DNA from: a bacterium
Lineage (GTDB): Bacteria; JAAXHH01
Direction of reading: 5' to 3'
Length of the DNA stretch: 64,000 nucleotides
Assembly (NCBI GenBank): GCA_965240335.1
Contig: CBDEKM010000018.1
Span: 73,417 to 137,416 of the forward strand
Positions 1 through 64,000 of this stretch are shown piece after piece. The notes under the pieces are model-generated. The model saw only the letters and a list, made by a program, of their open reading frames with translations. It ran no database searches and was not told the origin of the DNA. The position numbers and the translations under genes are program-made. The first letter of the stretch is position 1. Each line of letters begins with the position of its first letter.

Positions 1-204
1 CTGGGGTTCCGCCAGGCCCGATACCCAGACACCCATGACGAAAAGGGCCGCGGTTACCAGCAGATAAAGCGGAAGGGACAGGCCGAGCGGACCAGACAAC
101 GCCCAAACCAGTCCGAGTCCCAGCACGCTGCCGGCCGTGCCGGGCGCGCGGGGTGTGTAGCCGGCGTAACATCCGGTCGACAGCAGGGTGATCAGGGCGC
201 GCAT
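1..204 (-). CDS. pgpA: phosphatidylglycerophosphatase A (PgpA), C-terminal part truncated by window edge
   Basis: Minus-strand ATG at 204; translation MRALITLLSTGCYAGYTPRAPGTAGSVLGLGL... matches PgpA N-terminus; lies 2 nt downstream of the pgsA stop, so same operon. Confidence 0.55.
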   Translation of the reverse strand, partial: MRALITLLSTGCYAGYTPRAPGTAGSVLGLGLVWALSGPLGLSLPLYLLVTAALFVMGVWVSGLAEPQ

Positions 205-206
205 AC

Positions 207-791
207 CTACCTCAGCAGACTGATAATAATCGACCGGTTCTTGACGACATAGTCTAGGCCGGAACTGACCGTGAGTGTCATGGAGACGAAGACCATGCCA
301 TTGAGCACCCACCAGGCGATGTCGTCGAACTCCCCGGTCCACTGGCCGTATGCGAGCATCGTCGTCTGGATGTTGATGTAGAGCAGGATGATCACGATGA
401 CCACCATCTGCGAAGCCGTCTTCCACTTGGCCACCTGGGTCGGCAGGATGAGGAGGCCGCGGTACGCCGCGATGCAGCGGAGGCCGGTCACGATGAAGTC
501 TCTTCCGATGATGACCAGTACCATCCAGGTGTAGATGTAGCCGAGGGACGCGAAACAGATCAGGGCGGTGGACGTGAGAATCTTGTCCGCCAGGGGGTCC
601 ATGAACTTGCCGAAACTGGTGATCACACCGGTCTTGCGGGCCAGGTAGCCGTCGTACAGATCGGTCAGCGAGGCGATTATGAAGATCACCAGGGCGATAT
701 ATCGTGTATACAATGTATCTACCAAGAAGAAGACCATGAATATGGGACTCAGGATAATGCGGAAAATGGTCAGTTTGTTTGGTAGATTCAT
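207..791 (-). CDS. pgsA: CDP-diacylglycerol--glycerol-3-phosphate 3-phosphatidyltransferase
   Basis: 194 aa; CDP-alcohol phosphatidyltransferase motif (DxxDGxxAR...G...D...D: 'DLYDGYLARKTG...GKFMDPLADK'); multiple TM segments. Confidence 0.85.
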   Translation of the reverse strand: MNLPNKLTIFRIILSPIFMVFFLVDTLYTRYIALVIFIIASLTDLYDGYLARKTGVITSFGKFMDPLADKILTSTALICFASLGYIYTWMVLVIIGRDFIVTGLRCIAAYRGLLILPTQVAKWKTASQMVVIVIILLYINIQTTMLAYGQWTGEFDDIAWWVLNGMVFVSMTLTVSSGLDYVVKNRSIIISLLR

Positions 792-842
792 GGCGGTATA
801 TGGATAAGGAAGTTGTGTCTGCGATCGTCTTGACGTTCCGTG

Positions 843-1445
843 CTACAACTCCGTGCGGCCCTCGAGGGCGCGTGCCAGCGTGACTTCGTCGGCGTATTCC
901 AGGTCGCCGCCCATGGGAAGTCCCCGGGCAAGACGAGTAACCCGGACGCCCAGCGGTTTGATCAACCTGCTCAGGTAGAGTGCGGTGGCTTCTCCCTCGA
1001 TATTGGGATTGGTCGCGATGATGACCTCTTCCACCGAATCGTTCATCCGCAGCATGAGTTCCCGGGCGCGGATGTCATCCGGAGTGATGTTGTCGAGCGG
1101 AGAAAGCGCACCGTGGAGCACGTGATACATGCCCCGGTACTCTCCAGTGCTTTCGAGTGTGATCACGTCCCTGGGTTCTTCTACGACGCAGATCGTTTCA
1201 GGTTTACGTCGGGTGTCATGGCAGATTTCGCAGGTTTCGGACTCGGTGATGTTCCAGCACACGTCGCAGTACCGGACCTTCTCCTTGACCGCCCGAATGG
1301 CGTCAGACAGCGAAAAGGCGCGTTCGGCCGGTCCCTTCAAGATATGAAAAGCCAGTCGCTGCGCCGTCACCCTGCCGATGTTGGGCAGGCGGCTCAATTC
1401 ATCCACCAGGATGGCCAGGGCCTCGGAACTGTACTTGCGCACCAT
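843..1445 (-). CDS. recR: recombination protein RecR
   Basis: 200 aa; HhH N-terminus (LPNIGRVTAQRLAFHIL), C4 zinc finger (CDVCWNITESETCEIC), Toprim region; conserved position after ybaB. Confidence 0.9.
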   Translation of the reverse strand: MVRKYSSEALAILVDELSRLPNIGRVTAQRLAFHILKGPAERAFSLSDAIRAVKEKVRYCDVCWNITESETCEICHDTRRKPETICVVEEPRDVITLESTGEYRGMYHVLHGALSPLDNITPDDIRARELMLRMNDSVEEVIIATNPNIEGEATALYLSRLIKPLGVRVTRLARGLPMGGDLEYADEVTLARALEGRTEL

Positions 1446-1506
1446 GAAAAAGGATTCCTTAGTTGAATTGGGATCAGGATCAGCGAAACGCCTTGTAACA
1501 CGGCGA

Positions 1507-1818
1507 CTACAGGCCGGGAATCTGAAGTCCGCCGGTGAGCTGCCCCATCTCCTGGTCCATCATTTCCTGTGCCTTCTGCTGTCCCTGGCTGATGGCGGCC
1601 AGCACGAGATCTTCGAGCATCTCCACGTCTTCGGAGTCCACCACGGCTGGATTGATCCTGATCTCCACGACGTTCAGCTTGCCGTCTACCACCGCGGTGA
1701 CCATACCGCCACCGGCGGTACCTTCCACCCGCCGCTGCGCGATTTCTTCCTGAAGCTGCATCATCTGCTTCTGCATCTTCTGTACCTTCTTCATCATGCC
1801 TGACATGCCCTTGGCCAT
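1507..1818 (-). CDS. ybaB: YbaB/EbfC family nucleoid-associated protein
   Basis: 103 aa; MAKGMSGMMKKVQKMQKQMMQLQEE... is typical YbaB; conserved dnaX-ybaB-recR order. Confidence 0.9.
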   Translation of the reverse strand: MAKGMSGMMKKVQKMQKQMMQLQEEIAQRRVEGTAGGGMVTAVVDGKLNVVEIRINPAVVDSEDVEMLEDLVLAAISQGQQKAQEMMDQEMGQLTGGLQIPGL

Positions 1819-1863
1819 AGCTCAATCCTTTCCTGTTTTACCCCCGGCCGCCGTGACCATGTC

Positions 1864-3960
1864 TCAGTCCGACACGATCTGGCCGTCGAAAGCCTCCACG
1901 ATCTTCCGGACGGCCGGATCTTTCGCGGCATCGGAACGAGCACCGGTCTCCTGGCTGGCTGTTTTGCCGGCCGCAGGGGGTTCCTGTCCTTCCTTGACTG
2001 TGCTTTCTGCAATGCCCGGATACTCGTCTGCCCCGACACCTGCATCATCTACGCTGGCATTTTCGTGGTCCGCCCCGGATCTGTCGTCGTCCGTTCCGGC
2101 GTTATCATCCCTAGTCCCGGACCTGTCGTCGGCAACGGCGTTATCTTCGATCTCGCACTTGATCCGAACCGGGCTTCCCAGCGCGTTGGAACATACCGCC
2201 TGTATCAGCAAAGCGGTCTCCCGCTTCTCGGCCTGCTCTTTGTGAAAGACTCGGTTGGTTCCGAACCTGAGGGTAATCATTGCGGACCGCTCCGCCCTGG
2301 ACTCTTCGTCCCTGGAGCAGCCGGAAACCTCCGCTTCTGCCAATAGCCTGCCCAGGCCACTACGCTGCTTCGTGATTTCTTCCACGATGGCGGGCCACCG
2401 GTTGCGGACGTCCCGGAGATCGAGTTCCGGGGTGGCCGCCGTAGTCGCTGCGGTCTCCGTAGTCGCTGCGGTCTCCGGACGGTCCCCGGGCTCAGAAACG
2501 GGCGGCGGATTCGATACCGCGCCTGTCGGTGAATCTGGCGCCTCGCCAGTCGCCGCATCCTGGTTCGTAGGGGTCGTCGCATCCTGGTTCGTGCTGACCG
2601 TCGCAGACGTTGGATCTACCGACGGCAACTCAGGAGCCTCACCGGTCGAGGATCCCGATACGGACGGGCCCAGCGCTTCCGGCCGCTCTACGGTACCGGA
2701 TGTATCCTGTCCCTTGCCAGAAAGGTTCGCGTCCCCGTCGAGGTTCGGATCCGGTTTGGCCTCGTGACCGGGAGAATGAGAGTCCGAAGCATCGTCGTCC
2801 CCCTCTCCCGAACCCACGCGACGGGCCATTTCGGATAACCGGTTCATGACCTCTGTCAGTTGCACCGAGCTGGCCATGCGTATCATGCGGACGACGCCGG
2901 TCTCGAGTTGCACCCGGGGAAGAGCGCTTTGCTTGACGGACTGTTCCATCTGCGTGGCCAACTGGGAAAGCCTGAGCAGGTCTTCCGTTTCAAATCGACC
3001 GACCTGTTCCCGGTAGTGGTCGAGTTCCAGGGCGGCGGCGCCGAGCAGCGCTTCCGCTTCGGGCGTCGCCTTGACGACGAGCAGGTTGCGGAGGTGTTCC
3101 AGGATGCCCAGGATGATCTCTTCGAAATCGTGACCCTGTCGGAAGATCCGGTCGACCAGGTCCAGTCCCCGTGGGACGTCCTGGTCCGCCACGATTTCCA
3201 TCAGCTCGAAATAGACGTCCTGGTCCACGATGCCCAGGACCTCCGCCGCTTCACCGGCGGTCAACCCGGTGCCGCCGAAAGCGACGACCTGGTCCAGCAG
3301 ACTTTCGGCATCCCGCATGCTGCCATCCACCCGCCGCGCGATGAGGGCGAGGGCCTCGCGCTGGACGTCGTAGCCGCTCTTTTCACTGATCATGGCCAGG
3401 TGATCTACGATGGTCGGCCCCGATATGCGCCGGAAGTCGAATCGCTGACACCGGGAAAGCACGGTGGGAATCACCTTCCGAGGGTCCGTCGTCGCGAAGA
3501 TGAAGTACACGTGGGGAGGCGGCTCTTCAAGCGTTTTAAGCAACGCGTTGAAGGCCTCCTTGGTCAGCATGTGCACTTCGTCGATGATGTAGATCTTGTG
3601 CTTGCCCTGGCTGGGCGTGTACTTGACGCTCTCGAGCAGATGGGTCCGGACCTGCTCGACGCGGTTGTTGGAAGCGCCGTCGATTTCCAGCACGTCGACG
3701 CTGCGTCCTTCCGAGATTTCCTGGCAGATAGTGCAGGCGTTGCAAGGCGTTACGGTGGGGCCGTCGACGCAGTTCAGGGCCTTGGCCAGGATGCGGGCCG
3801 TTGTCGTTTTACCCACGCCCCGGGGACCGGCAAACAGGTAGGCATGGGCGATCTGGCCGGCCTGTATGGCATTTTTCAGCGTAGTGGTGACGTGTTCCTG
3901 GCCGATTACGCCGTCGAATTCCTGCGGACGCCATTTTCGGGCCGTGACTTCGTAGGCCAA
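1864..3960 (-). CDS. dnaX: DNA polymerase III subunit gamma/tau
   Basis: ORF 1864..4038. AAA+ Walker A (GPRGVGKTTTARILAKAL), zinc module (CNACTICQ). Start chosen as TTG at 3960, preceded by GGAGG 8 nt upstream (gives M-AYEVTARKWRP, the canonical DnaX N-terminus); the ATG at 4003 is an alternative. Long Pro/Thr/acidic linker and acidic C-terminal tail. Confidence 0.9.
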   Translation of the reverse strand: MAYEVTARKWRPQEFDGVIGQEHVTTTLKNAIQAGQIAHAYLFAGPRGVGKTTTARILAKALNCVDGPTVTPCNACTICQEISEGRSVDVLEIDGASNNRVEQVRTHLLESVKYTPSQGKHKIYIIDEVHMLTKEAFNALLKTLEEPPPHVYFIFATTDPRKVIPTVLSRCQRFDFRRISGPTIVDHLAMISEKSGYDVQREALALIARRVDGSMRDAESLLDQVVAFGGTGLTAGEAAEVLGIVDQDVYFELMEIVADQDVPRGLDLVDRIFRQGHDFEEIILGILEHLRNLLVVKATPEAEALLGAAALELDHYREQVGRFETEDLLRLSQLATQMEQSVKQSALPRVQLETGVVRMIRMASSVQLTEVMNRLSEMARRVGSGEGDDDASDSHSPGHEAKPDPNLDGDANLSGKGQDTSGTVERPEALGPSVSGSSTGEAPELPSVDPTSATVSTNQDATTPTNQDAATGEAPDSPTGAVSNPPPVSEPGDRPETAATTETAATTAATPELDLRDVRNRWPAIVEEITKQRSGLGRLLAEAEVSGCSRDEESRAERSAMITLRFGTNRVFHKEQAEKRETALLIQAVCSNALGSPVRIKCEIEDNAVADDRSGTRDDNAGTDDDRSGADHENASVDDAGVGADEYPGIAESTVKEGQEPPAAGKTASQETGARSDAAKDPAVRKIVEAFDGQIVSD
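2441..2476. repeat. perfect 18-bp tandem duplication (gtagtcgctgcggtctcc x2) inside the dnaX linker; a second ~20-bp near-duplicate (..cgcatcctggttcgt.. x2) lies at ~2545-2590
   Basis: Read directly from the sequence; in-frame (encodes duplicated TAATxE / TNQDA segments of the low-complexity linker). Confidence 0.7.
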
Positions 3961-4082
3961 TGCCCAAACCTCCAAGCCTGGGTTACTCGGGACGAGAGGC
4001 ATGCGGAACGGGGCGAAAATAGTAAAGCGGTCGTGCACCCACCCTCGAATCTACTCGTATCGGGGCATCCGTACCGCCGGCT

Positions 4083-4185
4083 CCGGCCAGGCGCTCCTGC
4101 GGCACACGATTATGGCGCTTACCGCTGCTACCTTCCGGTCCTGACGGGGTTGGGCGTTTTCACGTTGCGCAGGACCTGACTTTCA
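4083..4185 (-). ncRNA. ffs: signal recognition particle RNA, small (4.5S) type
   Basis: Minus strand reads ...GTCAGGTCCTGCGCAACGTGAAAACGCCCAACCCCGTCAGGACCGGAAGGTAGCAGCGGTAAGCGCCATAATCGTGTGCCGCAGGAGCGCCTGGCC. It matches the E. coli 4.5S domain IV consensus (CGCAACG...GGUCAGGUCCGGAAGGAAGCAGCC) including the GGAA tetraloop. 5'/3' arms are complementary. Located immediately upstream of dnaX as in many bacteria. Ends approximate (+/-10 nt). Confidence 0.7.
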
Positions 4186-4367
4186 ATACCGGATGTAACA
4201 CATACCGGCGACGCAAGTGCGATCCTTGGGATGGGAATTCGACCCCGCTGTAGCGGGTTGCGGGTTACAGGGCACCGCTAACTCCCCATCTAGCACGACC
4301 GTAATCGTTCCAAGCCTGTAATACGGGATGCAGGGAACGCTCGCTTCGTCGTTACCGGCATCCCGAG

Positions 4368-4440
4368 TGGAGCAGAGCGGAATCGAACCGCCGACCTCCA
4401 GATTGCGATTCTGGCGCTCTCCCAACTGAGCTACTGCCCC
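4368..4440 (-). tRNA. tRNA-Ala (anticodon CGC)
   Basis: Minus strand GGGGCAGTAGCTCAGTTGGGAGAGCGCCAGAATCGCAATCTGGAGGTCGGCGGTTCGATTCCGCTCTGCTCCA folds as a cloverleaf; anticodon loop AUCGCAA; G3:U70 Ala identity pair present; CCA not encoded. Confidence 0.85.
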
Positions 4441-4509
4441 AAAGTTTCCGTGGAACGAGGCGGGTTAACCGTCCTCTTCGTTCCGGGTCCGGGTTCCCCC
4501 GGTATTCAA

Positions 4510-4595
4510 CGGAGAGGGTGGGATTCGAACCCACGGTCCACATGGTGAACACACGCTCTCCAGGCGTGCCGATTCGACCGCTCTCGCACCTCTCC
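4510..4595 (-). tRNA. tRNA-Ser (anticodon GGA)
   Basis: Minus strand GGAGAGGTGCGAGAGCGGTCGAATCGGCACGCCTGGAGAGCGTGTG...GTGGGTTCGAATCCCACCCTCTCCG; long variable arm (class II); anticodon loop CUGGAGA. Confidence 0.85.
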
Positions 4596-4667
4596 CAGGT
4601 CCGTATCTGTGGTCAATGCCCGCGTCCGATATCCTTCCCTCTGCATTCCGATCGACAGGCTGAAAAA

Positions 4668-4752
4668 CGGAGAGGGTGGGATTCGAACCCACGGTGCCCG
4701 AAGGCACAACGGTTTTCGAGACCGTCCGATTCAACCACTCTCGCACCTCTCC
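4668..4752 (-). tRNA. tRNA-Ser (anticodon CGA)
   Basis: Minus strand GGAGAGGTGCGAGAGTGGTTGAATCGGACGGTCTCGAAAACCGTTGTGCCTTCGGGCACCGTGGGTTCGAATCCCACCCTCTCCG; class II; anticodon loop CUCGAAA. Confidence 0.85.
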
Positions 4753-5246
4753 GGTAACCTCGGTTCGATATCCGTACCGCCTGCCGCCCGTTTCGCCTTG
4801 AAGAAGTCCTTGAGCAGGTCGGAGCAGTTGTCCGCCAGGATCCCTCCTGTTACTTCCACCTGGTGATTCAACCGGGTGTCCCCCACGATATCACGCAAGG
4901 AACCACAGGCTCCGGTCTTGGGATCCACCGCCCCGTAAATCAGGCTCCGCATCCGGGCCAGCACGATCGCTCCGGCGCACATCGCGCAGGGTTCCAGCGT
5001 AACGTAGAGCGCGGCTCCCGTCAGTCGTTCATATCCCAGGGTTGTGCACGCCTCGCGGATCGCCAGCATTTCGGCGTGTGCGGTGGGGTCGCGCAACCGC
5101 TCAACACGATTCTGGCCCCGGCCAATGACCATCCCTTCGTGAACGATCACGGCCCCGACGGGCACGTCACCTTCGGCCGCCGCCGACCTGGCTTCTTCGA
5201 GTGCCAGACGCAGCCATTTTTCTTGTTCGCCGTCGTTACTCGTCAT
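4731..5246 (-). CDS. tadA: tRNA-specific adenosine(34) deaminase
   Basis: ORF 4731..5294; first ATG at 5246 gives MTSNDGEQEKWLRLALEEA.... CDA zinc motifs HAE (HAEMLAIREA) and PCxxC (LEPCAMCAGAI). 3' end overlaps tRNA-Ser(CGA) by ~22 nt. Confidence 0.85.
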   Translation of the reverse strand: MTSNDGEQEKWLRLALEEARSAAAEGDVPVGAVIVHEGMVIGRGQNRVERLRDPTAHAEMLAIREACTTLGYERLTGAALYVTLEPCAMCAGAIVLARMRSLIYGAVDPKTGACGSLRDIVGDTRLNHQVEVTGGILADNCSDLLKDFFKAKRAAGGTDIEPRLPERCESG

Positions 5247-5267
5247 GGCATTACGTCTCACGAAATA

Positions 5268-5341
5268 TACGCCCGGAGGGAGTCGAACCCACAACCTCCT
5301 GATCCGTAGTCAGGTGCTCTATCCAATTGAGCTACAGGCGC
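5268..5341 (-). tRNA. tRNA-Arg (anticodon ACG)
   Basis: Minus strand GCGCCTGTAGCTCAATTGGATAGAGCACCTGACTACGGATCAGGAGGTTGTGGGTTCGACTCCCTCCGGGCGTA; anticodon loop CUACGGA; D-arm and anticodon arm canonical; one U:U mismatch in the T-stem and G:U pairs in the acceptor stem; ends +/-2 nt. Confidence 0.75.
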
Positions 5342-5367
5342 TCAGAACCAGCATACCAGAGCACCGC

Positions 5368-5396
5368 AAACTACCGGTCAGGCACGTGAAAGTCAA
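5368..5396 (-). promoter_or_regulatory. candidate sigma70 promoter for tRNA-Arg (TTGACT-N17-TAGTTT)
   Basis: Minus strand ...TTGACTttcacgtgcctgaccggTAGTTTgcggtg..., ~25 nt upstream of the tRNA 5' end; -10 is weak. Confidence 0.3.
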
Positions 5397-5445
5397 GCGA
5401 ATTTTGACTCCGTTCAGGGTGTCCGGAACGTCGAAAATTTGGAGG

Positions 5446-5973
5446 TCAATCGGTACTGCGGTCGTGTCGTTCGAGATAGACTCTTCTCCGTTCAACGTAC
5501 CCTTCCGCGGTTCGGTGAATTCGTTCGATCTGCTCGTCCGTGACGTGACGGATTACGCGACCGGGAACACCCAGGACAAGGGAACCGGGTGGCACGTCCA
5601 TGTGCTCGAGCACCAGCGCGCCGGCGCCGATGATACTATGCTCGCCGATGCGCGCACCGCTGAGGATCACGGCGCCCATAGAGATCAGCGCGTGGTCTTC
5701 CACTACCGCACCGTGGACGATGGCGCGGTGCCCCACGGTCACGCCCTTCCCCAGCACGGCGGGCATGCCGGCGTCGATGTGGATGACGCTGCCGTCCTGC
5801 ACGTTGGTCCCCTCGCCGATGGTAACCGGTTCGTCGTCCGCCCGGATCACCACCTGATACCAGACGCTTGCATTCATCCCGATGTCAACCGCCCCGATCA
5901 GATCGGCGCTCTCCGCCACGAAGGCGGAAGGATGAATAAGGGGAGACTGGTGTACATACTGGTTGGAGGTCAT
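5446..5973 (-). CDS. gamma-class carbonic anhydrase / hexapeptide-repeat (LbH) family protein
   Basis: ORF 5446..6078; ATG at 5973 (MTSNQYVHQSPLIHPSAFV...) preceded by AGGA; left-handed beta-helix hexapeptide repeats and His ligands typical of gamma-CA/YrdA/PaaY. Confidence 0.8.
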   Translation of the reverse strand: MTSNQYVHQSPLIHPSAFVAESADLIGAVDIGMNASVWYQVVIRADDEPVTIGEGTNVQDGSVIHIDAGMPAVLGKGVTVGHRAIVHGAVVEDHALISMGAVILSGARIGEHSIIGAGALVLEHMDVPPGSLVLGVPGRVIRHVTDEQIERIHRTAEGYVERRRVYLERHDRSTD

Positions 5974-5983
5974 GTGGGGATTC

Positions 5984-7276
5984 CTACCCGGCGGCGTCCT
6001 GGGCGCACTGCACCCGGGGGATGACGTAGGGCCCTTTCGGAACGACGGCGATGGTGGCGTCACTGCCATGGCGCTCAAGGGCTCGCGCTATGCCGGCCTC
6101 GACGGATGGGACCGGTTCGACGAGGCAATCCCGCACATCGTCGTCATTCAGGCCGTCCGTATAGAGGTATATCTGTCCCTTCTTCAACGCTTTTACCAGT
6201 TCTTCGATTTCCCACTGGTCGATGGTGAATACGCCCGGTTGCTGGATCGATTCGAGAAAGGCGTCGATATCCGTTGTCATCCGCAGCAGTCCCTCGAATT
6301 CCGCGCTTCCGATCCCATCGGCGCATCCGGCCGCGATGACGATGGATCCGCCCTCCCTGAGAATGTCCAGCACCCCGACCATACCCTTCACTGCCTGGTA
6401 GAACGTAGTATCCAGGGGATAGCCGGCTGAAGAGGTCACGACGATGTCCACCGGTTCCTCGACACTGGCAACCACCATGCTGTCCACATGGCTGACCCCG
6501 TGCAGGTGGGCCTGCTCGAGCTCGCCGGCGAACACCCCGGTAATACGTCGGTCCTCGTCCAGGGACACGTTGAGGATGAAATCGACACCGGCACGCCGGG
6601 CGATTTCCAGGGATGCCTCGTGGAGTGGGTTGCCGTCGAGCACACCCGTCGTGGCGCGGGGATGTTCCAGGATCTTCGGTCCGTGAAGGTATTCGATCGT
6701 CTCCACGCCCACCAGTCCGGGCGCGACCAGCTTGCGCCCACCCGAATAGCCGGCCATGAAGTGGGGTTCGATCAACCCGGTCAGCACCTTGAGATCGCTT
6801 TCGACGTAACGGCGGTCCACGTGGATCGGGATCCCGGTACTCGTGGTCCCGAGATGGGCCTGCTGCGCTCCGATTCGCGCCCGGTGGTTTACAACGGGAT
6901 AGCGGTCGACCACGGCGCCGGTCAGCGTCTCGCGAAGCTGGGCTTCGTCCATGGGGGCGTGCAGTCCTGTGGCAACCAGGAGGGTGATATCCTTCGGCGC
7001 CAGCCCGCTTCGTTCCAGGCTTTCCAGCAGGGGCGGCAGAATGATGTCGTGGGGCACGGGCCGCGTGATGTCGGAAACGACCACGCAGGCATTCCGGCGT
7101 CCAGTGGCTAGTACTTCGAGCGGCGGCCCCGCTACGGGCTGACGAATCGCATCCCGGGTCGCTGCCACGGGATCATCCAGCGGCGGCGTTTCCCGCATGT
7201 TAAGGACTGCTACGAGGTTTTCGTCCGGAACGCGTACGTTGACCCCGGATTTGTGATAATCGAGTTTGATGTTCAT
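5984..7276 (-). CDS. LarA-family protein (DUF2088; nickel-pincer cofactor-dependent 2-hydroxyacid racemase/epimerase family)
   Basis: 430 aa; N-terminal LarA-like domain and overall length typical of lactate racemase homologues; no larB/larC/larE in the window. Confidence 0.75.
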   Translation of the reverse strand: MNIKLDYHKSGVNVRVPDENLVAVLNMRETPPLDDPVAATRDAIRQPVAGPPLEVLATGRRNACVVVSDITRPVPHDIILPPLLESLERSGLAPKDITLLVATGLHAPMDEAQLRETLTGAVVDRYPVVNHRARIGAQQAHLGTTSTGIPIHVDRRYVESDLKVLTGLIEPHFMAGYSGGRKLVAPGLVGVETIEYLHGPKILEHPRATTGVLDGNPLHEASLEIARRAGVDFILNVSLDEDRRITGVFAGELEQAHLHGVSHVDSMVVASVEEPVDIVVTSSAGYPLDTTFYQAVKGMVGVLDILREGGSIVIAAGCADGIGSAEFEGLLRMTTDIDAFLESIQQPGVFTIDQWEIEELVKALKKGQIYLYTDGLNDDDVRDCLVEPVPSVEAGIARALERHGSDATIAVVPKGPYVIPRVQCAQDAAG

Positions 7277-7285
7277 GGCGATCCC

Positions 7286-8269
7286 CTACGATGCTTCCTG
7301 TTCGACTTCGAGCCCGGGTCCCGGTGATGGTACTAGTATGCCTGCGGCACCGAATTTCATCATGGTGCGGGCCAGTTCGCTGGGGGACTCGTGAAGCGCC
7401 ACGATGGCGCCGCTGCTGCCCGCGAGCTTTGCGCCGAATGCGCCCGCCCGTCGGGCAAATTCGATGAACCGGTCGTCCTCGGGATTGGATCCGCCGAGCG
7501 CCTGCGTCAGCGCCTGGTTCTCGTTCATCAGGTCTCCCAGCGTGTCGAGCCTGTTCTCGAGGATCGCTTTCTTCCCGTGCCGGGCCAGGCCGGCGATGGT
7601 CCGGTATGTTTCGACTATTTCAGGTTCCCCGGCGAGCCAACGTTCCCTGAGCGGGGTATGCACGCCGCCGGAGACGCGCTGGCCGCCCGTGATGACCACG
7701 ACGACCGGCAGGGCCGAGGCGGGTACCATCGGTTCCATGGTGGCAAAGGGATCGGTCCCGAACTCCAGGTGGAATTCTTTTCCCCTGAAATCCATGTAAT
7801 GCATCCCGCCGAAGGTGCACATGTAGGCGTCCTGGTACCCGCAGAAGCACAGGTTTCGGTATTCGATCATGCGGACGAGTTCCGCCATGTGGTAAGATCC
7901 GTGACGTAAGCCGCGGAACGCAAGCAGGCCGGCAACCATGGACACGAGCAGCGCGGTCGACCCCGAAAGACCGGCCCGGAATGGGATGTCGGTAGACCAG
8001 GAGATTCGGACGCGCAGGTCAGCGGATTCCGTACCCGCAAGCGCGACGCGCGCGATATCGAATATGTCTTCCCGCTGGGCCAGGTCGTCCGGCGAAGCGA
8101 TGACCTTCTGTTCGGTGCCGGCGTCCAGGACCAGGCGGTCCGCCGGTTGGACCTTGACCCTTGCCCTTTCCACCGTCGAACACGAAATCACGCTACCGCC
8201 GTACATGTCGGTCGGATTGCCCACGATGCCGACGCGGCCGGGTGCAGATGCGGTTACGGTCCCGCTCAA
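7286..8269 (-). CDS. GHMP-family sugar kinase
   Basis: 327 aa; GHMP motif PGRVGIVGNPTDMYGG near N-terminus and glycine-rich motif 2 (AGLSGSTALLVSMVAGL). Confidence 0.75.
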   Translation of the reverse strand: MSGTVTASAPGRVGIVGNPTDMYGGSVISCSTVERARVKVQPADRLVLDAGTEQKVIASPDDLAQREDIFDIARVALAGTESADLRVRISWSTDIPFRAGLSGSTALLVSMVAGLLAFRGLRHGSYHMAELVRMIEYRNLCFCGYQDAYMCTFGGMHYMDFRGKEFHLEFGTDPFATMEPMVPASALPVVVVITGGQRVSGGVHTPLRERWLAGEPEIVETYRTIAGLARHGKKAILENRLDTLGDLMNENQALTQALGGSNPEDDRFIEFARRAGAFGAKLAGSSGAIVALHESPSELARTMMKFGAAGILVPSPGPGLEVEQEAS

Positions 8270-8294
8270 TTGGACTCCGCTGCGTGTGTGCTGT

Positions 8295-9203
8295 TCATGT
8301 GTTGTTCAACCGTCCCTGCAGAAAACCGCGAAAGGCCGTTCCGTCGGTCTCATCCTGCAGTGCATAGTCGGCAAAGGCTTCCCAGTAGGTCAGGGGCGTG
8401 CCGATATCGTAGCGGCTGCTGCCGGTTCCCAGGGGTACACACCATACCGCACCACCCTCCCGGATCAGGTCTCGGATGGCGTCGCCGAGCCACAGTTCAC
8501 CGTTTTTCCCCCGAGGTGTCGTCTCCAGCGCCGGGAAGATGCCGGGGCCGCATATGTAGCGGGCCGATACGGCGTAGCGGCTGGGCGCGGTTTCCGTGGA
8601 CGGCTTCTCCACGATGTCATCGATGGGGAACGCCGTGTCGGATTCATATACAGGCCGTACGATTCCATATCGCGAAACCTTCTCTTCGGGAACGTACTCC
8701 ACCGCGATCGTACACGCTGCGTCTTCCTTTGCGTGGGTTTCCATCATGCGCCGCACGACGCTGCCTTCCTTCTGCGACCGGATGACGGCGTCGCCCCAGG
8801 CCACGACGAAGGCGTCCGAACCCGCGAAGGATTCACCCAGCCGAACGGCGTCTCCGTTGCCGGCCGGGATCTCCTGCCGCACGAACGCGTAGTCCAGCGC
8901 GGGTGGTTCGGTCCGGTGCGAACGGTCCTGGTCTCGCTGTCCCCGGAGTAGCCCGTCTGTTTGCATATCCTGTTCGTCTGGTTGCTCGCCGCGCTGGCCG
9001 ATCTCGAAGTATTCCTCGATCGCTGTTTTGTGGCTTGCCGTAACGAAGAGAATTTGATCGATGCCCGTGGCTGCCAGTTCATCCACCACGCGGTGTATCA
9101 CCGGTTTGCGGCCGAGGGGCAGCATTTCTTTTGGAATAGACCGCGTGAGCGGCCGCATCCGCGTGCCCAGACCCGCTACGGGAACCACGGCCTTCCGGAT
9201 CAT
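8295..9203 (-). CDS. sugar-1-phosphate nucleotidyltransferase (GalU/UTP-glucose-1-phosphate uridylyltransferase-like)
   Basis: ORF track gives 8295..9686, but the N-terminal 161 codons are out-of-frame overlap with eda. Real start is ATG 9203 (MIRKAVVPVAGLGTRMRPLTRSIPKEMLPL...), ATGA-overlapping the eda stop. GxGTR and K-EML motifs. Confidence 0.8.
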   Translation of the reverse strand: MIRKAVVPVAGLGTRMRPLTRSIPKEMLPLGRKPVIHRVVDELAATGIDQILFVTASHKTAIEEYFEIGQRGEQPDEQDMQTDGLLRGQRDQDRSHRTEPPALDYAFVRQEIPAGNGDAVRLGESFAGSDAFVVAWGDAVIRSQKEGSVVRRMMETHAKEDAACTIAVEYVPEEKVSRYGIVRPVYESDTAFPIDDIVEKPSTETAPSRYAVSARYICGPGIFPALETTPRGKNGELWLGDAIRDLIREGGAVWCVPLGTGSSRYDIGTPLTYWEAFADYALQDETDGTAFRGFLQGRLNNT

Positions 9204-9859
9204 CCCCCACCGTCCTGCCGCGCGGCCCGAACCACCTCGACGTATTTCCGGGCTGTATCGGTAAGGACCTGCCAGTCGCCCGCGGCCACGGCAGCCTTGT
9301 CCACCAGGTTCCCGCCCACGGCGATGGCGCAGGCGCCCGCTCGTATGAAGTCGCCCGCGTTGTCCAGGTCCACCCCGCCGGTAGGCATGAGGTCGATCTG
9401 GGGGAGCGGCCCCTTGACGTCCTTGAAATAACTGGGTCCCACCGCGGTCGCAGGAAACACCTTCACGATGTCCGCGCCGCATTCCCAGGCCGTCAGAATC
9501 TCCGTCGGCGTCAACGCACCCGGGATGATGACCTTGTCGTACCGCCGGCAGAGGGTGATGACGTCCGGATTCAGCGTCGGGGTTACGATGTATTCGGCAC
9601 CGGCCAGGATCGCGGCGCGGGCCGTCTCGGGATCCAGCACGGTACCCGCGCCGAGCAGGAACTCGCCCCCGAGCCGGTTCGCGCATTCGCCGATGACGTC
9701 CAGGGCGCCGGGTGTCGTCATGGTGATTTCGATGGCCCCGACGCCACCCTTGCCGATGGCCTGGGCGACCTGAACCAGCGCGTCGGGACTTTCCGCCCTG
9801 AGCACCGCGACCACCCCGCCTGCCTTTATGGATGCGAGGTTTTCAGCTCTCATTGACAT
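9200..9859 (-). CDS. eda: 2-dehydro-3-deoxy-phosphogluconate / 4-hydroxy-2-oxoglutarate aldolase
   Basis: 219 aa; KDPG aldolase TIM barrel with Schiff-base Lys region (VKVFPA) and Gly-rich C-terminus. Confidence 0.85.
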   Translation of the reverse strand: MSMRAENLASIKAGGVVAVLRAESPDALVQVAQAIGKGGVGAIEITMTTPGALDVIGECANRLGGEFLLGAGTVLDPETARAAILAGAEYIVTPTLNPDVITLCRRYDKVIIPGALTPTEILTAWECGADIVKVFPATAVGPSYFKDVKGPLPQIDLMPTGGVDLDNAGDFIRAGACAIAVGGNLVDKAAVAAGDWQVLTDTARKYVEVVRAARQDGGG

Positions 9860-9863
9860 GGTT

Positions 9864-10265
9864 TCACTCCAGCGTGACCTTCACCTTGCGTTCCGGCCTC
9901 TCATGCAGGTGCCCGTGTCCCGGCAGGGCGACGCCGAGGCGAATCGACGGCTTGCCGCCGACAGGGAATATATGATGGAAAGTCATGGCCGGCACATAGA
10001 TGAAATCACCCGCCTTTGCGTGGACCGTCTCGTCCCGACCCTCGATCACCCAGTCGATTTCACCTTCGAGCACGAGCCACCATTCGTCGTAGTCATGGCA
10101 GTGGTTGTCGTTCACCGTGCCCGACTCCTGCCAGATGAATGCGGCGGTCACGTGTTCCGCGGCCATGACCGCACAGGAGGCTGGCGGCGGACCGATTCGT
10201 TCCTTGATCTCTTCGATATTGATCTGATTGAGCGCGGCATGCATGACTGGTTTCGGTGGGGCCAT
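9864..10265 (-). CDS. cupin-domain protein
   Basis: 133 aa; cupin motifs (HxH...E, 'HCHDYDEWWLVLEGE', 'PAMTFHH'); 4 nt after eda. Confidence 0.7.
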   Translation of the reverse strand: MAPPKPVMHAALNQINIEEIKERIGPPPASCAVMAAEHVTAAFIWQESGTVNDNHCHDYDEWWLVLEGEIDWVIEGRDETVHAKAGDFIYVPAMTFHHIFPVGGKPSIRLGVALPGHGHLHERPERKVKVTLE

Positions 10266-10380
10266 CGTGGTACTCCTTTAAGAGGTAATCTTGTTGTACG
10301 GACCGGGGTTGCCGCGGGACCATGACTCAAAGCAGTTGCGCCGCGGGACTCGGACCGTCTCGGACGAATACAGGTGGTTG

Positions 10381-11520
10381 CTACGCGATTCGGTATTTCG
10401 CTATGGTTTCTTCGTTAACCGTGACCCCCAGTCCGGGTCCGTCGGGGACCGCCACGAAACCGTGGTCATCGATGATAAACCGTTCATGGGTCATTTCGTG
10501 CCGCAGCGGTGAATCGGACATGCAGAATTCGAAGACGGACGCGTTGGGCAGGGCGGCCAGCGCGTGAAGCGCCGCCGCCATGGTGATACCGCTCTTGTAA
10601 CTGTGATTGGCGACCTGACGGCCATGGCTGTGGGCGATACGGCCGGCCGCGGTCATGGTCGATATGCCGCAGCGGCCCGGATCCGGTTGAATCCAGTCGA
10701 GTCCGCCCCTGGTGACCAGTCGCTCGAAGTCCTCGAGCCGGGATTCGGCTTCCCCGGTGGCGATGGGCACCGGACTTTCCGTAGTCAGTGAAGCGTATCC
10801 CTCGATGTCGTCCGGGTGTAGCGGTTCTTCGATCCAGTAGGGCCGGCATTCCGCGAATTGCCTGGCACGCTTCAGCGCGGTTTCCCAGTCCCAGACCTGT
10901 CCGGCGTCAATGAGCACGTCGACCTCGTCACCGGTTCCCCGCCGTGCCTCCCGTACCAGCGCGACATCCTGCGCTTCGTCCTTGCCCATGGGACCCCAGC
11001 CGAACTTGACCGCCGTGAATCCCTGGTCGGCGAATTTCCTGCCGATCGCCCGGGTCGCCGAGGGCGTGTCACCGAAAAGGACGGAAGCATAGGCCCGAAA
11101 CTTAATCCTGTGTGCACCGCCCAGGAGCTGGTAGACGGGCTGTCCGCTGGCCTTTCCCGCGATGTCCCAGAGTGCCAGGTTGACCCCGGCCATGGCGTGC
11201 TGTCCCACGCCAACCCGGCCGTAGTAATTGGCCGCGTCCATCATCCGGTCTGTACACGCGTCAATGTCCAGGGGATCGGCGCCGGCCAGCGCGTTGGCCA
11301 GGCCGTTGCAGATCTGGTGTGACAGGGGCGCGTCGATTACGGCCTTTACCACGGTGGGACACGAATCGACTTCGCCCCAGCCTGTAATACCTGCGTCCGT
11401 TTCGATTTTAATCAGGCAGGTGTCCTGCGTTCCGTCACAGGCCTCCGTCACATCCGGAAGCCTGAGAACCAGTGCTGAAACCTCGACGATCCGCACGCTT
11501 GCTTCCTCCTTGTCCTCCAA
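10381..11520 (-). CDS. enolase-superfamily (mandelate racemase/muconate lactonizing enzyme family) sugar-acid dehydratase
   Basis: 379 aa; MR/MLE N- and C-terminal domains; metal ligands D/E/D (…LIDAGQVWD…EEP…); resembles D-mannonate/galactonate/rhamnonate dehydratases. Confidence 0.8.
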   Translation of the reverse strand: MEDKEEASVRIVEVSALVLRLPDVTEACDGTQDTCLIKIETDAGITGWGEVDSCPTVVKAVIDAPLSHQICNGLANALAGADPLDIDACTDRMMDAANYYGRVGVGQHAMAGVNLALWDIAGKASGQPVYQLLGGAHRIKFRAYASVLFGDTPSATRAIGRKFADQGFTAVKFGWGPMGKDEAQDVALVREARRGTGDEVDVLIDAGQVWDWETALKRARQFAECRPYWIEEPLHPDDIEGYASLTTESPVPIATGEAESRLEDFERLVTRGGLDWIQPDPGRCGISTMTAAGRIAHSHGRQVANHSYKSGITMAAALHALAALPNASVFEFCMSDSPLRHEMTHERFIIDDHGFVAVPDGPGLGVTVNEETIAKYRIA

Positions 11521-11811
11521 ACCGGCATGGTGGAATCACGTAGGTTAATGTGTGAAACGACATGGGGGGTGTCAAGTGGAGATGCCCCCGCACCAAGGGC
11601 GAATCACGACCTGAAATCCATCCAACCCGGTCTCAAATTTTACTGTGGTTGAAAACGCATTTGAGCACGGTCCGAGCCAGGAAATAAACCTTGACACCCC
11701 GGCGCGTCGCCCTGCACTATGGAGGCTAGATCGCCGGTACTCCCACTCGTTTCACGAGCCGGCGGATACGCCCCGTTTACACCACAGCGCCACATAAGAA
11801 AACCTGACCCT

Positions 11812-12744
11812 ATGCTCCGATATATCATATACCGCATCGTGGGCTTGATCGGCGTTTTGTTCCTGGTAACGATCATCACCTTCAGCCTGATGCATGCGGT
11901 TCCGGGCGGCCCGTTCGACGAAGAGAAGATGCCCCTCTCGGCCGAGGCCAAGGCGAATATCCTACGCAAGTACGGCCTGGACAAGCCCCTGTACGAGCAG
12001 TACGGACGGTACATGTGGAACGCGCTGCAGTTTGATTTCGGCATTCCCTTTCAGAGTCCGGGCGAGACGGTAACGGACCTGATTTCGCGTACCTGGCCCA
12101 TCAGCATGCAGCTGGGTGGTATGGGCCTCGCCCTGGCGTTCGCCTTCGGCATCCTCCTGGGTATATTGTCCGCGATCCGCCAGAATACATGGCTGGATTA
12201 CGGGACAACGATCATCGCTACCCTTGGGATCACTGTGCCCAGTTTCGCCATTTCCATTTTGTTCATCGTCGTTTTCGCGACCATTTGGAGGATTCTGCCC
12301 ACGGGTGGATGGGGCGGACCCGAAACCTGGATAATGCCGGTGATCGTATATGCACTGGGTCCCATGGCAATCATCGCCCGATATACCCGTTCGAGCGTAC
12401 TCGAGAACCTGCGCATGGACTACGTGCGGACCGCACGGGCCAAGGGACTCAAGGAGCGGAGCGTCCTTTTCGTCCACGTACTTAAGAACTCCATGATCCC
12501 GCTGCTGACCATCATGGGCCCGATGCTTCCCGGCGTGATGACCGGTTCGCTGTTCGTCGAAGGCATATTTCGCATTCCCGGACTGGGACAATTCTTCGTC
12601 ACCAGTATATTCGAACGGGATTACCCCATGATCATGGCGCTGACGCTGCTCGTCGCGGTACTGATCGGGATCGTATACCTGATTACCGATATACTGTACG
12701 CGCTCGTCGATCCCAGGGTTCGGTTCGTACGCGGGAGCAAGTAA
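11812..12744 (+). CDS. peptide/nickel-type ABC transporter permease (DppB/OppB family)
   Basis: ORF 11719..12744; first ATG 11812 ([14 protein letters not shown]...), the canonical OppB N-terminus; 6 TM; EAA-like loop. Confidence 0.85.
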
Positions 12745-13697
12745 TGTCCAACGGGAATTCACGGTCGGGGCGAACGTTCCTGGATTACCTCGGTATTTCC
12801 GCCCGTGGGTTCTGCATGGGTGTCGCCGATGTCGTTCCCGGCGTGTCCGGGGGAACGATGGCCTTTATCCTCGGTGTGTACGAAGAATTGCTGGACGCCG
12901 TTCATTCGGTAAACGGCAGGTTCCTGCGACTGCTGTTGACGTTTCGATTAAAGGCGGCCTTTGACGGATTTCCTTACGGGTTCGTGATCGCCCTCGTTAC
13001 CGGTATCATGGTGGCGATATTCAGTCTGGCCGGTTTTTTCACCTGGGCACTTGCGAATCATCCCGTTCTGGTGTGGGCGTTTTTCTTCGGATTGGTGCTC
13101 GCGTCGATCATCACCGTTCGGGTAAAGGTGTCCGCCTGGAGCGAGACCGAAGTGCTCGCGTTACTGCTGGCGGCTGCGGCTGCCTTCGTCCTTGTGGGCG
13201 CCGTCCCGGTCGAAACGACCTCTGCCGTCTGGTTCGTGTTCCTGAGCGGAGCCATAGCGATCTGCGCCATGATCCTGCCCGGCATCTCGGGCTCGTTCAT
13301 CCTGGTCATACTGGGGAAGTATCAGTACATGCTCAATGCCGTGGTGCAGCGCGATTTCCTGCCCATACTGATCTTTGGATGCGGCGGTATCCTGGGATTG
13401 GTCTTTTTCGCGCGAGTGCTTCGATGGCTTTTCCGGCGCTATCATGACCTGACCGTGGCTGCCCTTATCGGCCTCATGGCGGGTTCATTGCGAAAGATCT
13501 GGCCGTGGAAGGAAACCGTTGAATCGTTCACGGACCGGCATGGTGTGGTGAAACCCTTGATACAGCAAAACGTCCTGCCCGCGTCGTTGTCCAACGAAGC
13601 CCTGCTGGCTATTGCCATGGGCATCACGGGCTGCGCTATCGTACTGGCCATCGAGCGTTTCGCGATAAAGCGCTCTTCAGAAAAAACGGAAAACTAG
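12744..13697 (+). CDS. DUF368 (COG2035) family membrane protein
   Basis: 317 aa; DUF368 signature (GFCMGVADVVPGVSGGTMAFILGVYEEL, later ILPGISGSFILV); TAATG overlap with the dppB stop, 4 nt before dppC. Confidence 0.75.
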   Translation: MSNGNSRSGRTFLDYLGISARGFCMGVADVVPGVSGGTMAFILGVYEELLDAVHSVNGRFLRLLLTFRLKAAFDGFPYGFVIALVTGIMVAIFSLAGFFTWALANHPVLVWAFFFGLVLASIITVRVKVSAWSETEVLALLLAAAAAFVLVGAVPVETTSAVWFVFLSGAIAICAMILPGISGSFILVILGKYQYMLNAVVQRDFLPILIFGCGGILGLVFFARVLRWLFRRYHDLTVAALIGLMAGSLRKIWPWKETVESFTDRHGVVKPLIQQNVLPASLSNEALLAIAMGITGCAIVLAIERFAIKRSSEKTEN

Positions 13698-13701
13698 CAC
13701 C

Positions 13702-14565
13702 ATGATGGAAGTCATCCCATCCACCGGCGGCCTGTGGCGTGACGCCCTGCGCCGATACACTAAGAACAAGCTGTCCGTCGCGGCGGGGATCATCATCATC
13801 GTCATCACGTTCATGGCCCTCTTCGCGCCATTGGTCTCGCCGTCCCATTATTCCGAGGCCAATTTCGACGAAGCGTGGCAGTTCCCGTCCTACTCCCATC
13901 CCATGGGTACGGACAGCATCGGCCGGGATTATTTCAGCCGGATCGTGTACGGCGCGCGTATCTCGCTCATCGTGGGATTCGTCGCGCAGATGATCTCCCT
14001 GCTGATCGGGGTGCCGCTCGGGGCCATCGCCGGATTCAAAGGCGGCAAGGCCGATTACATCGTCATGCGCCTGGTGGACGTGATGTCGGTTTTTCCCAGC
14101 CTGCTTTTTGCCATACTCATCATGGCGTGGCTGGGAAGCGGATTGAGCAACGTGTTATTCGCCATCGGCGTGACCGGCTGGGTGGGGGTTTGCCGCCTGG
14201 TCCGTGCCCAGTTTCTTTCGCTGAGGACGTCCGATTTCGTCCGGGCGGCGCGGTCCATGGGCGCGTCCAACGTACACACCATAGTCCGCCACATGCTGCC
14301 AAACGCCCTGAGCCCAATCATCGTCGGTCTGGCCATGGGCATACCGCAGGCCATCTTCGCCGAGGCGGGCCTGAGCTTCCTCGGCCTGGGTATCAATCCG
14401 CCCACACCGAGCTGGGGACAGATGGTCAGCAGTCACCTGCCCAACGTCATCTACTACTGGCATCTCGCCCTCTTTCCGGTTTTCATGATCGCCCTGGTCA
14501 TGCTCGGATTTTCGCTCATCGGCGACGGCCTCCGCGACGCCCTCGACCCGAGGATGAACGAGTAG
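13702..14565 (+). CDS. peptide/nickel-type ABC transporter permease (DppC/OppC family)
   Basis: 287 aa; OppC-like N-terminal helix and permease domain. Confidence 0.85.
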   Translation: MMEVIPSTGGLWRDALRRYTKNKLSVAAGIIIIVITFMALFAPLVSPSHYSEANFDEAWQFPSYSHPMGTDSIGRDYFSRIVYGARISLIVGFVAQMISLLIGVPLGAIAGFKGGKADYIVMRLVDVMSVFPSLLFAILIMAWLGSGLSNVLFAIGVTGWVGVCRLVRAQFLSLRTSDFVRAARSMGASNVHTIVRHMLPNALSPIIVGLAMGIPQAIFAEAGLSFLGLGINPPTPSWGQMVSSHLPNVIYYWHLALFPVFMIALVMLGFSLIGDGLRDALDPRMNE

Positions 14566-14574
14566 GGCGTTACG

Positions 14575-16302
14575 TTGCATGCCAGGTCTATTATGCGAAT
14601 AATGACCGGAACATCGTTTCTTCGGCGGTCAAGCTGCCTCTTCCTCATCGCGGGGATTACCTGGTCGGCCCACGGACTGATCGATACGCTATTCCCTGCC
14701 AACGGACCGCGTCACGTTAATTCCATCGGGGTTCCACTGCCCGAAGACGCCCTGCCTCCCGAGCAACAGGTTCTTTACAAGTTTTCGGAATCCCGGCCCT
14801 ATAACGAGTGGTTTCGCACGGTTTACAAGGGCGCCGAAGGCAAATACATCATCGCCGAACCGTTGACGCGCACCAACCGTGATTTCGTGCTGAGGGGGGG
14901 AGCTGCGGAACGGTGGGAGATGTCCGATGACGACCTGGAATGGACCTTCCATCTGCGTCCGGGACTGCAGTGGAGTGACGGCCGTCCGTTGACCGCCCAC
15001 GATTATGTCTTTTCCCTCCGCCGGGGCGCCGATCCGGAAAACGCCTATGATTTCGGATGGTATTACCAGCCGATCCGGAACTGGCAGGCCGTCGTCGCCC
15101 GGAAGGTACCTGTGGACTCTCTGGGCGTATGGGCGTCCGACGATCTCACGTTGCACGTTGCTACAGAAGAACCCACGCCCCACCTCCCCCTGCTGCTGAC
15201 CTATTCCTGGGTTTCACCCGAGCACGCGGTTCGCAAGTACGGCGACACCTGGTCTACCCGGCCGGAAACCAGCATTTCATCCGGTCCCTTCGTGATGGTC
15301 GAATGGACCAAGGGTGAGCAGATGATTTACGAGGCCAACCCGATGTACCGCGGGGTCGACAAACCGTACCTGGAACGCGTGGTTTACAGGATGTTCAACC
15401 TGACCACGCCGCCCCAGCGGCTTTCCGCGTACGAGGCCGGCGAAGTCGATTTGTCCGAGGTGGAGAACCAGGCGGAACTGGCGCGGCTGCTCTCTGACGA
15501 CAACCTGACCAGCCAGGTTCACACGTGGCCCAATTTCTTTACCCACTACCTGTTTTTTGACGTGCGGCAACCACCTTTCAACGACCGGAGAGTCCGCCTC
15601 GCCATGAGCCTGGCGATCGACCGGGAAGCGCTGTGCCGTTCCGCGCTCAAAGGCTTCGCCATACCCGCCTATGCCATGCTGCCACCGGGGTTTCCGGCCT
15701 ATTCAGACAATGTTTACGAGGAAAGTCTTGGATACGACCCGGAGCGTGCCAGGCAGCTTCTCGCGGAGGCGGGCTATCCGGATGGACGAGGATTACCCGA
15801 ACTGGACATGTGGCTGCGCAACGAGATCGTCATGCACCGCGACGCGGCCGAGGGACTGCAGGCCATGCTGCAGCGCAACCTCAACATGAAGGTCGAAGTG
15901 CGCAACGTGGAGAACAAGGTCTTCATGGACGGACTGAACAACCACACTTTAGCCTTCGGGATGGTACCCTACGAATTCGATTTCGTGGATCCGAGCAATC
16001 TACTCGGACTCTGGCGGTCCAACGGTCGTCACAACTGGAACAATTCAGCCTTCGACGCCCTGATGAACGCGGCAGGCGCGGAAGTCAGGGACCAGGAACG
16101 GCGTATCGACCTGTACAGGGAAGCGGAACGGTTGCTGGTGGAGGACGTGGCCGGTGTTTTTCTGTGGTACAGGCAGCGGGCGCAGATCTGGAAGCCCTAT
16201 CTGAAAGGGTCGGCGTTGGAACCGAACGCATCGGGGTTCCGGTCGTGGCGGGGGGACCAGGTGATGAGCTCTTCGATTTCCCTGTACATCGGGGAAAACT
16301 GA
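14575..16302 (+). CDS. ABC transporter substrate-binding protein, family 5 (oligopeptide/dipeptide/nickel type)
   Basis: 575 aa; SBP_bac_5 features (…TFHLRPGLQWSDGRPLTAHDYVFS…); signal peptide; start may be an internal ATG (MRIM, +18 nt). Confidence 0.85.
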   Translation: MHARSIMRIMTGTSFLRRSSCLFLIAGITWSAHGLIDTLFPANGPRHVNSIGVPLPEDALPPEQQVLYKFSESRPYNEWFRTVYKGAEGKYIIAEPLTRTNRDFVLRGGAAERWEMSDDDLEWTFHLRPGLQWSDGRPLTAHDYVFSLRRGADPENAYDFGWYYQPIRNWQAVVARKVPVDSLGVWASDDLTLHVATEEPTPHLPLLLTYSWVSPEHAVRKYGDTWSTRPETSISSGPFVMVEWTKGEQMIYEANPMYRGVDKPYLERVVYRMFNLTTPPQRLSAYEAGEVDLSEVENQAELARLLSDDNLTSQVHTWPNFFTHYLFFDVRQPPFNDRRVRLAMSLAIDREALCRSALKGFAIPAYAMLPPGFPAYSDNVYEESLGYDPERARQLLAEAGYPDGRGLPELDMWLRNEIVMHRDAAEGLQAMLQRNLNMKVEVRNVENKVFMDGLNNHTLAFGMVPYEFDFVDPSNLLGLWRSNGRHNWNNSAFDALMNAAGAEVRDQERRIDLYREAERLLVEDVAGVFLWYRQRAQIWKPYLKGSALEPNASGFRSWRGDQVMSSSISLYIGEN

Positions 16303-16329
16303 ACGGGTGGCAATCAGAAGGAGCCGATC

Positions 16330-17724
16330 ATGATACTCAATCAATATTACCTGGGATGCCTGGCCCACGCGTCCTATTTCCTCGGGGACGAGGCATCGGG
16401 AACCGCGGCCGTCGTGGATCCGCAGCGCGACATCGACCAGTATATCGAAGAGGCCGTAGCCCGAAACATGACGATCGGCCATGTATTCCTGACGCACTTC
16501 CACGCGGATTTCGCCGCGGGCCACCTGGAGTTGAGGGATCGCACCGGCGCCGTGATACACCTGGGTGCGCGGGCCGAAGCGGGTTATGCCTTCGAGCCCA
16601 TGCGGGACGGCGGGTGCATGAACCTGGGCGGCATCCAGCTCAAGTTCCTGGAGACCCCTGGCCACTCTCCCGAATCCGTTTGCATCCTGGTGTTCGACCC
16701 TGAAAAAGAGGTCGCGCCCTACGCGGCGCTGACCGGGGACACGCTGTTTATCGGCGACGTGGGCCGGCCCGACCTGAGAGCCTCGGTCGGCTGGAAGGCC
16801 GCGGACCTGGCCGCCTTGCTGTACGGCTCGCTGCACGATAAACTGCTGCCGGGCACGAGCGACGATACGCTGGTCTATCCCGCCCACGGCGCCGGCTCGT
16901 TATGCGGTAAGAACCTCAGCACGGACACGGTGTCCACCATGGGCGCTCAAAAGCTGTACAACTATGCCCTTCAGCCGATGGACCGGGAGACCTTCGTTCG
17001 ATTGATCACGACGGACCAGCCGGAAGCGCCGTCGTACTTCAGTTACGACGCCGCGTTCAACGCGAGAGAGCACGACACGCTGGAACACCTGCTGTCCCGT
17101 AATCTGAAACCGCTGAAACTGGAAGAGGTCATGGATCGGGCGAAGGATGGCGCCCAGGTCCTGGACACACGGGACGCCGCGGATTTCGAGGGTGCGCACC
17201 TCGTGGGCAGTTACAACATCGGTCTCGGGGGACAGTACGCCAGTTGGGCGGGTACCCTGCTTAATCGCGAAAGTCCGATCATCCTGGTCACGGAGACGGG
17301 CGCGGAGGAGGAATCGGCCCTGCGGCTCGGCCGCATCGGTTTCGACCACATTGCCGGATATCTCGAGGGTGGTATGCACGCGTTGGCGGACCGGCCGGAC
17401 CTGGTGGGGCGGACCGACCGCATCACCGCGGCCGCGGTGAAGGACCGGATGGACCGTGGCGGTTCGCCCGTGATCCTCGACATCCGGTCAGAAACAGAAC
17501 GTGCTGAGAAACACATCCCGGCCAGTTTCCACGTGCCCTTAAATCACCTGGAGGAGCGCCTGGAGGAAATCCCCGCCAACGAGACGGTGATCGTCCAGTG
17601 CGCCGGTGGCTATCGTTCCGCCATGGCGGCCAGCATCCTGAAGCGGCACGGCATCACGGACGTAATGGACCTGGTCGGGGGATTGGCGGCCTGGGAAGCC
17701 GTTCAGCGGGAAGCCGCGAACTGA
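16330..17724 (+). CDS. MBL-fold persulfide dioxygenase-like domain fused to C-terminal rhodanese domain
   Basis: 464 aa; metallo-beta-lactamase HxHxDH (LTHFHADF) N-terminal domain; C-terminal rhodanese with active-site Cys loop (VQCAGGYRS). Confidence 0.8.
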   Translation: MILNQYYLGCLAHASYFLGDEASGTAAVVDPQRDIDQYIEEAVARNMTIGHVFLTHFHADFAAGHLELRDRTGAVIHLGARAEAGYAFEPMRDGGCMNLGGIQLKFLETPGHSPESVCILVFDPEKEVAPYAALTGDTLFIGDVGRPDLRASVGWKAADLAALLYGSLHDKLLPGTSDDTLVYPAHGAGSLCGKNLSTDTVSTMGAQKLYNYALQPMDRETFVRLITTDQPEAPSYFSYDAAFNAREHDTLEHLLSRNLKPLKLEEVMDRAKDGAQVLDTRDAADFEGAHLVGSYNIGLGGQYASWAGTLLNRESPIILVTETGAEEESALRLGRIGFDHIAGYLEGGMHALADRPDLVGRTDRITAAAVKDRMDRGGSPVILDIRSETERAEKHIPASFHVPLNHLEERLEEIPANETVIVQCAGGYRSAMAASILKRHGITDVMDLVGGLAAWEAVQREAAN

Positions 17725-17725
17725 C

Positions 17726-18643
17726 TCACTTGTACATGGGCACGTTGATTTCCATGAGGTCCCGTGCGACCCGCGAAGCAGGGAAGATCTTGCGCGCCTC
17801 GGCGGCCAGCGGTCCGTCCTGCATGTAACGGGAGCTGATGTGGGTCAGCACGAGGCTGCCGACCTTCGCGCGCCGGGCGATGCGGGCGGCCTGCACGACC
17901 GTCGAATGATGTTTCTGCCGGGCCTGCACCCGCAGGTCGTCGCTGAACATCCCGTCATGGATCAGCACATCCGCCTCGAGCGCCAGTGACGCCACCTGGT
18001 CGCACGGCCGGGTATCCGTCGCGTACACGATCCTGCGTCCCCGACGGGTGGGACCCAGTACCTGCCCGGACTCGATCACTTTTCCATCCTGCAGCTTGAC
18101 GGATTCACCCGCCTGTAGCCGGCCGTAAAGCGGCCCGGGGGGTATGCCCAATCGCCTCGCTTCCTCGACGCGAAAAAGGCCGGGCCGTTCCCTTTCCTGG
18201 AAGGCGAAGGCCAGGGTAAAACAACTGTGGTCCACGGGGACGGCCTCGATTGAGACCTTGTCGTCCTCCGAAACCAGTCCGCCCTTGTTCTCCGCGATGA
18301 CCACGGGGAAGGGGCACTGGTGGCCCAGAAAGCGCCGGTTGCCTTCCACGAAATCGGAGATGCCCGGCGGTCCGTAGATGTGCAGGGCCCGTTCGCGCGG
18401 AATCTGGCCCATGGTCATCAACAGACCGGGCAATCCCATGACGTGATCGCCGTGCAGATGGGAAATGTAGATCCCGTCGATCTTGCTCATGGCCAGATTC
18501 GCCCGTACCATCTGGGTCTGTGTGCCCTCTCCGCAGTCGAAGAGGAACACGCGGCCGTCGCACTGAACGGCTACGGACGGTAGATTGCGCGTCAGGGTCG
18601 GGATGGCGCCTCCGGAACCCAGGATAACGATGTTTATGATCAT
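17726..18643 (-). CDS. rnz: ribonuclease Z
   Basis: 305 aa; short-form RNase Z with HxHxDH (ISHLHGDHVMGLPGLL) and C-terminal His. Confidence 0.85.
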   Translation of the reverse strand: MIINIVILGSGGAIPTLTRNLPSVAVQCDGRVFLFDCGEGTQTQMVRANLAMSKIDGIYISHLHGDHVMGLPGLLMTMGQIPRERALHIYGPPGISDFVEGNRRFLGHQCPFPVVIAENKGGLVSEDDKVSIEAVPVDHSCFTLAFAFQERERPGLFRVEEARRLGIPPGPLYGRLQAGESVKLQDGKVIESGQVLGPTRRGRRIVYATDTRPCDQVASLALEADVLIHDGMFSDDLRVQARQKHHSTVVQAARIARRAKVGSLVLTHISSRYMQDGPLAAEARKIFPASRVARDLMEINVPMYK

Positions 18644-18680
18644 GATAGGTAGATAGCGTGCCCGTTTTCGATGGGCGTCC

Positions 18681-18727
18681 TGTTCCTGCCGGGTGCTATT
18701 CCTGCCAGGTACTATTCCTGCCGCGCC
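18681..18727. repeat. three tandem ~15-16-bp direct repeats (tgttcctgccgggtg / ctattcctgccaggta / ctattcctgccgcgcc)
   Basis: Read directly; sits in the folP-rnz intergenic region (overlapping the folP stop), i.e. upstream of rnz. Confidence 0.5.
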
Positions 18728-19566
18728 CTGCAGATTGCGTCAGTCATTTGGACCACGCGTCCCATTTGCCTCACGTCGTGCACCCGAACGATGCTGGCGC
18801 CGTTCGCGACACTCAGCGCAACCGCCGCCGCCGTACCTTCCAGCCGGTCGTTTTTCTCCACGTCGAGCACGCGGCCGATGAACGACTTCCTCGATGGACC
18901 GATCAGAATGGGACGATTCAGTTTGCGAAAGGACGCCAGGGACTGGATCAGGAGCAGATTGTCGCTCAACCGCTTGCCGAAACCAATGCCCGGATCGATA
19001 ATGATCCTTGATCTGCGGATACCGTGCGCTACGGCAAATTCGATGCGGGCCCCCAGCCAGTCGACGATCTCGCCCACGGTATCTTCGTACCCGGGATTCC
19101 GTTGCATGTCCTCCGGGGATCCCGCCGTATGCATGATCACCACGGGTATTCCGGCGGCTGAAACCGCCTCGACCATTTCAGGATCGGCGGTCATGCCGCT
19201 GACGTCGTTTACCATTCTCGCCCCGGCGCGAATCGCCTTGCGGGCGACTTCGGCCCTCCGTGTATCGATGGATACCGGTTGTTCGATCCGATCCTTCAGC
19301 TTTTCTATAACGGGGATGACCCGCCGAAGTTCCTCTTTCAGCTCGACCGGTTCCGCGCCCGGCCGGGTGGATTCACCACCAACATCGATGATGTCCGCGC
19401 CTTCGTCGGCCAATCGCTCGCCATGTCGAACCGCGGTATTCGGATCCAGGTGCCGGCCGCCGTCGTAGAAAGAATCCGGCGTAACATTCAGGACCGCCAT
19501 TATCCGCGTGCGTTTCGAGCAATCCCACTGGAACCCATCGCCCTGGATGACCAGTTCATCACGCAC
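18712..19566 (-). CDS. folP: dihydropteroate synthase
   Basis: 284 aa; pterin-binding domain (ILNVTPDSFYDGG..., DIIDVGGESTRPGA). Confidence 0.9.
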   Translation of the reverse strand: MRDELVIQGDGFQWDCSKRTRIMAVLNVTPDSFYDGGRHLDPNTAVRHGERLADEGADIIDVGGESTRPGAEPVELKEELRRVIPVIEKLKDRIEQPVSIDTRRAEVARKAIRAGARMVNDVSGMTADPEMVEAVSAAGIPVVIMHTAGSPEDMQRNPGYEDTVGEIVDWLGARIEFAVAHGIRRSRIIIDPGIGFGKRLSDNLLLIQSLASFRKLNRPILIGPSRKSFIGRVLDVEKNDRLEGTAAAVALSVANGASIVRVHDVRQMGRVVQMTDAICRARQE

Positions 19567-19568
19567 GA

Positions 19569-21551
19569 TCAGACTCCAGGGGCGGCCAGCGGTGGCTCAG
19601 TGAGCGGTGGGGTGACGGGTGCCGGCGCTTCGTCCTGCGCCGGTGGGTCCAGCGGTCTCCCCTCTAGGACCCGTTCTATCTGGTTCCTGTCCAGCGTTTC
19701 CTTCTTGAGGAGGGCCTCTGCCATCCGGTGCAGCGCGTCTTCCCGTTCCGTAAGGATGGTTTCCGCCCGCTGCCTGCAGGAATCTATGATCTTTCGCATG
19801 TCTTCGTCGACTTTAACGGCCGTCATGTTGCTGTAATCCCGCTTACGGGTGAGTTCGCGGCCGAGGAACACTTCCCCGTCCTGGTTGCCCAGGGCCAGGG
19901 GCCCCAGTTCGCCCATCCCCCATTCGCAGACCATGTGACGCGCCAGTTCCGTGGCACGCTTGATGTCATCGCCGGCTCCGTTGTACGTGTCGCCTACGCC
20001 GATACGTTCCGCGACCTGCCCGGCAAGCAGACAGGCGATCTGTCCCCGGCACCAGGCTTCCGAAAACAGGTACTGGTCTTCCTCGGGAATGGAGTAAGTG
20101 ATCCCCAGCGCCTGTCCACGCGGAATGATGGTGACGCTGTGCGGTGAGTCGATCTCCGGGATCAGGGCGCCGGTCATGGCGTGGCCGCTTTCGTGGTACG
20201 CGACGGTCCTGCGCTCTTCTTCCGACATGATCAGATGGTGTTCCGAGCCCATGACGATACGGTCCCTGGCGCTTTCAAGATCCTCCATGGCGATGCTCGT
20301 ATGGTTCTCCCGGGCGGCGATCAGGGCCGCCTCGTTCACGATATTTTCCAGGTCCGCGCCCGACATGCCCGGTGTAAGCCTGGCCAACGTCTTCAGGTTG
20401 ACGGAATCCGCCATGGGTTTGTCGTTCGCCTTGATCTTCAGGATCTGCTCGCGTCCATTGACGTCCGGACGGTCCACGGTGATATGCCGGTCGAACCGTC
20501 CCGGACGGAGCAGCGCAGGGTCGAGTACGTCGGGCCGGTTCGTTGCGGCGATCAGAACGACACCGCTGTTGGGTTCGAAACCGTCCATTTCCACGAGCAG
20601 CTGGTTCAGCGTCTGCTCCCGTTCGTCGTGACCGCCGCCCAGTCCCGCGCCGCGGTGACGGCCCACGGCGTCCAGTTCGTCAATGAAGATAATGCATGGG
20701 GCGTTTTCCTTGCTCTGGCGGAACAGGTCACGAACCCTGGATGCGCCGACGCCCACGAACATCTCCATGAAGTCGGCACCGCTCATGGTGAAAAACGGTA
20801 CGCTCGCTTCACCGGCGACCGCGCGGGCCAGGAGCGTCTTTCCCGTGCCCGGTGGACCCAGCAGCAGGACGCCCTTGGGCAGGCGCGCCCCGAATCGCCG
20901 GAACTTGTCCGGATTCCTGAGGAATTCCACGACTTCCTGCAGGTCGCGTTTCGCCTCTTCGACCCCGGCTACCTCGCTGAACTTTGCACCGTCGCGTTCG
21001 CCGGTCTGCTTTGCCTGACTTTTGCCCATGGAAAAGAGCCCCTTCTGGCCGCCCTGCATCCGGCGAAAGATGTATATCCACAGGCCGATGATCAGGAACA
21101 GCGGCAACCAGGTCATCAGGTGGGTGATCCACGGGGTGGAACCCGGTCGAGCGGTAATCACTACGTTGCGCTGAACCAGTTCATCAATCAGTTCCGGGTC
21201 TTCGAAGGGGATCTCGACCATGAATCTCGTCTCCAGGGATTCCTGCCCGCTGGCGGTTCCCGTACTGATCCCGCTGTTGAATTCGCCGACGATGGTCTTA
21301 CCCAGAATCGTCACGTTCCGCACGTTGCCGCTGGCCAGGTGGTCCCTGAAAACAGAGTAGCCTATTTCCATCTCGTCGGTACGATTCCGGCTGAAAAACT
21401 GCACCAGCACTACCGATAACAGGGCCAGAAGCGCCCACATTACGATGGTCCGGGTCCGCCGTGGCGCCTGTTGCCGGTCACCACTACCCTGTCGGGGTGC
21501 ATCCTGTCTTCGGCCTCGCGGCGCCTCTTTCTTTTGTCTGCTTGCCGTCAT
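19569..21551 (-). CDS. ftsH: ATP-dependent zinc metalloprotease FtsH
   Basis: ORF 19569..21656; Walker [22 protein letters not shown], zinc motif HESGHA. Start taken at ATG 21551 (MTASRQKK...); the upstream in-frame ATG 21656 is also possible. 2 nt after folP. Confidence 0.9.
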
Positions 21552-21668
21552 TTGTATTTTACCGCCAGATACAGCCCGGCCGGACTTGATGGATGTAACC
21601 TGTTCGTACCTGCCAAGAAATAAGCGTGGGAATATGCAAGGCCGTTTCGCGCCCACATCCTCCCACGC

Positions 21669-22184
21669 TCAGGAATCCTGTTCATCGACCACGGCGACAT
21701 ACGGCAAGTCCCGATACCGTTCGTCCCAGTCGAGGCCATACCCTACGACGAAATCGCCCGGTATGTCGAATCCTTTGTAATCGATCGTCACGGGAGCCTG
21801 GTATGCTCCCGGTTTGACCAGCAGGGCGCATACCTTCAAGGACAACGGCTCCTGCTTCGCCAACGCTTCCGTAAGATAGCCCAGCGTCAACCCCGTGTCA
21901 ACGATGTCCTCCACGATCACGACGTGGCGTCCGCGGACGTTCACGTCGAATAGATCGGCCCGGACAGCTCCCGAAGAAACCTGCTTCTTGCCATAGGACG
22001 AAGTGCGTACGAAGTCGATGGCGTGCGGTACTGTAATTTCTCTCATCAGGTCTGCCAGGAAGACCACGCATCCCTTGAGACATCCAATGAGCAGCGGGTT
22101 TTTGTCCCTGTAGTCTCCGGACAACCACGCCCCGAGGTGCCGTACCTTCTCCGCGATCTGTGCTTCGGTGAGGAGGATCTTCAT
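21669..22184 (-). CDS. hpt: hypoxanthine phosphoribosyltransferase
   Basis: ORF to 22196 (TTG); ATG 22184 gives MKILLTEAQIAEKV..., the classic Hpt N-terminus; PRPP-binding motif VVIVEDIVDTGLT. Confidence 0.9.
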   Translation of the reverse strand: MKILLTEAQIAEKVRHLGAWLSGDYRDKNPLLIGCLKGCVVFLADLMREITVPHAIDFVRTSSYGKKQVSSGAVRADLFDVNVRGRHVVIVEDIVDTGLTLGYLTEALAKQEPLSLKVCALLVKPGAYQAPVTIDYKGFDIPGDFVVGYGLDWDERYRDLPYVAVVDEQDS

Positions 22185-22299
22185 CAGTAGTCTCAACCTT
22201 GTCGGAAAACCGGCGCGACGCGGCGCGGATCGACCGCTGTCCGTACGGATCGGCCGCTATCAGTTTGTATCTCTCGCCTTCCGTTCGAGCCAGTCACCG

Positions 22300-23694
22300 T
22301 CAGCACGTGTCGTTCGCCAACAGCTCGGCGACCATCACGCGCCGGGTCTTACCGGTAACCAGACCCTCGTTGCTTTGCCGGTGACCGGCCACCCACAGCA
22401 CGCGGTTTCCGTCGGTCACGACCGGCACGCGGTTGCGCAACATCCTGGGCACGTCCCATTCGTTGAACAGCTTCTTCAGCGACTTGTGTCCGTCCAGCCC
22501 GTAGGGCGACATGCGGTCGCCCGGTTCGCGGGAACGCACGGTCCACCGCCGCGGCACGGTATCCGCGTCGAAAACGGCCCGATGCGGGGTCGCGGCCGGT
22601 GCCTCCCCTGCCGGACCTTCCTCGATGCGGATAGACAGGTTTGAATTCGGAACCTCCACCTGGCCGGGGACTTTGAATTCTAGCCGGTAAGGTTTAAACG
22701 TACCTCGGCAGGCCACCAGTTCCGCACTCCGGCATTCCATGCGAATCCCATCGGGCAGTTCCTGGAGCCGGCCGGTCCCGCCCTCGGCGATCCACGCACG
22801 GGTTTCTTCCACCTGATCGTAAGTCAGGCGCGCCTCGCTGCCGCCCACCGCACGGACGAGGTGACGAACCAGCACCCGCTGAACCGCGGGCGCCGCATCC
22901 GGCCAGGCATCCAGATTCATGTGGAGCGTCTTCCCGTGGGCGATTCGCGAATGTTCGGCGAGGAAAGTCCGCGCCTGTTCGTCGAGATATTCCGCCTCTC
23001 CCCGGCTGACGGCGGCGAGCCTTCCGAGGCCCTGCACGATGTGGGGATTGTATTCCCTTCGCAGCAACGGTACCAGGTGGTGTCGGACCCTGTTGCGGAG
23101 AACGTCCTGGTCCAGGTTGGTGCTATCGACACGAAATGACAGCCCAAGCGTTCGCGCATAGACAGAGATTTCTTCGGAGGTGACGTCCAGCATCGGCCGG
23201 ATGATCCATCCATCCCGGATCGGCCGGATAGCCGAAAGACCCGAACTGCCGCTGCCGCGGATCAGGCGCATCAACACCGTCTCGGCCTGATCGTCCGCCG
23301 TGTGGCCGGTCGCCACCTTATTCGCATGGTGGTCCATTTGCACCCGCCGCAGGAAGTCGTACCTCACCTCGCGGGCACCTTGCTCTGTGGAGCAGCCATT
23401 TTGCCGGCAATAGGCGGCGACGTCCGCCCGTTCCACTACGCAGGGCAGGTCCAGGGACGCCGCGTAGTCCTCGACGAAGGTGGCGTCTTCCCGCCCTTCC
23501 TGGCGGCGAAGACCATGATCGAGATGGGCCACTGTCAGCGTCAAGCGCCACTCGGCGCTCAGGCCTTGCAGGACATGGAGGAGAACTACCGAGTCCGCGC
23601 CGCCCGAGACTGCGGCGACCACTTGATCGCCCGCCTCGATCATACGATGGCGATGGATCGCCGCCTCGACTTTATGTGTAACCGTATCTGGCAT
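22300..23694 (-). CDS. tilS: tRNA(Ile)-lysidine synthetase
   Basis: 464 aa; PP-loop SGGADS (VAAVSGGADSVVLL); conserved tilS-hpt-ftsH order. Confidence 0.85.
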   Translation of the reverse strand: MPDTVTHKVEAAIHRHRMIEAGDQVVAAVSGGADSVVLLHVLQGLSAEWRLTLTVAHLDHGLRRQEGREDATFVEDYAASLDLPCVVERADVAAYCRQNGCSTEQGAREVRYDFLRRVQMDHHANKVATGHTADDQAETVLMRLIRGSGSSGLSAIRPIRDGWIIRPMLDVTSEEISVYARTLGLSFRVDSTNLDQDVLRNRVRHHLVPLLRREYNPHIVQGLGRLAAVSRGEAEYLDEQARTFLAEHSRIAHGKTLHMNLDAWPDAAPAVQRVLVRHLVRAVGGSEARLTYDQVEETRAWIAEGGTGRLQELPDGIRMECRSAELVACRGTFKPYRLEFKVPGQVEVPNSNLSIRIEEGPAGEAPAATPHRAVFDADTVPRRWTVRSREPGDRMSPYGLDGHKSLKKLFNEWDVPRMLRNRVPVVTDGNRVLWVAGHRQSNEGLVTGKTRRVMVAELLANDTC

Positions 23695-23757
23695 GGGAAA
23701 TCAGCAAGGGAGTCCATAATGAAAATGGCCTTCCGGATGCGGAAAGGCCATGGGAAA

Positions 23758-23831
23758 TAGCGGCGCAGGGATTCGAACCCCGGACACTCGGATTATGATT
23801 CCGATGCTCTGACCAACTGAGCTACGCCGCC
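23758..23831 (-). tRNA. tRNA with CAU anticodon, elongator type (Met, or Ile2 if lysidinylated)
   Basis: Minus strand GGCGGCGTAGCTCAGTTGGTCAGAGCATCGGAATCATAATCCGAGTGTCCGGGGTTCGAATCCCTGCGCCGCTA; anticodon loop AUCAUAA. Not an initiator (no 3 G:C in the anticodon stem; the 1:72 pair is G:U, not a C:A mismatch). Immediately upstream of tilS. Confidence 0.8.
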
Positions 23832-23847
23832 CCTGAATCGAACCAGC

Positions 23848-23876
23848 AATATAGAGCCGAGAGGGTATAATGTCAA
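23848..23876 (-). promoter_or_regulatory. sigma70-type promoter for the CAU tRNA (TTGACA-N17-TATATT)
   Basis: Minus strand gccTTGACAttataccctctcggctcTATATTgctggttcgattca, then the tRNA 5' end 14 nt downstream. Confidence 0.45.
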
Positions 23877-23900
23877 GGCATTAACCGGCTTCAAATGTGA

Positions 23901-23929
23901 TTGTCATTGACCTGTGGGAACGGTTATAT
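23901..23929 (+). promoter_or_regulatory. candidate promoter for the APC permease (TTGTCA-N17-TTATAT)
   Basis: Sequence motif only, ~50 nt upstream of the start at 23978. Confidence 0.3.
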
Positions 23930-23977
23930 TACACATGTTTGAGCTTGAATACACAGGCATTTCCGCCGAGGTGAGAC

Positions 23978-25402
23978 TTGGTTGAGAAGGAAGTAAATCC
24001 CACCGCAGCTTCGAAGGACGAAAGCGAAGACGAAGGACTGGTAAGGGGGCTGGGCCCGCTTGAAGCCACCACCATCATCGTGGGCGGGGTGATTGGCTCC
24101 GGCATCTTCCAGGCGCCAAGCGCCATTGCCTCCAACGTGGGTTCGCCAGGCATGAGTCTCCTCGTCTGGCTGGTGTGCGGCATCCTCGCACTGTGCGGCG
24201 GACTCTGTATCGCGGAACTGGGCGCCATGCTGCCCCGGACAGGTGGGCAGTACGTTTACATCCGCGAAGCCTACAAAAGGCGATGGATTACATTCATTTA
24301 CGGCTGGTCCTCTTTCTGGCTCGTATGGCCGGTGTCCATCGCCGCCGTCGCGAGCGTATTTTCCGCCTATCTGGCCAGCGTGGTGAACGTGATCACCGCG
24401 GACGCGAGCGGGACGGGGATCGTCCTGAGCCCCGGTGCCCGCGCTTTGATCGCCTCGGCATGCGTGCTGGTGCTGATGACGATAAACGTGATCGGGGTCC
24501 GGTGGAGCGGCAGGGTAACCAACCTGTTTACCTTCATCAAGATCGCCGCACTTGGCGGCCTGATCCTCCTGGGGCTGGCCATGGCCGAAAGTGGGTCCAT
24601 GTCCCACTTCACGCCGTTGTTCGGCGGCGGTGGCGCAGCCGTGGGCGGATTCGCGCTGGGCGCCTTCGGCGCGGCCATGGTCACCGGGCTGTTCTCCTAC
24701 GAGGGATGGACTTTTTCCAGTTACGTCGCGGGTGAAATGCGAAACCCCCGCAGGAATCTTCCGCTGTCGATCATCGTCGGCATCCTGATCGTGATCGGGA
24801 TCTACTTGGCGGCGAATTTCGTGTACATACTGGTCCTGCCCTTCGAGCAGGTACAGACTTCACCGTGGATCGCGGCCGACGTGATGAGGGTGCTGCTGGG
24901 TGACTGGGGGGCCCTCTTTATCTCGGTAGGCGTTATGTGTTCTACCTTCGGGGGATTAAACGTGCATATGCTTGTAGCTCCCCGCCTCTTCTTCGCCCTT
25001 AGCAGGGACGGCCTGTTCTTCGAGGGGTTGAGCAGGATTCATCCGAGATTCCGGACACCGGCCGTATCCATTCTTGCCCAGGGCATTCTGGCCGCCCTGA
25101 TCGCACTGACGCCCAGTTACGAAGAAATCATCTCCTACGGCTCATTCACGTCGTATGCTTTTTCCATTCTTGCAATCGGTTCGGTCATCGTGCTGCGCTA
25201 TACCCGTCCTGACGCGAAAAGGCCCTACAGGGCATGGGGCTATCCGGTGACGCCCCTGCTCTTTCTGGCCGTTATCACCGCTTACCTGGTGTCGCTGCTT
25301 ACCAACGCAGAGTTCATTTATAATTCGCTTATAGGCCTCGGCATAGTCGCCGTTGGCATTCCGTTTTACTTCTACTGGGAAAAACAGCATAAAGGACATT
25401 GA
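23978..25402 (+). CDS. APC-family amino acid permease
   Basis: 474 aa; 12 TM; APC consensus near TM1 (IIVGGVIGSGIF). Confidence 0.85.
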   Translation: MVEKEVNPTAASKDESEDEGLVRGLGPLEATTIIVGGVIGSGIFQAPSAIASNVGSPGMSLLVWLVCGILALCGGLCIAELGAMLPRTGGQYVYIREAYKRRWITFIYGWSSFWLVWPVSIAAVASVFSAYLASVVNVITADASGTGIVLSPGARALIASACVLVLMTINVIGVRWSGRVTNLFTFIKIAALGGLILLGLAMAESGSMSHFTPLFGGGGAAVGGFALGAFGAAMVTGLFSYEGWTFSSYVAGEMRNPRRNLPLSIIVGILIVIGIYLAANFVYILVLPFEQVQTSPWIAADVMRVLLGDWGALFISVGVMCSTFGGLNVHMLVAPRLFFALSRDGLFFEGLSRIHPRFRTPAVSILAQGILAALIALTPSYEEIISYGSFTSYAFSILAIGSVIVLRYTRPDAKRPYRAWGYPVTPLLFLAVITAYLVSLLTNAEFIYNSLIGLGIVAVGIPFYFYWEKQHKGH

Positions 25403-25410
25403 GGTCATCC

Positions 25411-26343
25411 ATGAGGGACTTGTTAATCGTAGAACAGAACAACGTCGTCCGGTACGACGACGTTTCTCTTTCCCATCTCCAGGAGACCCTGGAAACATCC
25501 AAGGGCCTGTTCTGGCTGGACCTGGAGCAGATCACGGACGAAGACGCGGCGTTCCTGAGTGATTACAAGGAGTTCGGCGCCCATCCCCTGTCGGTGAAGG
25601 CCTGCCGGGAAGTTTCGGCGCGTCCCTACTCCGCGGTGTTTCCAAAACACCTATTCATGGTCGTACACGTGCAGGAAAGCCTGGACGCGCCACCGGTCAA
25701 GCTGGGGTTCTTCCTGGCGCCCGACTACCTGATTACCATTCATTCCACCCCGCTGGCCGTGTTGCAGGACGTCAAGGACCGGATTCAGCAGGATGCCCGG
25801 TTGATGCGGTCCACGGACCTGGCCGTCGCCCTGATCATGCAGACGATCGCCGATCGCCAGGATCCTCTGGTTGCCGAACTCACCGCGGAAACGATCGCGC
25901 CGGACAAGGACTTGGAAGCCCGGTGGATATACGACACGCAACGCCGCCTCATCGACACGATCCATCTCGTCAAACCGCAGTGCGAGATAGTACATTCGCT
26001 TTACAGCGGCGAGAAACTGTCTCTGCAAAAGGATACGGTCGTCCAGCTCCAGGACGTGTATTATCGGTTCAGGAACATGGCCGAGATACTCACGCGTCAC
26101 TGGGAAATGCTGAACGACGCAGGTACGGCCGTCCAGACGAAAGCCCTGAAAAGAATCGACGCTTCCACGCGGCGGCTGACCTTCCTGGTCGCCTTTCTGC
26201 TTCCCGTCCTCGTACTGTCCGTCCTGCTCGGTCTCGACGATCCTCTCCTGGAGAACCTGAATAAACCGGCCACGGTGGGTATCGGACTGGCGGTTTCGCT
26301 GCTTGTCGCCATCATATTGATCCTGTCGGGAAGAAAGCGGTAA
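25411..26343 (+). CDS. CorA-like divalent cation transporter family protein (atypical; no GMN motif)
   Basis: ORF 25399 (TTG); first ATG 25411 (MRDLLIVEQ...) with GAGG 8 nt upstream; cytoplasmic alpha/beta funnel domain plus two C-terminal TM helices; the canonical GMN is absent. Confidence 0.65.
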   Translation: MRDLLIVEQNNVVRYDDVSLSHLQETLETSKGLFWLDLEQITDEDAAFLSDYKEFGAHPLSVKACREVSARPYSAVFPKHLFMVVHVQESLDAPPVKLGFFLAPDYLITIHSTPLAVLQDVKDRIQQDARLMRSTDLAVALIMQTIADRQDPLVAELTAETIAPDKDLEARWIYDTQRRLIDTIHLVKPQCEIVHSLYSGEKLSLQKDTVVQLQDVYYRFRNMAEILTRHWEMLNDAGTAVQTKALKRIDASTRRLTFLVAFLLPVLVLSVLLGLDDPLLENLNKPATVGIGLAVSLLVAIILILSGRKR

Positions 26344-26369
26344 AGGATATCAACTCCCCGGAGGTATCG

Positions 26370-27803
26370 TTGAATCGTCGGCCAGGTATCGGTTCCGTCA
26401 TACGATTCTTCCTCTTCGCGAGCGCCTTCCTCCATACCAGCGTTCCGGCCTCCGTTTCGGCCCAGGACCGGCTGGTCATTGTTTCCCCCCACTGGGAAGG
26501 CATCCGCTACGAATTCACCCGTGGATTCGACTCCTTTTACCGGGCGGAGACCGGCCGCGCGGCCGAGATCGAGTGGATGGACGTGGGCGGTACTTCCGAG
26601 ATCATCCGTTTCATCAAGTCCGAATATTCCGGCAAGCCGGAAAGCATCGGCATCGACATGATGTTCGGCGGGGGCAGCGACCCGTTCATGGAACTGGCGC
26701 GCCTGGACCTGCTGGCGCCGTACAGGCTCCCCGAAGACTTGCTTTCCAGGCTCCCCGCCGAGGTGGGCGGCTACCCGATCTACGACGCGGAATACCAGTG
26801 GTACGGCGCGACGATGGCGGGGTTCGGCATCGTGTACAACAAGCGGGTGGCACAACTCGTGGAACTGCCCGTACCGGAGACCTGGGAAGACCTGACCGAT
26901 CCGCAGATCTATTCGTGGGTCGGCGCGGCCGATCCCAGGAAGAGCGGCAGCGCGCACGTACCCTTCGAGATCATCCTGCAGGTCTATGGCTGGGAAAGAG
27001 GCTGGCAGATCATTACCGCCCTCGGCGCCAACGCCAGGGGATTCGCCAATACGGGCAGCCAGGTGCCCAAGGACGTGACGTCCGGCGAAGTGGCCTACGG
27101 GATGGCCATCGATTTTTACGCCTGGGCCCAGATCAACGCCGTGGGAGCCGACATGATCGGTTACACCATGCCGGACAACCTCACGATCCTGAATCCAGAC
27201 GGCGTATCCATTTTGAAAGGCGCACCCAACATGGCCGTGGCGCAGTCGTTTCTGCGCTACATCCTGTCCGAGTCCGGACAGCGCCTGTGGATGCAGAAAC
27301 CCGGCACGCCGGGTGGACCGGAGAAGTTCCAGTTGAACAGGTTCACCGTCCTGCCCCACCTGTACCAGCGTATTGATCCGGCCCATACCTCGGTCACTTT
27401 CAATCCCTTTACCTGGAAATCGTCCTTCGTGTACGATGCTGAGAAAGGCGCGGCGAGGCGCCATATCGTTGATGACATGATCGGCGTATTCGTAATCGAT
27501 GCCCACGCCGCGCTCCAGCAAAGGTGGCGGCACGCCATGGAAGAGGGAGACGTAGCGAGCGTCCTGCCTGAGCTGGGAGCCATGCCCATCACGGAGGAAG
27601 AATCCCTCGCGCTGGGTGACCGGTGGCGGGACCAGGCTTTCAGGAACCGTACCCTGCTTTCATGGAGCAGACTGGCGGCGGAGAAGTACGGTCTGGGTGC
27701 ATCGGAATGGGCTGGTGGCAGGTTCATGCTCTTCTCCACCAGTGGACTGGTGTTGGCGGGAATGGTGCTGTATCTCTGGCGGATGAAGCGGAGAAGCGGA
27801 TGA
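26370..27803 (+). CDS. ABC transporter substrate-binding protein, Fe(III)/thiamine/spermidine cluster (SBP_bac_1 type), with predicted C-terminal TM anchor
   Basis: 477 aa; TTG start with GGAGG 6 nt upstream; signal peptide; FbpA/AfuA-like fold; hydrophobic C-terminal segment FMLFSTSGLVLAGMVLYLW. Confidence 0.8.
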   Translation: MNRRPGIGSVIRFFLFASAFLHTSVPASVSAQDRLVIVSPHWEGIRYEFTRGFDSFYRAETGRAAEIEWMDVGGTSEIIRFIKSEYSGKPESIGIDMMFGGGSDPFMELARLDLLAPYRLPEDLLSRLPAEVGGYPIYDAEYQWYGATMAGFGIVYNKRVAQLVELPVPETWEDLTDPQIYSWVGAADPRKSGSAHVPFEIILQVYGWERGWQIITALGANARGFANTGSQVPKDVTSGEVAYGMAIDFYAWAQINAVGADMIGYTMPDNLTILNPDGVSILKGAPNMAVAQSFLRYILSESGQRLWMQKPGTPGGPEKFQLNRFTVLPHLYQRIDPAHTSVTFNPFTWKSSFVYDAEKGAARRHIVDDMIGVFVIDAHAALQQRWRHAMEEGDVASVLPELGAMPITEEESLALGDRWRDQAFRNRTLLSWSRLAAEKYGLGASEWAGGRFMLFSTSGLVLAGMVLYLWRMKRRSG

Positions 27804-27872
27804 GTATGGGCGTGTGATCCGCGCGTGTTTTTTCATACCCTGAATGTAATTTCATATCCTGGGATACCGATT

Positions 27873-28958
27873 ATGGTCAGTCTGACACTCCGAGGGATCA
27901 CCCGAAAATTCGGTGAAGTGACGGCCGTTGACGACGTATCGCTCGAGATCGGAAGGGGTGAACTGTTCTTTCTTCTTGGTCCTTCCGGCTGCGGCAAGAC
28001 CACCCTGCTGCGTCTGATCGCAGGGTTCTACGCGCCAAACGCGGGAAGTGTCCATTTCGACGATCAGGACGTGACCCGTACGCCTCCCCACCGGCGGAAC
28101 ACGGGAATGGTTTTCCAGAACTACGCCCTCTGGCCGCATATGTCCGTCTGGGAGAACGTGGCCTATGGACTCGTCCTGCGCAAGGTGTCGTCCTCAGAAC
28201 AGAATGATCGCGTGTCGGAGGCCCTGAGGATGGTGCGGATGGACGCCTACAAAGAGCGGTCGCCGAACCAGTTGTCCGGCGGTCAGCAGCAGCGCGTGGC
28301 CCTTGCCCGGGCCCTCGTGATCCAACCCGACGTGGTGCTGCTCGACGAGCCCCTGTCCAACCTGGACGCCAGGCTTCGCCTCGAGATGCGCGACGAGATC
28401 CGGCGCATTCATGACGAGACCGGTACGACGATGATCTATGTGACCCATGACCAGAAGGAAGCGCTCTCCATGGCGGACCGCGTTGCCGTCATGGACCTGG
28501 GGTCCGTTGCCCAGACCGGGCCCCCGCGTTCGATCTACACCCGGCCCGCGAGTGCTTTCGTCGCAGACTTCATCGGAGAGACCAATTTCGTGGCTGGCAG
28601 CCTGACGTGCGCGGAATTGCCCCTGGCCGTAGAGACGGCGGAGGGGGTAATTCATTCGAAGATCGCGCCTGCCGAAGACCTGTCGCCGGGCGACGAAGTG
28701 GTCTGCTCCATACGGCCGGAGGTCATTCGGATCTCGGATACGGACAGCACGGCCGGCGAAGATGAAAACGTGATGGATGGAGTGATCCAGCACTCCGTGT
28801 ACCTGGGCGACCACGAGCAGTATTCGGTCCGGCTGCATGACGGCACAATGATCAAGCTGGTGGACCATCTACCCGGCCAGCGCCGTGCAGGCCCCGGTGC
28901 GCCCATCCGGTTGAAATTCGACGCCTCGCAGGTCGTCGTGCTCGGGAAACCGGGATAG
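27873..28958 (+). CDS. ABC transporter ATP-binding protein (FbpC/PotA type)
   Basis: ORF 27825; ATG 27873 (MVSLTLRGITRKFGE...); Walker A GPSGCGKTT, signature LSGGQQQRVALARAL, Walker B VVLLDEP; C-terminal TOBE-like domain. Confidence 0.85.
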   Translation: MVSLTLRGITRKFGEVTAVDDVSLEIGRGELFFLLGPSGCGKTTLLRLIAGFYAPNAGSVHFDDQDVTRTPPHRRNTGMVFQNYALWPHMSVWENVAYGLVLRKVSSSEQNDRVSEALRMVRMDAYKERSPNQLSGGQQQRVALARALVIQPDVVLLDEPLSNLDARLRLEMRDEIRRIHDETGTTMIYVTHDQKEALSMADRVAVMDLGSVAQTGPPRSIYTRPASAFVADFIGETNFVAGSLTCAELPLAVETAEGVIHSKIAPAEDLSPGDEVVCSIRPEVIRISDTDSTAGEDENVMDGVIQHSVYLGDHEQYSVRLHDGTMIKLVDHLPGQRRAGPGAPIRLKFDASQVVVLGKPG

Positions 28959-28979
28959 CAATACGCGGAGCGTACCCCC

Positions 28980-30681
28980 ATGCCCAGTACCCGATTCGAT
29001 CTCTCGGACCTGACCCCCGGTGTCGTCGTCATCCTGGGCGTTCTCGTCCTGTTCTTCGGCCTCTTCCTGTTCTATCCGCTCCTGCACGTCCTGTTGAACG
29101 CCTTCTACCTGGACGAACAGTTTTCCATGGAGTTCTTCGGGCTGATGCTGCAGAGCCCGGTTCAGCAGCGCGCCCTGATGAACAGTTTCGAACTTGGCAT
29201 CGTCACGACCGCCCTGACGACGATCATCAGTCTGCCCATGGCGGTCGCCCTCGTGCGGTACGATTTCATCGGGAAGGGCCTGCTGGGGGGACTCGCGCTG
29301 GTACCGATGATCATGCCCCCCTTCGTCGGCGCCATCGGGATGAAGCAGATGTTCGCCCGGTTCGGTTCGATCAACCTTTTCCTGCTCGAATCCGGCGTCA
29401 TCGACGCGCCCATCGACTGGTTCGGCGGCGGCGGATTCTGGGGCGTGGTGATCCTCGAGGCCCTTCACCTGTACCCCATCATGTACCTGAACATCGCCGC
29501 GGGGCTGGCCAACGTGGACCCGAGCCTGGAGGAGTCGGCCCGAAATGTGGGCGCCGGGGGTTTCCGCCTTTTTCGCACGATCACGTTCCCGCTGATGCTG
29601 CCCGGATACTTCGCAGGTGCTATCATCGTGTTCATCTGGGCGTTCACGGACCTGGGCACGCCCCTGATCTTCGAGTTCCGCGAGGTCGTGGCGGTCCAGA
29701 TCTTCAACATGTCCACGGACGTCCACGCGAATCCTATGGGTTACGCCCTGGTCGTCTTCGTGGTCCTGGTCACCCTGGCCCTGTTTTACCTCTCCAAGAA
29801 GTTCTTCGGCGGCCGCCACTACGAGATGGTTGCCCGCGGCCACGTGATGTCCGCCTCCAGACCTGCGACCTCTCTCGAGACCGTCCTGATCTGGGGCATG
29901 CTTCTGTCCATCACCGGCATCGCGCTGATCCCTCACCTCAGCGTGGTCCTTACCTCCATCACCGAACGCTGGTTCATGACCGTGCTGCCCTCCGACTATA
30001 CCACGGCCTATTACGGGCAGATCTTCGAACACGACCTGACCCTGCTTTCCATCAAGAACAGCCTGTGGTTGAGCGTGATGAGCACCATGATCGATATCGT
30101 CATCGGCATCACCATCGCCTACCTGCTGACCAGGCGGCGCTTTCCGTTTCGGGACGCGCTCGACGCCGTGGCCATGCTTCCCCTGGCACTCCCGGGTCTG
30201 GTACTCGCCTTCGGTTACATCTCCGGATTCTCGGGTACCGTCCTGGACGTCCGTATTTCCCCCGTGCCCCTGCTGATCATCGCCTACGCCGTGCGCCGGC
30301 CTGCCTTACATGGTTCGCGCGGCCTACGCCGGTTTCCAGCAGATGAGCGTCACACTGGAAGAAGCATCCATGAACATGGGCGCCGGTCCCCTCCGGACGC
30401 TCTGGAAAATCACCATGCCGCTCATCATCGCCAACGTGGCCGCGGGCGCCATTCTCTGCTTCTCTTTTGCCATGCTCGAAGTGAGCGACAGCCTCATCCT
30501 GGCCATCAAGGAACAGTACTATCCCATTACCAAGGCCATTTACAGCCTGATGGGCCGTATAACCGACGGACCCTACATGGCGAGCGCCATGGGCATGCTG
30601 GGCATGATCCTGTTGGCATGCAGTTTGCTCTTTACAGGTAAAGTACTGGGTAAGAGAATGGGCCAACTGTTCAAGGTGTAG
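28980..30681 (+). CDS. iron(III)-type ABC transporter permease, two-domain (FbpB/AfuB-like), interrupted by a +1 frameshift near 30297 (possible pseudogene or sequencing error)
   Basis: ORF 28980..30641 encodes a credible permease up to ...PLLIIAYAVRR and then nonsense. ORF 30310..30681 in another frame continues with MVRAAYAGFQQMSVTLEEASMNMGAGPLRTLWKITMPLI..., the conserved C-terminal half. Removing one C in 'cggcctgcc' (~30294-30300) restores ...AVRRLPYMVRAAYAGF... Confidence 0.6.
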
Positions 30682-30821
30682 AACCAACCAAACATGAAAA
30701 GCGTATAATAAGGCAGGAACGAGAGCGGCCGGATCCTCATCACGTGCCGGATGGGTTGCCACGCAGCCCGTGATGAATGTGGTTTCTCAGAATTAACCTG
30801 ATTCGAGTGGCGGCATGCCGT

Positions 30822-31628
30822 ATGTCCACCTTCAGTCTGGATAACAATCCAAAGCGTCAGTCCGCGTTTTCCCGCATACGTCAGATCCTAAAACGAACGA
30901 TGGTGTCCGGTCTGATTGCACTCATTCCGCTCACTATAACGGTCGCCGTTCTGAGCTGGTTGCTGGCCTGGCTGGATTCCTTCGCCGAACCGGTCATACG
31001 CGGACTGCTGGGGCTGGATACCCGCATACCCGGACTCGGGATCCTGCTTATGCTGGCCGTGATTTTCCTGGCCGGTTTCGTGGCCTCAAACGTGCTGGGC
31101 AGGAGGCTGATCACCTGGTTCGAAGACCTCATGATGCGGCTGCCCGTCGCGCGAAGGGTGTACCATCCGGTAAAAAAACTGTTAGACACTTTCACCATGG
31201 CGGGGGAGACTCGGATCTGGAAAACGGTCCTGGTAGAATATCCCCGGCGCGGGGCCTGGATGATCGCATTCATAGCCGGTGACATGCCGAGTGAAGACAC
31301 GCGTGAAGATATGGTGAGTGTCTTCGTCCCCAATACGCCCAATCCCGCGGCGGGCCGCGTGGTGATCGTGCCTCGGCGGGAGGTGATACCCGTGGATCTG
31401 TCCGTCGAAGAAGCCCTGGAATTCGTCGTGTCCGGAGGCACGGCCTTCAGCAACGAGCTGACCCTGCCTTCGCTGCGGGCAGGCGAACCAACGGCATCCC
31501 GAAGTGTCCATCCTGTTTCTGTATCTCGGACTGACCGTCCGGTACCCTCATCCCGGGCTGATCATCCAGCACCCACATCCCGGAGCGATCGGAGCGTACC
31601 GGTCTCCCAGACGGACGATCCGGTGTAA
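30822..31628 (+). CDS. DUF502 (COG2928) family membrane protein with Ser/Pro/Arg-rich repetitive C-terminal tail
   Basis: ORF 30777; ATG 30822 (MSTFSLDNNPKRQSAFSRIRQILKRTMVSGLIALIPLTITVAVLSWLL...) fits the DUF502 N-terminus; tail has SRTDRPVPSSRADHPAPTSRSDRSVPVSQTDDPV repeats. Confidence 0.7.
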   Translation: MSTFSLDNNPKRQSAFSRIRQILKRTMVSGLIALIPLTITVAVLSWLLAWLDSFAEPVIRGLLGLDTRIPGLGILLMLAVIFLAGFVASNVLGRRLITWFEDLMMRLPVARRVYHPVKKLLDTFTMAGETRIWKTVLVEYPRRGAWMIAFIAGDMPSEDTREDMVSVFVPNTPNPAAGRVVIVPRREVIPVDLSVEEALEFVVSGGTAFSNELTLPSLRAGEPTASRSVHPVSVSRTDRPVPSSRADHPAPTSRSDRSVPVSQTDDPV

Positions 31629-31768
31629 TTGCGGCTGCAACCGGTGTCATGGCCCACCGGATTCGTGTATCGAAGAAATTGGCAAAAGTCTTGTGTTTTC
31701 TTATCTTTAGGTGAATATTAATCATCAACATTTGTATAACATAACCTCCCCCCAAGGGATCCTGTTCG

Positions 31769-33331
31769 ATGTTCGATCTGGTCAACCTGATCAACCTGCT
31801 TGATATATTCATCATAGCGGCCCTGATCTACAGCCTCTACATGTGGCTGAAGGGTACCCGGGCGTATCATATCCTGATCGGCCTGGGCATCCTGGGCATC
31901 CTGTACAGCATTGCAAGCTGGAGCGGGCTGCTACTGACCAGCCAGATCCTGCAGTACCTCCTCGGTGTAACCCTCCTGCTGATCATCGTGGTCTTCCAGC
32001 CCGAAATACGACAACTGCTGGAAAAAGTCAGTCCCCTGGTCATATTCAGGATGCAAGGCAGCCCCATCTCCCGGCGCATACTGAAGGAGATTACCGAGGC
32101 CTGCTTCGAACTGTCGGAAAAACGCATCGGCGGCCTGCTGGTCTTCCCCCGGGCGGCCGGGGTCACGGGGGCCGTTCAGCATGGTGTCAAACTCGACAGT
32201 CTCGTGAGCCAGGAACTGATCGTCAGTATCTTCCATCCCTCGTCTCCGATACACGACGGCGCCATTATCGTGGAGAAGGACCGCGTGGTCGAAGCCGCCA
32301 CGTATCTTCCGCTTTCGACCCGCGAGCATCTGCCGCCCCGGTACGGCACGCGGCACCGGGCGGCGCTCGGCGTGTCGGAACTCGGCGATACGTTCTGCGT
32401 CGTGGTTTCCGAGGAAAGCGGCGAAGTTTCCATAGCGTCATACGGGGACATCTCGGCCATGGCAGACCGGGAGAAACTGTGGCAGGCGTTAGAGAAATCC
32501 CTGGTGCCTATCGAGATCCCCCGAAGCAGGCTGTCGCTCCGGGAAGCAATGGGCAAGATCGCCGCACTCTGGCCGGGATACCGGTTCAACCGGAGTAACC
32601 TGACCCCCAAACTGGCATCCATCGCGGTATCCTGTCTGCTCTGGTTCACGCTGATCGGACAGCAACGGTCCGAAATCGCCGTTACCGCCGCTTTGGAGTT
32701 CCAGAACATCCCGACTAATATCGAGTTGATCAGCAATTCGACCAGCGAGGTGATCGTCCGGGTGCGGGGACCCCAGGGGAGTATTTCGACGCTGACCGCG
32801 GACCAGGTGCGCGTTATGGTAGACCTGGACGATATCGAGCCAGGAACCCATACCATGCCGCTCACGGAGGCGAACGTGGAGTTGCCATTCGGCGTGGAAG
32901 CCACCTCGATCGATCCCAGAAGTCTGACCATAAAGTCTGACCGTATCGTAAACAGGCGGATAATGATCGATTACGATCTGACCGGGCAACTTCCCGATGG
33001 ACTGGAACTCGCACGGGATGTCATGGTAGAGCCGCCCTCGGTGCCGATCACGGGCCGGGAAATGGAATTGGACCAGATCGTGCGGATCGTGACGTCGCCT
33101 TCGATCGACCTTTCCGAGATTACGGCCAGCCAGATCTTCGACTGCCGGTTGACAATCTTACCGCAAAACCTGACGTATTCCTCTTTCACCATCGAGGACC
33201 GCGAGGTCAGGGTCCATATCGATCTGCAGCCAGTCGGCGATGGTCAATCGGTTTCGGGAGAAACCGGTGGGCTGACCGAGGTAGTGTCTTCCCTGCAGGC
33301 CAGCCTGGACAACCGGCTGAATTCACCTTGA
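31769..33331 (+). CDS. cdaA: diadenylate cyclase CdaA fused to a CdaR/YbbR-like regulatory domain
   Basis: 520 aa. N-terminal 3 TM + DAC domain (DGAIIV, RHRAALGVSE, TGT-type motifs). A single continuous ORF then continues through a TM segment (LASIAVSCLLWFTLIG) into ~230 aa of YbbR-like repeats. Confidence 0.8.
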   Translation: MFDLVNLINLLDIFIIAALIYSLYMWLKGTRAYHILIGLGILGILYSIASWSGLLLTSQILQYLLGVTLLLIIVVFQPEIRQLLEKVSPLVIFRMQGSPISRRILKEITEACFELSEKRIGGLLVFPRAAGVTGAVQHGVKLDSLVSQELIVSIFHPSSPIHDGAIIVEKDRVVEAATYLPLSTREHLPPRYGTRHRAALGVSELGDTFCVVVSEESGEVSIASYGDISAMADREKLWQALEKSLVPIEIPRSRLSLREAMGKIAALWPGYRFNRSNLTPKLASIAVSCLLWFTLIGQQRSEIAVTAALEFQNIPTNIELISNSTSEVIVRVRGPQGSISTLTADQVRVMVDLDDIEPGTHTMPLTEANVELPFGVEATSIDPRSLTIKSDRIVNRRIMIDYDLTGQLPDGLELARDVMVEPPSVPITGREMELDQIVRIVTSPSIDLSEITASQIFDCRLTILPQNLTYSSFTIEDREVRVHIDLQPVGDGQSVSGETGGLTEVVSSLQASLDNRLNSP

Positions 33332-33365
33332 CTTAGCGTTAGATCCCGCCCTATTTTCACATCCT

Positions 33366-34400
33366 ATGAGCATCCCTTCGTCAATCTGGTCAAAGGCGGC
33401 GTGGGTGTCTTGCGCCCTGTTGCTTTCGACCGCTTATGTATCCGCGGACACGGGACCGTCCGGTAGACTTACCCCGGTGGATAGCCCTGTCAATGCTCCT
33501 GCCCCTGCGGTGGACGGGGATATCCCTGATCCGGTTTCCGGGAAAGCTCCGTCCGATAAGGTGGACGGGTCGCCGGCAAAGGCGGACGCAACATCCGCCA
33601 GGTCGAGCTGGCACAGCGCCGGTATCCGCGTACGCGCCCGTGCCGCCCTTGTGCTCGACATGCAGAAGGGCGAGGTCATCTACCAGAAGAATGCCACGTC
33701 GCTGTTCCCTGTCGCGAGCATCACGAAACTGATGACGGCCGTGACCTACATGGGGATGAATCCGGACCTGGATAAGCCCATGAGCATCACGCGGAAGGAC
33801 GTCTACCGGGCGAACTGGACAAAACTGAGATTCAGGGAGCGGGTCTCGGCCCGGGATCTGCTCTACGCTACGCTTGTCGCTTCGGACAACGCCGCAGCGC
33901 GCGCGCTGGTCCGGGCGTCGGGTCTGACGATAGAAGCGTTCGTGGATCGCATGAATGAAACGGCGGCTTCGCTCGGCCTGGCGAACTCGCGATTTACCGA
34001 ACCCACCGGACTGGATTCAGGCAACATATCCACGGCGGTGGACTGTATAGCCCTTCTGTGGACCGCGCTCCAGGACGAATTGCTATCGGAAATCCTGCTG
34101 GCGAAGGAGTACAAGTTCGGAACGAACCGCCGCGTGCATACCATCAGGACTACCAACCGGCTGGTACGCGATACGACGACTCAAAGCCAGTGGGAGTCCG
34201 TTGGCAGCAAGACCGGATACATCCGAAGGGCCGGATACTGTCTCGTCCTGCGTGCCCTCGGCAATGATGGCGACGATATCTACGCAGTCATACTCGGAGG
34301 TCCGACGAGTAGAACCAGGTTCACGGACATGCGCCGCTTGCTGGACTGGAGCGTAAATACCGGCCGGAACGTCGGACAGCCGGCCGGAGTTGACGGCTGA
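33366..34400 (+). CDS. D-alanyl-D-alanine carboxypeptidase (S11, PBP5/DacA-like)
   Basis: 344 aa; signal peptide; SxxK (SITKLMT), SDN (ASDNAAA), KTG (SKTGYI). Confidence 0.85.
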   Translation: MSIPSSIWSKAAWVSCALLLSTAYVSADTGPSGRLTPVDSPVNAPAPAVDGDIPDPVSGKAPSDKVDGSPAKADATSARSSWHSAGIRVRARAALVLDMQKGEVIYQKNATSLFPVASITKLMTAVTYMGMNPDLDKPMSITRKDVYRANWTKLRFRERVSARDLLYATLVASDNAAARALVRASGLTIEAFVDRMNETAASLGLANSRFTEPTGLDSGNISTAVDCIALLWTALQDELLSEILLAKEYKFGTNRRVHTIRTTNRLVRDTTTQSQWESVGSKTGYIRRAGYCLVLRALGNDGDDIYAVILGGPTSRTRFTDMRRLLDWSVNTGRNVGQPAGVDG

Positions 34401-34474
34401 CGGGAAAATCGAGGTATTAACAAACGAAGCGCGTCCCGAGGGGCGTATCTTCGGCTACCTGGTAAGGAGCAAGT

Positions 34475-34642
34475 ATGTTGGCGACGATTGGTTTCAGCGT
34501 GATCGGCACGATAATCCTGGGTCTTGTTGCGATCGGCCTGGTCTATCTCATGGCCCTCACAGGGGGCGGCCAGCGCGTACGTTCCCCGGGGCGACGCTCA
34601 ACAGGCAGACCGCGGCCCGCAGGGGCCGGTGGTCGCAGGTAA
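34475..34642 (+). CDS. small (55 aa) membrane protein, hypothetical
   Basis: Not in the ORF track (<60 aa). ATG 34475 preceded by AAGGAG 6 nt upstream; MLATIGFSVIGTIILGLVAIGLVYLMALTGGGQRVRSPGRRSTGRPRPAGAGGRR; one TM helix plus Arg-rich tail; ends 16 nt before the DUF4159 gene. Confidence 0.4.
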   Translation: MLATIGFSVIGTIILGLVAIGLVYLMALTGGGQRVRSPGRRSTGRPRPAGAGGRR

Positions 34643-34658
34643 TACGGAGCTTCCCGCA

Positions 34659-35348
34659 ATGACCTCGTTAAGCCGGTACGTGGCCGCCCTCGTGCTATGC
34701 GGTCTCGCTTCCGGGTGGGCGCCCCACGCAGGGCGCGCAGACTATAGCGAAAACGGCAGGTTGACCATTGCGCGGATGAAGTATGACGGCGGGGGCGACT
34801 GGTACAATGACCCCGAAGCGATTCCCAACCTCGCACGGGAACTGCAACTGCGTGCGGGCATCGAGACAAATCTGGATCAGCGTGTCGTTACCCTGACAGA
34901 TGACCTGCTGTTTTCTTCACCGGTCCTTTTCATGACCGGTCACGGCGAGGTGAGGTGGACCGAATCGGAAGTCAGGAACCTGCGTACCTACCTGATGCGC
35001 GGCGGTTTCCTTTATGCCGATGACGATTATGGCATGGACAAGGCCTTTCGCAGGGAAATGAAACGGGTCTTTCCGGACAAGGATTTTGTCGAACTACCGT
35101 TCACCCACCCGATCTACCACATCATCTACGATTTACCGGCTGGCCCACCCAAACATCATGAGCACGACGGCAAGCCGCCCCAGGGATTCGGACTCTTCCA
35201 CGATGGGCGACTGGTGGTGTATTATACTTACGAAAGCAATGTCAGCGATGGCTGGGCCGACGAGAAGACCCATAACGATCCACCGGCGAAACGAGACACC
35301 GCCTTTAGAATGGGAATCAACATCATCGCTTACGCGCTCTACCGTTGA
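34659..35348 (+). CDS. DUF4159 domain protein
   Basis: ORF 34524; ATG 34659 (MTSLSRYVAALVLCGLASGW...) with GGAG upstream; signal/TM N-terminus then DUF4159-like region (…FMTGHGEVRWTESEVRNLRTYLMRGGFLYADD…). Confidence 0.7.
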   Translation: MTSLSRYVAALVLCGLASGWAPHAGRADYSENGRLTIARMKYDGGGDWYNDPEAIPNLARELQLRAGIETNLDQRVVTLTDDLLFSSPVLFMTGHGEVRWTESEVRNLRTYLMRGGFLYADDDYGMDKAFRREMKRVFPDKDFVELPFTHPIYHIIYDLPAGPPKHHEHDGKPPQGFGLFHDGRLVVYYTYESNVSDGWADEKTHNDPPAKRDTAFRMGINIIAYALYR

Positions 35349-35373
35349 CGCTGGAACACAGGGACGGTATACT
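35345..35373 (+). promoter_or_regulatory. strong sigma70-type promoter (TTGACG-N17-TATACT)
   Basis: ccgTTGACGctggaacacagggacggTATACTgaaacc; ~100 nt upstream of the 35478 ORF. Confidence 0.45.
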
Positions 35374-35477
35374 GAAACCTGAAAGGCGAAGTGAACGTCT
35401 AACTCTGTAGAAGACTTTTCGACCGGCGAAACGAAGCTCGAAAACCCACGAAGCAACCAGGGAAAAGGAGTGCCAAC

Positions 35478-35816
35478 ATGAACCTCTGGCAAACCATTAA
35501 ATCGGAACTGGACGGTCCATTCGAATCCGTGCGCAAAAGCCTGTCGGGCGCGTTGGACATGGCGGAAGACCTCACGCGCAGGGGACGGACCAAACTGGAG
35601 ATCCAGTCGGCCCGCAGCGATATCCGCAGCCAGTTGACCGAACTGGGCGGCCGCGTACACCAGATGGTGGTCGTGGACGGTATCACCGATGTGTCGGGCG
35701 ATACAGAGGTGAACGGCATCCTCGACTGCATCAAGGAATTGCAGGGTAGTATAGAAGACCGGGAAGAAGAACTGCGCCGCGAAGATGCGGAACGCACGGA
35801 GAAGAAGGCCTCCTGA
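35478..35816 (+). CDS. hypothetical coiled-coil protein (112 aa)
   Basis: ATG with AAGGAG 7 nt upstream; charged, helical, heptad-like sequence; followed by a rho-independent terminator. Confidence 0.65.
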   Translation: MNLWQTIKSELDGPFESVRKSLSGALDMAEDLTRRGRTKLEIQSARSDIRSQLTELGGRVHQMVVVDGITDVSGDTEVNGILDCIKELQGSIEDREEELRREDAERTEKKAS

Positions 35817-35855
35817 CGTAGATTCACCGCGTGCAGGTTTACCGGTTCCTACTGA

Positions 35856-35893
35856 CCCCGGCATGTCGCAGACGCATGCCGGGGTTCTTCTTT
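35856..35893 (+). terminator. rho-independent terminator
   Basis: CCCCGGCATG-tcgcagacg-CATGCCGGGG followed by TTCTTCTTT. Confidence 0.6.
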
Positions 35894-35978
35894 GGTATCG
35901 GTACAATTGAATGCTCGGGTGCCTCCCCGCATGCATTTCATGACGTATACGGCCATACCCGCAGTAGTCACGTTTCCC

Positions 35979-36006
35979 TTGATTTAATCCTCCTCCGCCT
36001 TACTAT
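35979..36006 (+). promoter_or_regulatory. candidate promoter for the sugar ABC operon (TTGATT-N16-TACTAT)
   Basis: Motif only; ~60 nt upstream of 36067. Confidence 0.3.
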
Positions 36007-36066
36007 TCCAGGACGTCCAGTCCACCACCTAGAACCAGGCGAACGCCTGGAACACTGACCCTGTCC

Positions 36067-37086
36067 ATGCTCCGTATCCTGCTCGGCTCCCAGCAAACGG
36101 GCTTGATCCTTGTCATCCTGCTGCTCGGCGTGGTACTCTCAATTTTCGCGGGGTATCACGTGGACCGCACGACGGGCGAACTCGTCAATAACTTCCTCAA
36201 TTCCCGTACCCTGATGCAAACTGCCACCGACGCCAGTTTCTTCGTGATCATGGCGGTCGGGGCGACCATGGTGATCATATCCGGCGGGATCGACCTTTCG
36301 GTCGGTTCGATCTATGCCCTGTCCGGGGTAATGACCACCATGGTCTTGCGGTCCTTGGCGCCGGACAGTCCCTTCGCGGTGGTCGCGCTGGCCGTCGTGC
36401 TGTGCGTCAGCCTGGGCGTTTTGTGCGGCCTGCTGAACGGTGTCATGGTAGTCGGACTCCGCGTGCATCCCTTTATCGTCACGCTTGGCACGATGTGGAT
36501 ATTCAGAGGCATTGCCTTTGTGGCCAGCGAGGCGGAGAGCATACTCGTGCCGCAGTCCCTTACCGATGCGATCAAGCTGTCCTTCGGTTCCGAAGCCCTC
36601 TATCCCATGCCCATGATCATCATGTTTCTCATCACGGTGGCCGGCGCCGTATACCTGTCGCGGACGGTCATGGGCCGCCATATTTTCGCAGTGGGCGGCA
36701 ACGTGGAGGCGGGCCGCTATGCCGGGCTTCGGATCAACCGGATCCTGGTTGGCGTATACGTGGTTTCGGGGCTTACCGCGGGCGTAGCCGCGCTGGTGGG
36801 CAGCAGTTACTACGGTTCGGCCTCCTGCGCCGACGCCACGGGATACGAACTTTACGTGATCGCTTCCGCGGTCGTCGGTGGCGCGAGCCTGCGCGGCGGC
36901 AGGGGAAGCGCGGTCAACGCCATGCTCGGCGCCATGTTGATCGTCCTGATCCGCCAGTCCATTCGTACCCTGCATCTGGACCAGAACTACGAATGGGTCG
37001 TGATCGGTTGCGCGATCATCATCGCGGTGGTCCTCGACCAGGTGAACCGGCGGCTCACGGCGCGCAGGCTGGCGGCGTCGAGTTAG
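36067..37086 (+). CDS. sugar ABC transporter permease (RbsC/BPD_transp_2 family)
   Basis: 339 aa; ~10 TM; ribose/xylose-type permease conserved region. Confidence 0.85.
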   Translation: MLRILLGSQQTGLILVILLLGVVLSIFAGYHVDRTTGELVNNFLNSRTLMQTATDASFFVIMAVGATMVIISGGIDLSVGSIYALSGVMTTMVLRSLAPDSPFAVVALAVVLCVSLGVLCGLLNGVMVVGLRVHPFIVTLGTMWIFRGIAFVASEAESILVPQSLTDAIKLSFGSEALYPMPMIIMFLITVAGAVYLSRTVMGRHIFAVGGNVEAGRYAGLRINRILVGVYVVSGLTAGVAALVGSSYYGSASCADATGYELYVIASAVVGGASLRGGRGSAVNAMLGAMLIVLIRQSIRTLHLDQNYEWVVIGCAIIIAVVLDQVNRRLTARRLAASS

Positions 37087-37134
37087 ACCCGGTAGGAGAT
37101 AGATCCAGGACCCTCTGAACCCGTTCAGAAAGGA

Positions 37135-38181
37135 ATGAGACCGATGATTCACTTCATGAGGCGTATGCAGACGCTGTTTCCGCTGACCCTGGGCCTGTTT
37201 ATTATAGGAATGGGTTGCGGGGGGACAGCGCCTCCCGACGACAACCGGCTCGTGATCTCCATGATCGCCAAGAGCACGACCAATCCCGTGTTCCTTTCTT
37301 CCCGTACCGGCGCGGAGGCCGCCGCTCGAGCGCTTTCGGATGAGCACGGCATCGACATCGTGATCGACTGGCGCACGCCGCCGACGGAGGACGGCCAGGT
37401 CCAGGCCCAGCGCATCGCGCAGGCGGTGAACGAAGGCGCCGACGTGGTCCTGATCTCCTGTTCGGATGCCGCCAAGGTTACAGGCGCCATCAATGACGCG
37501 GTAGACCGGGGTGTGCCGGTCATGACCTTCGACAGCGATGCGCCCGATTCCCGGCGGTTCGCCTTCTTCGGCGTGGACGACATCAAGACCGGCGGACTGA
37601 TCATGGAAGAACTGGCCGTGGCGATGAACGGCAAGGGCCGCGTGGCCATCCTCGCGGGCAACCAGAACGCCCCGAATCTGCGCAGACGCGTAGAAGGGGT
37701 CCTGCAGAAGGCCGCGGAGTACCCGGACATCTCGATCGTCGGGACCTTCTTCCACATCGAAACCCCCCAGGACGCCGCCGCCGAAGTGGTGCGGGTCAAC
37801 AATGCCTACCCGGACATCGAAGGATGGGCCATGGTCGGTGGATGGGCGCTGTTCACCCAGACCCTGCTGACCGACCTGGACCCCGAACGAATGAAGATCA
37901 TCTCCGTCGACGCGCTGCCGCCCCAGCTGACTTACATCGAACAGGGCATCGTGCCTGTGCTCTGGGGACAGCCCACCTACCTGTGGGGATACGAATCCGT
38001 CCGCCTGATCGTCGAGAAGATCCACCTGAAGCAGGACGTGGCCGTCATCAATCCGCTCGAGCTGGTCCACGTGTCGCAGAAGAACCTCGGAGAATGGGCG
38101 AAGATGCTCCAGGGATGGGGATTCACGGATGTACCCGAACGGTACCTGCAGATGGAGGAACCGGCGGCTTCGGGCGACTGA
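37135..38181 (+). CDS. sugar ABC transporter substrate-binding lipoprotein (RbsB/periplasmic-binding-protein type I)
   Basis: 348 aa; lipobox (FIIGMGCGG); PBP type-1 fold. Confidence 0.8.
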   Translation: MRPMIHFMRRMQTLFPLTLGLFIIGMGCGGTAPPDDNRLVISMIAKSTTNPVFLSSRTGAEAAARALSDEHGIDIVIDWRTPPTEDGQVQAQRIAQAVNEGADVVLISCSDAAKVTGAINDAVDRGVPVMTFDSDAPDSRRFAFFGVDDIKTGGLIMEELAVAMNGKGRVAILAGNQNAPNLRRRVEGVLQKAAEYPDISIVGTFFHIETPQDAAAEVVRVNNAYPDIEGWAMVGGWALFTQTLLTDLDPERMKIISVDALPPQLTYIEQGIVPVLWGQPTYLWGYESVRLIVEKIHLKQDVAVINPLELVHVSQKNLGEWAKMLQGWGFTDVPERYLQMEEPAASGD

Positions 38182-38234
38182 CCAAACCGCCGCCCCGAAC
38201 GCTCGACTCAGGCGACTTATTTCCCGGTGACACC

Positions 38235-39734
38235 ATGGACCATGACCCTCCGCACCCCTACATCGAATTCGAACGGATCTCCAAGCGCTTTCCCAGCGTG
38301 ACCGCACTCGACGAGGTATCCTTCGGTATAGAAGCGGGTACCTGTCACGCCGTGGTCGGTGAAAACGGCGCGGGGAAAAGCACGCTGGGCCGGATCCTGA
38401 CCGGAATCTACGATCTCGACAGTGGACAGATTCGCATAGATGGGCGACCCGCGCAGTTGAATGAACCACGGGACGCCCTGGACATGGGCATCGGCATGGT
38501 CCACCAGGAACTCGTATTCTGCGAGAACCTGTCCGTGGCCGAGAACCTCTGCCTGGGCGCCCTGCCCGGCAAAGCCGGATTCGTATCCGATCGGAAGATG
38601 GAAGACCGGGCCAGGAACATGCTTGCGGCGGTCGACGTGGACATGGACGTGGGAACGCCCATCGGTGAACTGCCGGTCGCCCAGCAGCAACTCGTCCAGG
38701 TCGCGGCGGCCCTTGGCAGCGGCGCCCGCGTGATCGTCTTTGACGAACCGACCAGCAGCCTGTCTCACGTGGAAGCCGAACGGCTGCGGGAGAACATCCG
38801 GCATCTCAAGGCGAAGGGCGTGACGTCGATCTACATATCCCACGACCTGGACGAGATCTTCCGCCTGTGCGATTTCGTGACGGTACTTCGCGACGGCCGG
38901 CACGTGGCTACCCGGCCGGTCTTCGAACTCGACCGGTCCACGCTGATCAACCTGATGATCGGGCGCACTTTCGAGGCCTACTTCCCTTCCCACGTGGAAA
39001 CAGAACCCGGCGATGAGATGCTGGACGTGGACGGACTTTCCAGTTCGGGCAAGTTCGAGAACGTGTCCTTCTCGGTACGGTCCGGGGAGGTACTCGCCCT
39101 GGCCGGCCTGGTAGGCGCCGGCCGGACCGAAGTGCTGCAGGCCGTATTCGGGTTGGATCCCTTGGCCACGGGGCGGATCCGCGTAGCCGGCCGGCCTGTA
39201 AACATCAGGCATCCTATCGACGCGATGCGGACAGGCATCGGGCTCGTGCCCGAAGAACGGAAGCGATACGGTCTCGTCCTGTCCCTCAAAGTAGAGCAAA
39301 ACATCGGCCTTCCCACCCTGACCCGCCGGTCCGAATTCGGGTGGATCCGCGGCAAACGGGAAGGAGACCTGGCGCGGGAATACGTTAAGCGGCTATCGGT
39401 GCGTCCGGACGATGTCCGGTATGAAACGGCGGGGTTGTCTGGAGGCAATCAGCAGAAGGTGGTCCTGGCCAAGTGGCTGGCCGCTCGGTGCCCGGTCCTG
39501 CTGATCGACGAACCCACCCGGGGCGTGGACGTGGGCGCCAAATCGGAAATGCATGCCCTGATCGACGAATTGGCCCACGAAGGCACGGCCATTGTGCTCG
39601 TGTCGAGCGAGTTACCGGAGGTGCTCAACCTTTCGACGCGGATCATGGTGCTCCGTGCGGGATGTATTGCGGGCGAACTGTCCCGCGAAGAAGCGGACCA
39701 GGGCACGGTGATGCGGATGATGGCGGGGATGTAA
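38235..39734 (+). CDS. sugar ABC transporter ATP-binding protein, tandem ABC domains (RbsA/MglA type)
   Basis: ORF 37824, but the in-frame N-terminal part overlaps the SBP. ATG 38235 (MDHDPPHPYIEFERISKRF...). Walker A GENGAGKST; second ABC domain with LSGGNQQKV. Confidence 0.85.
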   Translation: MDHDPPHPYIEFERISKRFPSVTALDEVSFGIEAGTCHAVVGENGAGKSTLGRILTGIYDLDSGQIRIDGRPAQLNEPRDALDMGIGMVHQELVFCENLSVAENLCLGALPGKAGFVSDRKMEDRARNMLAAVDVDMDVGTPIGELPVAQQQLVQVAAALGSGARVIVFDEPTSSLSHVEAERLRENIRHLKAKGVTSIYISHDLDEIFRLCDFVTVLRDGRHVATRPVFELDRSTLINLMIGRTFEAYFPSHVETEPGDEMLDVDGLSSSGKFENVSFSVRSGEVLALAGLVGAGRTEVLQAVFGLDPLATGRIRVAGRPVNIRHPIDAMRTGIGLVPEERKRYGLVLSLKVEQNIGLPTLTRRSEFGWIRGKREGDLAREYVKRLSVRPDDVRYETAGLSGGNQQKVVLAKWLAARCPVLLIDEPTRGVDVGAKSEMHALIDELAHEGTAIVLVSSELPEVLNLSTRIMVLRAGCIAGELSREEADQGTVMRMMAGM

Positions 39735-39984
39735 CGGGAGGTGGGGTTACAACACTGATCCTTTTATCAGATCGGATTTTCTATCAACCTATATATCCGT
39801 AGAATGCAAAAGCCTTTCCCAAATCCCTGTATTGTAATTGTTAACGATTTTTTGATCGCTGAAATGACTAATCAGAAAGTAACTGGTGAATACAGAACTA
39901 ATCTGAAACTTAACTGAGTCAGAAGAACACCTGGTTGATTGATTCAATGGAAACCTTGTAAACGAAGCTAAGGAATGACTTGAA

Positions 39985-40632
39985 GTGAATCTTACTTCCA
40001 ACGAGATCATATCAATTATTCTGTTTCTACTGCCTGGATTTGTAACAGCGGCGATTTTCTTCAGTTACACCTCACATCTCAAACCCAGCCCGTTTGAACG
40101 AGTAATCCAGGCATTGGTTTTCACGATTGTGAACCACGCAACGGTAGAGGTCATACGATTGTGTGGAAAGGTTATTCAATGGTTTTCTGTGCAGATGGAT
40201 GTCGTTTGGATTCGTGTGACTGTAACACAAGTGGCGGTGGTATTGGATTTGATCCCAGACACATTGCTATATGTTACATTTGCAGTTTTGCTTGGTCTTA
40301 CTGCTGTTTATATTGCTAACAATGACACATTCCACCGAATACTTCGCAGATACAGGCTCACTGTGGAGGATTCCTACCCGTCGGAATGGTATTCTGCTTT
40401 CGCGCAAAATAGATCTTATGTCGTTCTACATCTTATTGGCCAGAGACGACTATATGGTTGGCCAAAAGAATGGTCCGGCAACCCAGACAGTGGCCATTTG
40501 TTGATTGCAGAATGTGAATGGCTAGACGGAGATCAGCAAATTCCAGTAAATGGAGTTGATACTATGCTGATACCGGTATCCGATGTGGAAATGGTAGAAT
40601 TTGTAGAGTTAAATCAAGAAGATCAGGAGTAG
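39985..40632 (+). CDS. hypothetical protein, N-terminal 2-3 TM helices + ~100-aa soluble acidic C-terminal domain; encoded in an AT-rich island
   Basis: 215 aa, GTG start (VNLTSNEIISIILFLLPGFVTAAIFFSY...); ~42% GC versus ~64% for neighbours; no recognisable family. Confidence 0.55.
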   Translation: MNLTSNEIISIILFLLPGFVTAAIFFSYTSHLKPSPFERVIQALVFTIVNHATVEVIRLCGKVIQWFSVQMDVVWIRVTVTQVAVVLDLIPDTLLYVTFAVLLGLTAVYIANNDTFHRILRRYRLTVEDSYPSEWYSAFAQNRSYVVLHLIGQRRLYGWPKEWSGNPDSGHLLIAECEWLDGDQQIPVNGVDTMLIPVSDVEMVEFVELNQEDQE

Positions 40633-40635
40633 ACC

Positions 40636-40752
40636 ATGGCTAAGGAACCAGTTTTTCCTTTGAGAAAACCTATCAGTACAAGAGGGACAACACCAAAACC
40701 ACCAAATGTAGTCAAACCACCGCCGCCACCACCACCACCGCCTAAAAAGTAA
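40636..40752 (+). CDS. 38-aa proline-rich peptide MAKEPVFPLRKPISTRGTTPKPPNVVKPPPPPPPPPKK
   Basis: ATG 3 nt after the upstream stop with AGGAG 7 nt upstream (translational coupling); nine consecutive Pro codons; AT-rich codon usage like the upstream gene; below the ORF-track size cutoff. Confidence 0.4.
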   Translation: MAKEPVFPLRKPISTRGTTPKPPNVVKPPPPPPPPPKK

Positions 40753-40776
40753 TGGTTAAACAAGGTGTGATGATTA

Positions 40777-41595
40777 TTACATATCCCGCTTCGGCGGCGC
40801 GGCCGCGACCCCTTCCATGCCGCCGCTCACCCGAAGGACTACTCCGGTAATCCAGCCCGCCGCGGGACTGCAGAGGAACGCCACGCCGTTGGCGATGTCC
40901 TCCGGATCGCCCCACCTGCCCAGGGGAATGGCGCCGCGGATGCGTTCGATCATCTGGTCTTCGGTCAACCCCAGTGTTTTGCTGCGCTGGGCCATGTTCG
41001 ACCGGTTGAATTCGGTGTAGACCGGACCCGGGCAGACGGCGTTCACCCGGACTCCATACGCCGCCAGTTCAAGCGCCAGCGTTCGTGTGAGACTGATTAC
41101 CCCCTCCTTGGCCACGTTGTACGCCGCGACCAGGGCCGCAGGATTCTGTCCGTTGATGGAAGAGATGTTCACGATACAACCTGATTCCTGCCGTTCCATG
41201 ATCCCGCCCGCGGCCCGGCAGCAGTAAAACGTCCCGGTCAGCGTAACCCGCATGACCCGTTCCCACTCCGCATCGTCCAGTTCGACGACGGGCGTTACCT
41301 TCTGGCCAACCCCGGCGTTGTTTACCAGTATGTCCAGCCGGCCATGGTCGTCGTTGATCGCACTGAAAAACGCATTAACCGAAACGCTGTCCGCCACGTT
41401 CAGGTACCCGGGAACCACCTCCAACCCCTTCTCTTGAAGCTTCCTGGCTTCTTCTCCCACCTTCTCGCGCTGCAAGTCCGCCATCAGCACGGTCGCGCCA
41501 TTCCGCGCCAGCCGTTCAGAAATGCCCAGTCCAAGCCCCTGCGCCGCGCCGGTCACGACGGCTATGGTTCCGTCTATACGAAGTGGGTCGTCCAT
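40777..41595 (-). CDS. SDR-family oxidoreductase (3-oxoacyl-ACP reductase-like)
   Basis: ORF to 41694; ATG 41595 (MDDPLRIDGTIAVVTGAAQGLGLGI...) with AAAGGA upstream; TGxxxGxG, NNAG, YxxxK. Confidence 0.85.
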   Translation of the reverse strand: MDDPLRIDGTIAVVTGAAQGLGLGISERLARNGATVLMADLQREKVGEEARKLQEKGLEVVPGYLNVADSVSVNAFFSAINDDHGRLDILVNNAGVGQKVTPVVELDDAEWERVMRVTLTGTFYCCRAAGGIMERQESGCIVNISSINGQNPAALVAAYNVAKEGVISLTRTLALELAAYGVRVNAVCPGPVYTEFNRSNMAQRSKTLGLTEDQMIERIRGAIPLGRWGDPEDIANGVAFLCSPAAGWITGVVLRVSGGMEGVAAAPPKRDM

Positions 41596-41608
41596 GACGA
41601 AGGTCCTT

Positions 41609-43375
41609 TCATCCGTCCAATCTCTCCTTGCCGATGTACATCTCGGAGTACACGGTATTGTTTTCCCAGAAGGGATAGAACCCCGCGCGATCACGCTTCA
41701 GCCCCTTGAGCCACGGCTTGCGGAGTTGGAACCTGTGATCGTGCCATAGAAAGGCCCCGCCCACCTCGGAGGTCAGTATCCATTCCGCCTCTTCGTAAAG
41801 TTGCATCCGTATCTCGCGATCGATCTCCCCGCGGGCCCGGTCGATCAGATCATTGAATCGCGCATTGTCCCAGTCGTGCCGGGTGAATCCCCGGGGCTGG
41901 GAGCGCCAGGGTACGCCGAGCAGGCTCTGCGGGTCGGAGAAGTCGGCCCCGTATCCGACCATGCCGATCGGGATTTCCCACTCGTACATCAAGCGGTTGT
42001 ACGCGTTCGCCTGCATGTTGCGGATTTCGAGCTGGATTCCGAGGATATCGAGCAACTGCTCCTGGATCATCTGTACGGCCTGACCGCTTTGCGACGATGG
42101 CGGGGCGTCGCGAAGCCAGATTTCAAGGGCAGGGAACCCCTTGCCGCCGGGATATCCGGCTTCGGCCATCAGGCGCTTCGCAGTTTCCGGATCGAACTGC
42201 TGCAGATGTCTCAGACGATCACCGGCGTATCCCGGGAAATTGGGCGGACGCATGGTATAGGCGGGGCGTACCGCACCCTTGAACAATGCGTCGGCGATGG
42301 TCTGCTTGTCGATGGCCCAGGCAATGGCCCGCCGGACGCGGACATCGTTCAGGGGCGGTTCCCGGGTCCTGAAAAACAGGTATACCGTGGACACGCCGTT
42401 GAACTTCCAAAGCTGGTTATTCAGTTCAGGGTCATTTCTGATACGTTCGAGATCGGCCGGACTGCCCACGCCAACCAGGTCCACCTCGTCGTTCTCGTAC
42501 GGCAACAGTCCCATGCCGCCGGACGCGCTGCCGGTCCCCGCCATTCCCGAGAAGAGGCGTACGATCTTCCTGAAGTGAGCGGGATTGTTGCCTTCGTAGT
42601 AAGGATTGAGCCGGAAGGTCATGTATTTCCCCTGGACCCATTCGTCCAGCCGGAAGGCGGAATTGCTCACGCACCGTCCGGCTTCTGTCCAGCGGTTTCC
42701 GTATTTCTCCACCTGCCAGCGCGGTACCGGCGAGGAAGCCGTGTACGACGTAACGTAGGGAAAGTAGGCGCAGGGTTCTTCGGTCTCGATTTCAAATGTC
42801 AGGTCGTCGATCGCCCGTACACCGAGCATATCCGGGTCGTCGGTCTTTCGCTGGTTGTACGCCCTGGCGCCCTTGATGTCATAGTAGAAGAAGGCGTACA
42901 CGTTGCCGCTGTCCGGGTGGAGCAGGCGTTTGTACGTGTATTCGAAGTCGTGGGCGGTGACCGGCGTGCCGTCGCTCCAGCGCGTGCCCGGATGGAGGTG
43001 AAAAGTCCAGGTTTTGCCATCGGACGAACGCTCCCAACGGTCCGCAGCGCCTGGGACGAGTTCTTCGTTCTCGTCGATCATGCAGAGCCGTTCGAAGAGG
43101 AACGCGCTGCCCAGGGATTCGTATAGGGCGACGCTGACGTCCAGGCTGGAGGGTTCGTTGGAGAAGTAACGGTACACCTGGCGTTCGGGGGGCGCCGCAT
43201 CGGCTGGAAGCGGCTCGGCCGCTGCTTCTTCCCCGGAGATCGTCTCTACAAATGGATGACCCGGAAGATGGGACTGTCCGTCATCGCAGGACGCATTCAA
43301 CAGCAGGGCGACGAGACCATTCAAGCAGAACGGAAGGAATGATCTCCTGTGTGCGAGCATATATCCTCGTCTCAT
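41609..43375 (-). CDS. ABC transporter substrate-binding lipoprotein, family 5 (peptide/nickel type)
   Basis: 588 aa; lipobox LLNASC; paralogous to the 14575 SBP (same HLHPGTRWSDGTPVTAHDF motif region). Confidence 0.85.
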   Translation of the reverse strand: MRRGYMLAHRRSFLPFCLNGLVALLLNASCDDGQSHLPGHPFVETISGEEAAAEPLPADAAPPERQVYRYFSNEPSSLDVSVALYESLGSAFLFERLCMIDENEELVPGAADRWERSSDGKTWTFHLHPGTRWSDGTPVTAHDFEYTYKRLLHPDSGNVYAFFYYDIKGARAYNQRKTDDPDMLGVRAIDDLTFEIETEEPCAYFPYVTSYTASSPVPRWQVEKYGNRWTEAGRCVSNSAFRLDEWVQGKYMTFRLNPYYEGNNPAHFRKIVRLFSGMAGTGSASGGMGLLPYENDEVDLVGVGSPADLERIRNDPELNNQLWKFNGVSTVYLFFRTREPPLNDVRVRRAIAWAIDKQTIADALFKGAVRPAYTMRPPNFPGYAGDRLRHLQQFDPETAKRLMAEAGYPGGKGFPALEIWLRDAPPSSQSGQAVQMIQEQLLDILGIQLEIRNMQANAYNRLMYEWEIPIGMVGYGADFSDPQSLLGVPWRSQPRGFTRHDWDNARFNDLIDRARGEIDREIRMQLYEEAEWILTSEVGGAFLWHDHRFQLRKPWLKGLKRDRAGFYPFWENNTVYSEMYIGKERLDG

Positions 43376-43395
43376 TTCTGTATATTCAACAGGGC

Positions 43396-45060
43396 TTACA
43401 TTCCAAGCATATTCTTGGCGACTTCGCGCGCCTCATCCAGCGTTTCCACGATGTGTGCAGCAGGTACGCGCTGGATGATGCCAAGGGCGGACAGGGTCTC
43501 CTCGACCGATCCCGAAAGCGACATGACGATGTACCTGGTGTCCTCGCTCGCAGCGACATCCATGAGCTGTTCGACGACCATGGCCGCGCTGTCGTCGATG
43601 TACGTGGCGTCGGTGAAATCGAAGATGACTACGTCATGCTCCTTGATGTCCGCACTGATCACCCCCACCAGCTTCTTGGAGGAAGCGACGGTGAAACTCC
43701 CCCTGAGCGCCACCAGACCGACCCGGGCGGAGAACTGATCCTTGCTATCGGTGTCCGCTTCCCGGGTGAAGAACTGCTGGTCGAGGATCGGTACGGACAC
43801 CACGCTGTCCAGTTCCAGGTTTTCCAGCTTCCTGGCGTGGGCCATGCCCGCCACGATCAGTCCTATCGCCACCGCGGTGACCAGGTCGACGAAAACAGTC
43901 AGTCCCAGGGTGAGTAACAGGATAAAAAGATGTTCCCTGCGCAGTCGGTGGATCCGCGCCAGGGTCCGCCAGTCGACGATGTCCCATCCGACCTTCATCA
44001 GTATACCGGCCAGCACGGCATGCGGAATCGGTTCGACGATCCAGCCGAGGCCCATCAGGAGTAACAGCAGTAAGATAGAACGAATAGCGCCGGACAATCG
44101 GGTGGTACCGCCGGCCCTGATGTTGGTCACCGTACCCATGGTAGCGCCAGCGCCAGGGAGTCCGCCGATCAATCCGGCTACCATGTTGCCTATGCCCTGA
44201 CCCACCAGTTCCTGGTCCGCCCTGTGGCGCGTACCCGTCAGGGAGTCGGCGACCAGCGAGGTGAGCAGGCTGTCTACGGAACCAAGCAGAGCGAGGATGA
44301 GCGCGGGCTCGATGGCACGCAGCAGGAAGTCGGCCGTGGGTGGTACCAGGACGATCTCCGGTAATCCAGATGGTATGAGTCCTATGACAGGCACGTCGCT
44401 CAACCAGAGCACACTGAGCGTCGTACCGGCGACGAGGGCTACCAGGGTTCCTGGCAGTTGTCTTGAAAGCCGCCTGGGCCAGAGCACGCCAACGGCCAGG
44501 GTGATGAGGGCGATCGCGAAGGCGCTGTAGTTGATGTCCCCGATCACTTCCGACAGCGCTTGAATGGTTACGACGGCTCCACCCGGCGCGGCAGGTGCGC
44601 CAATGAATGGCAAAGCCTGGATCAGCATGACGATGAGACCGATGCCGGACATGAATCCGGAGATCACCACGTGGGGGGTATAGGCGACGAAACGGCCGAT
44701 CCTCAACGCGCCAAGCAGGACCTGCAGCAGGCCGCCCAGCATGACCACGATCAGCGCTTCTCCGATCGAACCCGCGTGTTCCGCGATGATGACCGCCATG
44801 GCCACGGCCATGGGCGCCGTCGGGCCGGATATCTGGGATCGAGTTCCCCCGAATACGGCGGCGAAGAAGCCGACGCCGATCGCACCGTACAGACCGGCCG
44901 CCGCGCCCATACCCGATGCAATACCAAAGGCGAGCGCAACCGGCAAACTTACTACCGCGGAAGTAATCCCACCAAACAGGTCACCACGTAAAGTGTCCAG
45001 GCTGTAGTTCAAGCGAGATCCTCCCTGAATCTCACGTGATTGGACTTGCTTCTCGTGCAA
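43396..45060 (-). CDS. SulP-family inorganic anion transporter with C-terminal STAS domain
   Basis: 554 aa; SulP N-terminal consensus (GDLFGGITSAVVSLPVALAFGIASG), STAS domain. Confidence 0.85.
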   Translation of the reverse strand: MHEKQVQSREIQGGSRLNYSLDTLRGDLFGGITSAVVSLPVALAFGIASGMGAAAGLYGAIGVGFFAAVFGGTRSQISGPTAPMAVAMAVIIAEHAGSIGEALIVVMLGGLLQVLLGALRIGRFVAYTPHVVISGFMSGIGLIVMLIQALPFIGAPAAPGGAVVTIQALSEVIGDINYSAFAIALITLAVGVLWPRRLSRQLPGTLVALVAGTTLSVLWLSDVPVIGLIPSGLPEIVLVPPTADFLLRAIEPALILALLGSVDSLLTSLVADSLTGTRHRADQELVGQGIGNMVAGLIGGLPGAGATMGTVTNIRAGGTTRLSGAIRSILLLLLLMGLGWIVEPIPHAVLAGILMKVGWDIVDWRTLARIHRLRREHLFILLLTLGLTVFVDLVTAVAIGLIVAGMAHARKLENLELDSVVSVPILDQQFFTREADTDSKDQFSARVGLVALRGSFTVASSKKLVGVISADIKEHDVVIFDFTDATYIDDSAAMVVEQLMDVAASEDTRYIVMSLSGSVEETLSALGIIQRVPAAHIVETLDEAREVAKNMLGM

Positions 45061-45324
45061 AACGCCCTATCTTCGCCTTGATACGCAAACCCGGCCGTTC
45101 GCCCATGACCCATGCGGCTGACTTTGCCCGCCATATCATGGGAAGTGGCACTACGTTTCGGGCTACGACTGCAAGATGCGCTTTCTCAGGATACCACATG
45201 GTATTGCGTGGGATATTCCAACAAAAGGAAATTATGAAGCGTGTTATGGTCAAGCGTTCCATTTGTAATTCCCAACGCTCCGCTCCTGCCTGGACCAAAC
45301 AGCAATAAACTGGTAGAATAAGTC

Positions 45325-46038
45325 ATGTGTGGCCGCCTTTCGCAAAACCTGACCTGGCAACAGATCTACACGTTGTATACCCTGCCTGTTTCATCACCGC
45401 GGATTGATCCGCAACCCAGGTACAACGGCGCTCCGACCCAGGAATTCGTCCTTTGCCGCCTGAATGAAAGCGGAACGAGATCCATGTCCGCGCTCCGATG
45501 GGGATTGGTTCCGTTCTGGGCAAAGGACGCCAAAATCGGCGCTCGGCTCATTAATGCAAGAGCGGAGACGGTAAAGGACAAACCCGCCTTCCGTTCAGCG
45601 TTCCGGGCGCGCCGGTGCCTCATCCCGACGAATGGATGGTTCGAATGGAGGCGGACCGGGCGGTCCGGGCGGTCCGGGCGGTCCGGGGGCAGCAAGCAAC
45701 CCTATTTCCTGGCACTCGAAAGCGGTTTCCCCGTTTCCTTCGCCGCACTGTGGGAGCAGTGGGCCCGGGACAGTCAACATCTCGAAACATTTACCATCAT
45801 CACGACCGATGCCTCGCCCTCTCTTTCAGATATACACGATCGCCAGCCCGCAGTGGTAGATTCCGACGATTTCACCGATTGGCTCGACCCCCAGACGCCG
45901 GTTGAAACGCTTCAGGAAATCATTCGGACGCCCCACGAAGGACCGTACGAAATCCGCCCTGTCAGCGACTTGGTAAACCGGGTAGCCAACGACACACCGG
46001 ACATCCTCACACCGCAGGTGAGAAATACGCTGTTCTAG
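45325..46038 (+). CDS. yedK: SOS response-associated peptidase (SRAP/YedK, abasic-site processing protein)
   Basis: 237 aa; N-terminal MCGR with catalytic Cys2; SRAP fold motifs (YNGAPTQ, NARAET, IPTNGWFEW). Confidence 0.85.
   Translation: MCGRLSQNLTWQQIYTLYTLPVSSPRIDPQPRYNGAPTQEFVLCRLNESGTRSMSALRWGLVPFWAKDAKIGARLINARAETVKDKPAFRSAFRARRCLIPTNGWFEWRRTGRSGRSGRSGGSKQPYFLALESGFPVSFAALWEQWARDSQHLETFTIITTDASPSLSDIHDRQPAVVDSDDFTDWLDPQTPVETLQEIIRTPHEGPYEIRPVSDLVNRVANDTPDILTPQVRNTLF
45657..45688. repeat. 9-bp perfect tandem repeat (cgggcggtc)x3 + partial, in-frame within yedK (encodes GRSGRSGRSG)
   Basis: Read directly; creates PGPPGPPGPP-type ORFs in other frames. Confidence 0.7.
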
Positions 46039-46065
46039 TGTTTCAACGCACGCGAGGCGCATACC

Positions 46066-46548
46066 ATGGTTCAACAGTCCCAGGGGATTCCGCGAGACGA
46101 TGCCGTAACGCTGCGACGTCTCGTCCTGGTCGTTCTTACGATAGGCATTGTGGGCGTTGGCTTAGAACTCATACTTCTGGAACACATGGAGGACAACTGG
46201 CAGTGGGTTCCTATTGTGCTCCTGGCGGCCGCTCTTCCGGTTTCGATCTGGCTCATACTCTCGCCCGGCTTTGCGAACGTACGAGCGTACCAGGTCCTGA
46301 TGGGGCTGTTCGTCCTGTCGGGGTTCACGGGGCAGTGGCTGCACTACCAGGGTAACGTGGAATTCGAACTGGAAATGTATCCATCGCGTGAAGGGCTGGA
46401 ATTGATCTGGGAGGCGCTGGGAGGCGCTTACCCGTCTCTCGCGCCAGGCACCATGACGCTCATCGGTCTGCTAGGAATGGTCGCCTGTCTTCGTCACCCG
46501 GCCTTGAAATCAAGCTGTAAATCAACCAAAACCATGGAGAAATCATGA
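46066..46548 (+). CDS. hypothetical membrane protein (4 predicted TM)
   Basis: 160 aa; hydrophobic segments; ATGA overlap with the next gene. Confidence 0.55.
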   Translation: MVQQSQGIPRDDAVTLRRLVLVVLTIGIVGVGLELILLEHMEDNWQWVPIVLLAAALPVSIWLILSPGFANVRAYQVLMGLFVLSGFTGQWLHYQGNVEFELEMYPSREGLELIWEALGGAYPSLAPGTMTLIGLLGMVACLRHPALKSSCKSTKTMEKS

Positions 46549-47246
46549 ACACATACATGAAGTTCAGGTCTATCCTGCTAACCACATTTTTTTCCTGCTT
46601 CTTCGTGATTGGAGGTTGCGGCGGATCCGAAACGGCCGAGCAGGCCGCTCCTGCCGTGAACGAAACTCCGGTCGAAACAGCGTCGCCGGTAAACAATCCC
46701 AATCTCGCCGGAAGCGACGACCTTGGCGTGCTGCCGGGAATGACCGCCGAGCTTGCGGACATGGTGTTGGAAGCACGCCCTTTCCCGGGCATGATCGAAC
46801 TGGATGCGCTTATTTCGGATCACATGAGCCGGGAGGATACGGCCGCGCTCTACGCCGGTATGTTCATTCCCCTGAACCTGAATACAGCCACGGACGAGGA
46901 GATACTCCTGGTGCCCGGTGTGGGTGATCGGATGCTGCACGAATTCAAGAAATACCGTCCCTATCTTGGCATCGCCCAGTGGCGGCGGGAAATGGGCAAG
47001 TACGTGGACGATGCCGAGGTCGCCAGGATGGAGCAGTACGTGTATGTTCCCATCGATCTCAATACGGCCACGGACGAGGAAATACTCGCGATACCCGGTG
47101 TGGGTGACCGGATGCTTCACGAGTTCAAGGAGTATCGTCCGTATTCCGAGATGGAGCAGTTCTGTCGTGAAATCGGTAAGTACGTGGACGACGGCGAGGT
47201 CGCGCGACTGGCACGATACGTGGAAATCCGCAGCCAGGATCCGTAG
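46545..47246 (+). CDS. ComEA-like lipoprotein with two tandem helix-hairpin-helix repeats
   Basis: 233 aa; lipobox (VIGGCGG); two ~70-aa repeats each containing LNTATDEEIL-(L/A)-(V/I)PGVGDRMLHEFK-YRPY, resembling the ComEA HhH DNA-binding motif. Confidence 0.6.
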   Translation: MNTYMKFRSILLTTFFSCFFVIGGCGGSETAEQAAPAVNETPVETASPVNNPNLAGSDDLGVLPGMTAELADMVLEARPFPGMIELDALISDHMSREDTAALYAGMFIPLNLNTATDEEILLVPGVGDRMLHEFKKYRPYLGIAQWRREMGKYVDDAEVARMEQYVYVPIDLNTATDEEILAIPGVGDRMLHEFKEYRPYSEMEQFCREIGKYVDDGEVARLARYVEIRSQDP

Positions 47247-47280
47247 TACGGAAGCGCGCTTCGTACTGGGGAAAAGTTAA

Positions 47281-47355
47281 TCGGGGTGGGGGGATTTGAA
47301 CCCCCGACCCCCTGCTCCCAAAGCAGGTGCGCTGACCGGACTGCGCTACACCCCG
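47281..47355 (-). tRNA. tRNA-Pro (anticodon UGG)
   Basis: Minus strand CGGGGTGTAGCGCAGTCCGGTCAGCGCACCTGCTTTGGGAGCAGGGGGTCGGGGGTTCAAATCCCCCCACCCCGA; anticodon loop UUUGGGA. Confidence 0.85.
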
Positions 47356-47555
47356 TAAACCTCTGGTAATTATACGGTTCACCGGTAGTTATGTCAAGGT
47401 AAACCCCGGAGCCAAATGTCCCTGGGAACGCGCGAAATTCACTAGTCTGGAGCACCAGCCATGAAGCTGGCGGTTAACGGCAGTATGGATGCCGAACACC
47501 AAATGAAAGCGCTCCTGGATAACGTAAATCGTATCGGAAACGGAAAAGCTCATAC

Positions 47556-49622
47556 ATGAAACCCCCTTCGCTACTTTCCTTCGAATCCGTCGTTGGCCAT
47601 TCCGATCCGGGTATTTTCGACATCCAATCCAGCGCACCGGGCCCTGAAGGCAGCCTGCCGTTGACAGGCGACATGCTGCGGGAAAGCCCCAGCGGGGATC
47701 TTTTCGCCCTGTCCCAGAACGTGGGCATGGGATGGAGCCCTTCCAAGCTGAATCGCCGGCAGTACCTGATCCTCAGTACCCAGGGAGGTATTCGCGCATC
47801 CGACGGAACGCCGGTGGCCCTGGGGTACCATACCGGGCACTGGGAGGTCGGCTTGCTCATGCAGGCGGCCGCCGAGGAGTTGACGTCCCTGGGTGGCATA
47901 CCCTTCGGCGGTTATTGTACCGATCCCTGCGATGGTCGCACGCAGGGCACGCCGGGCATGATGGACAGTCTCCCTTACCGAAACGACGCAGCCATAATCT
48001 TTCGCCGGTTGATCCGGTCGTTGCCGACGCGCCGAGGCGTGATCGGGGTGGCGACGTGCGACAAGGGGCTGCCCGCCATGATGATCGCGCTGGCGGCGAC
48101 CCATGACCTGCCGTGCGTGCTGGTGCCTGGCGGCGTCACACTACCGGCGGAAGAAGGCGAAGACGCAGGCAAGATCCAATCCATCGGCGCCAGATACGCC
48201 CATGGCGAAATCTCGCTGGAATACGCGGCGGACATGGGCTGCCGCACCTGCGCATCACCGGGAGGCGGTTGCCAGTTCCTGGGCACCGCGGCGACCTCGC
48301 AGGTCGTCGGGGAAGCCTTCGGCCTTTCGCTGCCCCACAGCGCGCTGGCGCCATCTGGTCAGCCCATCTGGACCGACATGGCCAGGCGATCGGCCCGGGC
48401 GCTGATGCGGCTTGAAGCCGAGGGGCTGACCGTCCAGAAGATCCTGACCGAAAAGGCGCTCGAGAACGCCATGACGGTCCATGCCGCCTTTGGGGGTTCG
48501 ACCAACCTGCTGCTGCACATCCCCGCGGTCGCCCATGCCGCCGGCTTGCGCCGTCCGACGATAGAAGACTGGGTAAGCATAAACCGGCGGACCCCAAGGC
48601 TGGTGGACGCATTGCCGAATGGTCCGACGGGTTATCCCACGGTCATCGCCTTCCTGGCCGGCGGTGTGCCGGAGGTGATGCTGCACCTGCGCGAAGCGGG
48701 CCTGCTGAACGAATCGGTGCTCACCGCGGCGGGGTGTACGCTGGGCGAGGTCCTGGACTGGTGGCGGACATCCGACCGGCGGAAACTGGTTCGCGAACGA
48801 TTGAAGAAAGTGGACGGGATCGACCCGGATGACGTGATCATGTCTCCCGACCGGGCGCGTAACCGGGGACTGACCAGCACGGTGACCTTTCCAAAGGGCA
48901 ATCTCGCGCCAGAGGGATCGGTGATCAAGAGCACGGCGATCGATCCAAGCGTAGTCGATCAGGACGGCGTATACAGGAAAACGGGGCCCGCGCGGGTGTT
49001 CATCCGGGAACGGGATGCCATCGCCGCCATCAAGAGCCGGAACGAGGACGGAATAAAGCCCGGTGACGTGCTGATTCTCATCTGCCGCGGACCCATGGGC
49101 GCCGGGATGGAGGAAACCTACCAGATCACAGCCGCCCTGAGGCATCTCTCCTTCGGAAAGCATGTGGCCGTGGTGACCGACGCCCGTTTTTCCGGTATTT
49201 CAACGGGAGCCTGCGTAGGCCACGTAGGCCCCGAAGCCCTGGCTGGTGGACCCATCGGCAAGGTAGTCGATGGCGATCTTGTCGAAATCGTCATCGACCG
49301 GAACGCCCTGACGGGTTCTATTAACCTGGTCGGCAGCGAGGACCGCACTTTCGGCGTCGAAAAGGGCACCCGGCTGCTCGCCGAACGCCCGGCGCGGCCC
49401 GACCTGGCCGTAGATCCGAATCTTCCTGACGACACCCGTCTCTGGGCCGCCCTTCAACAGGCCGGTGGCGGCGCATGGGGCGGATGTGTCTACGACGTGG
49501 ATGAAATCGTCAACCGAATGCGAAATGGTGAGCAGACGGGGGCTCAACAACCGTCACCTGAGGCGGTGGAGACCCATGGACCGTCACAGGCAAAGGCGAA
49601 AGCAGGCAAAAATGGGAAATAG
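47556..49622 (+). CDS. IlvD/EDD-family dehydratase (sugar-acid dehydratase type)
   Basis: 688 aa; Fe-S cluster Cys ligands ([26 protein letters not shown]); C-terminal DGRFSG region. Confidence 0.85.
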
Positions 49623-49719
49623 CCCAGCAGTACTGGACCTTAAGGTGAGATACTTCCAGGACAGCACGCCCGCAGATGTGCCATGCAGGGAAGAAAACTT
49701 CATCCGAAGGGAATTCCGG

Positions 49720-50421
49720 ATGAAACTGCCCATTGAACAGACGGCGCTTGTACTGGTAGACCTGTGGAACGTTCATTTCATCGACAGTTGGATCGAACGG
49801 GCCGCGCGGGTCACCCGGGAGGCGATCGTACCGGCCATCGAGATGGCCCGGTCGGCCGGACTGACCGTTATACATGCCCCTTCGCCCGAGGTAGCGCGGC
49901 AGTATCCCCAGGCTTCACGGAATCCGTCGGCACCTGTCCCGCTGCGTGGTGGCGCGGACTGGCCACCCCTTGAATTCCGGCACCGGGAAGGCGAGTACCA
50001 GGATTACAGGGGACCCAGGAATCAGCCGCCGGGCATCGGGCTTCACTGGAATGCAATCAGCGGGGATCTATCCATCTCGCCGGCCGTGGACGTCCGCGAC
50101 GAAGATGTGGTGATCGCCAGCGGCGCCGAACTGCACGAGGTACTGGCGGAACGGAACGTGCTCCACCTGGTCTACGCCGGTTTCGCCACCAACTGGTGCG
50201 TCCTGGGCAGGGACTACGGCATCCGGTCCATGGCGCGGTACGGATACAACATCGTTTTCCTGCGCGACTGTACGGCTGGTGTCGAGTTTCCCGACACGCA
50301 GGACGAGCTCTTCGTCACGGAAATAGCGACCCGTGAAATCGAGCAGCAGTTCGGTTTCTCGGCATCGAACGAAGATTACTTCGAAAGCTGCAGGAAAGTC
50401 TCAGAGAGGAATGGGACATGA
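49720..50421 (+). CDS. isochorismatase-family hydrolase (cysteine hydrolase)
   Basis: ORF 49465 overlaps the previous gene out of frame; ATG 49720 (MKLPIEQTALVLVDLWN...); catalytic Cys region AGFATNWCV. Confidence 0.8.
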   Translation: MKLPIEQTALVLVDLWNVHFIDSWIERAARVTREAIVPAIEMARSAGLTVIHAPSPEVARQYPQASRNPSAPVPLRGGADWPPLEFRHREGEYQDYRGPRNQPPGIGLHWNAISGDLSISPAVDVRDEDVVIASGAELHEVLAERNVLHLVYAGFATNWCVLGRDYGIRSMARYGYNIVFLRDCTAGVEFPDTQDELFVTEIATREIEQQFGFSASNEDYFESCRKVSERNGT

Positions 50422-51251
50422 TTGTCGATACGCACACCCACTTTTACGATCCCTCCCGGCCGCAGGGCGTGCCATGGCCCGGTCCCGACGACGAGTTTCT
50501 GTACCGGCGCATCCTGCCGGAGGATTTCAAGGCCGAAGCGTTGTCCGAGGGCGTCACGGGCACGGTCGTAGTGGAAGCCAGCGTCTGGGTGGAGGACAAC
50601 ACGTGGATCCTGGACCTGGCCAAGGACGATCCGTTTCTGCTGGGCCTGGTCGGACACCTGGAGCCTCCGGATTCGCGTTTCGAATCCGACCTGGACCGAT
50701 TCGCGGAACATGATCTTTTCTATGGCATCCGGCTGGGCAAGGTGCCGACCGACGATCCGGTATATCTCAAGGCAATCGAGCAACTCTTGGCGCACGACCT
50801 GTCACTGGACCTGCTCGTGGGCAAGGAGTGGCTGGCTGAAGTAGACCACTGCGCCGCCCGTTTTCCCGATCTGAGGATCGTGTTGAATCACCTGGCCCAC
50901 GTACCGGTAACAGGAGGACAGCCGGACCAGGAATGGGTATCCGGTATCAAGCGCGCCGCGGCCCATCCACAGCTGTTCTGCAAGATATCGGGTATGGTTG
51001 AACTGGCGCAGATTTCCCCGTCACCCGAGGATCCGGCCTATTACAAACCGGTGCAGGACGTGCTCTGGAACGCATTCGGCGAGAACAGGCTGCTGTATGC
51101 CAGCAACTGGCCGGTTTCCTGGAGATATGCTTCTTACCTCCAGGTTCAGCGACTGGCCATGGCGTGTATTGAACCCAGGGGATCGGAAGCCCGGGAAAAG
51201 ATCATGTGGAAGAACAGCAGGGATGCTTACAGGTGGGAGCCGCGAAACTGA
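50418..51251 (+). CDS. amidohydrolase-2 family protein (sugar lactonase / ACMSD-like)
   Basis: 277 aa; MIVDTHTHFYDP metal-binding start; ATGA overlap with the upstream gene. Confidence 0.8.
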   Translation: MIVDTHTHFYDPSRPQGVPWPGPDDEFLYRRILPEDFKAEALSEGVTGTVVVEASVWVEDNTWILDLAKDDPFLLGLVGHLEPPDSRFESDLDRFAEHDLFYGIRLGKVPTDDPVYLKAIEQLLAHDLSLDLLVGKEWLAEVDHCAARFPDLRIVLNHLAHVPVTGGQPDQEWVSGIKRAAAHPQLFCKISGMVELAQISPSPEDPAYYKPVQDVLWNAFGENRLLYASNWPVSWRYASYLQVQRLAMACIEPRGSEAREKIMWKNSRDAYRWEPRN

Positions 51252-51284
51252 CGTAATAGCGACGGTTTTCGTACTGCTGAATTA

Positions 51285-52586
51285 CTACCGGTCCTCTATC
51301 GGTACGTACTTGCAGACGTCGTCGCCGGTATAGATCTGGCGGGGTCGCGCGATTTTCTGCTCCGGATCGTCCAGCATTTCCGCCCACTGCGCCAGCCAGC
51401 CCACGGTACGGGGAATCGCGAACAGCACAGGGAACATTTCAAGCGGAAATCCCATGGCCTGGTAGATGAGGCCAGAATAGAAATCGACATTCGGGTAGAG
51501 TTGTCGATTGACGAAGTAATCGTCTTCGAGCGCGATACGCTCCAGTTCCACGGCTACGTCGAGCAGCGTGTTGCTTTCGGTCACGCCCAGTACCCGGTGG
51601 GTCATCTCCTTGAGAATCTTGGCCCTGGGATCGTAGTTCTTGTACACCCTGTGGCCGAACCCCATGAGCCGGATATCGCCCTGCTTGACCTTCTTGATGT
51701 AAGCGGGTACACGGCTGATGTGGCCGATTTCCTGCAGCATGTGCAGGACTTGCTCGTTGGCGCCACCGTGAAGGGGACCGTACAGACCGGCCGCGGCGGC
51801 GGCAACGGACACGTAGGGATCGGGAAGGGAACTGCCGACGCTCCGCATCGCGTTGGCGCTGCAGTTCTGTTCGTGGTCCACGTGCAGGATGAACACCACG
51901 TCCAGGGCCTTTTCCAGCACGGGATCGGGGGTGTACTTTTCCGTCATCTTGTACATCATGGACAGGAAGTTGCCGCAGTAACCCAGGCCATTGTCCGGAT
52001 AGGTGTAGGGATGGCCCTGGCTGTGCCTGAACGCGAAGGCGGCGATGGTCGGTATCTTGGCGATGAGACGGTGGATCTGTTCGTTCCGTATGGCAGCGTC
52101 GCGTATCTGTTTGGCTTCCGGATAGAAGGTGGACAACGCGGCAACCGTACTGATCAGGATGCCCATGGGATGGGCGTCGTACCGGAATCCGTCCATGAAC
52201 TTCTTGATGTTCTCATGGACGATCGCGTGATGGGTGATATCGTATGACCACTCATCGAGTTCGGCCCTGGTCGGCAGCATGCCATGAACGATCAGGAAGG
52301 CGACTTCGAGAAAGGAACTATTGACTGCCAGGTCCTCTATGGGATAGCCCCGGTAGCGCAGGATGCCCTTCTCACCGTCGATGTGGGTAATGCTGCTCCG
52401 GCAGGAGGCGGTATTGTTGAACGCAGGATCGTATCCCAGTAACCCGAAATCGTCCTCGGACACCTTGATCTGTCTAAAATCCGTGGTGGGAATCGCGGCG
52501 CCGTACTTGTCATAGGTCCCGTAAATGATTGGGATCTCGTATTCCTTGCCGGTCCGGTTGTCAATGACGGTCAACGTGTCAGGCAT
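51285..52586 (-). CDS. gltA: citrate synthase
   Basis: 433 aa; citrate synthase catalytic His/Asp regions (GPLHGGANE, MGFGHRVY, D-residue near C-terminus); GGAGG RBS. Confidence 0.9.
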   Translation of the reverse strand: MPDTLTVIDNRTGKEYEIPIIYGTYDKYGAAIPTTDFRQIKVSEDDFGLLGYDPAFNNTASCRSSITHIDGEKGILRYRGYPIEDLAVNSSFLEVAFLIVHGMLPTRAELDEWSYDITHHAIVHENIKKFMDGFRYDAHPMGILISTVAALSTFYPEAKQIRDAAIRNEQIHRLIAKIPTIAAFAFRHSQGHPYTYPDNGLGYCGNFLSMMYKMTEKYTPDPVLEKALDVVFILHVDHEQNCSANAMRSVGSSLPDPYVSVAAAAAGLYGPLHGGANEQVLHMLQEIGHISRVPAYIKKVKQGDIRLMGFGHRVYKNYDPRAKILKEMTHRVLGVTESNTLLDVAVELERIALEDDYFVNRQLYPNVDFYSGLIYQAMGFPLEMFPVLFAIPRTVGWLAQWAEMLDDPEQKIARPRQIYTGDDVCKYVPIEDR

Positions 52587-52857
52587 TAAGTACAGCCTCC
52601 TGAGAACTCGCTATTACTCGCTTGGATGGGGATCGACACCGGAACTGGCGCGCCGTGAAACCAACAAGTTAATTCGCCGCGGCAAATTGGTCAACCCAAT
52701 AATCAATCCTGAGCAGTCCTCGTTTCAGTGCCGAACGCTCATTGCTCCGGGATGGAAACGGCCAGGGAACTCGCGCTCTGGCGGGTCGCCCTGGCCTCCG
52801 GTTTCGTTTACGAATTGGATGATATCACGGGGTTGTTGAACCCCGGCAAACCAACGG

Positions 52858-54030
52858 CTACGGATCAACCCAGCGACCGTCCGACCTGATCAGGTCGACC
52901 AGCTCCTCGACGCCGCGTTCCTGGGGTACGCTCATCTTTACGCATTCACGTCCCCGGTAGAGGGAAATGATCCCGTTGGCGCGTCCGACATACCCGTAAT
53001 CGGCATCGGCCATTTCTCCCGGGCCGTTGACGATGCAACCCATGACGGCAATGTCCAGCCCCGCGAGATGGTCGGTGGCCGACTTTACCTCCGCCAGCAC
53101 ATGCTCCAGGTTGAACTTGGTACGCCCACAGGATGGGCAGGCGATAAATTCCACCTTGGTTCGGCGCAGCCCCAGTGCCTGGAGGATGTCGTAACACACG
53201 GGAATCTCGTGGGCAGGGTCCTCGGTAAGGGACACCCGTATGGTGTCGCCGAGCCCCTCGGCCAGCAGCGTACCGATGCCCGAAGTGGATTTAACCCGGG
53301 CGTATTCTCCGTCACCGGCCTCGGTGACACCCAGGTGAAGTGGGTAATCCATGTCTTCTTCGTCCATGCGGCTGGCCATGAGCCGGTTGGCCTGCAACAT
53401 GACAGGAACGCGGGACGCCTTGAGCGAAACGACCAGATTCCGGTAGTCGTGCGCCTCGCAAATCCGAATGAACTCCTGCGCGGATTCCACCATGCCCAGC
53501 GGCGTGTCGCCATATGTCACGGTCATCCGGTCCGACAGGGAACCGTGATTCACACCTATACGCATGGCGATGTCCCGTTCCCTGCAAACCTTGATAACGG
53601 GAGCGAGGTCTTCCTCCACCTTGTTTTTAGCAGCTTCAAACTCTTCCGGCGTGTATTCAATGGAATCAGACAAGCGCTGGAACACGAACAACCCCGGATT
53701 TATACGGACCTTGTCGACCGATCTGGCAACTTCTTCGGCTATCCTGGTGCCTTGATGATGAACGTCCGCTACCAGGGGCACGTCGATCCCGCGGCGTACC
53801 AGGATTTGCTTGATCTCCCGAAGACAGTGGGCGTCAGCCAACGTGGGCGTGGTCACGCGCACGATTTCACAACCCAGTTCGTGCAGTCGAATGATCGCGT
53901 CCACGCAGGCTGCCACGTCCCGGGTGTTCTCCGTAATCATCGATTGTACGACGACAGGATGCAGGCCGCCGATCGTGACGTTGCCGACGCGGACCTCACG
54001 GGTCTTTCGCCGTGGATAGATCATCTCCAT
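52858..54030 (-). CDS. ispG: 4-hydroxy-3-methylbut-2-en-1-yl diphosphate synthase (flavodoxin)
   Basis: 390 aa; GcpE TIM barrel + C-terminal [4Fe-4S] Cys (CPSCGR...C). Confidence 0.9.
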
Positions 54031-54249
54031 GCTGTCAAATCCTTCATGCGGGCCACGATGGCCAGGATCATCCCGGTGTACGATCCCGAAATACTAAGGT
54101 TTCCTGATACCGGGTATGCACGAGTCTTTCTTTGTACCTCCGAAACGCACTAAGTAACGTACCTGGAACAGCCCGTTTGTCAATACCTTAATGCCCGGAG
54201 AATCGACCTTTCGGGCCGGTCTATCGTCATGGGATGCCGCTGATTTCGC

Positions 54250-54936
54250 TTAGCGCAACGGGATCAATCCCAGTTCGACCCGGTCCAGGTCACCGGGTGT
54301 GACGCGGGGGGGATGAGCGATATGAAACTTCGGTCCCGAGATGGTCCTGGTACTACTCACCAGCACACGCCGGTCAAACGTGAACGCCCGAATGTACAGG
54401 GCATGCCACTGAAACGGCCGGGGTAGCCGGATCATTCTGAAGTATATCCTGTGGCGCCGGTCCAGCCGGATTTCTCCAAGCAGCGCACCATCTCCGCTGA
54501 CGATATACGGCGCTTGAGGCCCCTTTGCCGCGCCAGCAGGAGATAGACCCGGGTGAAGGGCAGGGGATGGGCTCGAGGCGGATAGGTCTGACCCCCCGAC
54601 AGGAGAGGCATGCCTGGCAACCGGCATACGGGTTGAATGGCGAACGCAGAGCACATACCAGATCACATGGTTGAAAGGCACGGGATAGGAAGTCGCGCCC
54701 GATTCATTCAACCATCCCAGTTTATCCCGGCAGTCGAGACATATGCCCAGGTGACTGTTCACGGTCTCGCTCTCGGCCGAGGAAAGTTGCTCCCTATCTT
54801 CATGGTACGCTACCAGGGTTCCCGATGAAGGACATGACGACAACAGCGGTTCGCTGAATTTGCGCAGGAGGTCAGCGATCTGCGTTCGATCTGGCAACCT
54901 GCCGATGTTGCCGTGCCTCCCGACTCGCTGATGCAT
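54250..54936 (-). CDS. putative anti-sigma factor (zf-HC2-like HxxxCxxC) cognate to the upstream ECF sigma
   Basis: 228 aa; HLGICLDCR motif after an LVAYHEDREQLS region; 6 nt downstream of the ECF sigma stop. Confidence 0.55.
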   Translation of the reverse strand: MHQRVGRHGNIGRLPDRTQIADLLRKFSEPLLSSCPSSGTLVAYHEDREQLSSAESETVNSHLGICLDCRDKLGWLNESGATSYPVPFNHVIWYVLCVRHSTRMPVARHASPVGGSDLSASSPSPALHPGLSPAGAAKGPQAPYIVSGDGALLGEIRLDRRHRIYFRMIRLPRPFQWHALYIRAFTFDRRVLVSSTRTISGPKFHIAHPPRVTPGDLDRVELGLIPLR

Positions 54937-54942
54937 GACTGA

Positions 54943-55650
54943 CTACTCCTTATTTTCAGGCCTGGAATGCCGTATACCTTCACTAACGCAGTTGGTAAAA
55001 TGTTCGTAGTCTCGGAATCTACTCTGCATTTTGCGTCTGAGCCGATACATGCAGTCGTAAATCATCTGCCCCATGCGTTGTACCGGTACCCCGAGCACTT
55101 CCGCGATGTCCTCCCTGCTCAGTTCACCTTTCAGTTCTCTGACGTACATTTTAAGGACGTCTCGACACCTCGGCCCGGTGTAATACTTCAGGGCCGTATG
55201 CAACAGAAAAACCTGTTCCTCTTCCTCCATAGTCCGGAAAAACCGGTCCGGCCGGTTGTTCGGATCGGTATCTTCGATCTGCAATCCGGACTCGCTGCTC
55301 GATGCAAACCAGTCGATATCGACGAATTTAATCCCTCTACCCCGGGCGACACCAAGTCGCGAAGGCATGGCGTCCAGACACTTGATCTTGGCTATGCGGG
55401 AAATGTAGGTGCTCAGCGCGCTCCGAAATTCGAATTGTGGAAGACTCTGAATGACCGCGATGTAAATATCGTTGAGGATGTCTTCCTTTTCACCTGCCGG
55501 GATCCAGTATGCTTTCTGGAATACCCAGAAATGGACGGGCTTGTCCGGTGTAAAGTATAAATCATAGAGTTTACTCTTCGCATCCGATCTACCTGCCAGG
55601 CAGGCGTGTATCAGGTGCGCGTCCTTGGGCCTTTTCGATTGCATGTTCAT
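54943..55650 (-). CDS. ECF-type RNA polymerase sigma-70 family factor
   Basis: 235 aa; sigma70 region 2 (…IYIAVIQSLPQF…) and region 4 HTH (EDIAEVLGVPVQRMGQMIYDCMYRLR); TGGAG RBS. Confidence 0.8.
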   Translation of the reverse strand: MNMQSKRPKDAHLIHACLAGRSDAKSKLYDLYFTPDKPVHFWVFQKAYWIPAGEKEDILNDIYIAVIQSLPQFEFRSALSTYISRIAKIKCLDAMPSRLGVARGRGIKFVDIDWFASSSESGLQIEDTDPNNRPDRFFRTMEEEEQVFLLHTALKYYTGPRCRDVLKMYVRELKGELSREDIAEVLGVPVQRMGQMIYDCMYRLRRKMQSRFRDYEHFTNCVSEGIRHSRPENKE

Positions 55651-56338
55651 GGCTCCAAAGTATTTACGTTACCATTGAAAGCGCCTTGTCGAAAACGGCT
55701 AAACCGGCGCAGTGGATTCAATCGACTCTTCATCGTTTTGGTACACTGAAACCGAACGCTGCTCATGCCCCGGTGGACCCGGTATTACAGCGTTCAATCT
55801 GTGCTAATTCAAAGGCGGTAGATGGTACACGCCTGTATGCACCGAAGTGGAGACCGGGGGAACCCGATCAAGCCAATGAATCTTAGTGCAGACCGGTGAC
55901 AGCCTCGTGGCGCCTCATCGTGGCGGACCGGTTAAGAAAATCCAGTACGGTGTTTGTCGGTTGGGTGGATTCCGAATATGTTACCGTACCAGCCGCTCTT
56001 TGCTGCCAACTGCCCGGCTTAAATAAGCTCGGTAACAAATTGGCCAGTCAACGAATAATGTACACGTGTGCATTACAAGTTAAAAAAGAGTTTCAGAACG
56101 ACTTATCTGGATTAGTCGGAAAAACGCTTAGAAACTCGTACATATAAACAAATATCGGCATTACACAGCGGTTATGATGGGTGTCGATCACTCGTTTTTC
56201 CTTGTGGGATTCGTACGCCGACCTTACACTCTTCGCCGAATGGGAACGCGACGGGAGAGGCCGTCGCGCGACAGAAGTCTGTGAAAACCACCGTATATAC
56301 GACAGTTTTAAAATAACCCCAATTCCATTACAAACCCC

Positions 56339-57232
56339 ATGTCCAAACTGGTCCACGGCATTTGGCCGGCACTCTGCACACCTTTCGATGACCGGCTTGC
56401 TTTGTCGCCCGATCGCGTGGCGCCCCTGGTACGGCACCTGGTGGAAGCCGGCAGCAACGGTTTCTTCATCACCGGCGGAACGGGCGAGGGCGGACAGATG
56501 TCGGTCGTGGAACGCCGGTGCATGTGCGAGACCGTAACCCGCGACGTCGCGGGCCAGGTTCCGGTGATCTTTCACGTGGGTGGGACGACCACGGAGGACG
56601 CCGTCGTCCTGGCGTCAGAAGCAGGTTCGCTGGGTGCGGACGCGGTGGCATCCATTGCCCCCGTGGATCAACCCAACGACCTGGCGGCGGCCGTTCGGCA
56701 CTACGCTGCCATTGGAAAGGCGTCCGAGGTTCCCTTCTATGTCTACTGGCTTGCGCGCAACGTCGACGGGCAGGTCACGCCCGAGCAATTCCTGGAAGCC
56801 ATGGACACGGTGCCCAACTTTGCGGGTATAAAGTTCACAGACCCGAACTTCTTTGTCTTTCAGCAGCTTGTCGACCTGTCGAAGGGAAAACTGAATGCCA
56901 TCACAGGACCGGACGAGATGTGCGTGGCGGGATTCGTGATGGGCAGCGACGGGGCCATCGGATCGATGTACAACATCATGCCCCGGATGTTCCTGTGCAT
57001 GTACGACGCCTTTCGAAGCGGCCGCGTACGGGAAGCCATGGAACTGCAGGTACAGGCCAACCGGGTCATCGCGCTGCTGATTTCCGTCGGTGTCCTGGCG
57101 GGGATCAAGGCGATGCTCGGGTGGCGCGGCGTGCCAGTGGGACCGCCGCGTCCGCCACTCGCCCGGCTGACGGCAGAAGGAGAAGACCGGCTGCGAGCCG
57201 GCCTGGAGGCACTGGATTTCGACGTAGTTTGA
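56339..57232 (+). CDS. DapA/NAL-family class I aldolase (dihydrodipicolinate synthase family; 2-keto-3-deoxy-acid aldolase-like)
   Basis: 297 aa; GTTGE motif (FITGGTGEG), Tyr and Schiff-base Lys region (GIKFTD). Confidence 0.8.
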
Positions 57233-57296
57233 ACGACGATACGTTGGGGCACTCGATGTTGTTACCAGGGAACCCCCTTCAGGAGAATCACATCCC

Positions 57297-58847
57297 ATGT
57301 CCATGTCCGACAAAATGAAACACCTGGACGCGCTGCGAAAAAAGGCGGGCGAAGGCGGCGGAAAGAACCGCATCACCCGGCAGCATGAGGCGGGGAAATG
57401 GACCGCCAGGGAACGGGTAGCCTTTCTTCTGGACGAAGGCAGTTTCCAGGAGATCGGCGCGTTCGTGACCCACGATTGCCGTGACTTCGGCATGGAGGGA
57501 AAGGAAATACTCGGCGACGGCGTGATCACGGGCTACGGTACGATCGACGGCCGAAGCGTCTACGTGGTCTCCGAAGACTTCACCGTATTCGGCGGATCGC
57601 TGGGCCAGGCATACGGAGAGAAGATCTGCAAGGTCATGGACCTGGCGATGAAGAATGGCGCGCCGATCATCAGTTTCAAGGATTCCGGAGGCGCGCGCAT
57701 ACAGGAAGGGGTGGTCAGTCTCGCGGGCTATGCCGACATCTTCCTGCGCAACGTGCTCGCGTCCGGAGTGATTCCGCAGATTTCGGTGATCATGGGACCC
57801 TGCGCGGGTGGCGCGGTCTATTCACCGGCGATGACCGATTTCGTATTCATGGTAGAGGATACCAGTTACATGTTCATCACCGGTCCGGACGTCATCCGCG
57901 CGGTCACCCACGAAGAGGTGACCTTCGACGAACTGGGCGGCGCGCACGTCCACAATTCCGTAACGGGCGTGGCTCATTTTTCGGCGCCTGACGAACCCGC
58001 GTGCCTGTCCATGGTGAAAGAACTCCTGGCGTACCTGCCCGCTAACAACATGGAGGATCCACTCCGGGTGGCTCCCACGGACGACCCCGACCGGATGGAC
58101 GAGGAACTCGCCGGTATCGTGCCGGATGACGCCAACAAACCCTACGACATAAAGGATGTGATCCACCGGGTGGTGGACCTTGACAGCTTCTTCGAAGTGC
58201 ATGCCGAATTCGCCGCCAACATCGTCGTGGGATTCGCCCGGTTCAACGGCCGGACCGCCGGAATTGTCGCCAATCAACCCGCTTCGCTTGCCGGCGTGCT
58301 GGACATCGACGCGTCCGTGAAAGGCGCGCGGTTCGTACGATTCTGCGATGCCTTTAATATCCCCCTGGTCGTTTTCGAGGACGTACCCGGGTTTCTGCCC
58401 GGCGTCAGCCAGGAGCATGGCGGCATCATCAAGGAAGGTGCAAAGCTGCTATACGCGTTTTGTGAAAGTACGGTGCCGCGACTGACCGTGGTCACGCGCA
58501 AGGCATACGGCGGGGCATACTGCGTGATGAACAGCAAGCATATACGCGCCGACATCAACTACGCCTGGCCGTCAGGACAGTTCGCGGTCATGGGTCCGGA
58601 AGCCTCGGTGAACGTGCTTTACCGCCGGGAACTGGCCGACGCGGATGATCCCGATGCCCGAAGGAAAGAGCTGACTGCCGAATTCCGGGAGAAGTTCGAC
58701 AATCCCTATGTCGCGGCGAAAATTGGGTATATCGACGAAGTGATCCAGCCCCAGGAAACCCGTCCCCGAATCATATCCGCGTTGGAGATGCTGAAGAACA
58801 AGAGAGATACGAATCCACCCAAGAAGCACGGGAATATCCCGCTTTAA
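57297..58847 (+). CDS. acyl-CoA carboxylase carboxyltransferase subunit (propionyl-CoA carboxylase beta / methylmalonyl-CoA carboxyltransferase family)
   Basis: 516 aa; both CT N- and C-subdomains; conserved PCCB-like N-terminus. Confidence 0.9.
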
Positions 58848-58855
58848 GAGGGTAC

Positions 58856-60370
58856 ATGATCCGGAAAATACTGATCGCCAACCGGGGTGAGATCGCCGTC
58901 CGGGTGATCCGCACTTGCCGGGAGATGGGCATCGAGACGACGGCCGTTTTCTCTGAAGCGGACCGAACCGCGCTTCATGTCCAATTTGCCGACGAGGCGT
59001 ATTGCATTGGTGACGCGCCGTCTTCGGAAAGTTACCTCCGCATGGAGCGAATCATCGACACTGCTCGAGAGGCCGGGGCAGACGCGATCCACCCGGGATA
59101 TGGATTTCTCTCCGAGAACGGGGATTTCGCCGATCGCTGCACCGAGGAGGGGATTACGTTCATAGGCCCCTCTGGCGATGCCATGCGGACCATGGGAAGC
59201 AAGACTTCGGCGCGTAAGATCATGGGTCGGGCCGGGGTGCCGGTCGTACCGGGAACCGAAGAAGGAATCGAAAGCGACGAAGATGCGCTCGGCGTGGCGG
59301 AATCCATCGGGTACCCGGTCCTCGTCAAAGCGGCCATGGGCGGCGGTGGCAAAGGCATGCGCGTCGTGGAATCCCCGGCCGATCTTGCCGGTGCCCTCCG
59401 TGCAGCGCGGTCCGAGGCACAGTCCGCCTTCGGCGATGACACGGTCTACCTGGAAAAGTACCTGGAAGAACCCCGTCACGTGGAATTCCAGGTTCTCGCC
59501 GACCACCACGGGCGCGTGGTTCATCTCGGCGAGCGGGAATGTTCGATTCAGCGCCGCCATCAGAAACTCATAGAAGAATCACCCTCATGCATACTCGACG
59601 ATACATTGAGAAGCGCCATGGGCGAAGCAGCCGTCAAGGCAGCCGAGGCTGCAGGGTACACCAATGCCGGTACCGTGGAATTCATCGTGGACCGAAACCG
59701 CCAGTTCTATTTTCTCGAGATGAACACCCGCCTGCAGGTCGAGCACCCGGTCACGGAGTTGAGAACGGGACAGGACCTGGTCAGGAGGCAGATCGAGATC
59801 GCCGCCGGCATGCCCCTGCCCTACAAGCAGGAGGACGTACGGTTGCTCGGCGCGGCCCTGGAATGCCGCATATCCGCCGAAGACCCCGAAGCGCAATTCA
59901 TGCCATCGGTGGGCGTGGTTACGCGCCTGGGCGAGCCAGGAGGACCCGGTGTCCGTCTGGACAGTGGTTTCTGCGCGGGCTACGAGGTACCTATCTACTA
60001 TGATCCCATGATCGCCAAGCTGATCGTATGGGCCGAGAAACGGGAAGAGGCCATCGCCCGCATGAAAAGGGCCTTAAGCGAATACGATATCGGCGGTATC
60101 AAGACCACCATTCCATTTCACATTCGTGCCCTGTCGGATCCCCGCTTCACCTCCGGCGATTATTCAACGTCCTTCGTCGAAACCATGGGTCCTGACAAGG
60201 ATGCCGGGGTCGATGAGCGACATATCGCCGCCGCCTTTGCGGCGATCGTAAAACACCGGGAAGCGAAAAGGGCGATACCGGCCGGGATCGCCGGGGATGG
60301 TTCAGACGGGTCCAGGGAAAGTCCGTGGAAGCTGACCGGCCGGCGTGACGCCATGAGAAGAGAACGATGA
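58856..60370 (+). CDS. biotin carboxylase subunit
   Basis: 504 aa; ATP-grasp; MIRKILIANRGEIAVRVIRTC... canonical AccC N-terminus. Confidence 0.9.
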   Translation: MIRKILIANRGEIAVRVIRTCREMGIETTAVFSEADRTALHVQFADEAYCIGDAPSSESYLRMERIIDTAREAGADAIHPGYGFLSENGDFADRCTEEGITFIGPSGDAMRTMGSKTSARKIMGRAGVPVVPGTEEGIESDEDALGVAESIGYPVLVKAAMGGGGKGMRVVESPADLAGALRAARSEAQSAFGDDTVYLEKYLEEPRHVEFQVLADHHGRVVHLGERECSIQRRHQKLIEESPSCILDDTLRSAMGEAAVKAAEAAGYTNAGTVEFIVDRNRQFYFLEMNTRLQVEHPVTELRTGQDLVRRQIEIAAGMPLPYKQEDVRLLGAALECRISAEDPEAQFMPSVGVVTRLGEPGGPGVRLDSGFCAGYEVPIYYDPMIAKLIVWAEKREEAIARMKRALSEYDIGGIKTTIPFHIRALSDPRFTSGDYSTSFVETMGPDKDAGVDERHIAAAFAAIVKHREAKRAIPAGIAGDGSDGSRESPWKLTGRRDAMRRER

Positions 60371-60395
60371 AACCCCTCCTGCCGCCTGCTGTCCG

Positions 60396-60929
60396 ATGCA
60401 AGAGACATCGAAAGGGTTAAAATTGGGATATCTCGTCACGATACAGGGTACGACGTACACGGTCAGCCTGGATGAACGGGAAGGCCAGGTCGCGCTGAGT
60501 GTCGATGGCAGGTCGTTTGAGATCGACATGGTCTCTCTTCACGGAGATCATTCGTACTCCCTGCTCATAAATGGAAGGTCCTATACGGCGGTTGCGGCCA
60601 CCCAGGGCGAACATCGGGAGGTCACTGTCAATGGCGTATCCTCCGACGTTGCCGTGGAAGACGAGGAACTGGCCCGGTTGCGCGGTCAGGTCAAATCTAA
60701 GCGACGCGCCGGCGGCGAACAGATCAAGGCGCCCATGCCCGGCCGCATCGTGTCGGTATCCGCTGCCGTGGGCGACACGGTGGAGACCGGCCAGGGCGTG
60801 GTCGTCATCGAAGCCATGAAGATGGAAAACGAACTCCGTGCCCACGCGGGCGGAACGGTTAAGGAAATCTTGGCCCGCGAAGGAGATACGGTAGACAAGA
60901 ATACCGTACTTGTGGTCATCGGGGACTGA
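60396..60929 (+). CDS. biotin carboxyl carrier protein (biotin/lipoyl attachment domain)
   Basis: 177 aa; EAMKM biotinylation motif (VIEAMKMENEL). Confidence 0.85.
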   Translation: MQETSKGLKLGYLVTIQGTTYTVSLDEREGQVALSVDGRSFEIDMVSLHGDHSYSLLINGRSYTAVAATQGEHREVTVNGVSSDVAVEDEELARLRGQVKSKRRAGGEQIKAPMPGRIVSVSAAVGDTVETGQGVVVIEAMKMENELRAHAGGTVKEILAREGDTVDKNTVLVVIGD

Positions 60930-60962
60930 TCGGTCTTAGCCAGGTACAGAAAGGACAATTTC

Positions 60963-61877
60963 ATGCGTCTGGGTGTGGTGGGATACGCGCCGGGAGATCC
61001 CCGGGCCGTCAAGGTATCGGACTTGCAAAAGGCCTTGGATCTGGGCGTTACGTCCGTCTGTTATCACGGTCCCGGCGAGATCCTGGACGAGCTGACGCCG
61101 GCGGACTGCGACCGAGTCAATGATTTATACGATAACATGGGCCTGGAACTGGCCCAATTGGGCATAGGGTACAGCGAATGCCTGTTCGACCCGGACGGGG
61201 CGGTACGTGACCGGGTGGTACGGACCATTCACCGCGGCCTGGAAGTGGGAAGTTCGCTCCGGGCACACAATGTATTAATTCGGACTGGCAGCCTGAATCC
61301 GTCGGGATCCTACGACCCCGCACCCGAGAATCACGAACCCGGGCGTCTCGAGGTGCTCATCGACACCCTGTCGCGTGTTGCGAAGAAGGCCGAGGAGGAA
61401 GGGATGACCATCGTGGTCGAGACCCATGCGCTCACGATCATGGGGTCGCCCGAAATCAACAGGCAGGTAGTCGACGCCGTCGGTTCGGATCGTCTGCGCG
61501 TGGTCATGGACTTCGTGAACCACTTCCAGTCCCTGGCGCAGGTGTACGACAGTACGGAACGAATAAACCGCATCTTCGATTACATGGGGCCGATCTCGCC
61601 GATCGCCCATGTGAAAGACATCAGCCTGGGATCCGGACTGGTACTCCACATAAACGAAGAAGTGCCCGGCGCCGGCGAGCTGGACCTGGCCACGGCCGTG
61701 CAGCGCTGGGAAGCGCTATATCCGGACGGCTACATGCTGGTGGAACACCTGCCCGAAGAAAAGATCCCGATGGCGGTTGAGGGTGTCCGGCGCATCGCGG
61801 CAGAGGCCGGGGTGGCTATAGTTGACCGGGAGCGGGTTAACCTGAATAACCCAATCACTCACGAGAAATCATCATGA
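60963..61877 (+). CDS. sugar phosphate isomerase/epimerase (xylose isomerase-like TIM barrel)
   Basis: 304 aa; AP_endonuc_2 fold hallmarks (…IVVETHA…, …LVEHLP…). Confidence 0.8.
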   Translation: MRLGVVGYAPGDPRAVKVSDLQKALDLGVTSVCYHGPGEILDELTPADCDRVNDLYDNMGLELAQLGIGYSECLFDPDGAVRDRVVRTIHRGLEVGSSLRAHNVLIRTGSLNPSGSYDPAPENHEPGRLEVLIDTLSRVAKKAEEEGMTIVVETHALTIMGSPEINRQVVDAVGSDRLRVVMDFVNHFQSLAQVYDSTERINRIFDYMGPISPIAHVKDISLGSGLVLHINEEVPGAGELDLATAVQRWEALYPDGYMLVEHLPEEKIPMAVEGVRRIAAEAGVAIVDRERVNLNNPITHEKSS

Positions 61878-62455
61878 GGCACACCACAATTGTTCTTTTC
61901 CTGTTTATTATGGCAGGATGCGGCGGCAACGATAAACCCACCGCACCTGAAACGCCCGACCCACCCGACCCACCCGAACAACCACCGGTCGTTATGCCTG
62001 ATTCGCCTTTCGCGGATATAGAGCGGGAAATCCTGGCGGGCATCAACGTATACCGGGGACAGGGTGGCACGTGCGGCGATGAATCCTTTGATCCATCTTC
62101 TCCGCTTTCCTGGGACGGCGACCTGGCCGAAGCCGCGAGGGGCCACATGGAGGACCACCTGGCAAACGATCTTACTTCCGAACCGCATACCGGATCGGAT
62201 GGATCAAGCTTAGGTGATAGAGTGACGGCTGCAAGCACACGGACGGCCTGGCTCGCCCTCGGTGAGAATGTAGCCTACAGCCAGGGAACACCACGCAACC
62301 AACTGAAAGAAGCCTGGCTGACCGCATGGCATGAATCGCCGGTCCACTGTAGAAACCAGCTCCACCTTGTTTTCAACCGGGCCGGTGTGAGCATTGGGAC
62401 AAGGGCCGGGCGACATGTAGGCGTCGTCGTATTCGGCCAGAAAGCCGGGGCATGA
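61874..62455 (+). CDS. CAP/SCP-domain secreted lipoprotein
   Basis: 193 aa; lipobox (IMAGCGG); Pro-rich linker; CAP domain (…ENVAYS… …HESPVHCRN…). Confidence 0.75.
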   Translation: MRHTTIVLFLFIMAGCGGNDKPTAPETPDPPDPPEQPPVVMPDSPFADIEREILAGINVYRGQGGTCGDESFDPSSPLSWDGDLAEAARGHMEDHLANDLTSEPHTGSDGSSLGDRVTAASTRTAWLALGENVAYSQGTPRNQLKEAWLTAWHESPVHCRNQLHLVFNRAGVSIGTRAGRHVGVVVFGQKAGA

Positions 62456-62459
62456 TCGT

Positions 62460-64000
62460 CTACAGATCCAGCGTTGTCTTTACTTCTTCCGCCAGCCCGC
62501 TTCCCAGCGGTACATCCTTCATCAGCCCCGTTCGCCGTACCTTCAGTTCCACAACGCCCTTCGCGACTCCTCGCGCACCTACGGTCAGCCTGATCGGAAT
62601 CCCCATCAAATCCGCGTCGTTGAATTTAACGCCCGCCCGGTCGTCCCGGTCGTCGTAGAGCACTTCCAGTCCCGCCGAGGACAGGGTGTCATAGACCGAT
62701 TCCGCAACTTCCGTCACATGCGGATCGACGCCGGACAGGTCGATCAGGACCACCTGGAAGGGTGCGATGTTCACGGGCCAGCAGATTCCGTTGTCATCAT
62801 GGTGGCGCTCCACGATGGACGCCATGAGGCGGTCTACGCCTATGCCGTAACATCCCATGACCATCGGGCGAGAAACATTCTGCCGGTCCAGGTACCTCGC
62901 GTTCATGGCCGTACTGTACTTGTCCCCCAGCTTGAAGATGTTGCCGACTTCGATGCCCTGGTCAGCCTGGAGGATACCGCCACAGGACGGGCAAGCGCTG
63001 CCATCGCCGGCCGCGGCGATGGCAGCGACGAGATCGGCTTTGTAGTCCCGGCCGTAATTCACATTGGCGAAATGATAGTCTATCCGGTTGGCTCCGGCGA
63101 CCAGGTTGAAACTGGAAGGTATCAGATCGTCGACGACGAGAAGCACCCCGGACCGATCGATGCCGAGCGGCGAGCCGAAGCCCGGTTCGGCTCCCACGTC
63201 CCGGATCTCTGCCGGCAGGGCCGGCCGGAGTTGAAGCGCTCCGACGGCGTTGGCCAGCTTGTTTTCGCCGAGTTCCATATCACCCCTCAGCACCGCGAAA
63301 ACGAACCGGTCCTCCGGCACGCCCTGCTCGTCCGCGATGGTGGCGACCATGAACAACGCCTTGGCGGTCTTCGACGCTGGAATATCCAGAAAACGGGCGA
63401 GATCGTCGATCGTGGCGGTGTCCGGGGTGTGGATCTCTTCGATCGGCAACGGTTTTTCCGGGGCCGGAATTTCTTTACCAAAACGGGCGACCTGCCTGTT
63501 GGCCCGGTAACCGCATGCTCCGCAGGACAGGATCGTGTCTTCTCCGGACGGCGTGAGTTCGATGAATTCATGGGCGTCCGAACCGCCCATCATCCCCGGG
63601 TCGCTGCTCACCGCGACCGCTTCGAGTCCGCAACGGCGGAATATGTTGCAGTAGGCCTGATAGACCTTCTCGTACCAGACGTCCAGGTCCTCGGTATCCA
63701 CATGAAAAGAGTAACCGTCCTTCATCGTAAACTCGCGTACACGGATCAGACCGCCCCGGGGGCGCGGCTCGTCCCTGAACTTCGTCTGAATCTGGTAAAG
63801 CAGGCACGGTAACTGCCGATAGCTTCTGACCACGTCGCGAATCAGCGATGTCACCACTTCCTCGTGCGTCATGGCCAGGCAGAGATCCCGGTCGTTTCGG
63901 TCCTTCAGCCGGGCCATGTCGCTGCCAATCTGTTGCCAGCGGCCGCTTTCCCGCCATAGGTCCGCGGGTTGGACCACGGGCATGGACACCTCCTGCCCTC
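62460..64000 (-). CDS. proS: proline--tRNA ligase, N-terminus beyond window edge
   Basis: ORF runs to the window end; class II aaRS motifs and ProRS-specific regions; the anticodon-binding C-terminal domain is present. Confidence 0.85.
   Translation of the reverse strand, partial: GQEVSMPVVQPADLWRESGRWQQIGSDMARLKDRNDRDLCLAMTHEEVVTSLIRDVVRSYRQLPCLLYQIQTKFRDEPRPRGGLIRVREFTMKDGYSFHVDTEDLDVWYEKVYQAYCNIFRRCGLEAVAVSSDPGMMGGSDAHEFIELTPSGEDTILSCGACGYRANRQVARFGKEIPAPEKPLPIEEIHTPDTATIDDLARFLDIPASKTAKALFMVATIADEQGVPEDRFVFAVLRGDMELGENKLANAVGALQLRPALPAEIRDVGAEPGFGSPLGIDRSGVLLVVDDLIPSSFNLVAGANRIDYHFANVNYGRDYKADLVAAIAAAGDGSACPSCGGILQADQGIEVGNIFKLGDKYSTAMNARYLDRQNVSRPMVMGCYGIGVDRLMASIVERHHDDNGICWPVNIAPFQVVLIDLSGVDPHVTEVAESVYDTLSSAGLEVLYDDRDDRAGVKFNDADLMGIPIRLTVGARGVAKGVVELKVRRTGLMKDVPLGSGLAEEVKTTLDL

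Follow-up and report, generated by a model that had tools for sequence, protein, structure and literature searches.

A widespread family of basic, proline-rich microproteins encoded directly downstream of DUF6338 membrane-protein genes

Oncocin, Bac7, apidaecin and drosocin are examples of proline-rich antimicrobial peptides (PrAMPs), which eukaryotic hosts secrete for defence. These peptides contain Arg-Pro (PRP) repeats, enter cells through SbmA and bind in the ribosomal exit tunnel. In bacteria, a small peptide gene beside a small membrane-protein gene is a common layout for a bacteriocin and its immunity protein. Polyproline translation needs EF-P, and consecutive proline codons whose rate of translation is set by EF-P or prolyl-tRNA occur in the mgtP and mgtL leaders of Salmonella, in the PPPIP motif of CadC and in RAPP-type arrest peptides. 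In these cases the ORF lies upstream of the genes that it controls, or the motif is inside a large protein. In the PRAD/ColQ–WAT assembly of acetylcholinesterase, which is eukaryotic and extracellular, a polyproline-II (PPII) helix organizes Trp-rich subunits, and the partner is helical. A genetic arrangement comparable to the one described below is that of two-gene integron-cassette systems with a membrane effector, for example Sucellos, a RexAB-like system of the V. cholerae superintegron in which two co-oriented genes, one of them for a membrane protein, form one attC-bounded cassette (bioRxiv 10.1101/2024.07.02.601686).

Three small proteins from Pseudomonas (Stutzerimonas) stutzeri ATCC 14405 are also pertinent. 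SEP1, SEP5 and SEP2 are encoded downstream of the DUF6338 gene Pstu14405_RS12030 and were detected by mass spectrometry with 85, 114 and 44 spectral matches, respectively, and coverage of 98–100% (Meier-Credo et al. 2023, PMC10433244). They were recovered by extracting cells of healthy cultures, and the cytoplasm is their predicted location. The authors deemed them species-specific and possibly de novo genes, and raised an antimicrobial role; the DUF6338 protein went undetected in their study, where membrane fractions were left out (PMC10433244).

The locus analyzed here lies in a 64-kb stretch of bacterial DNA (the window). An ORF of 38 codons on the plus strand (40636..40752 in the ORF list) runs from an ATG at 40636 to a TAA at 40750–40752 and encodes MAKEPVFPLRKPISTRGTTPKPPNVVKPPPPPPPPPKK. 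As originally predicted, the product is cationic and proline-rich (net charge +7, 42% Pro), and the predicted coordinates and sequence are exact. The predicted good ribosome-binding site and coupled start were confirmed as well: a Shine-Dalgarno sequence, AGGAG (40625–40629, plus strand), lies within the last codons of the upstream gene and 6 nt 5′ of the ATG, and the ATG is 3 nt past the upstream stop codon, TAG (40630–40632). The two genes share a reading frame by happenstance. The upstream gene (39985..40632, plus strand) encodes a 215-aa DUF6338 protein (Pfam PF19865, E = 3.7e-14) whose model has N-terminal helices, in agreement with its prediction as a membrane protein.

Near its end the small ORF carries nine consecutive proline codons (40717..40743, plus strand; CCA CCG CCG CCA CCA CCA CCA CCG CCT), and the resulting P9 tract has Lys on both sides and fits the pattern [KR]-P-x-P-P-P-x-P-P-P-[KR]. 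This tract is the sole run of five or more prolines in a six-frame translation of the window. Composition-matched shuffles give 0.63 such runs per window, and 0 of 200 shuffles get to nine. With its C-terminus, KP9KK, the peptide belongs to a MAKEP...KP9KK subfamily, and the small ORF is kept, with an in-frame indel, in all syntenic orthologues.

To place this gene pair in a wider context, we collected 1474 homologues of the DUF6338 protein and 121 loci through DUF6338, of which 119 had enough downstream sequence for a peptide search (in L015 the ORF start is lost at a contig end, and L099 is without downstream sequence). The small ORF is present wherever the upstream gene could be assessed: all 119 loci, from at least ten phyla, have a complete downstream basic, Pro-rich ORF of 21–67 aa (the first set of loci spans 21–59 aa), which decisively contradicts loss of the ORF beside a conserved upstream gene, a condition set for refuting the original prediction. 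Conversely, a peptide-profile search yielded four peptides, each encoded directly after a DUF6338 gene (4/4). The peptides have a median net charge of +7 and about 35% Pro, and share three blocks, M-A/S-K-E/K-P-x-PPP, G-x-S/N-P-K-P and [KR]P.PPP.PPP[KR]. The last of these, the Pro tract, is the most conserved; it fits 55 of 85 peptides, 28 of which have a pure P9. The middle region is variable, and members differ by more than 30 residues in how far the N-terminal block lies from the tract. Distant subfamilies have PPAPAAPPPK[RK] in place of P9. No member is without at least a PP or PPP motif. Some DUF6338 loci carry tandem arrays of two to four peptide genes. We conclude that the peptides are a widespread, unannotated family of basic, Pro-rich microproteins and an obligate genetic partner of DUF6338 membrane proteins, of which the unannotated ORF in the window becomes the type example.

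Several properties of the loci point to coding on the plus strand. Of the 87 peptide ORFs examined in related loci, 74 have an SD-like motif ahead of their start. Relative to DUF6338, the small ORF is in frame 0 in 40 loci, +1 in 33 and +2 in 8, and its start is offset by −58 to +33 (mode +4), many starts overlapping the DUF6338 stop codon by 7–58 nt. Conservation of the small ORF is three-periodic and ends at its stop codon. The P9 tract is invariant in six orthologues despite differing CCN wobble bases, and the codon totals over the Pro tracts are 257 CCG, 186 CCA, 109 CCT and 59 CCC. The pN/pS ratio is 0.18 in the plus frame and 0.20 in the wobble-aligned antisense frame; because the two are equally low, the frame was assigned from the start codon, the SD motif, the stop codons that break the antisense frame in 26 of 86 loci, the genomic context and the mass spectrometry. 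Thus, the ORF in the window is a genuine protein-coding gene, coupled to the membrane-protein gene, and not a chance occurrence, and in this respect the original prediction is supported; production of the peptide is demonstrated in its P. stutzeri homologues only.

Those homologues, SEP1, SEP5 and SEP2, are the sole experimental proof that such peptides are produced. Like the rest of the family, they are encoded on the same strand directly 3′ of a DUF6338 gene, are 36–47 aa long, basic and Pro-rich, and end in APPPPK[KR] or PPPPPK[KR]. Their middle block, G-x-N-(V)-N-PP-x-P-x-N-[VI]-R-P, is common to the collected gammaproteobacterial members, with which they align block by block and which in turn grade into the MAKEP subfamily. 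Unlike the member in the window, they are present as three tandem copies and have shorter Pro runs (4–5). Given that the peptides are short, the relationship is based on motifs and context and not on pairwise E-values. By these features the P. stutzeri peptides belong to one family spanning at least ten phyla, contrary to the species-specific view, and the published picture of them as de novo genes is corrected accordingly.

The family is largely invisible to existing models. The small peptides have no match in Pfam, NCBIfam, PADLOC or PHROG models, and DUF6338 is the only match of the two-gene module in NCBIfam and Pfam. One family member matches Pfam PRIMA1 at E = 1, which is not significant. 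A search of 1.84 billion proteins with the family profile brings up members of the two subfamilies and hardly anything else. Only 61 peptide representatives are called among these 1.84 billion cluster representatives (about 15 billion predicted proteins), whereas DUF6338 clusters number in the thousands; a simple profile-plus-context rule could bring the family into annotation pipelines. Profile matches of 80–214 aa, apparent fusions, have tails that by eye resemble read-through or mis-called extensions. One natural in-frame DUF6338–peptide fusion, P0233, was found among the 120 best matches and could be a stop-codon error of metagenome assembly; in L077 and L079 DUF6338 and the peptide are separate ORFs. 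In an AlphaFold2 model of P0233 the peptide part has a pLDDT of 29–49, and the model is therefore uninformative on docking.

We found no literature on PF19865, VCA0365 or Q9KMN5. The predicted structure of the DUF6338 protein, together with its obligate polyproline partner, offers first structural and functional handles on it. The AlphaFold2 model of the window protein (mean pLDDT 85) has helices at residues 5–28, 36–71, 74–89 and 92–113, then a helix at 134–141 and strands over 145–207. The N-terminal helices are predicted to anchor the protein in the membrane, and in the C-terminal domain an initial helix leads into a strongly bent β-barrel of five strands with an Sm/LSm-like fold. The top 50 Foldseek matches of this barrel are all Sm/LSm proteins, archaeal and eukaryotic matches reaching E values of about 5e-5, and in superposition on Sm proteins the TM-score on the target is 0.75–0.85. 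In predicted structure, then, the domain resembles those of Sm, LSm and Hfq proteins. It carries the invariant aromatics W135, Y136, F139, Y157, W159, W163 and W179, and we infer that it is cytoplasmic. Transmembrane helices followed by an Sm-like β domain also recall the MscS family, including YnaI and MscS. We rejected homology to this family: YnaI, the only sequence match in an hmmsearch against PDB, was non-significant (E = 0.17) and involved the transmembrane helices only, and hhalign gave a probability of 0.1% with E. coli MscS.

In every case the DUF6338 gene and the peptide gene are neighbors, share a strand and are coupled in translation, and the conserved tract has a fixed length of nine positions between basic residues. 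The explanation that we favor, with our confidence about evenly divided for and against it, is that the microprotein is a stable partner of the DUF6338 Sm-like domain and that the finished peptide, not its mere translation, is functional. The peptide would act in the cytoplasm, binding the aromatic-rich Sm-like domain as a PPII ligand or serving as its regulatory subunit, and DUF6338 would hold this domain at the inner face of the membrane. A short polyproline ligand of fixed length for aromatic-rich domains recalls PRAD/ColQ–WAT as a structural analogy only, with no homology, and the proposed partner here is an Sm-like barrel instead. By analogy with other polyproline sequences, synthesis of the peptide would be expected to depend on EF-P, in which case peptide supply could couple the state of the membrane protein to translation capacity. 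The longest Pro run is 8 in E. coli and 4 in B. subtilis (PMC13602936). Runs of 9–13 occur in the family; they are at or above the genome-wide maximum of these model bacteria and are conserved by selection. Such a microprotein is a natural and easily assayed substrate for EF-P dependence and for possible physiological signaling. A bolder and quite unlikely elaboration of the partner reading is that the tract serves as a Lys-flanked, nine-residue PPII ‘ruler’ with which an EF-P-dependent microprotein plugs, assembles or gates a membrane-anchored Sm-like ring, reporting polyproline-translation capacity, whether set by EF-P, prolyl-tRNA or overall translation, at the membrane. If true, the pair would be a hitherto unrecognized type of two-component module, an addiction, abortive-infection or stress switch that integrons and islands have carried across bacterial phyla.

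The genomic setting of the pair bears on these readings. In the window, the module occupies a low-GC island (39740..40760; 40–45% GC in the composition profile, compared with about 61% for the genome) between an ABC-transporter ATPase gene that ends at 39734 on the plus strand and a convergent SDR gene (40777..41595, minus strand). GC is 0.436 in the module and 0.614 in the flanks, and module GC is lower than that of the flanks in 66 of 84 loci. The same island is retained in the syntenic orthologues L001–L009. At the identical chromosomal position a close relative (L131) carries other AT-rich small cargo, so the low-GC island of the window occupies a site that is variable. The AT-rich intergenic region upstream of DUF6338 (39735..39984, plus strand) shows conserved blocks and a conserved AGGGAG-type SD ahead of the DUF6338 start when aligned with four orthologues. 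It presumably holds the module’s own promoter; scanning the island for consensus promoters and for terminators was uninformative, with no convincing promoter emerging. No attC was recognized in the window.

In Vibrio, the DUF6338 gene and the peptide gene form one integron cassette between attC repeats with no other gene; Vibrio members occur in islands as well. The complete DUF6338 cassette of V. cholerae encodes Q9KMN5, and VC_A0365 is a second, truncated copy. An Rfam scan of the Vibrio cassette loci gave no family match, and the attC sites were therefore recognized from the repeats. Only about 15 nt separate the attC from the DUF6338 start, and another attC directly follows the peptide gene. 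As in Sucellos, the cassette comprises two co-oriented genes, one for a membrane protein. There is no sequence or structural relation between the two systems, and the partner in the DUF6338 cassette is a 40-aa polyproline peptide. Among the neighbors of 36 other loci there is no conserved third gene. Thus, both the Vibrio cassette and the low-GC island in the window show that the pair travels as a self-sufficient two-gene unit. The module being a Vibrio cholerae integron cassette, its genetics are immediately accessible.

A mobile, self-contained unit that pairs a membrane protein with a very small partner is also what one would expect of a sensor of EF-P, proline or translation capacity within a toxin–antitoxin (TA)- or Abi-like pair, an alternative that we consider unlikely. 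DUF6338 would be the effector at the membrane, possibly as a ring or pore formed around the Sm-like domain, and the microprotein, hard to translate and labile, would inhibit it. A fall in EF-P activity, in prolyl-tRNA or in translation generally, under stress or phage takeover, would cut the supply of peptide and free the effector. Consistent with this, the module occurs in integron arrays, on 33 predicted proviral contigs and in islands that also carry genes for AlpA, pyocin, DUF4365 and UvrD. Its neighbors in some loci include type IIG restriction enzymes and proteins like OLD or AbiL, and the site in the close relative holds other small cargo. The retention of at least PP or PPP by every member also fits, as do the runs of 9–13 prolines, exceptional in bacteria (PMC13602936). 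On the other hand, many loci lie between housekeeping genes, and the 145 flanking proteins surveyed are mostly metabolic, with a few restriction–modification, OLD or AbiL proteins. The module was found in none of 50,697 phage records, in one of 72,556 plasmids and, at the DNA level, in no E. coli genomes. It matches no PADLOC, TA or Abi model. With so short a gap (about 15 nt) from attC to the DUF6338 start, the Vibrio cassette appears to lack its own promoter, in contrast to TA cassettes in the superintegron. The truncated N16961 copy, VC_A0365, is outside the 16 anti-phage cassettes of Darracq et al., whose 88 cloned cassettes may have included neither DUF6338 cassette. Finally, the P. stutzeri peptides are abundant and not visibly labile.

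The original prediction had offered the polyproline tract as a stalling device, and this idea is weakened by the family data. It would hold that only the ribosome pause matters, in cis, for mRNA stability, transcription–translation coupling or control of the module, and that the released peptide is functionless. The tract is a stall-prone motif like the proline codons of mgtP/mgtL, CadC and RAPP, and it is the most conserved block. As the ORF is very short and the tract close to its C-terminal end, a paused ribosome would have the entire nascent chain in its exit tunnel. Unlike in those systems, the small ORF is the last cistron: 25 nt separate it from the convergent SDR gene in the window, and in Vibrio the attC comes directly after it, leaving nothing downstream to regulate. 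The N-terminal and middle blocks, neither of them polyproline, are conserved as amino acids, the spacing from the N-terminal block to the tract is far from fixed, distant subfamilies have only PPAPAAPPPK[RK], and peptide genes occur in tandem arrays. Full-length peptides accumulate in P. stutzeri, with 44–114 spectral matches (PMC10433244). We therefore give a purely cis-acting role a slim chance.

The other half of that prediction, a PrAMP-like peptide or bacteriocin, fares worse. In this reading the peptide would be a bacteriocin or an internal ribosome-targeting toxin, and DUF6338 its immunity, exporter or sequestering protein. The peptides do resemble PrAMPs in being short, strongly cationic, Pro-rich and expected to be extended or PPII, the gene layout is that of a bacteriocin and its immunity protein, and the P. 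stutzeri authors raised the same idea (PMC10433244). In contrast to PrAMPs, they are bacterial, leaderless and Lys-rich, with a homopolymeric Pro tract, and are tied genetically to a membrane protein. On inspection of its sequence, the window peptide has no hydrophobic or double-glycine N-terminus and no signal or leader, and the Vibrio cassette, which consists of the two genes only, includes no dedicated exporter gene. There are no PRP or PRPxP repeats in the window peptide. Its N-terminal PLRKP segment, which had been taken as a PrAMP-like feature, is a lineage-specific local variant that reads PPPRKP, PPPRRI or PPPRKS in syntenic orthologues and PPPS[RK]R in the family consensus (PPPSRR, for example). 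The absence of Pfam, NCBIfam or PHROG matches, a DUF6338 fold that resembles no known immunity protein, and the recovery of predicted cytoplasmic peptides from extracts of healthy cells (PMC10433244) further make this reading very improbable.

That the small ORF is not an independent gene at all, but a TAG read-through extension of DUF6338, an antisense poly-Gly ORF or a chance ORF, is barely credible: the two window ORFs are in frame with only TAG ACC between them, P0233 is an in-frame fusion, pN/pS is equally low in the antisense frame and a JGI annotation chose the antisense poly-Gly ORF (L005 3639–3761, minus strand), but against this stand the variable frames and overlaps among loci, the ORF’s own ATG and SD, the antisense stop codons, the coverage of plus-strand peptides by mass spectrometry (PMC10433244) and the failure of any shuffle to yield P9. 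As a separate observation, a GTTAAAC heptamer lies 3′ of the small-ORF stop codon in the window and is possibly there by chance.

The small open reading frame runs on the plus strand from an ATG at 40636 to a TAA ending at 40752, encodes MAKEPVFPLRKPISTRGTTPKPPNVVKPPPPPPPPPKK, and is preceded by the Shine–Dalgarno sequence AGGAG (40625-40629). Directly upstream lies a 215-residue DUF6338 protein (39985..40632, plus strand; PF19865, E = 3.7e-14), whose TAG stop codon (40630-40632) is 3 nt 5' of the small-ORF ATG. The position, coupled start and ribosome-binding site are as claimed in the original prediction. Besides the nine-proline tract (40717-40743, plus strand), no run of at least five prolines occurs in any of the window's six frames over its 64 kb; shuffles matched for composition contain 0.63 such runs per window, and a run of nine occurred in 0 of 200. 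Both ORFs sit in a low-GC island of about 1 kb (39740-40760; 40–45% GC vs ~61% for the genome), flanked by an ABC-transporter ATPase gene on one side and a convergent short-chain dehydrogenase (SDR) gene on the other.

The nearest DUF6338 homologues (72–84% identity) occupy the same chromosomal site in metagenome bins, sponge-associated and related ones, that carry the label Latescibacterota or Gemmatimonadota. The small ORF is kept in all of these syntenic orthologues, for example as MAKEPVPPPRKPISTRGITPKPPNVVKPPPPPPPPPKK and as MAKKPLPPPRRISEETRGQTPKPANVVKPPPPPPPPPKK, the latter with an in-frame indel of one codon. In the nucleotide alignment, variation follows a strict three-base period, the first two codon positions being fixed and the third free, and conservation collapses immediately 3' of the small-ORF stop. 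We then scanned the family at one genome per species and took forward the best 80 of 248 DUF6338 loci. These derive from Binatia, Chloroflexota, Acidobacteriota, Nitrospirota, Nitrospinota, Planctomycetota, Bacteroidota, Spirochaetota (Leptospira), Verrucomicrobiota (Opitutales) and Thermodesulfobacteriota, and from Alpha-, Beta- and Gammaproteobacteria. Adding the window and six metagenome loci gives a set of 87, in 86 of which a complete proline-rich ORF lies directly 3' of DUF6338; in the 87th (L015) the ORF begins MAKEQNPPPGRAGK... and the contig ends. Thus the ORF is present where the upstream gene is, the point on which the original prediction had proposed that it be checked. Among 33 more distant IMG/VR loci (32–44% identity), a proline-rich ORF follows DUF6338 in 25 by filter and in seven by eye, these seven with weaker tails (for example RPPAPAAPPPKRK), and in the remaining one the contig stops at the DUF6338 stop codon. 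The ORF is also present beside the lone plasmid homologue (Paludisphaera, RefSeq), where it has no entry in the PLSDB gene table, itself incomplete. Conversely, four peptides that came from a profile of the peptide alone are each encoded directly downstream of a DUF6338 gene. The window's pair is one copy of a phylum-spanning, essentially unannotated module without a match among described systems, in which a membrane anchor with an Sm-like domain is obligately coupled to a polyproline microprotein.

The peptides are 21–59 residues long in the first locus set (median 43) and up to 67 in the distant set, with a median proline content of 35% and a median net charge of +7. Three blocks recur: M-[AS]-K-[EK]-P-x-P-P-P-[SP]-[RK]; G-[VIL]-[SN]-P-[KP]-P followed by x3-[VR]-[KR]-P; and the proline tract followed by K or R. 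A fixed nine-position frame, [KR]-P-x-P-P-P-x-P-P-P-[KR], fits 55 of 85 distinct peptides, 28 of which have a pure P9, and the longest proline run per locus has its mode at nine (29 of 81 loci; range 3–13). Several loci (L033, L066, L086, L102, L103/L104, L109 and L122) carry two to four diverged tandem copies of the peptide gene after a single DUF6338 gene, as does P. stutzeri CP036186 (2666728-2667116). At L042 (3939-4112) a degenerated repeat of the 3' part of DUF6338 (...EVEMVEYPEQPERTQAMAKEPIPPP...) precedes a second peptide copy and is read in frame with it; it looks like a duplication scar.

Several lines of evidence identify the ORF as a gene in its own right. It has its own ATG, and a Shine–Dalgarno-like motif precedes 74 of 87 peptide ORFs. 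Relative to DUF6338 the peptide lies in frame 0, +1 or +2 in 40, 33 and 8 loci, at offsets from -58 to +33, which, with the separate start signals, excludes translational read-through of DUF6338 as a general mechanism. All four CCN codons are used in the tract (CCG 257, CCA 186, CCT 109, CCC 59) and vary between close orthologues while P9 stays. The pN/pS ratio is 0.18 in the sense frame and 0.20 in the antisense frame that shares the sense wobble position, so that this ratio alone does not decide the strand. An antisense ORF is excluded by stop codons in that frame in 26 of 86 loci and by the detection of sense peptides in P. stutzeri ATCC 14405. There, three proline-rich peptides encoded downstream of the DUF6338 gene Pstu14405_RS12030, SEP1 (MVSSPGSGVQTNGANPPAPANVRPAMAPTAPPPPKK), SEP5 (MASRTDQGKSGWVGTQDGINVNPPAPTNIRPAQPPKAPPPPPKRDSK) and SEP2 (MTKKIGGNPGSPVQGGVNKETTSQRPSAPPSAPPPPPKKGG), were identified by 85, 114 and 44 spectral matches, respectively, at 98–100% coverage (Meier-Credo et al. 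2023, PMC10433244). In our alignment they match the collected gammaproteobacterial members block for block, and their spectra are direct evidence that family peptides are translated and accumulate in vivo. Meier-Credo et al. reported no conservation of them outside P. stutzeri and considered a de novo origin possible (PMC10433244), a view that the sequence conservation described here contradicts. A chance ORF is likewise excluded by the start signals, the pN/pS of 0.18, the wobble variation and the spectra. Thus, the original prediction of a real peptide-coding gene coupled to a membrane-protein gene is borne out, and the peptide sequence, including its fixed-length tract, is under selection.

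The peptide has largely escaped annotation. The window's peptide sequence was not found among ~15 billion predicted proteins, and a profile run exhaustively against 1.84 billion cluster representatives returned only 61 hits, vs 2748 DUF6338 clusters. Nearly all hits are stand-alone proteins of 38–56 residues, and the few with names are called 'hypothetical'. Pfam and NCBIfam models matched none of 39 family peptides; for the window's two proteins, PADLOC and PHROGs gave no match and NCBIfam nothing significant. At L005 (3639-3761, minus strand) the JGI call is an antisense poly-glycine ORF (MGGGGGGGGGLTTF...) in place of the plus-strand polyproline ORF, which shows that gene callers mishandle the tract.

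An AlphaFold2 model of the DUF6338 protein (120-sequence alignment, mean pLDDT 85) has membrane helices at residues 5-28, 36-71, 74-89 and 92-113, then a helix (134-141) and a barrel of five or six strands (145-207). In a Foldseek search of the PDB, every one of the top 50 matches was an Sm/LSm protein (E ~5e-5, TM-score on target 0.75–0.85). Many aromatic and charged residues of the barrel and the helix before it are invariant (W135, Y136, F139, H149, R154, Y157, W159, W163, H171 and W179). The architecture of transmembrane helices and an Sm-like beta domain recalls MscS; homology is unsupported (best PDB sequence match YnaI, E = 0.17; hhalign probability against MscS 0.1%). The basic HRILRRYR after the last membrane helix and the positive-inside rule suggest that the barrel is cytoplasmic, and it would thus share a compartment with the leaderless peptide. 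In a single natural case (P0233, ...VDMVEFLKSTRPDEDKEKQ-MAKKPTPPP...) the two are fused in frame, which is compatible with physical association; AlphaFold2 did not place the peptide part of this fusion confidently. Two other DUF6338 proteins in the alignment, P0025 and P0072, carry short C-terminal extensions (e.g. ...EEMMYGQRTDASPEQTGKAE).

The pair is autonomous. In Vibrio it forms one integron cassette: at L087, VCR-type attC repeats (5259-5381 and 6115-6245) lie on either side of DUF6338 (5398-5997) and the peptide gene (6001-6126), and V. cholerae ATCC 14035 (L070) has the same layout. The peptide TAA stop (6124-6126 in L087, 1261-1263 in L070) supplies the first three bases of the next attC's TAACAAA core. 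The DUF6338 start lies only ~15 nt from the preceding attC, leaving no room for the cassette's own promoter. The identical pair also occurs in islands with AlpA, pyocin S/CdiI, DUF4365 and UvrD-like genes, and no third partner gene is common to the flanks of 36 other loci. Of 84 loci, 66 have a module whose GC content is lower than that of the flanks by more than 5 points, and in none does the module exceed its flanks by that margin. In a metagenome relative (L131, LXNJ01000814.1) whose flanking ABC, SDR and SBP genes are 87–89% identical to the window's, the ABC/SDR junction (3770-4386) holds a different AT-rich cargo of ~600 nt, in which two short ORFs of 46 and 73 aa, neither with a Pfam hit, overlap on the opposite strand and DUF6338 is absent; the site is thus a variable cargo hotspot. 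The module was not found in 50,697 phage records and occurs in one of 72,556 plasmids. On that plasmid (L092, 472-4717; Paludisphaera borealis PALBO2) DUF6338 and the unlisted peptide ORF lie behind genes for an 'ATP-binding protein' and for an S8 peptidase, all on one strand, with a tyrosine recombinase and a ParDE pair close by. At the syntenic site (window 39740-40760; L001-L009, ~2750-3780) GC is 18–22 points below the flanks throughout, despite 72–84% protein identity, without drift toward the host value.

We propose that the finished microprotein would serve the DUF6338 Sm-like domain in the cytoplasm, as a polyproline-II ligand or as a subunit. On established knowledge, translation of a P9 tract needs EF-P, an involvement that the original prediction rightly suspected, and peptide supply may therefore report translation capacity. 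The longest proline run is eight in E. coli and four in B. subtilis (PMC13602936). A sensor, toxin–antitoxin or abortive-infection module reading out that supply is the foremost alternative and an improbable one, given that defence and toxin–antitoxin models do not match, that the Vibrio cassette lacks promoter space and that many loci lie in housekeeping neighbourhoods. Moreover, the 16 cassettes that Darracq et al. found to be anti-phage do not include the truncated N16961 copy (VC_A0365), although it may lie outside the tested set. The case for a proline-rich antimicrobial peptide or bacteriocin, as originally drawn from the PLRKP segment, is weak: that motif is unconserved, PRP repeats, leader and exporter are absent, and the peptides are abundant and, by prediction, located in the cytoplasm. 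It is also unlikely that the ORF serves purely as a stalling device, because it is the last cistron, its non-proline blocks are conserved with varying spacing, tracts degenerate in distant clades and tandem copies exist.

Directly 3' of the small-ORF stop, the window (40753-40776, TGGTTAAACAAGG) holds GTTAAAC, which agrees with the integron core GTTRRRY; the corresponding position reads GTTAAGT in L005 and gives no match in L006 or L008. This may be chance or a leftover cassette end. Elsewhere in the window, the protein of the plus-strand ORF 30777..31628 ends (31480-31628) in a degenerate tandem repeat with a unit of about eight residues (SRTDRPVP / SRADHPAP / SRSDRSVP), and the SRAP-domain ORF 45325..46038 carries a GRSGRSGRSG insert.
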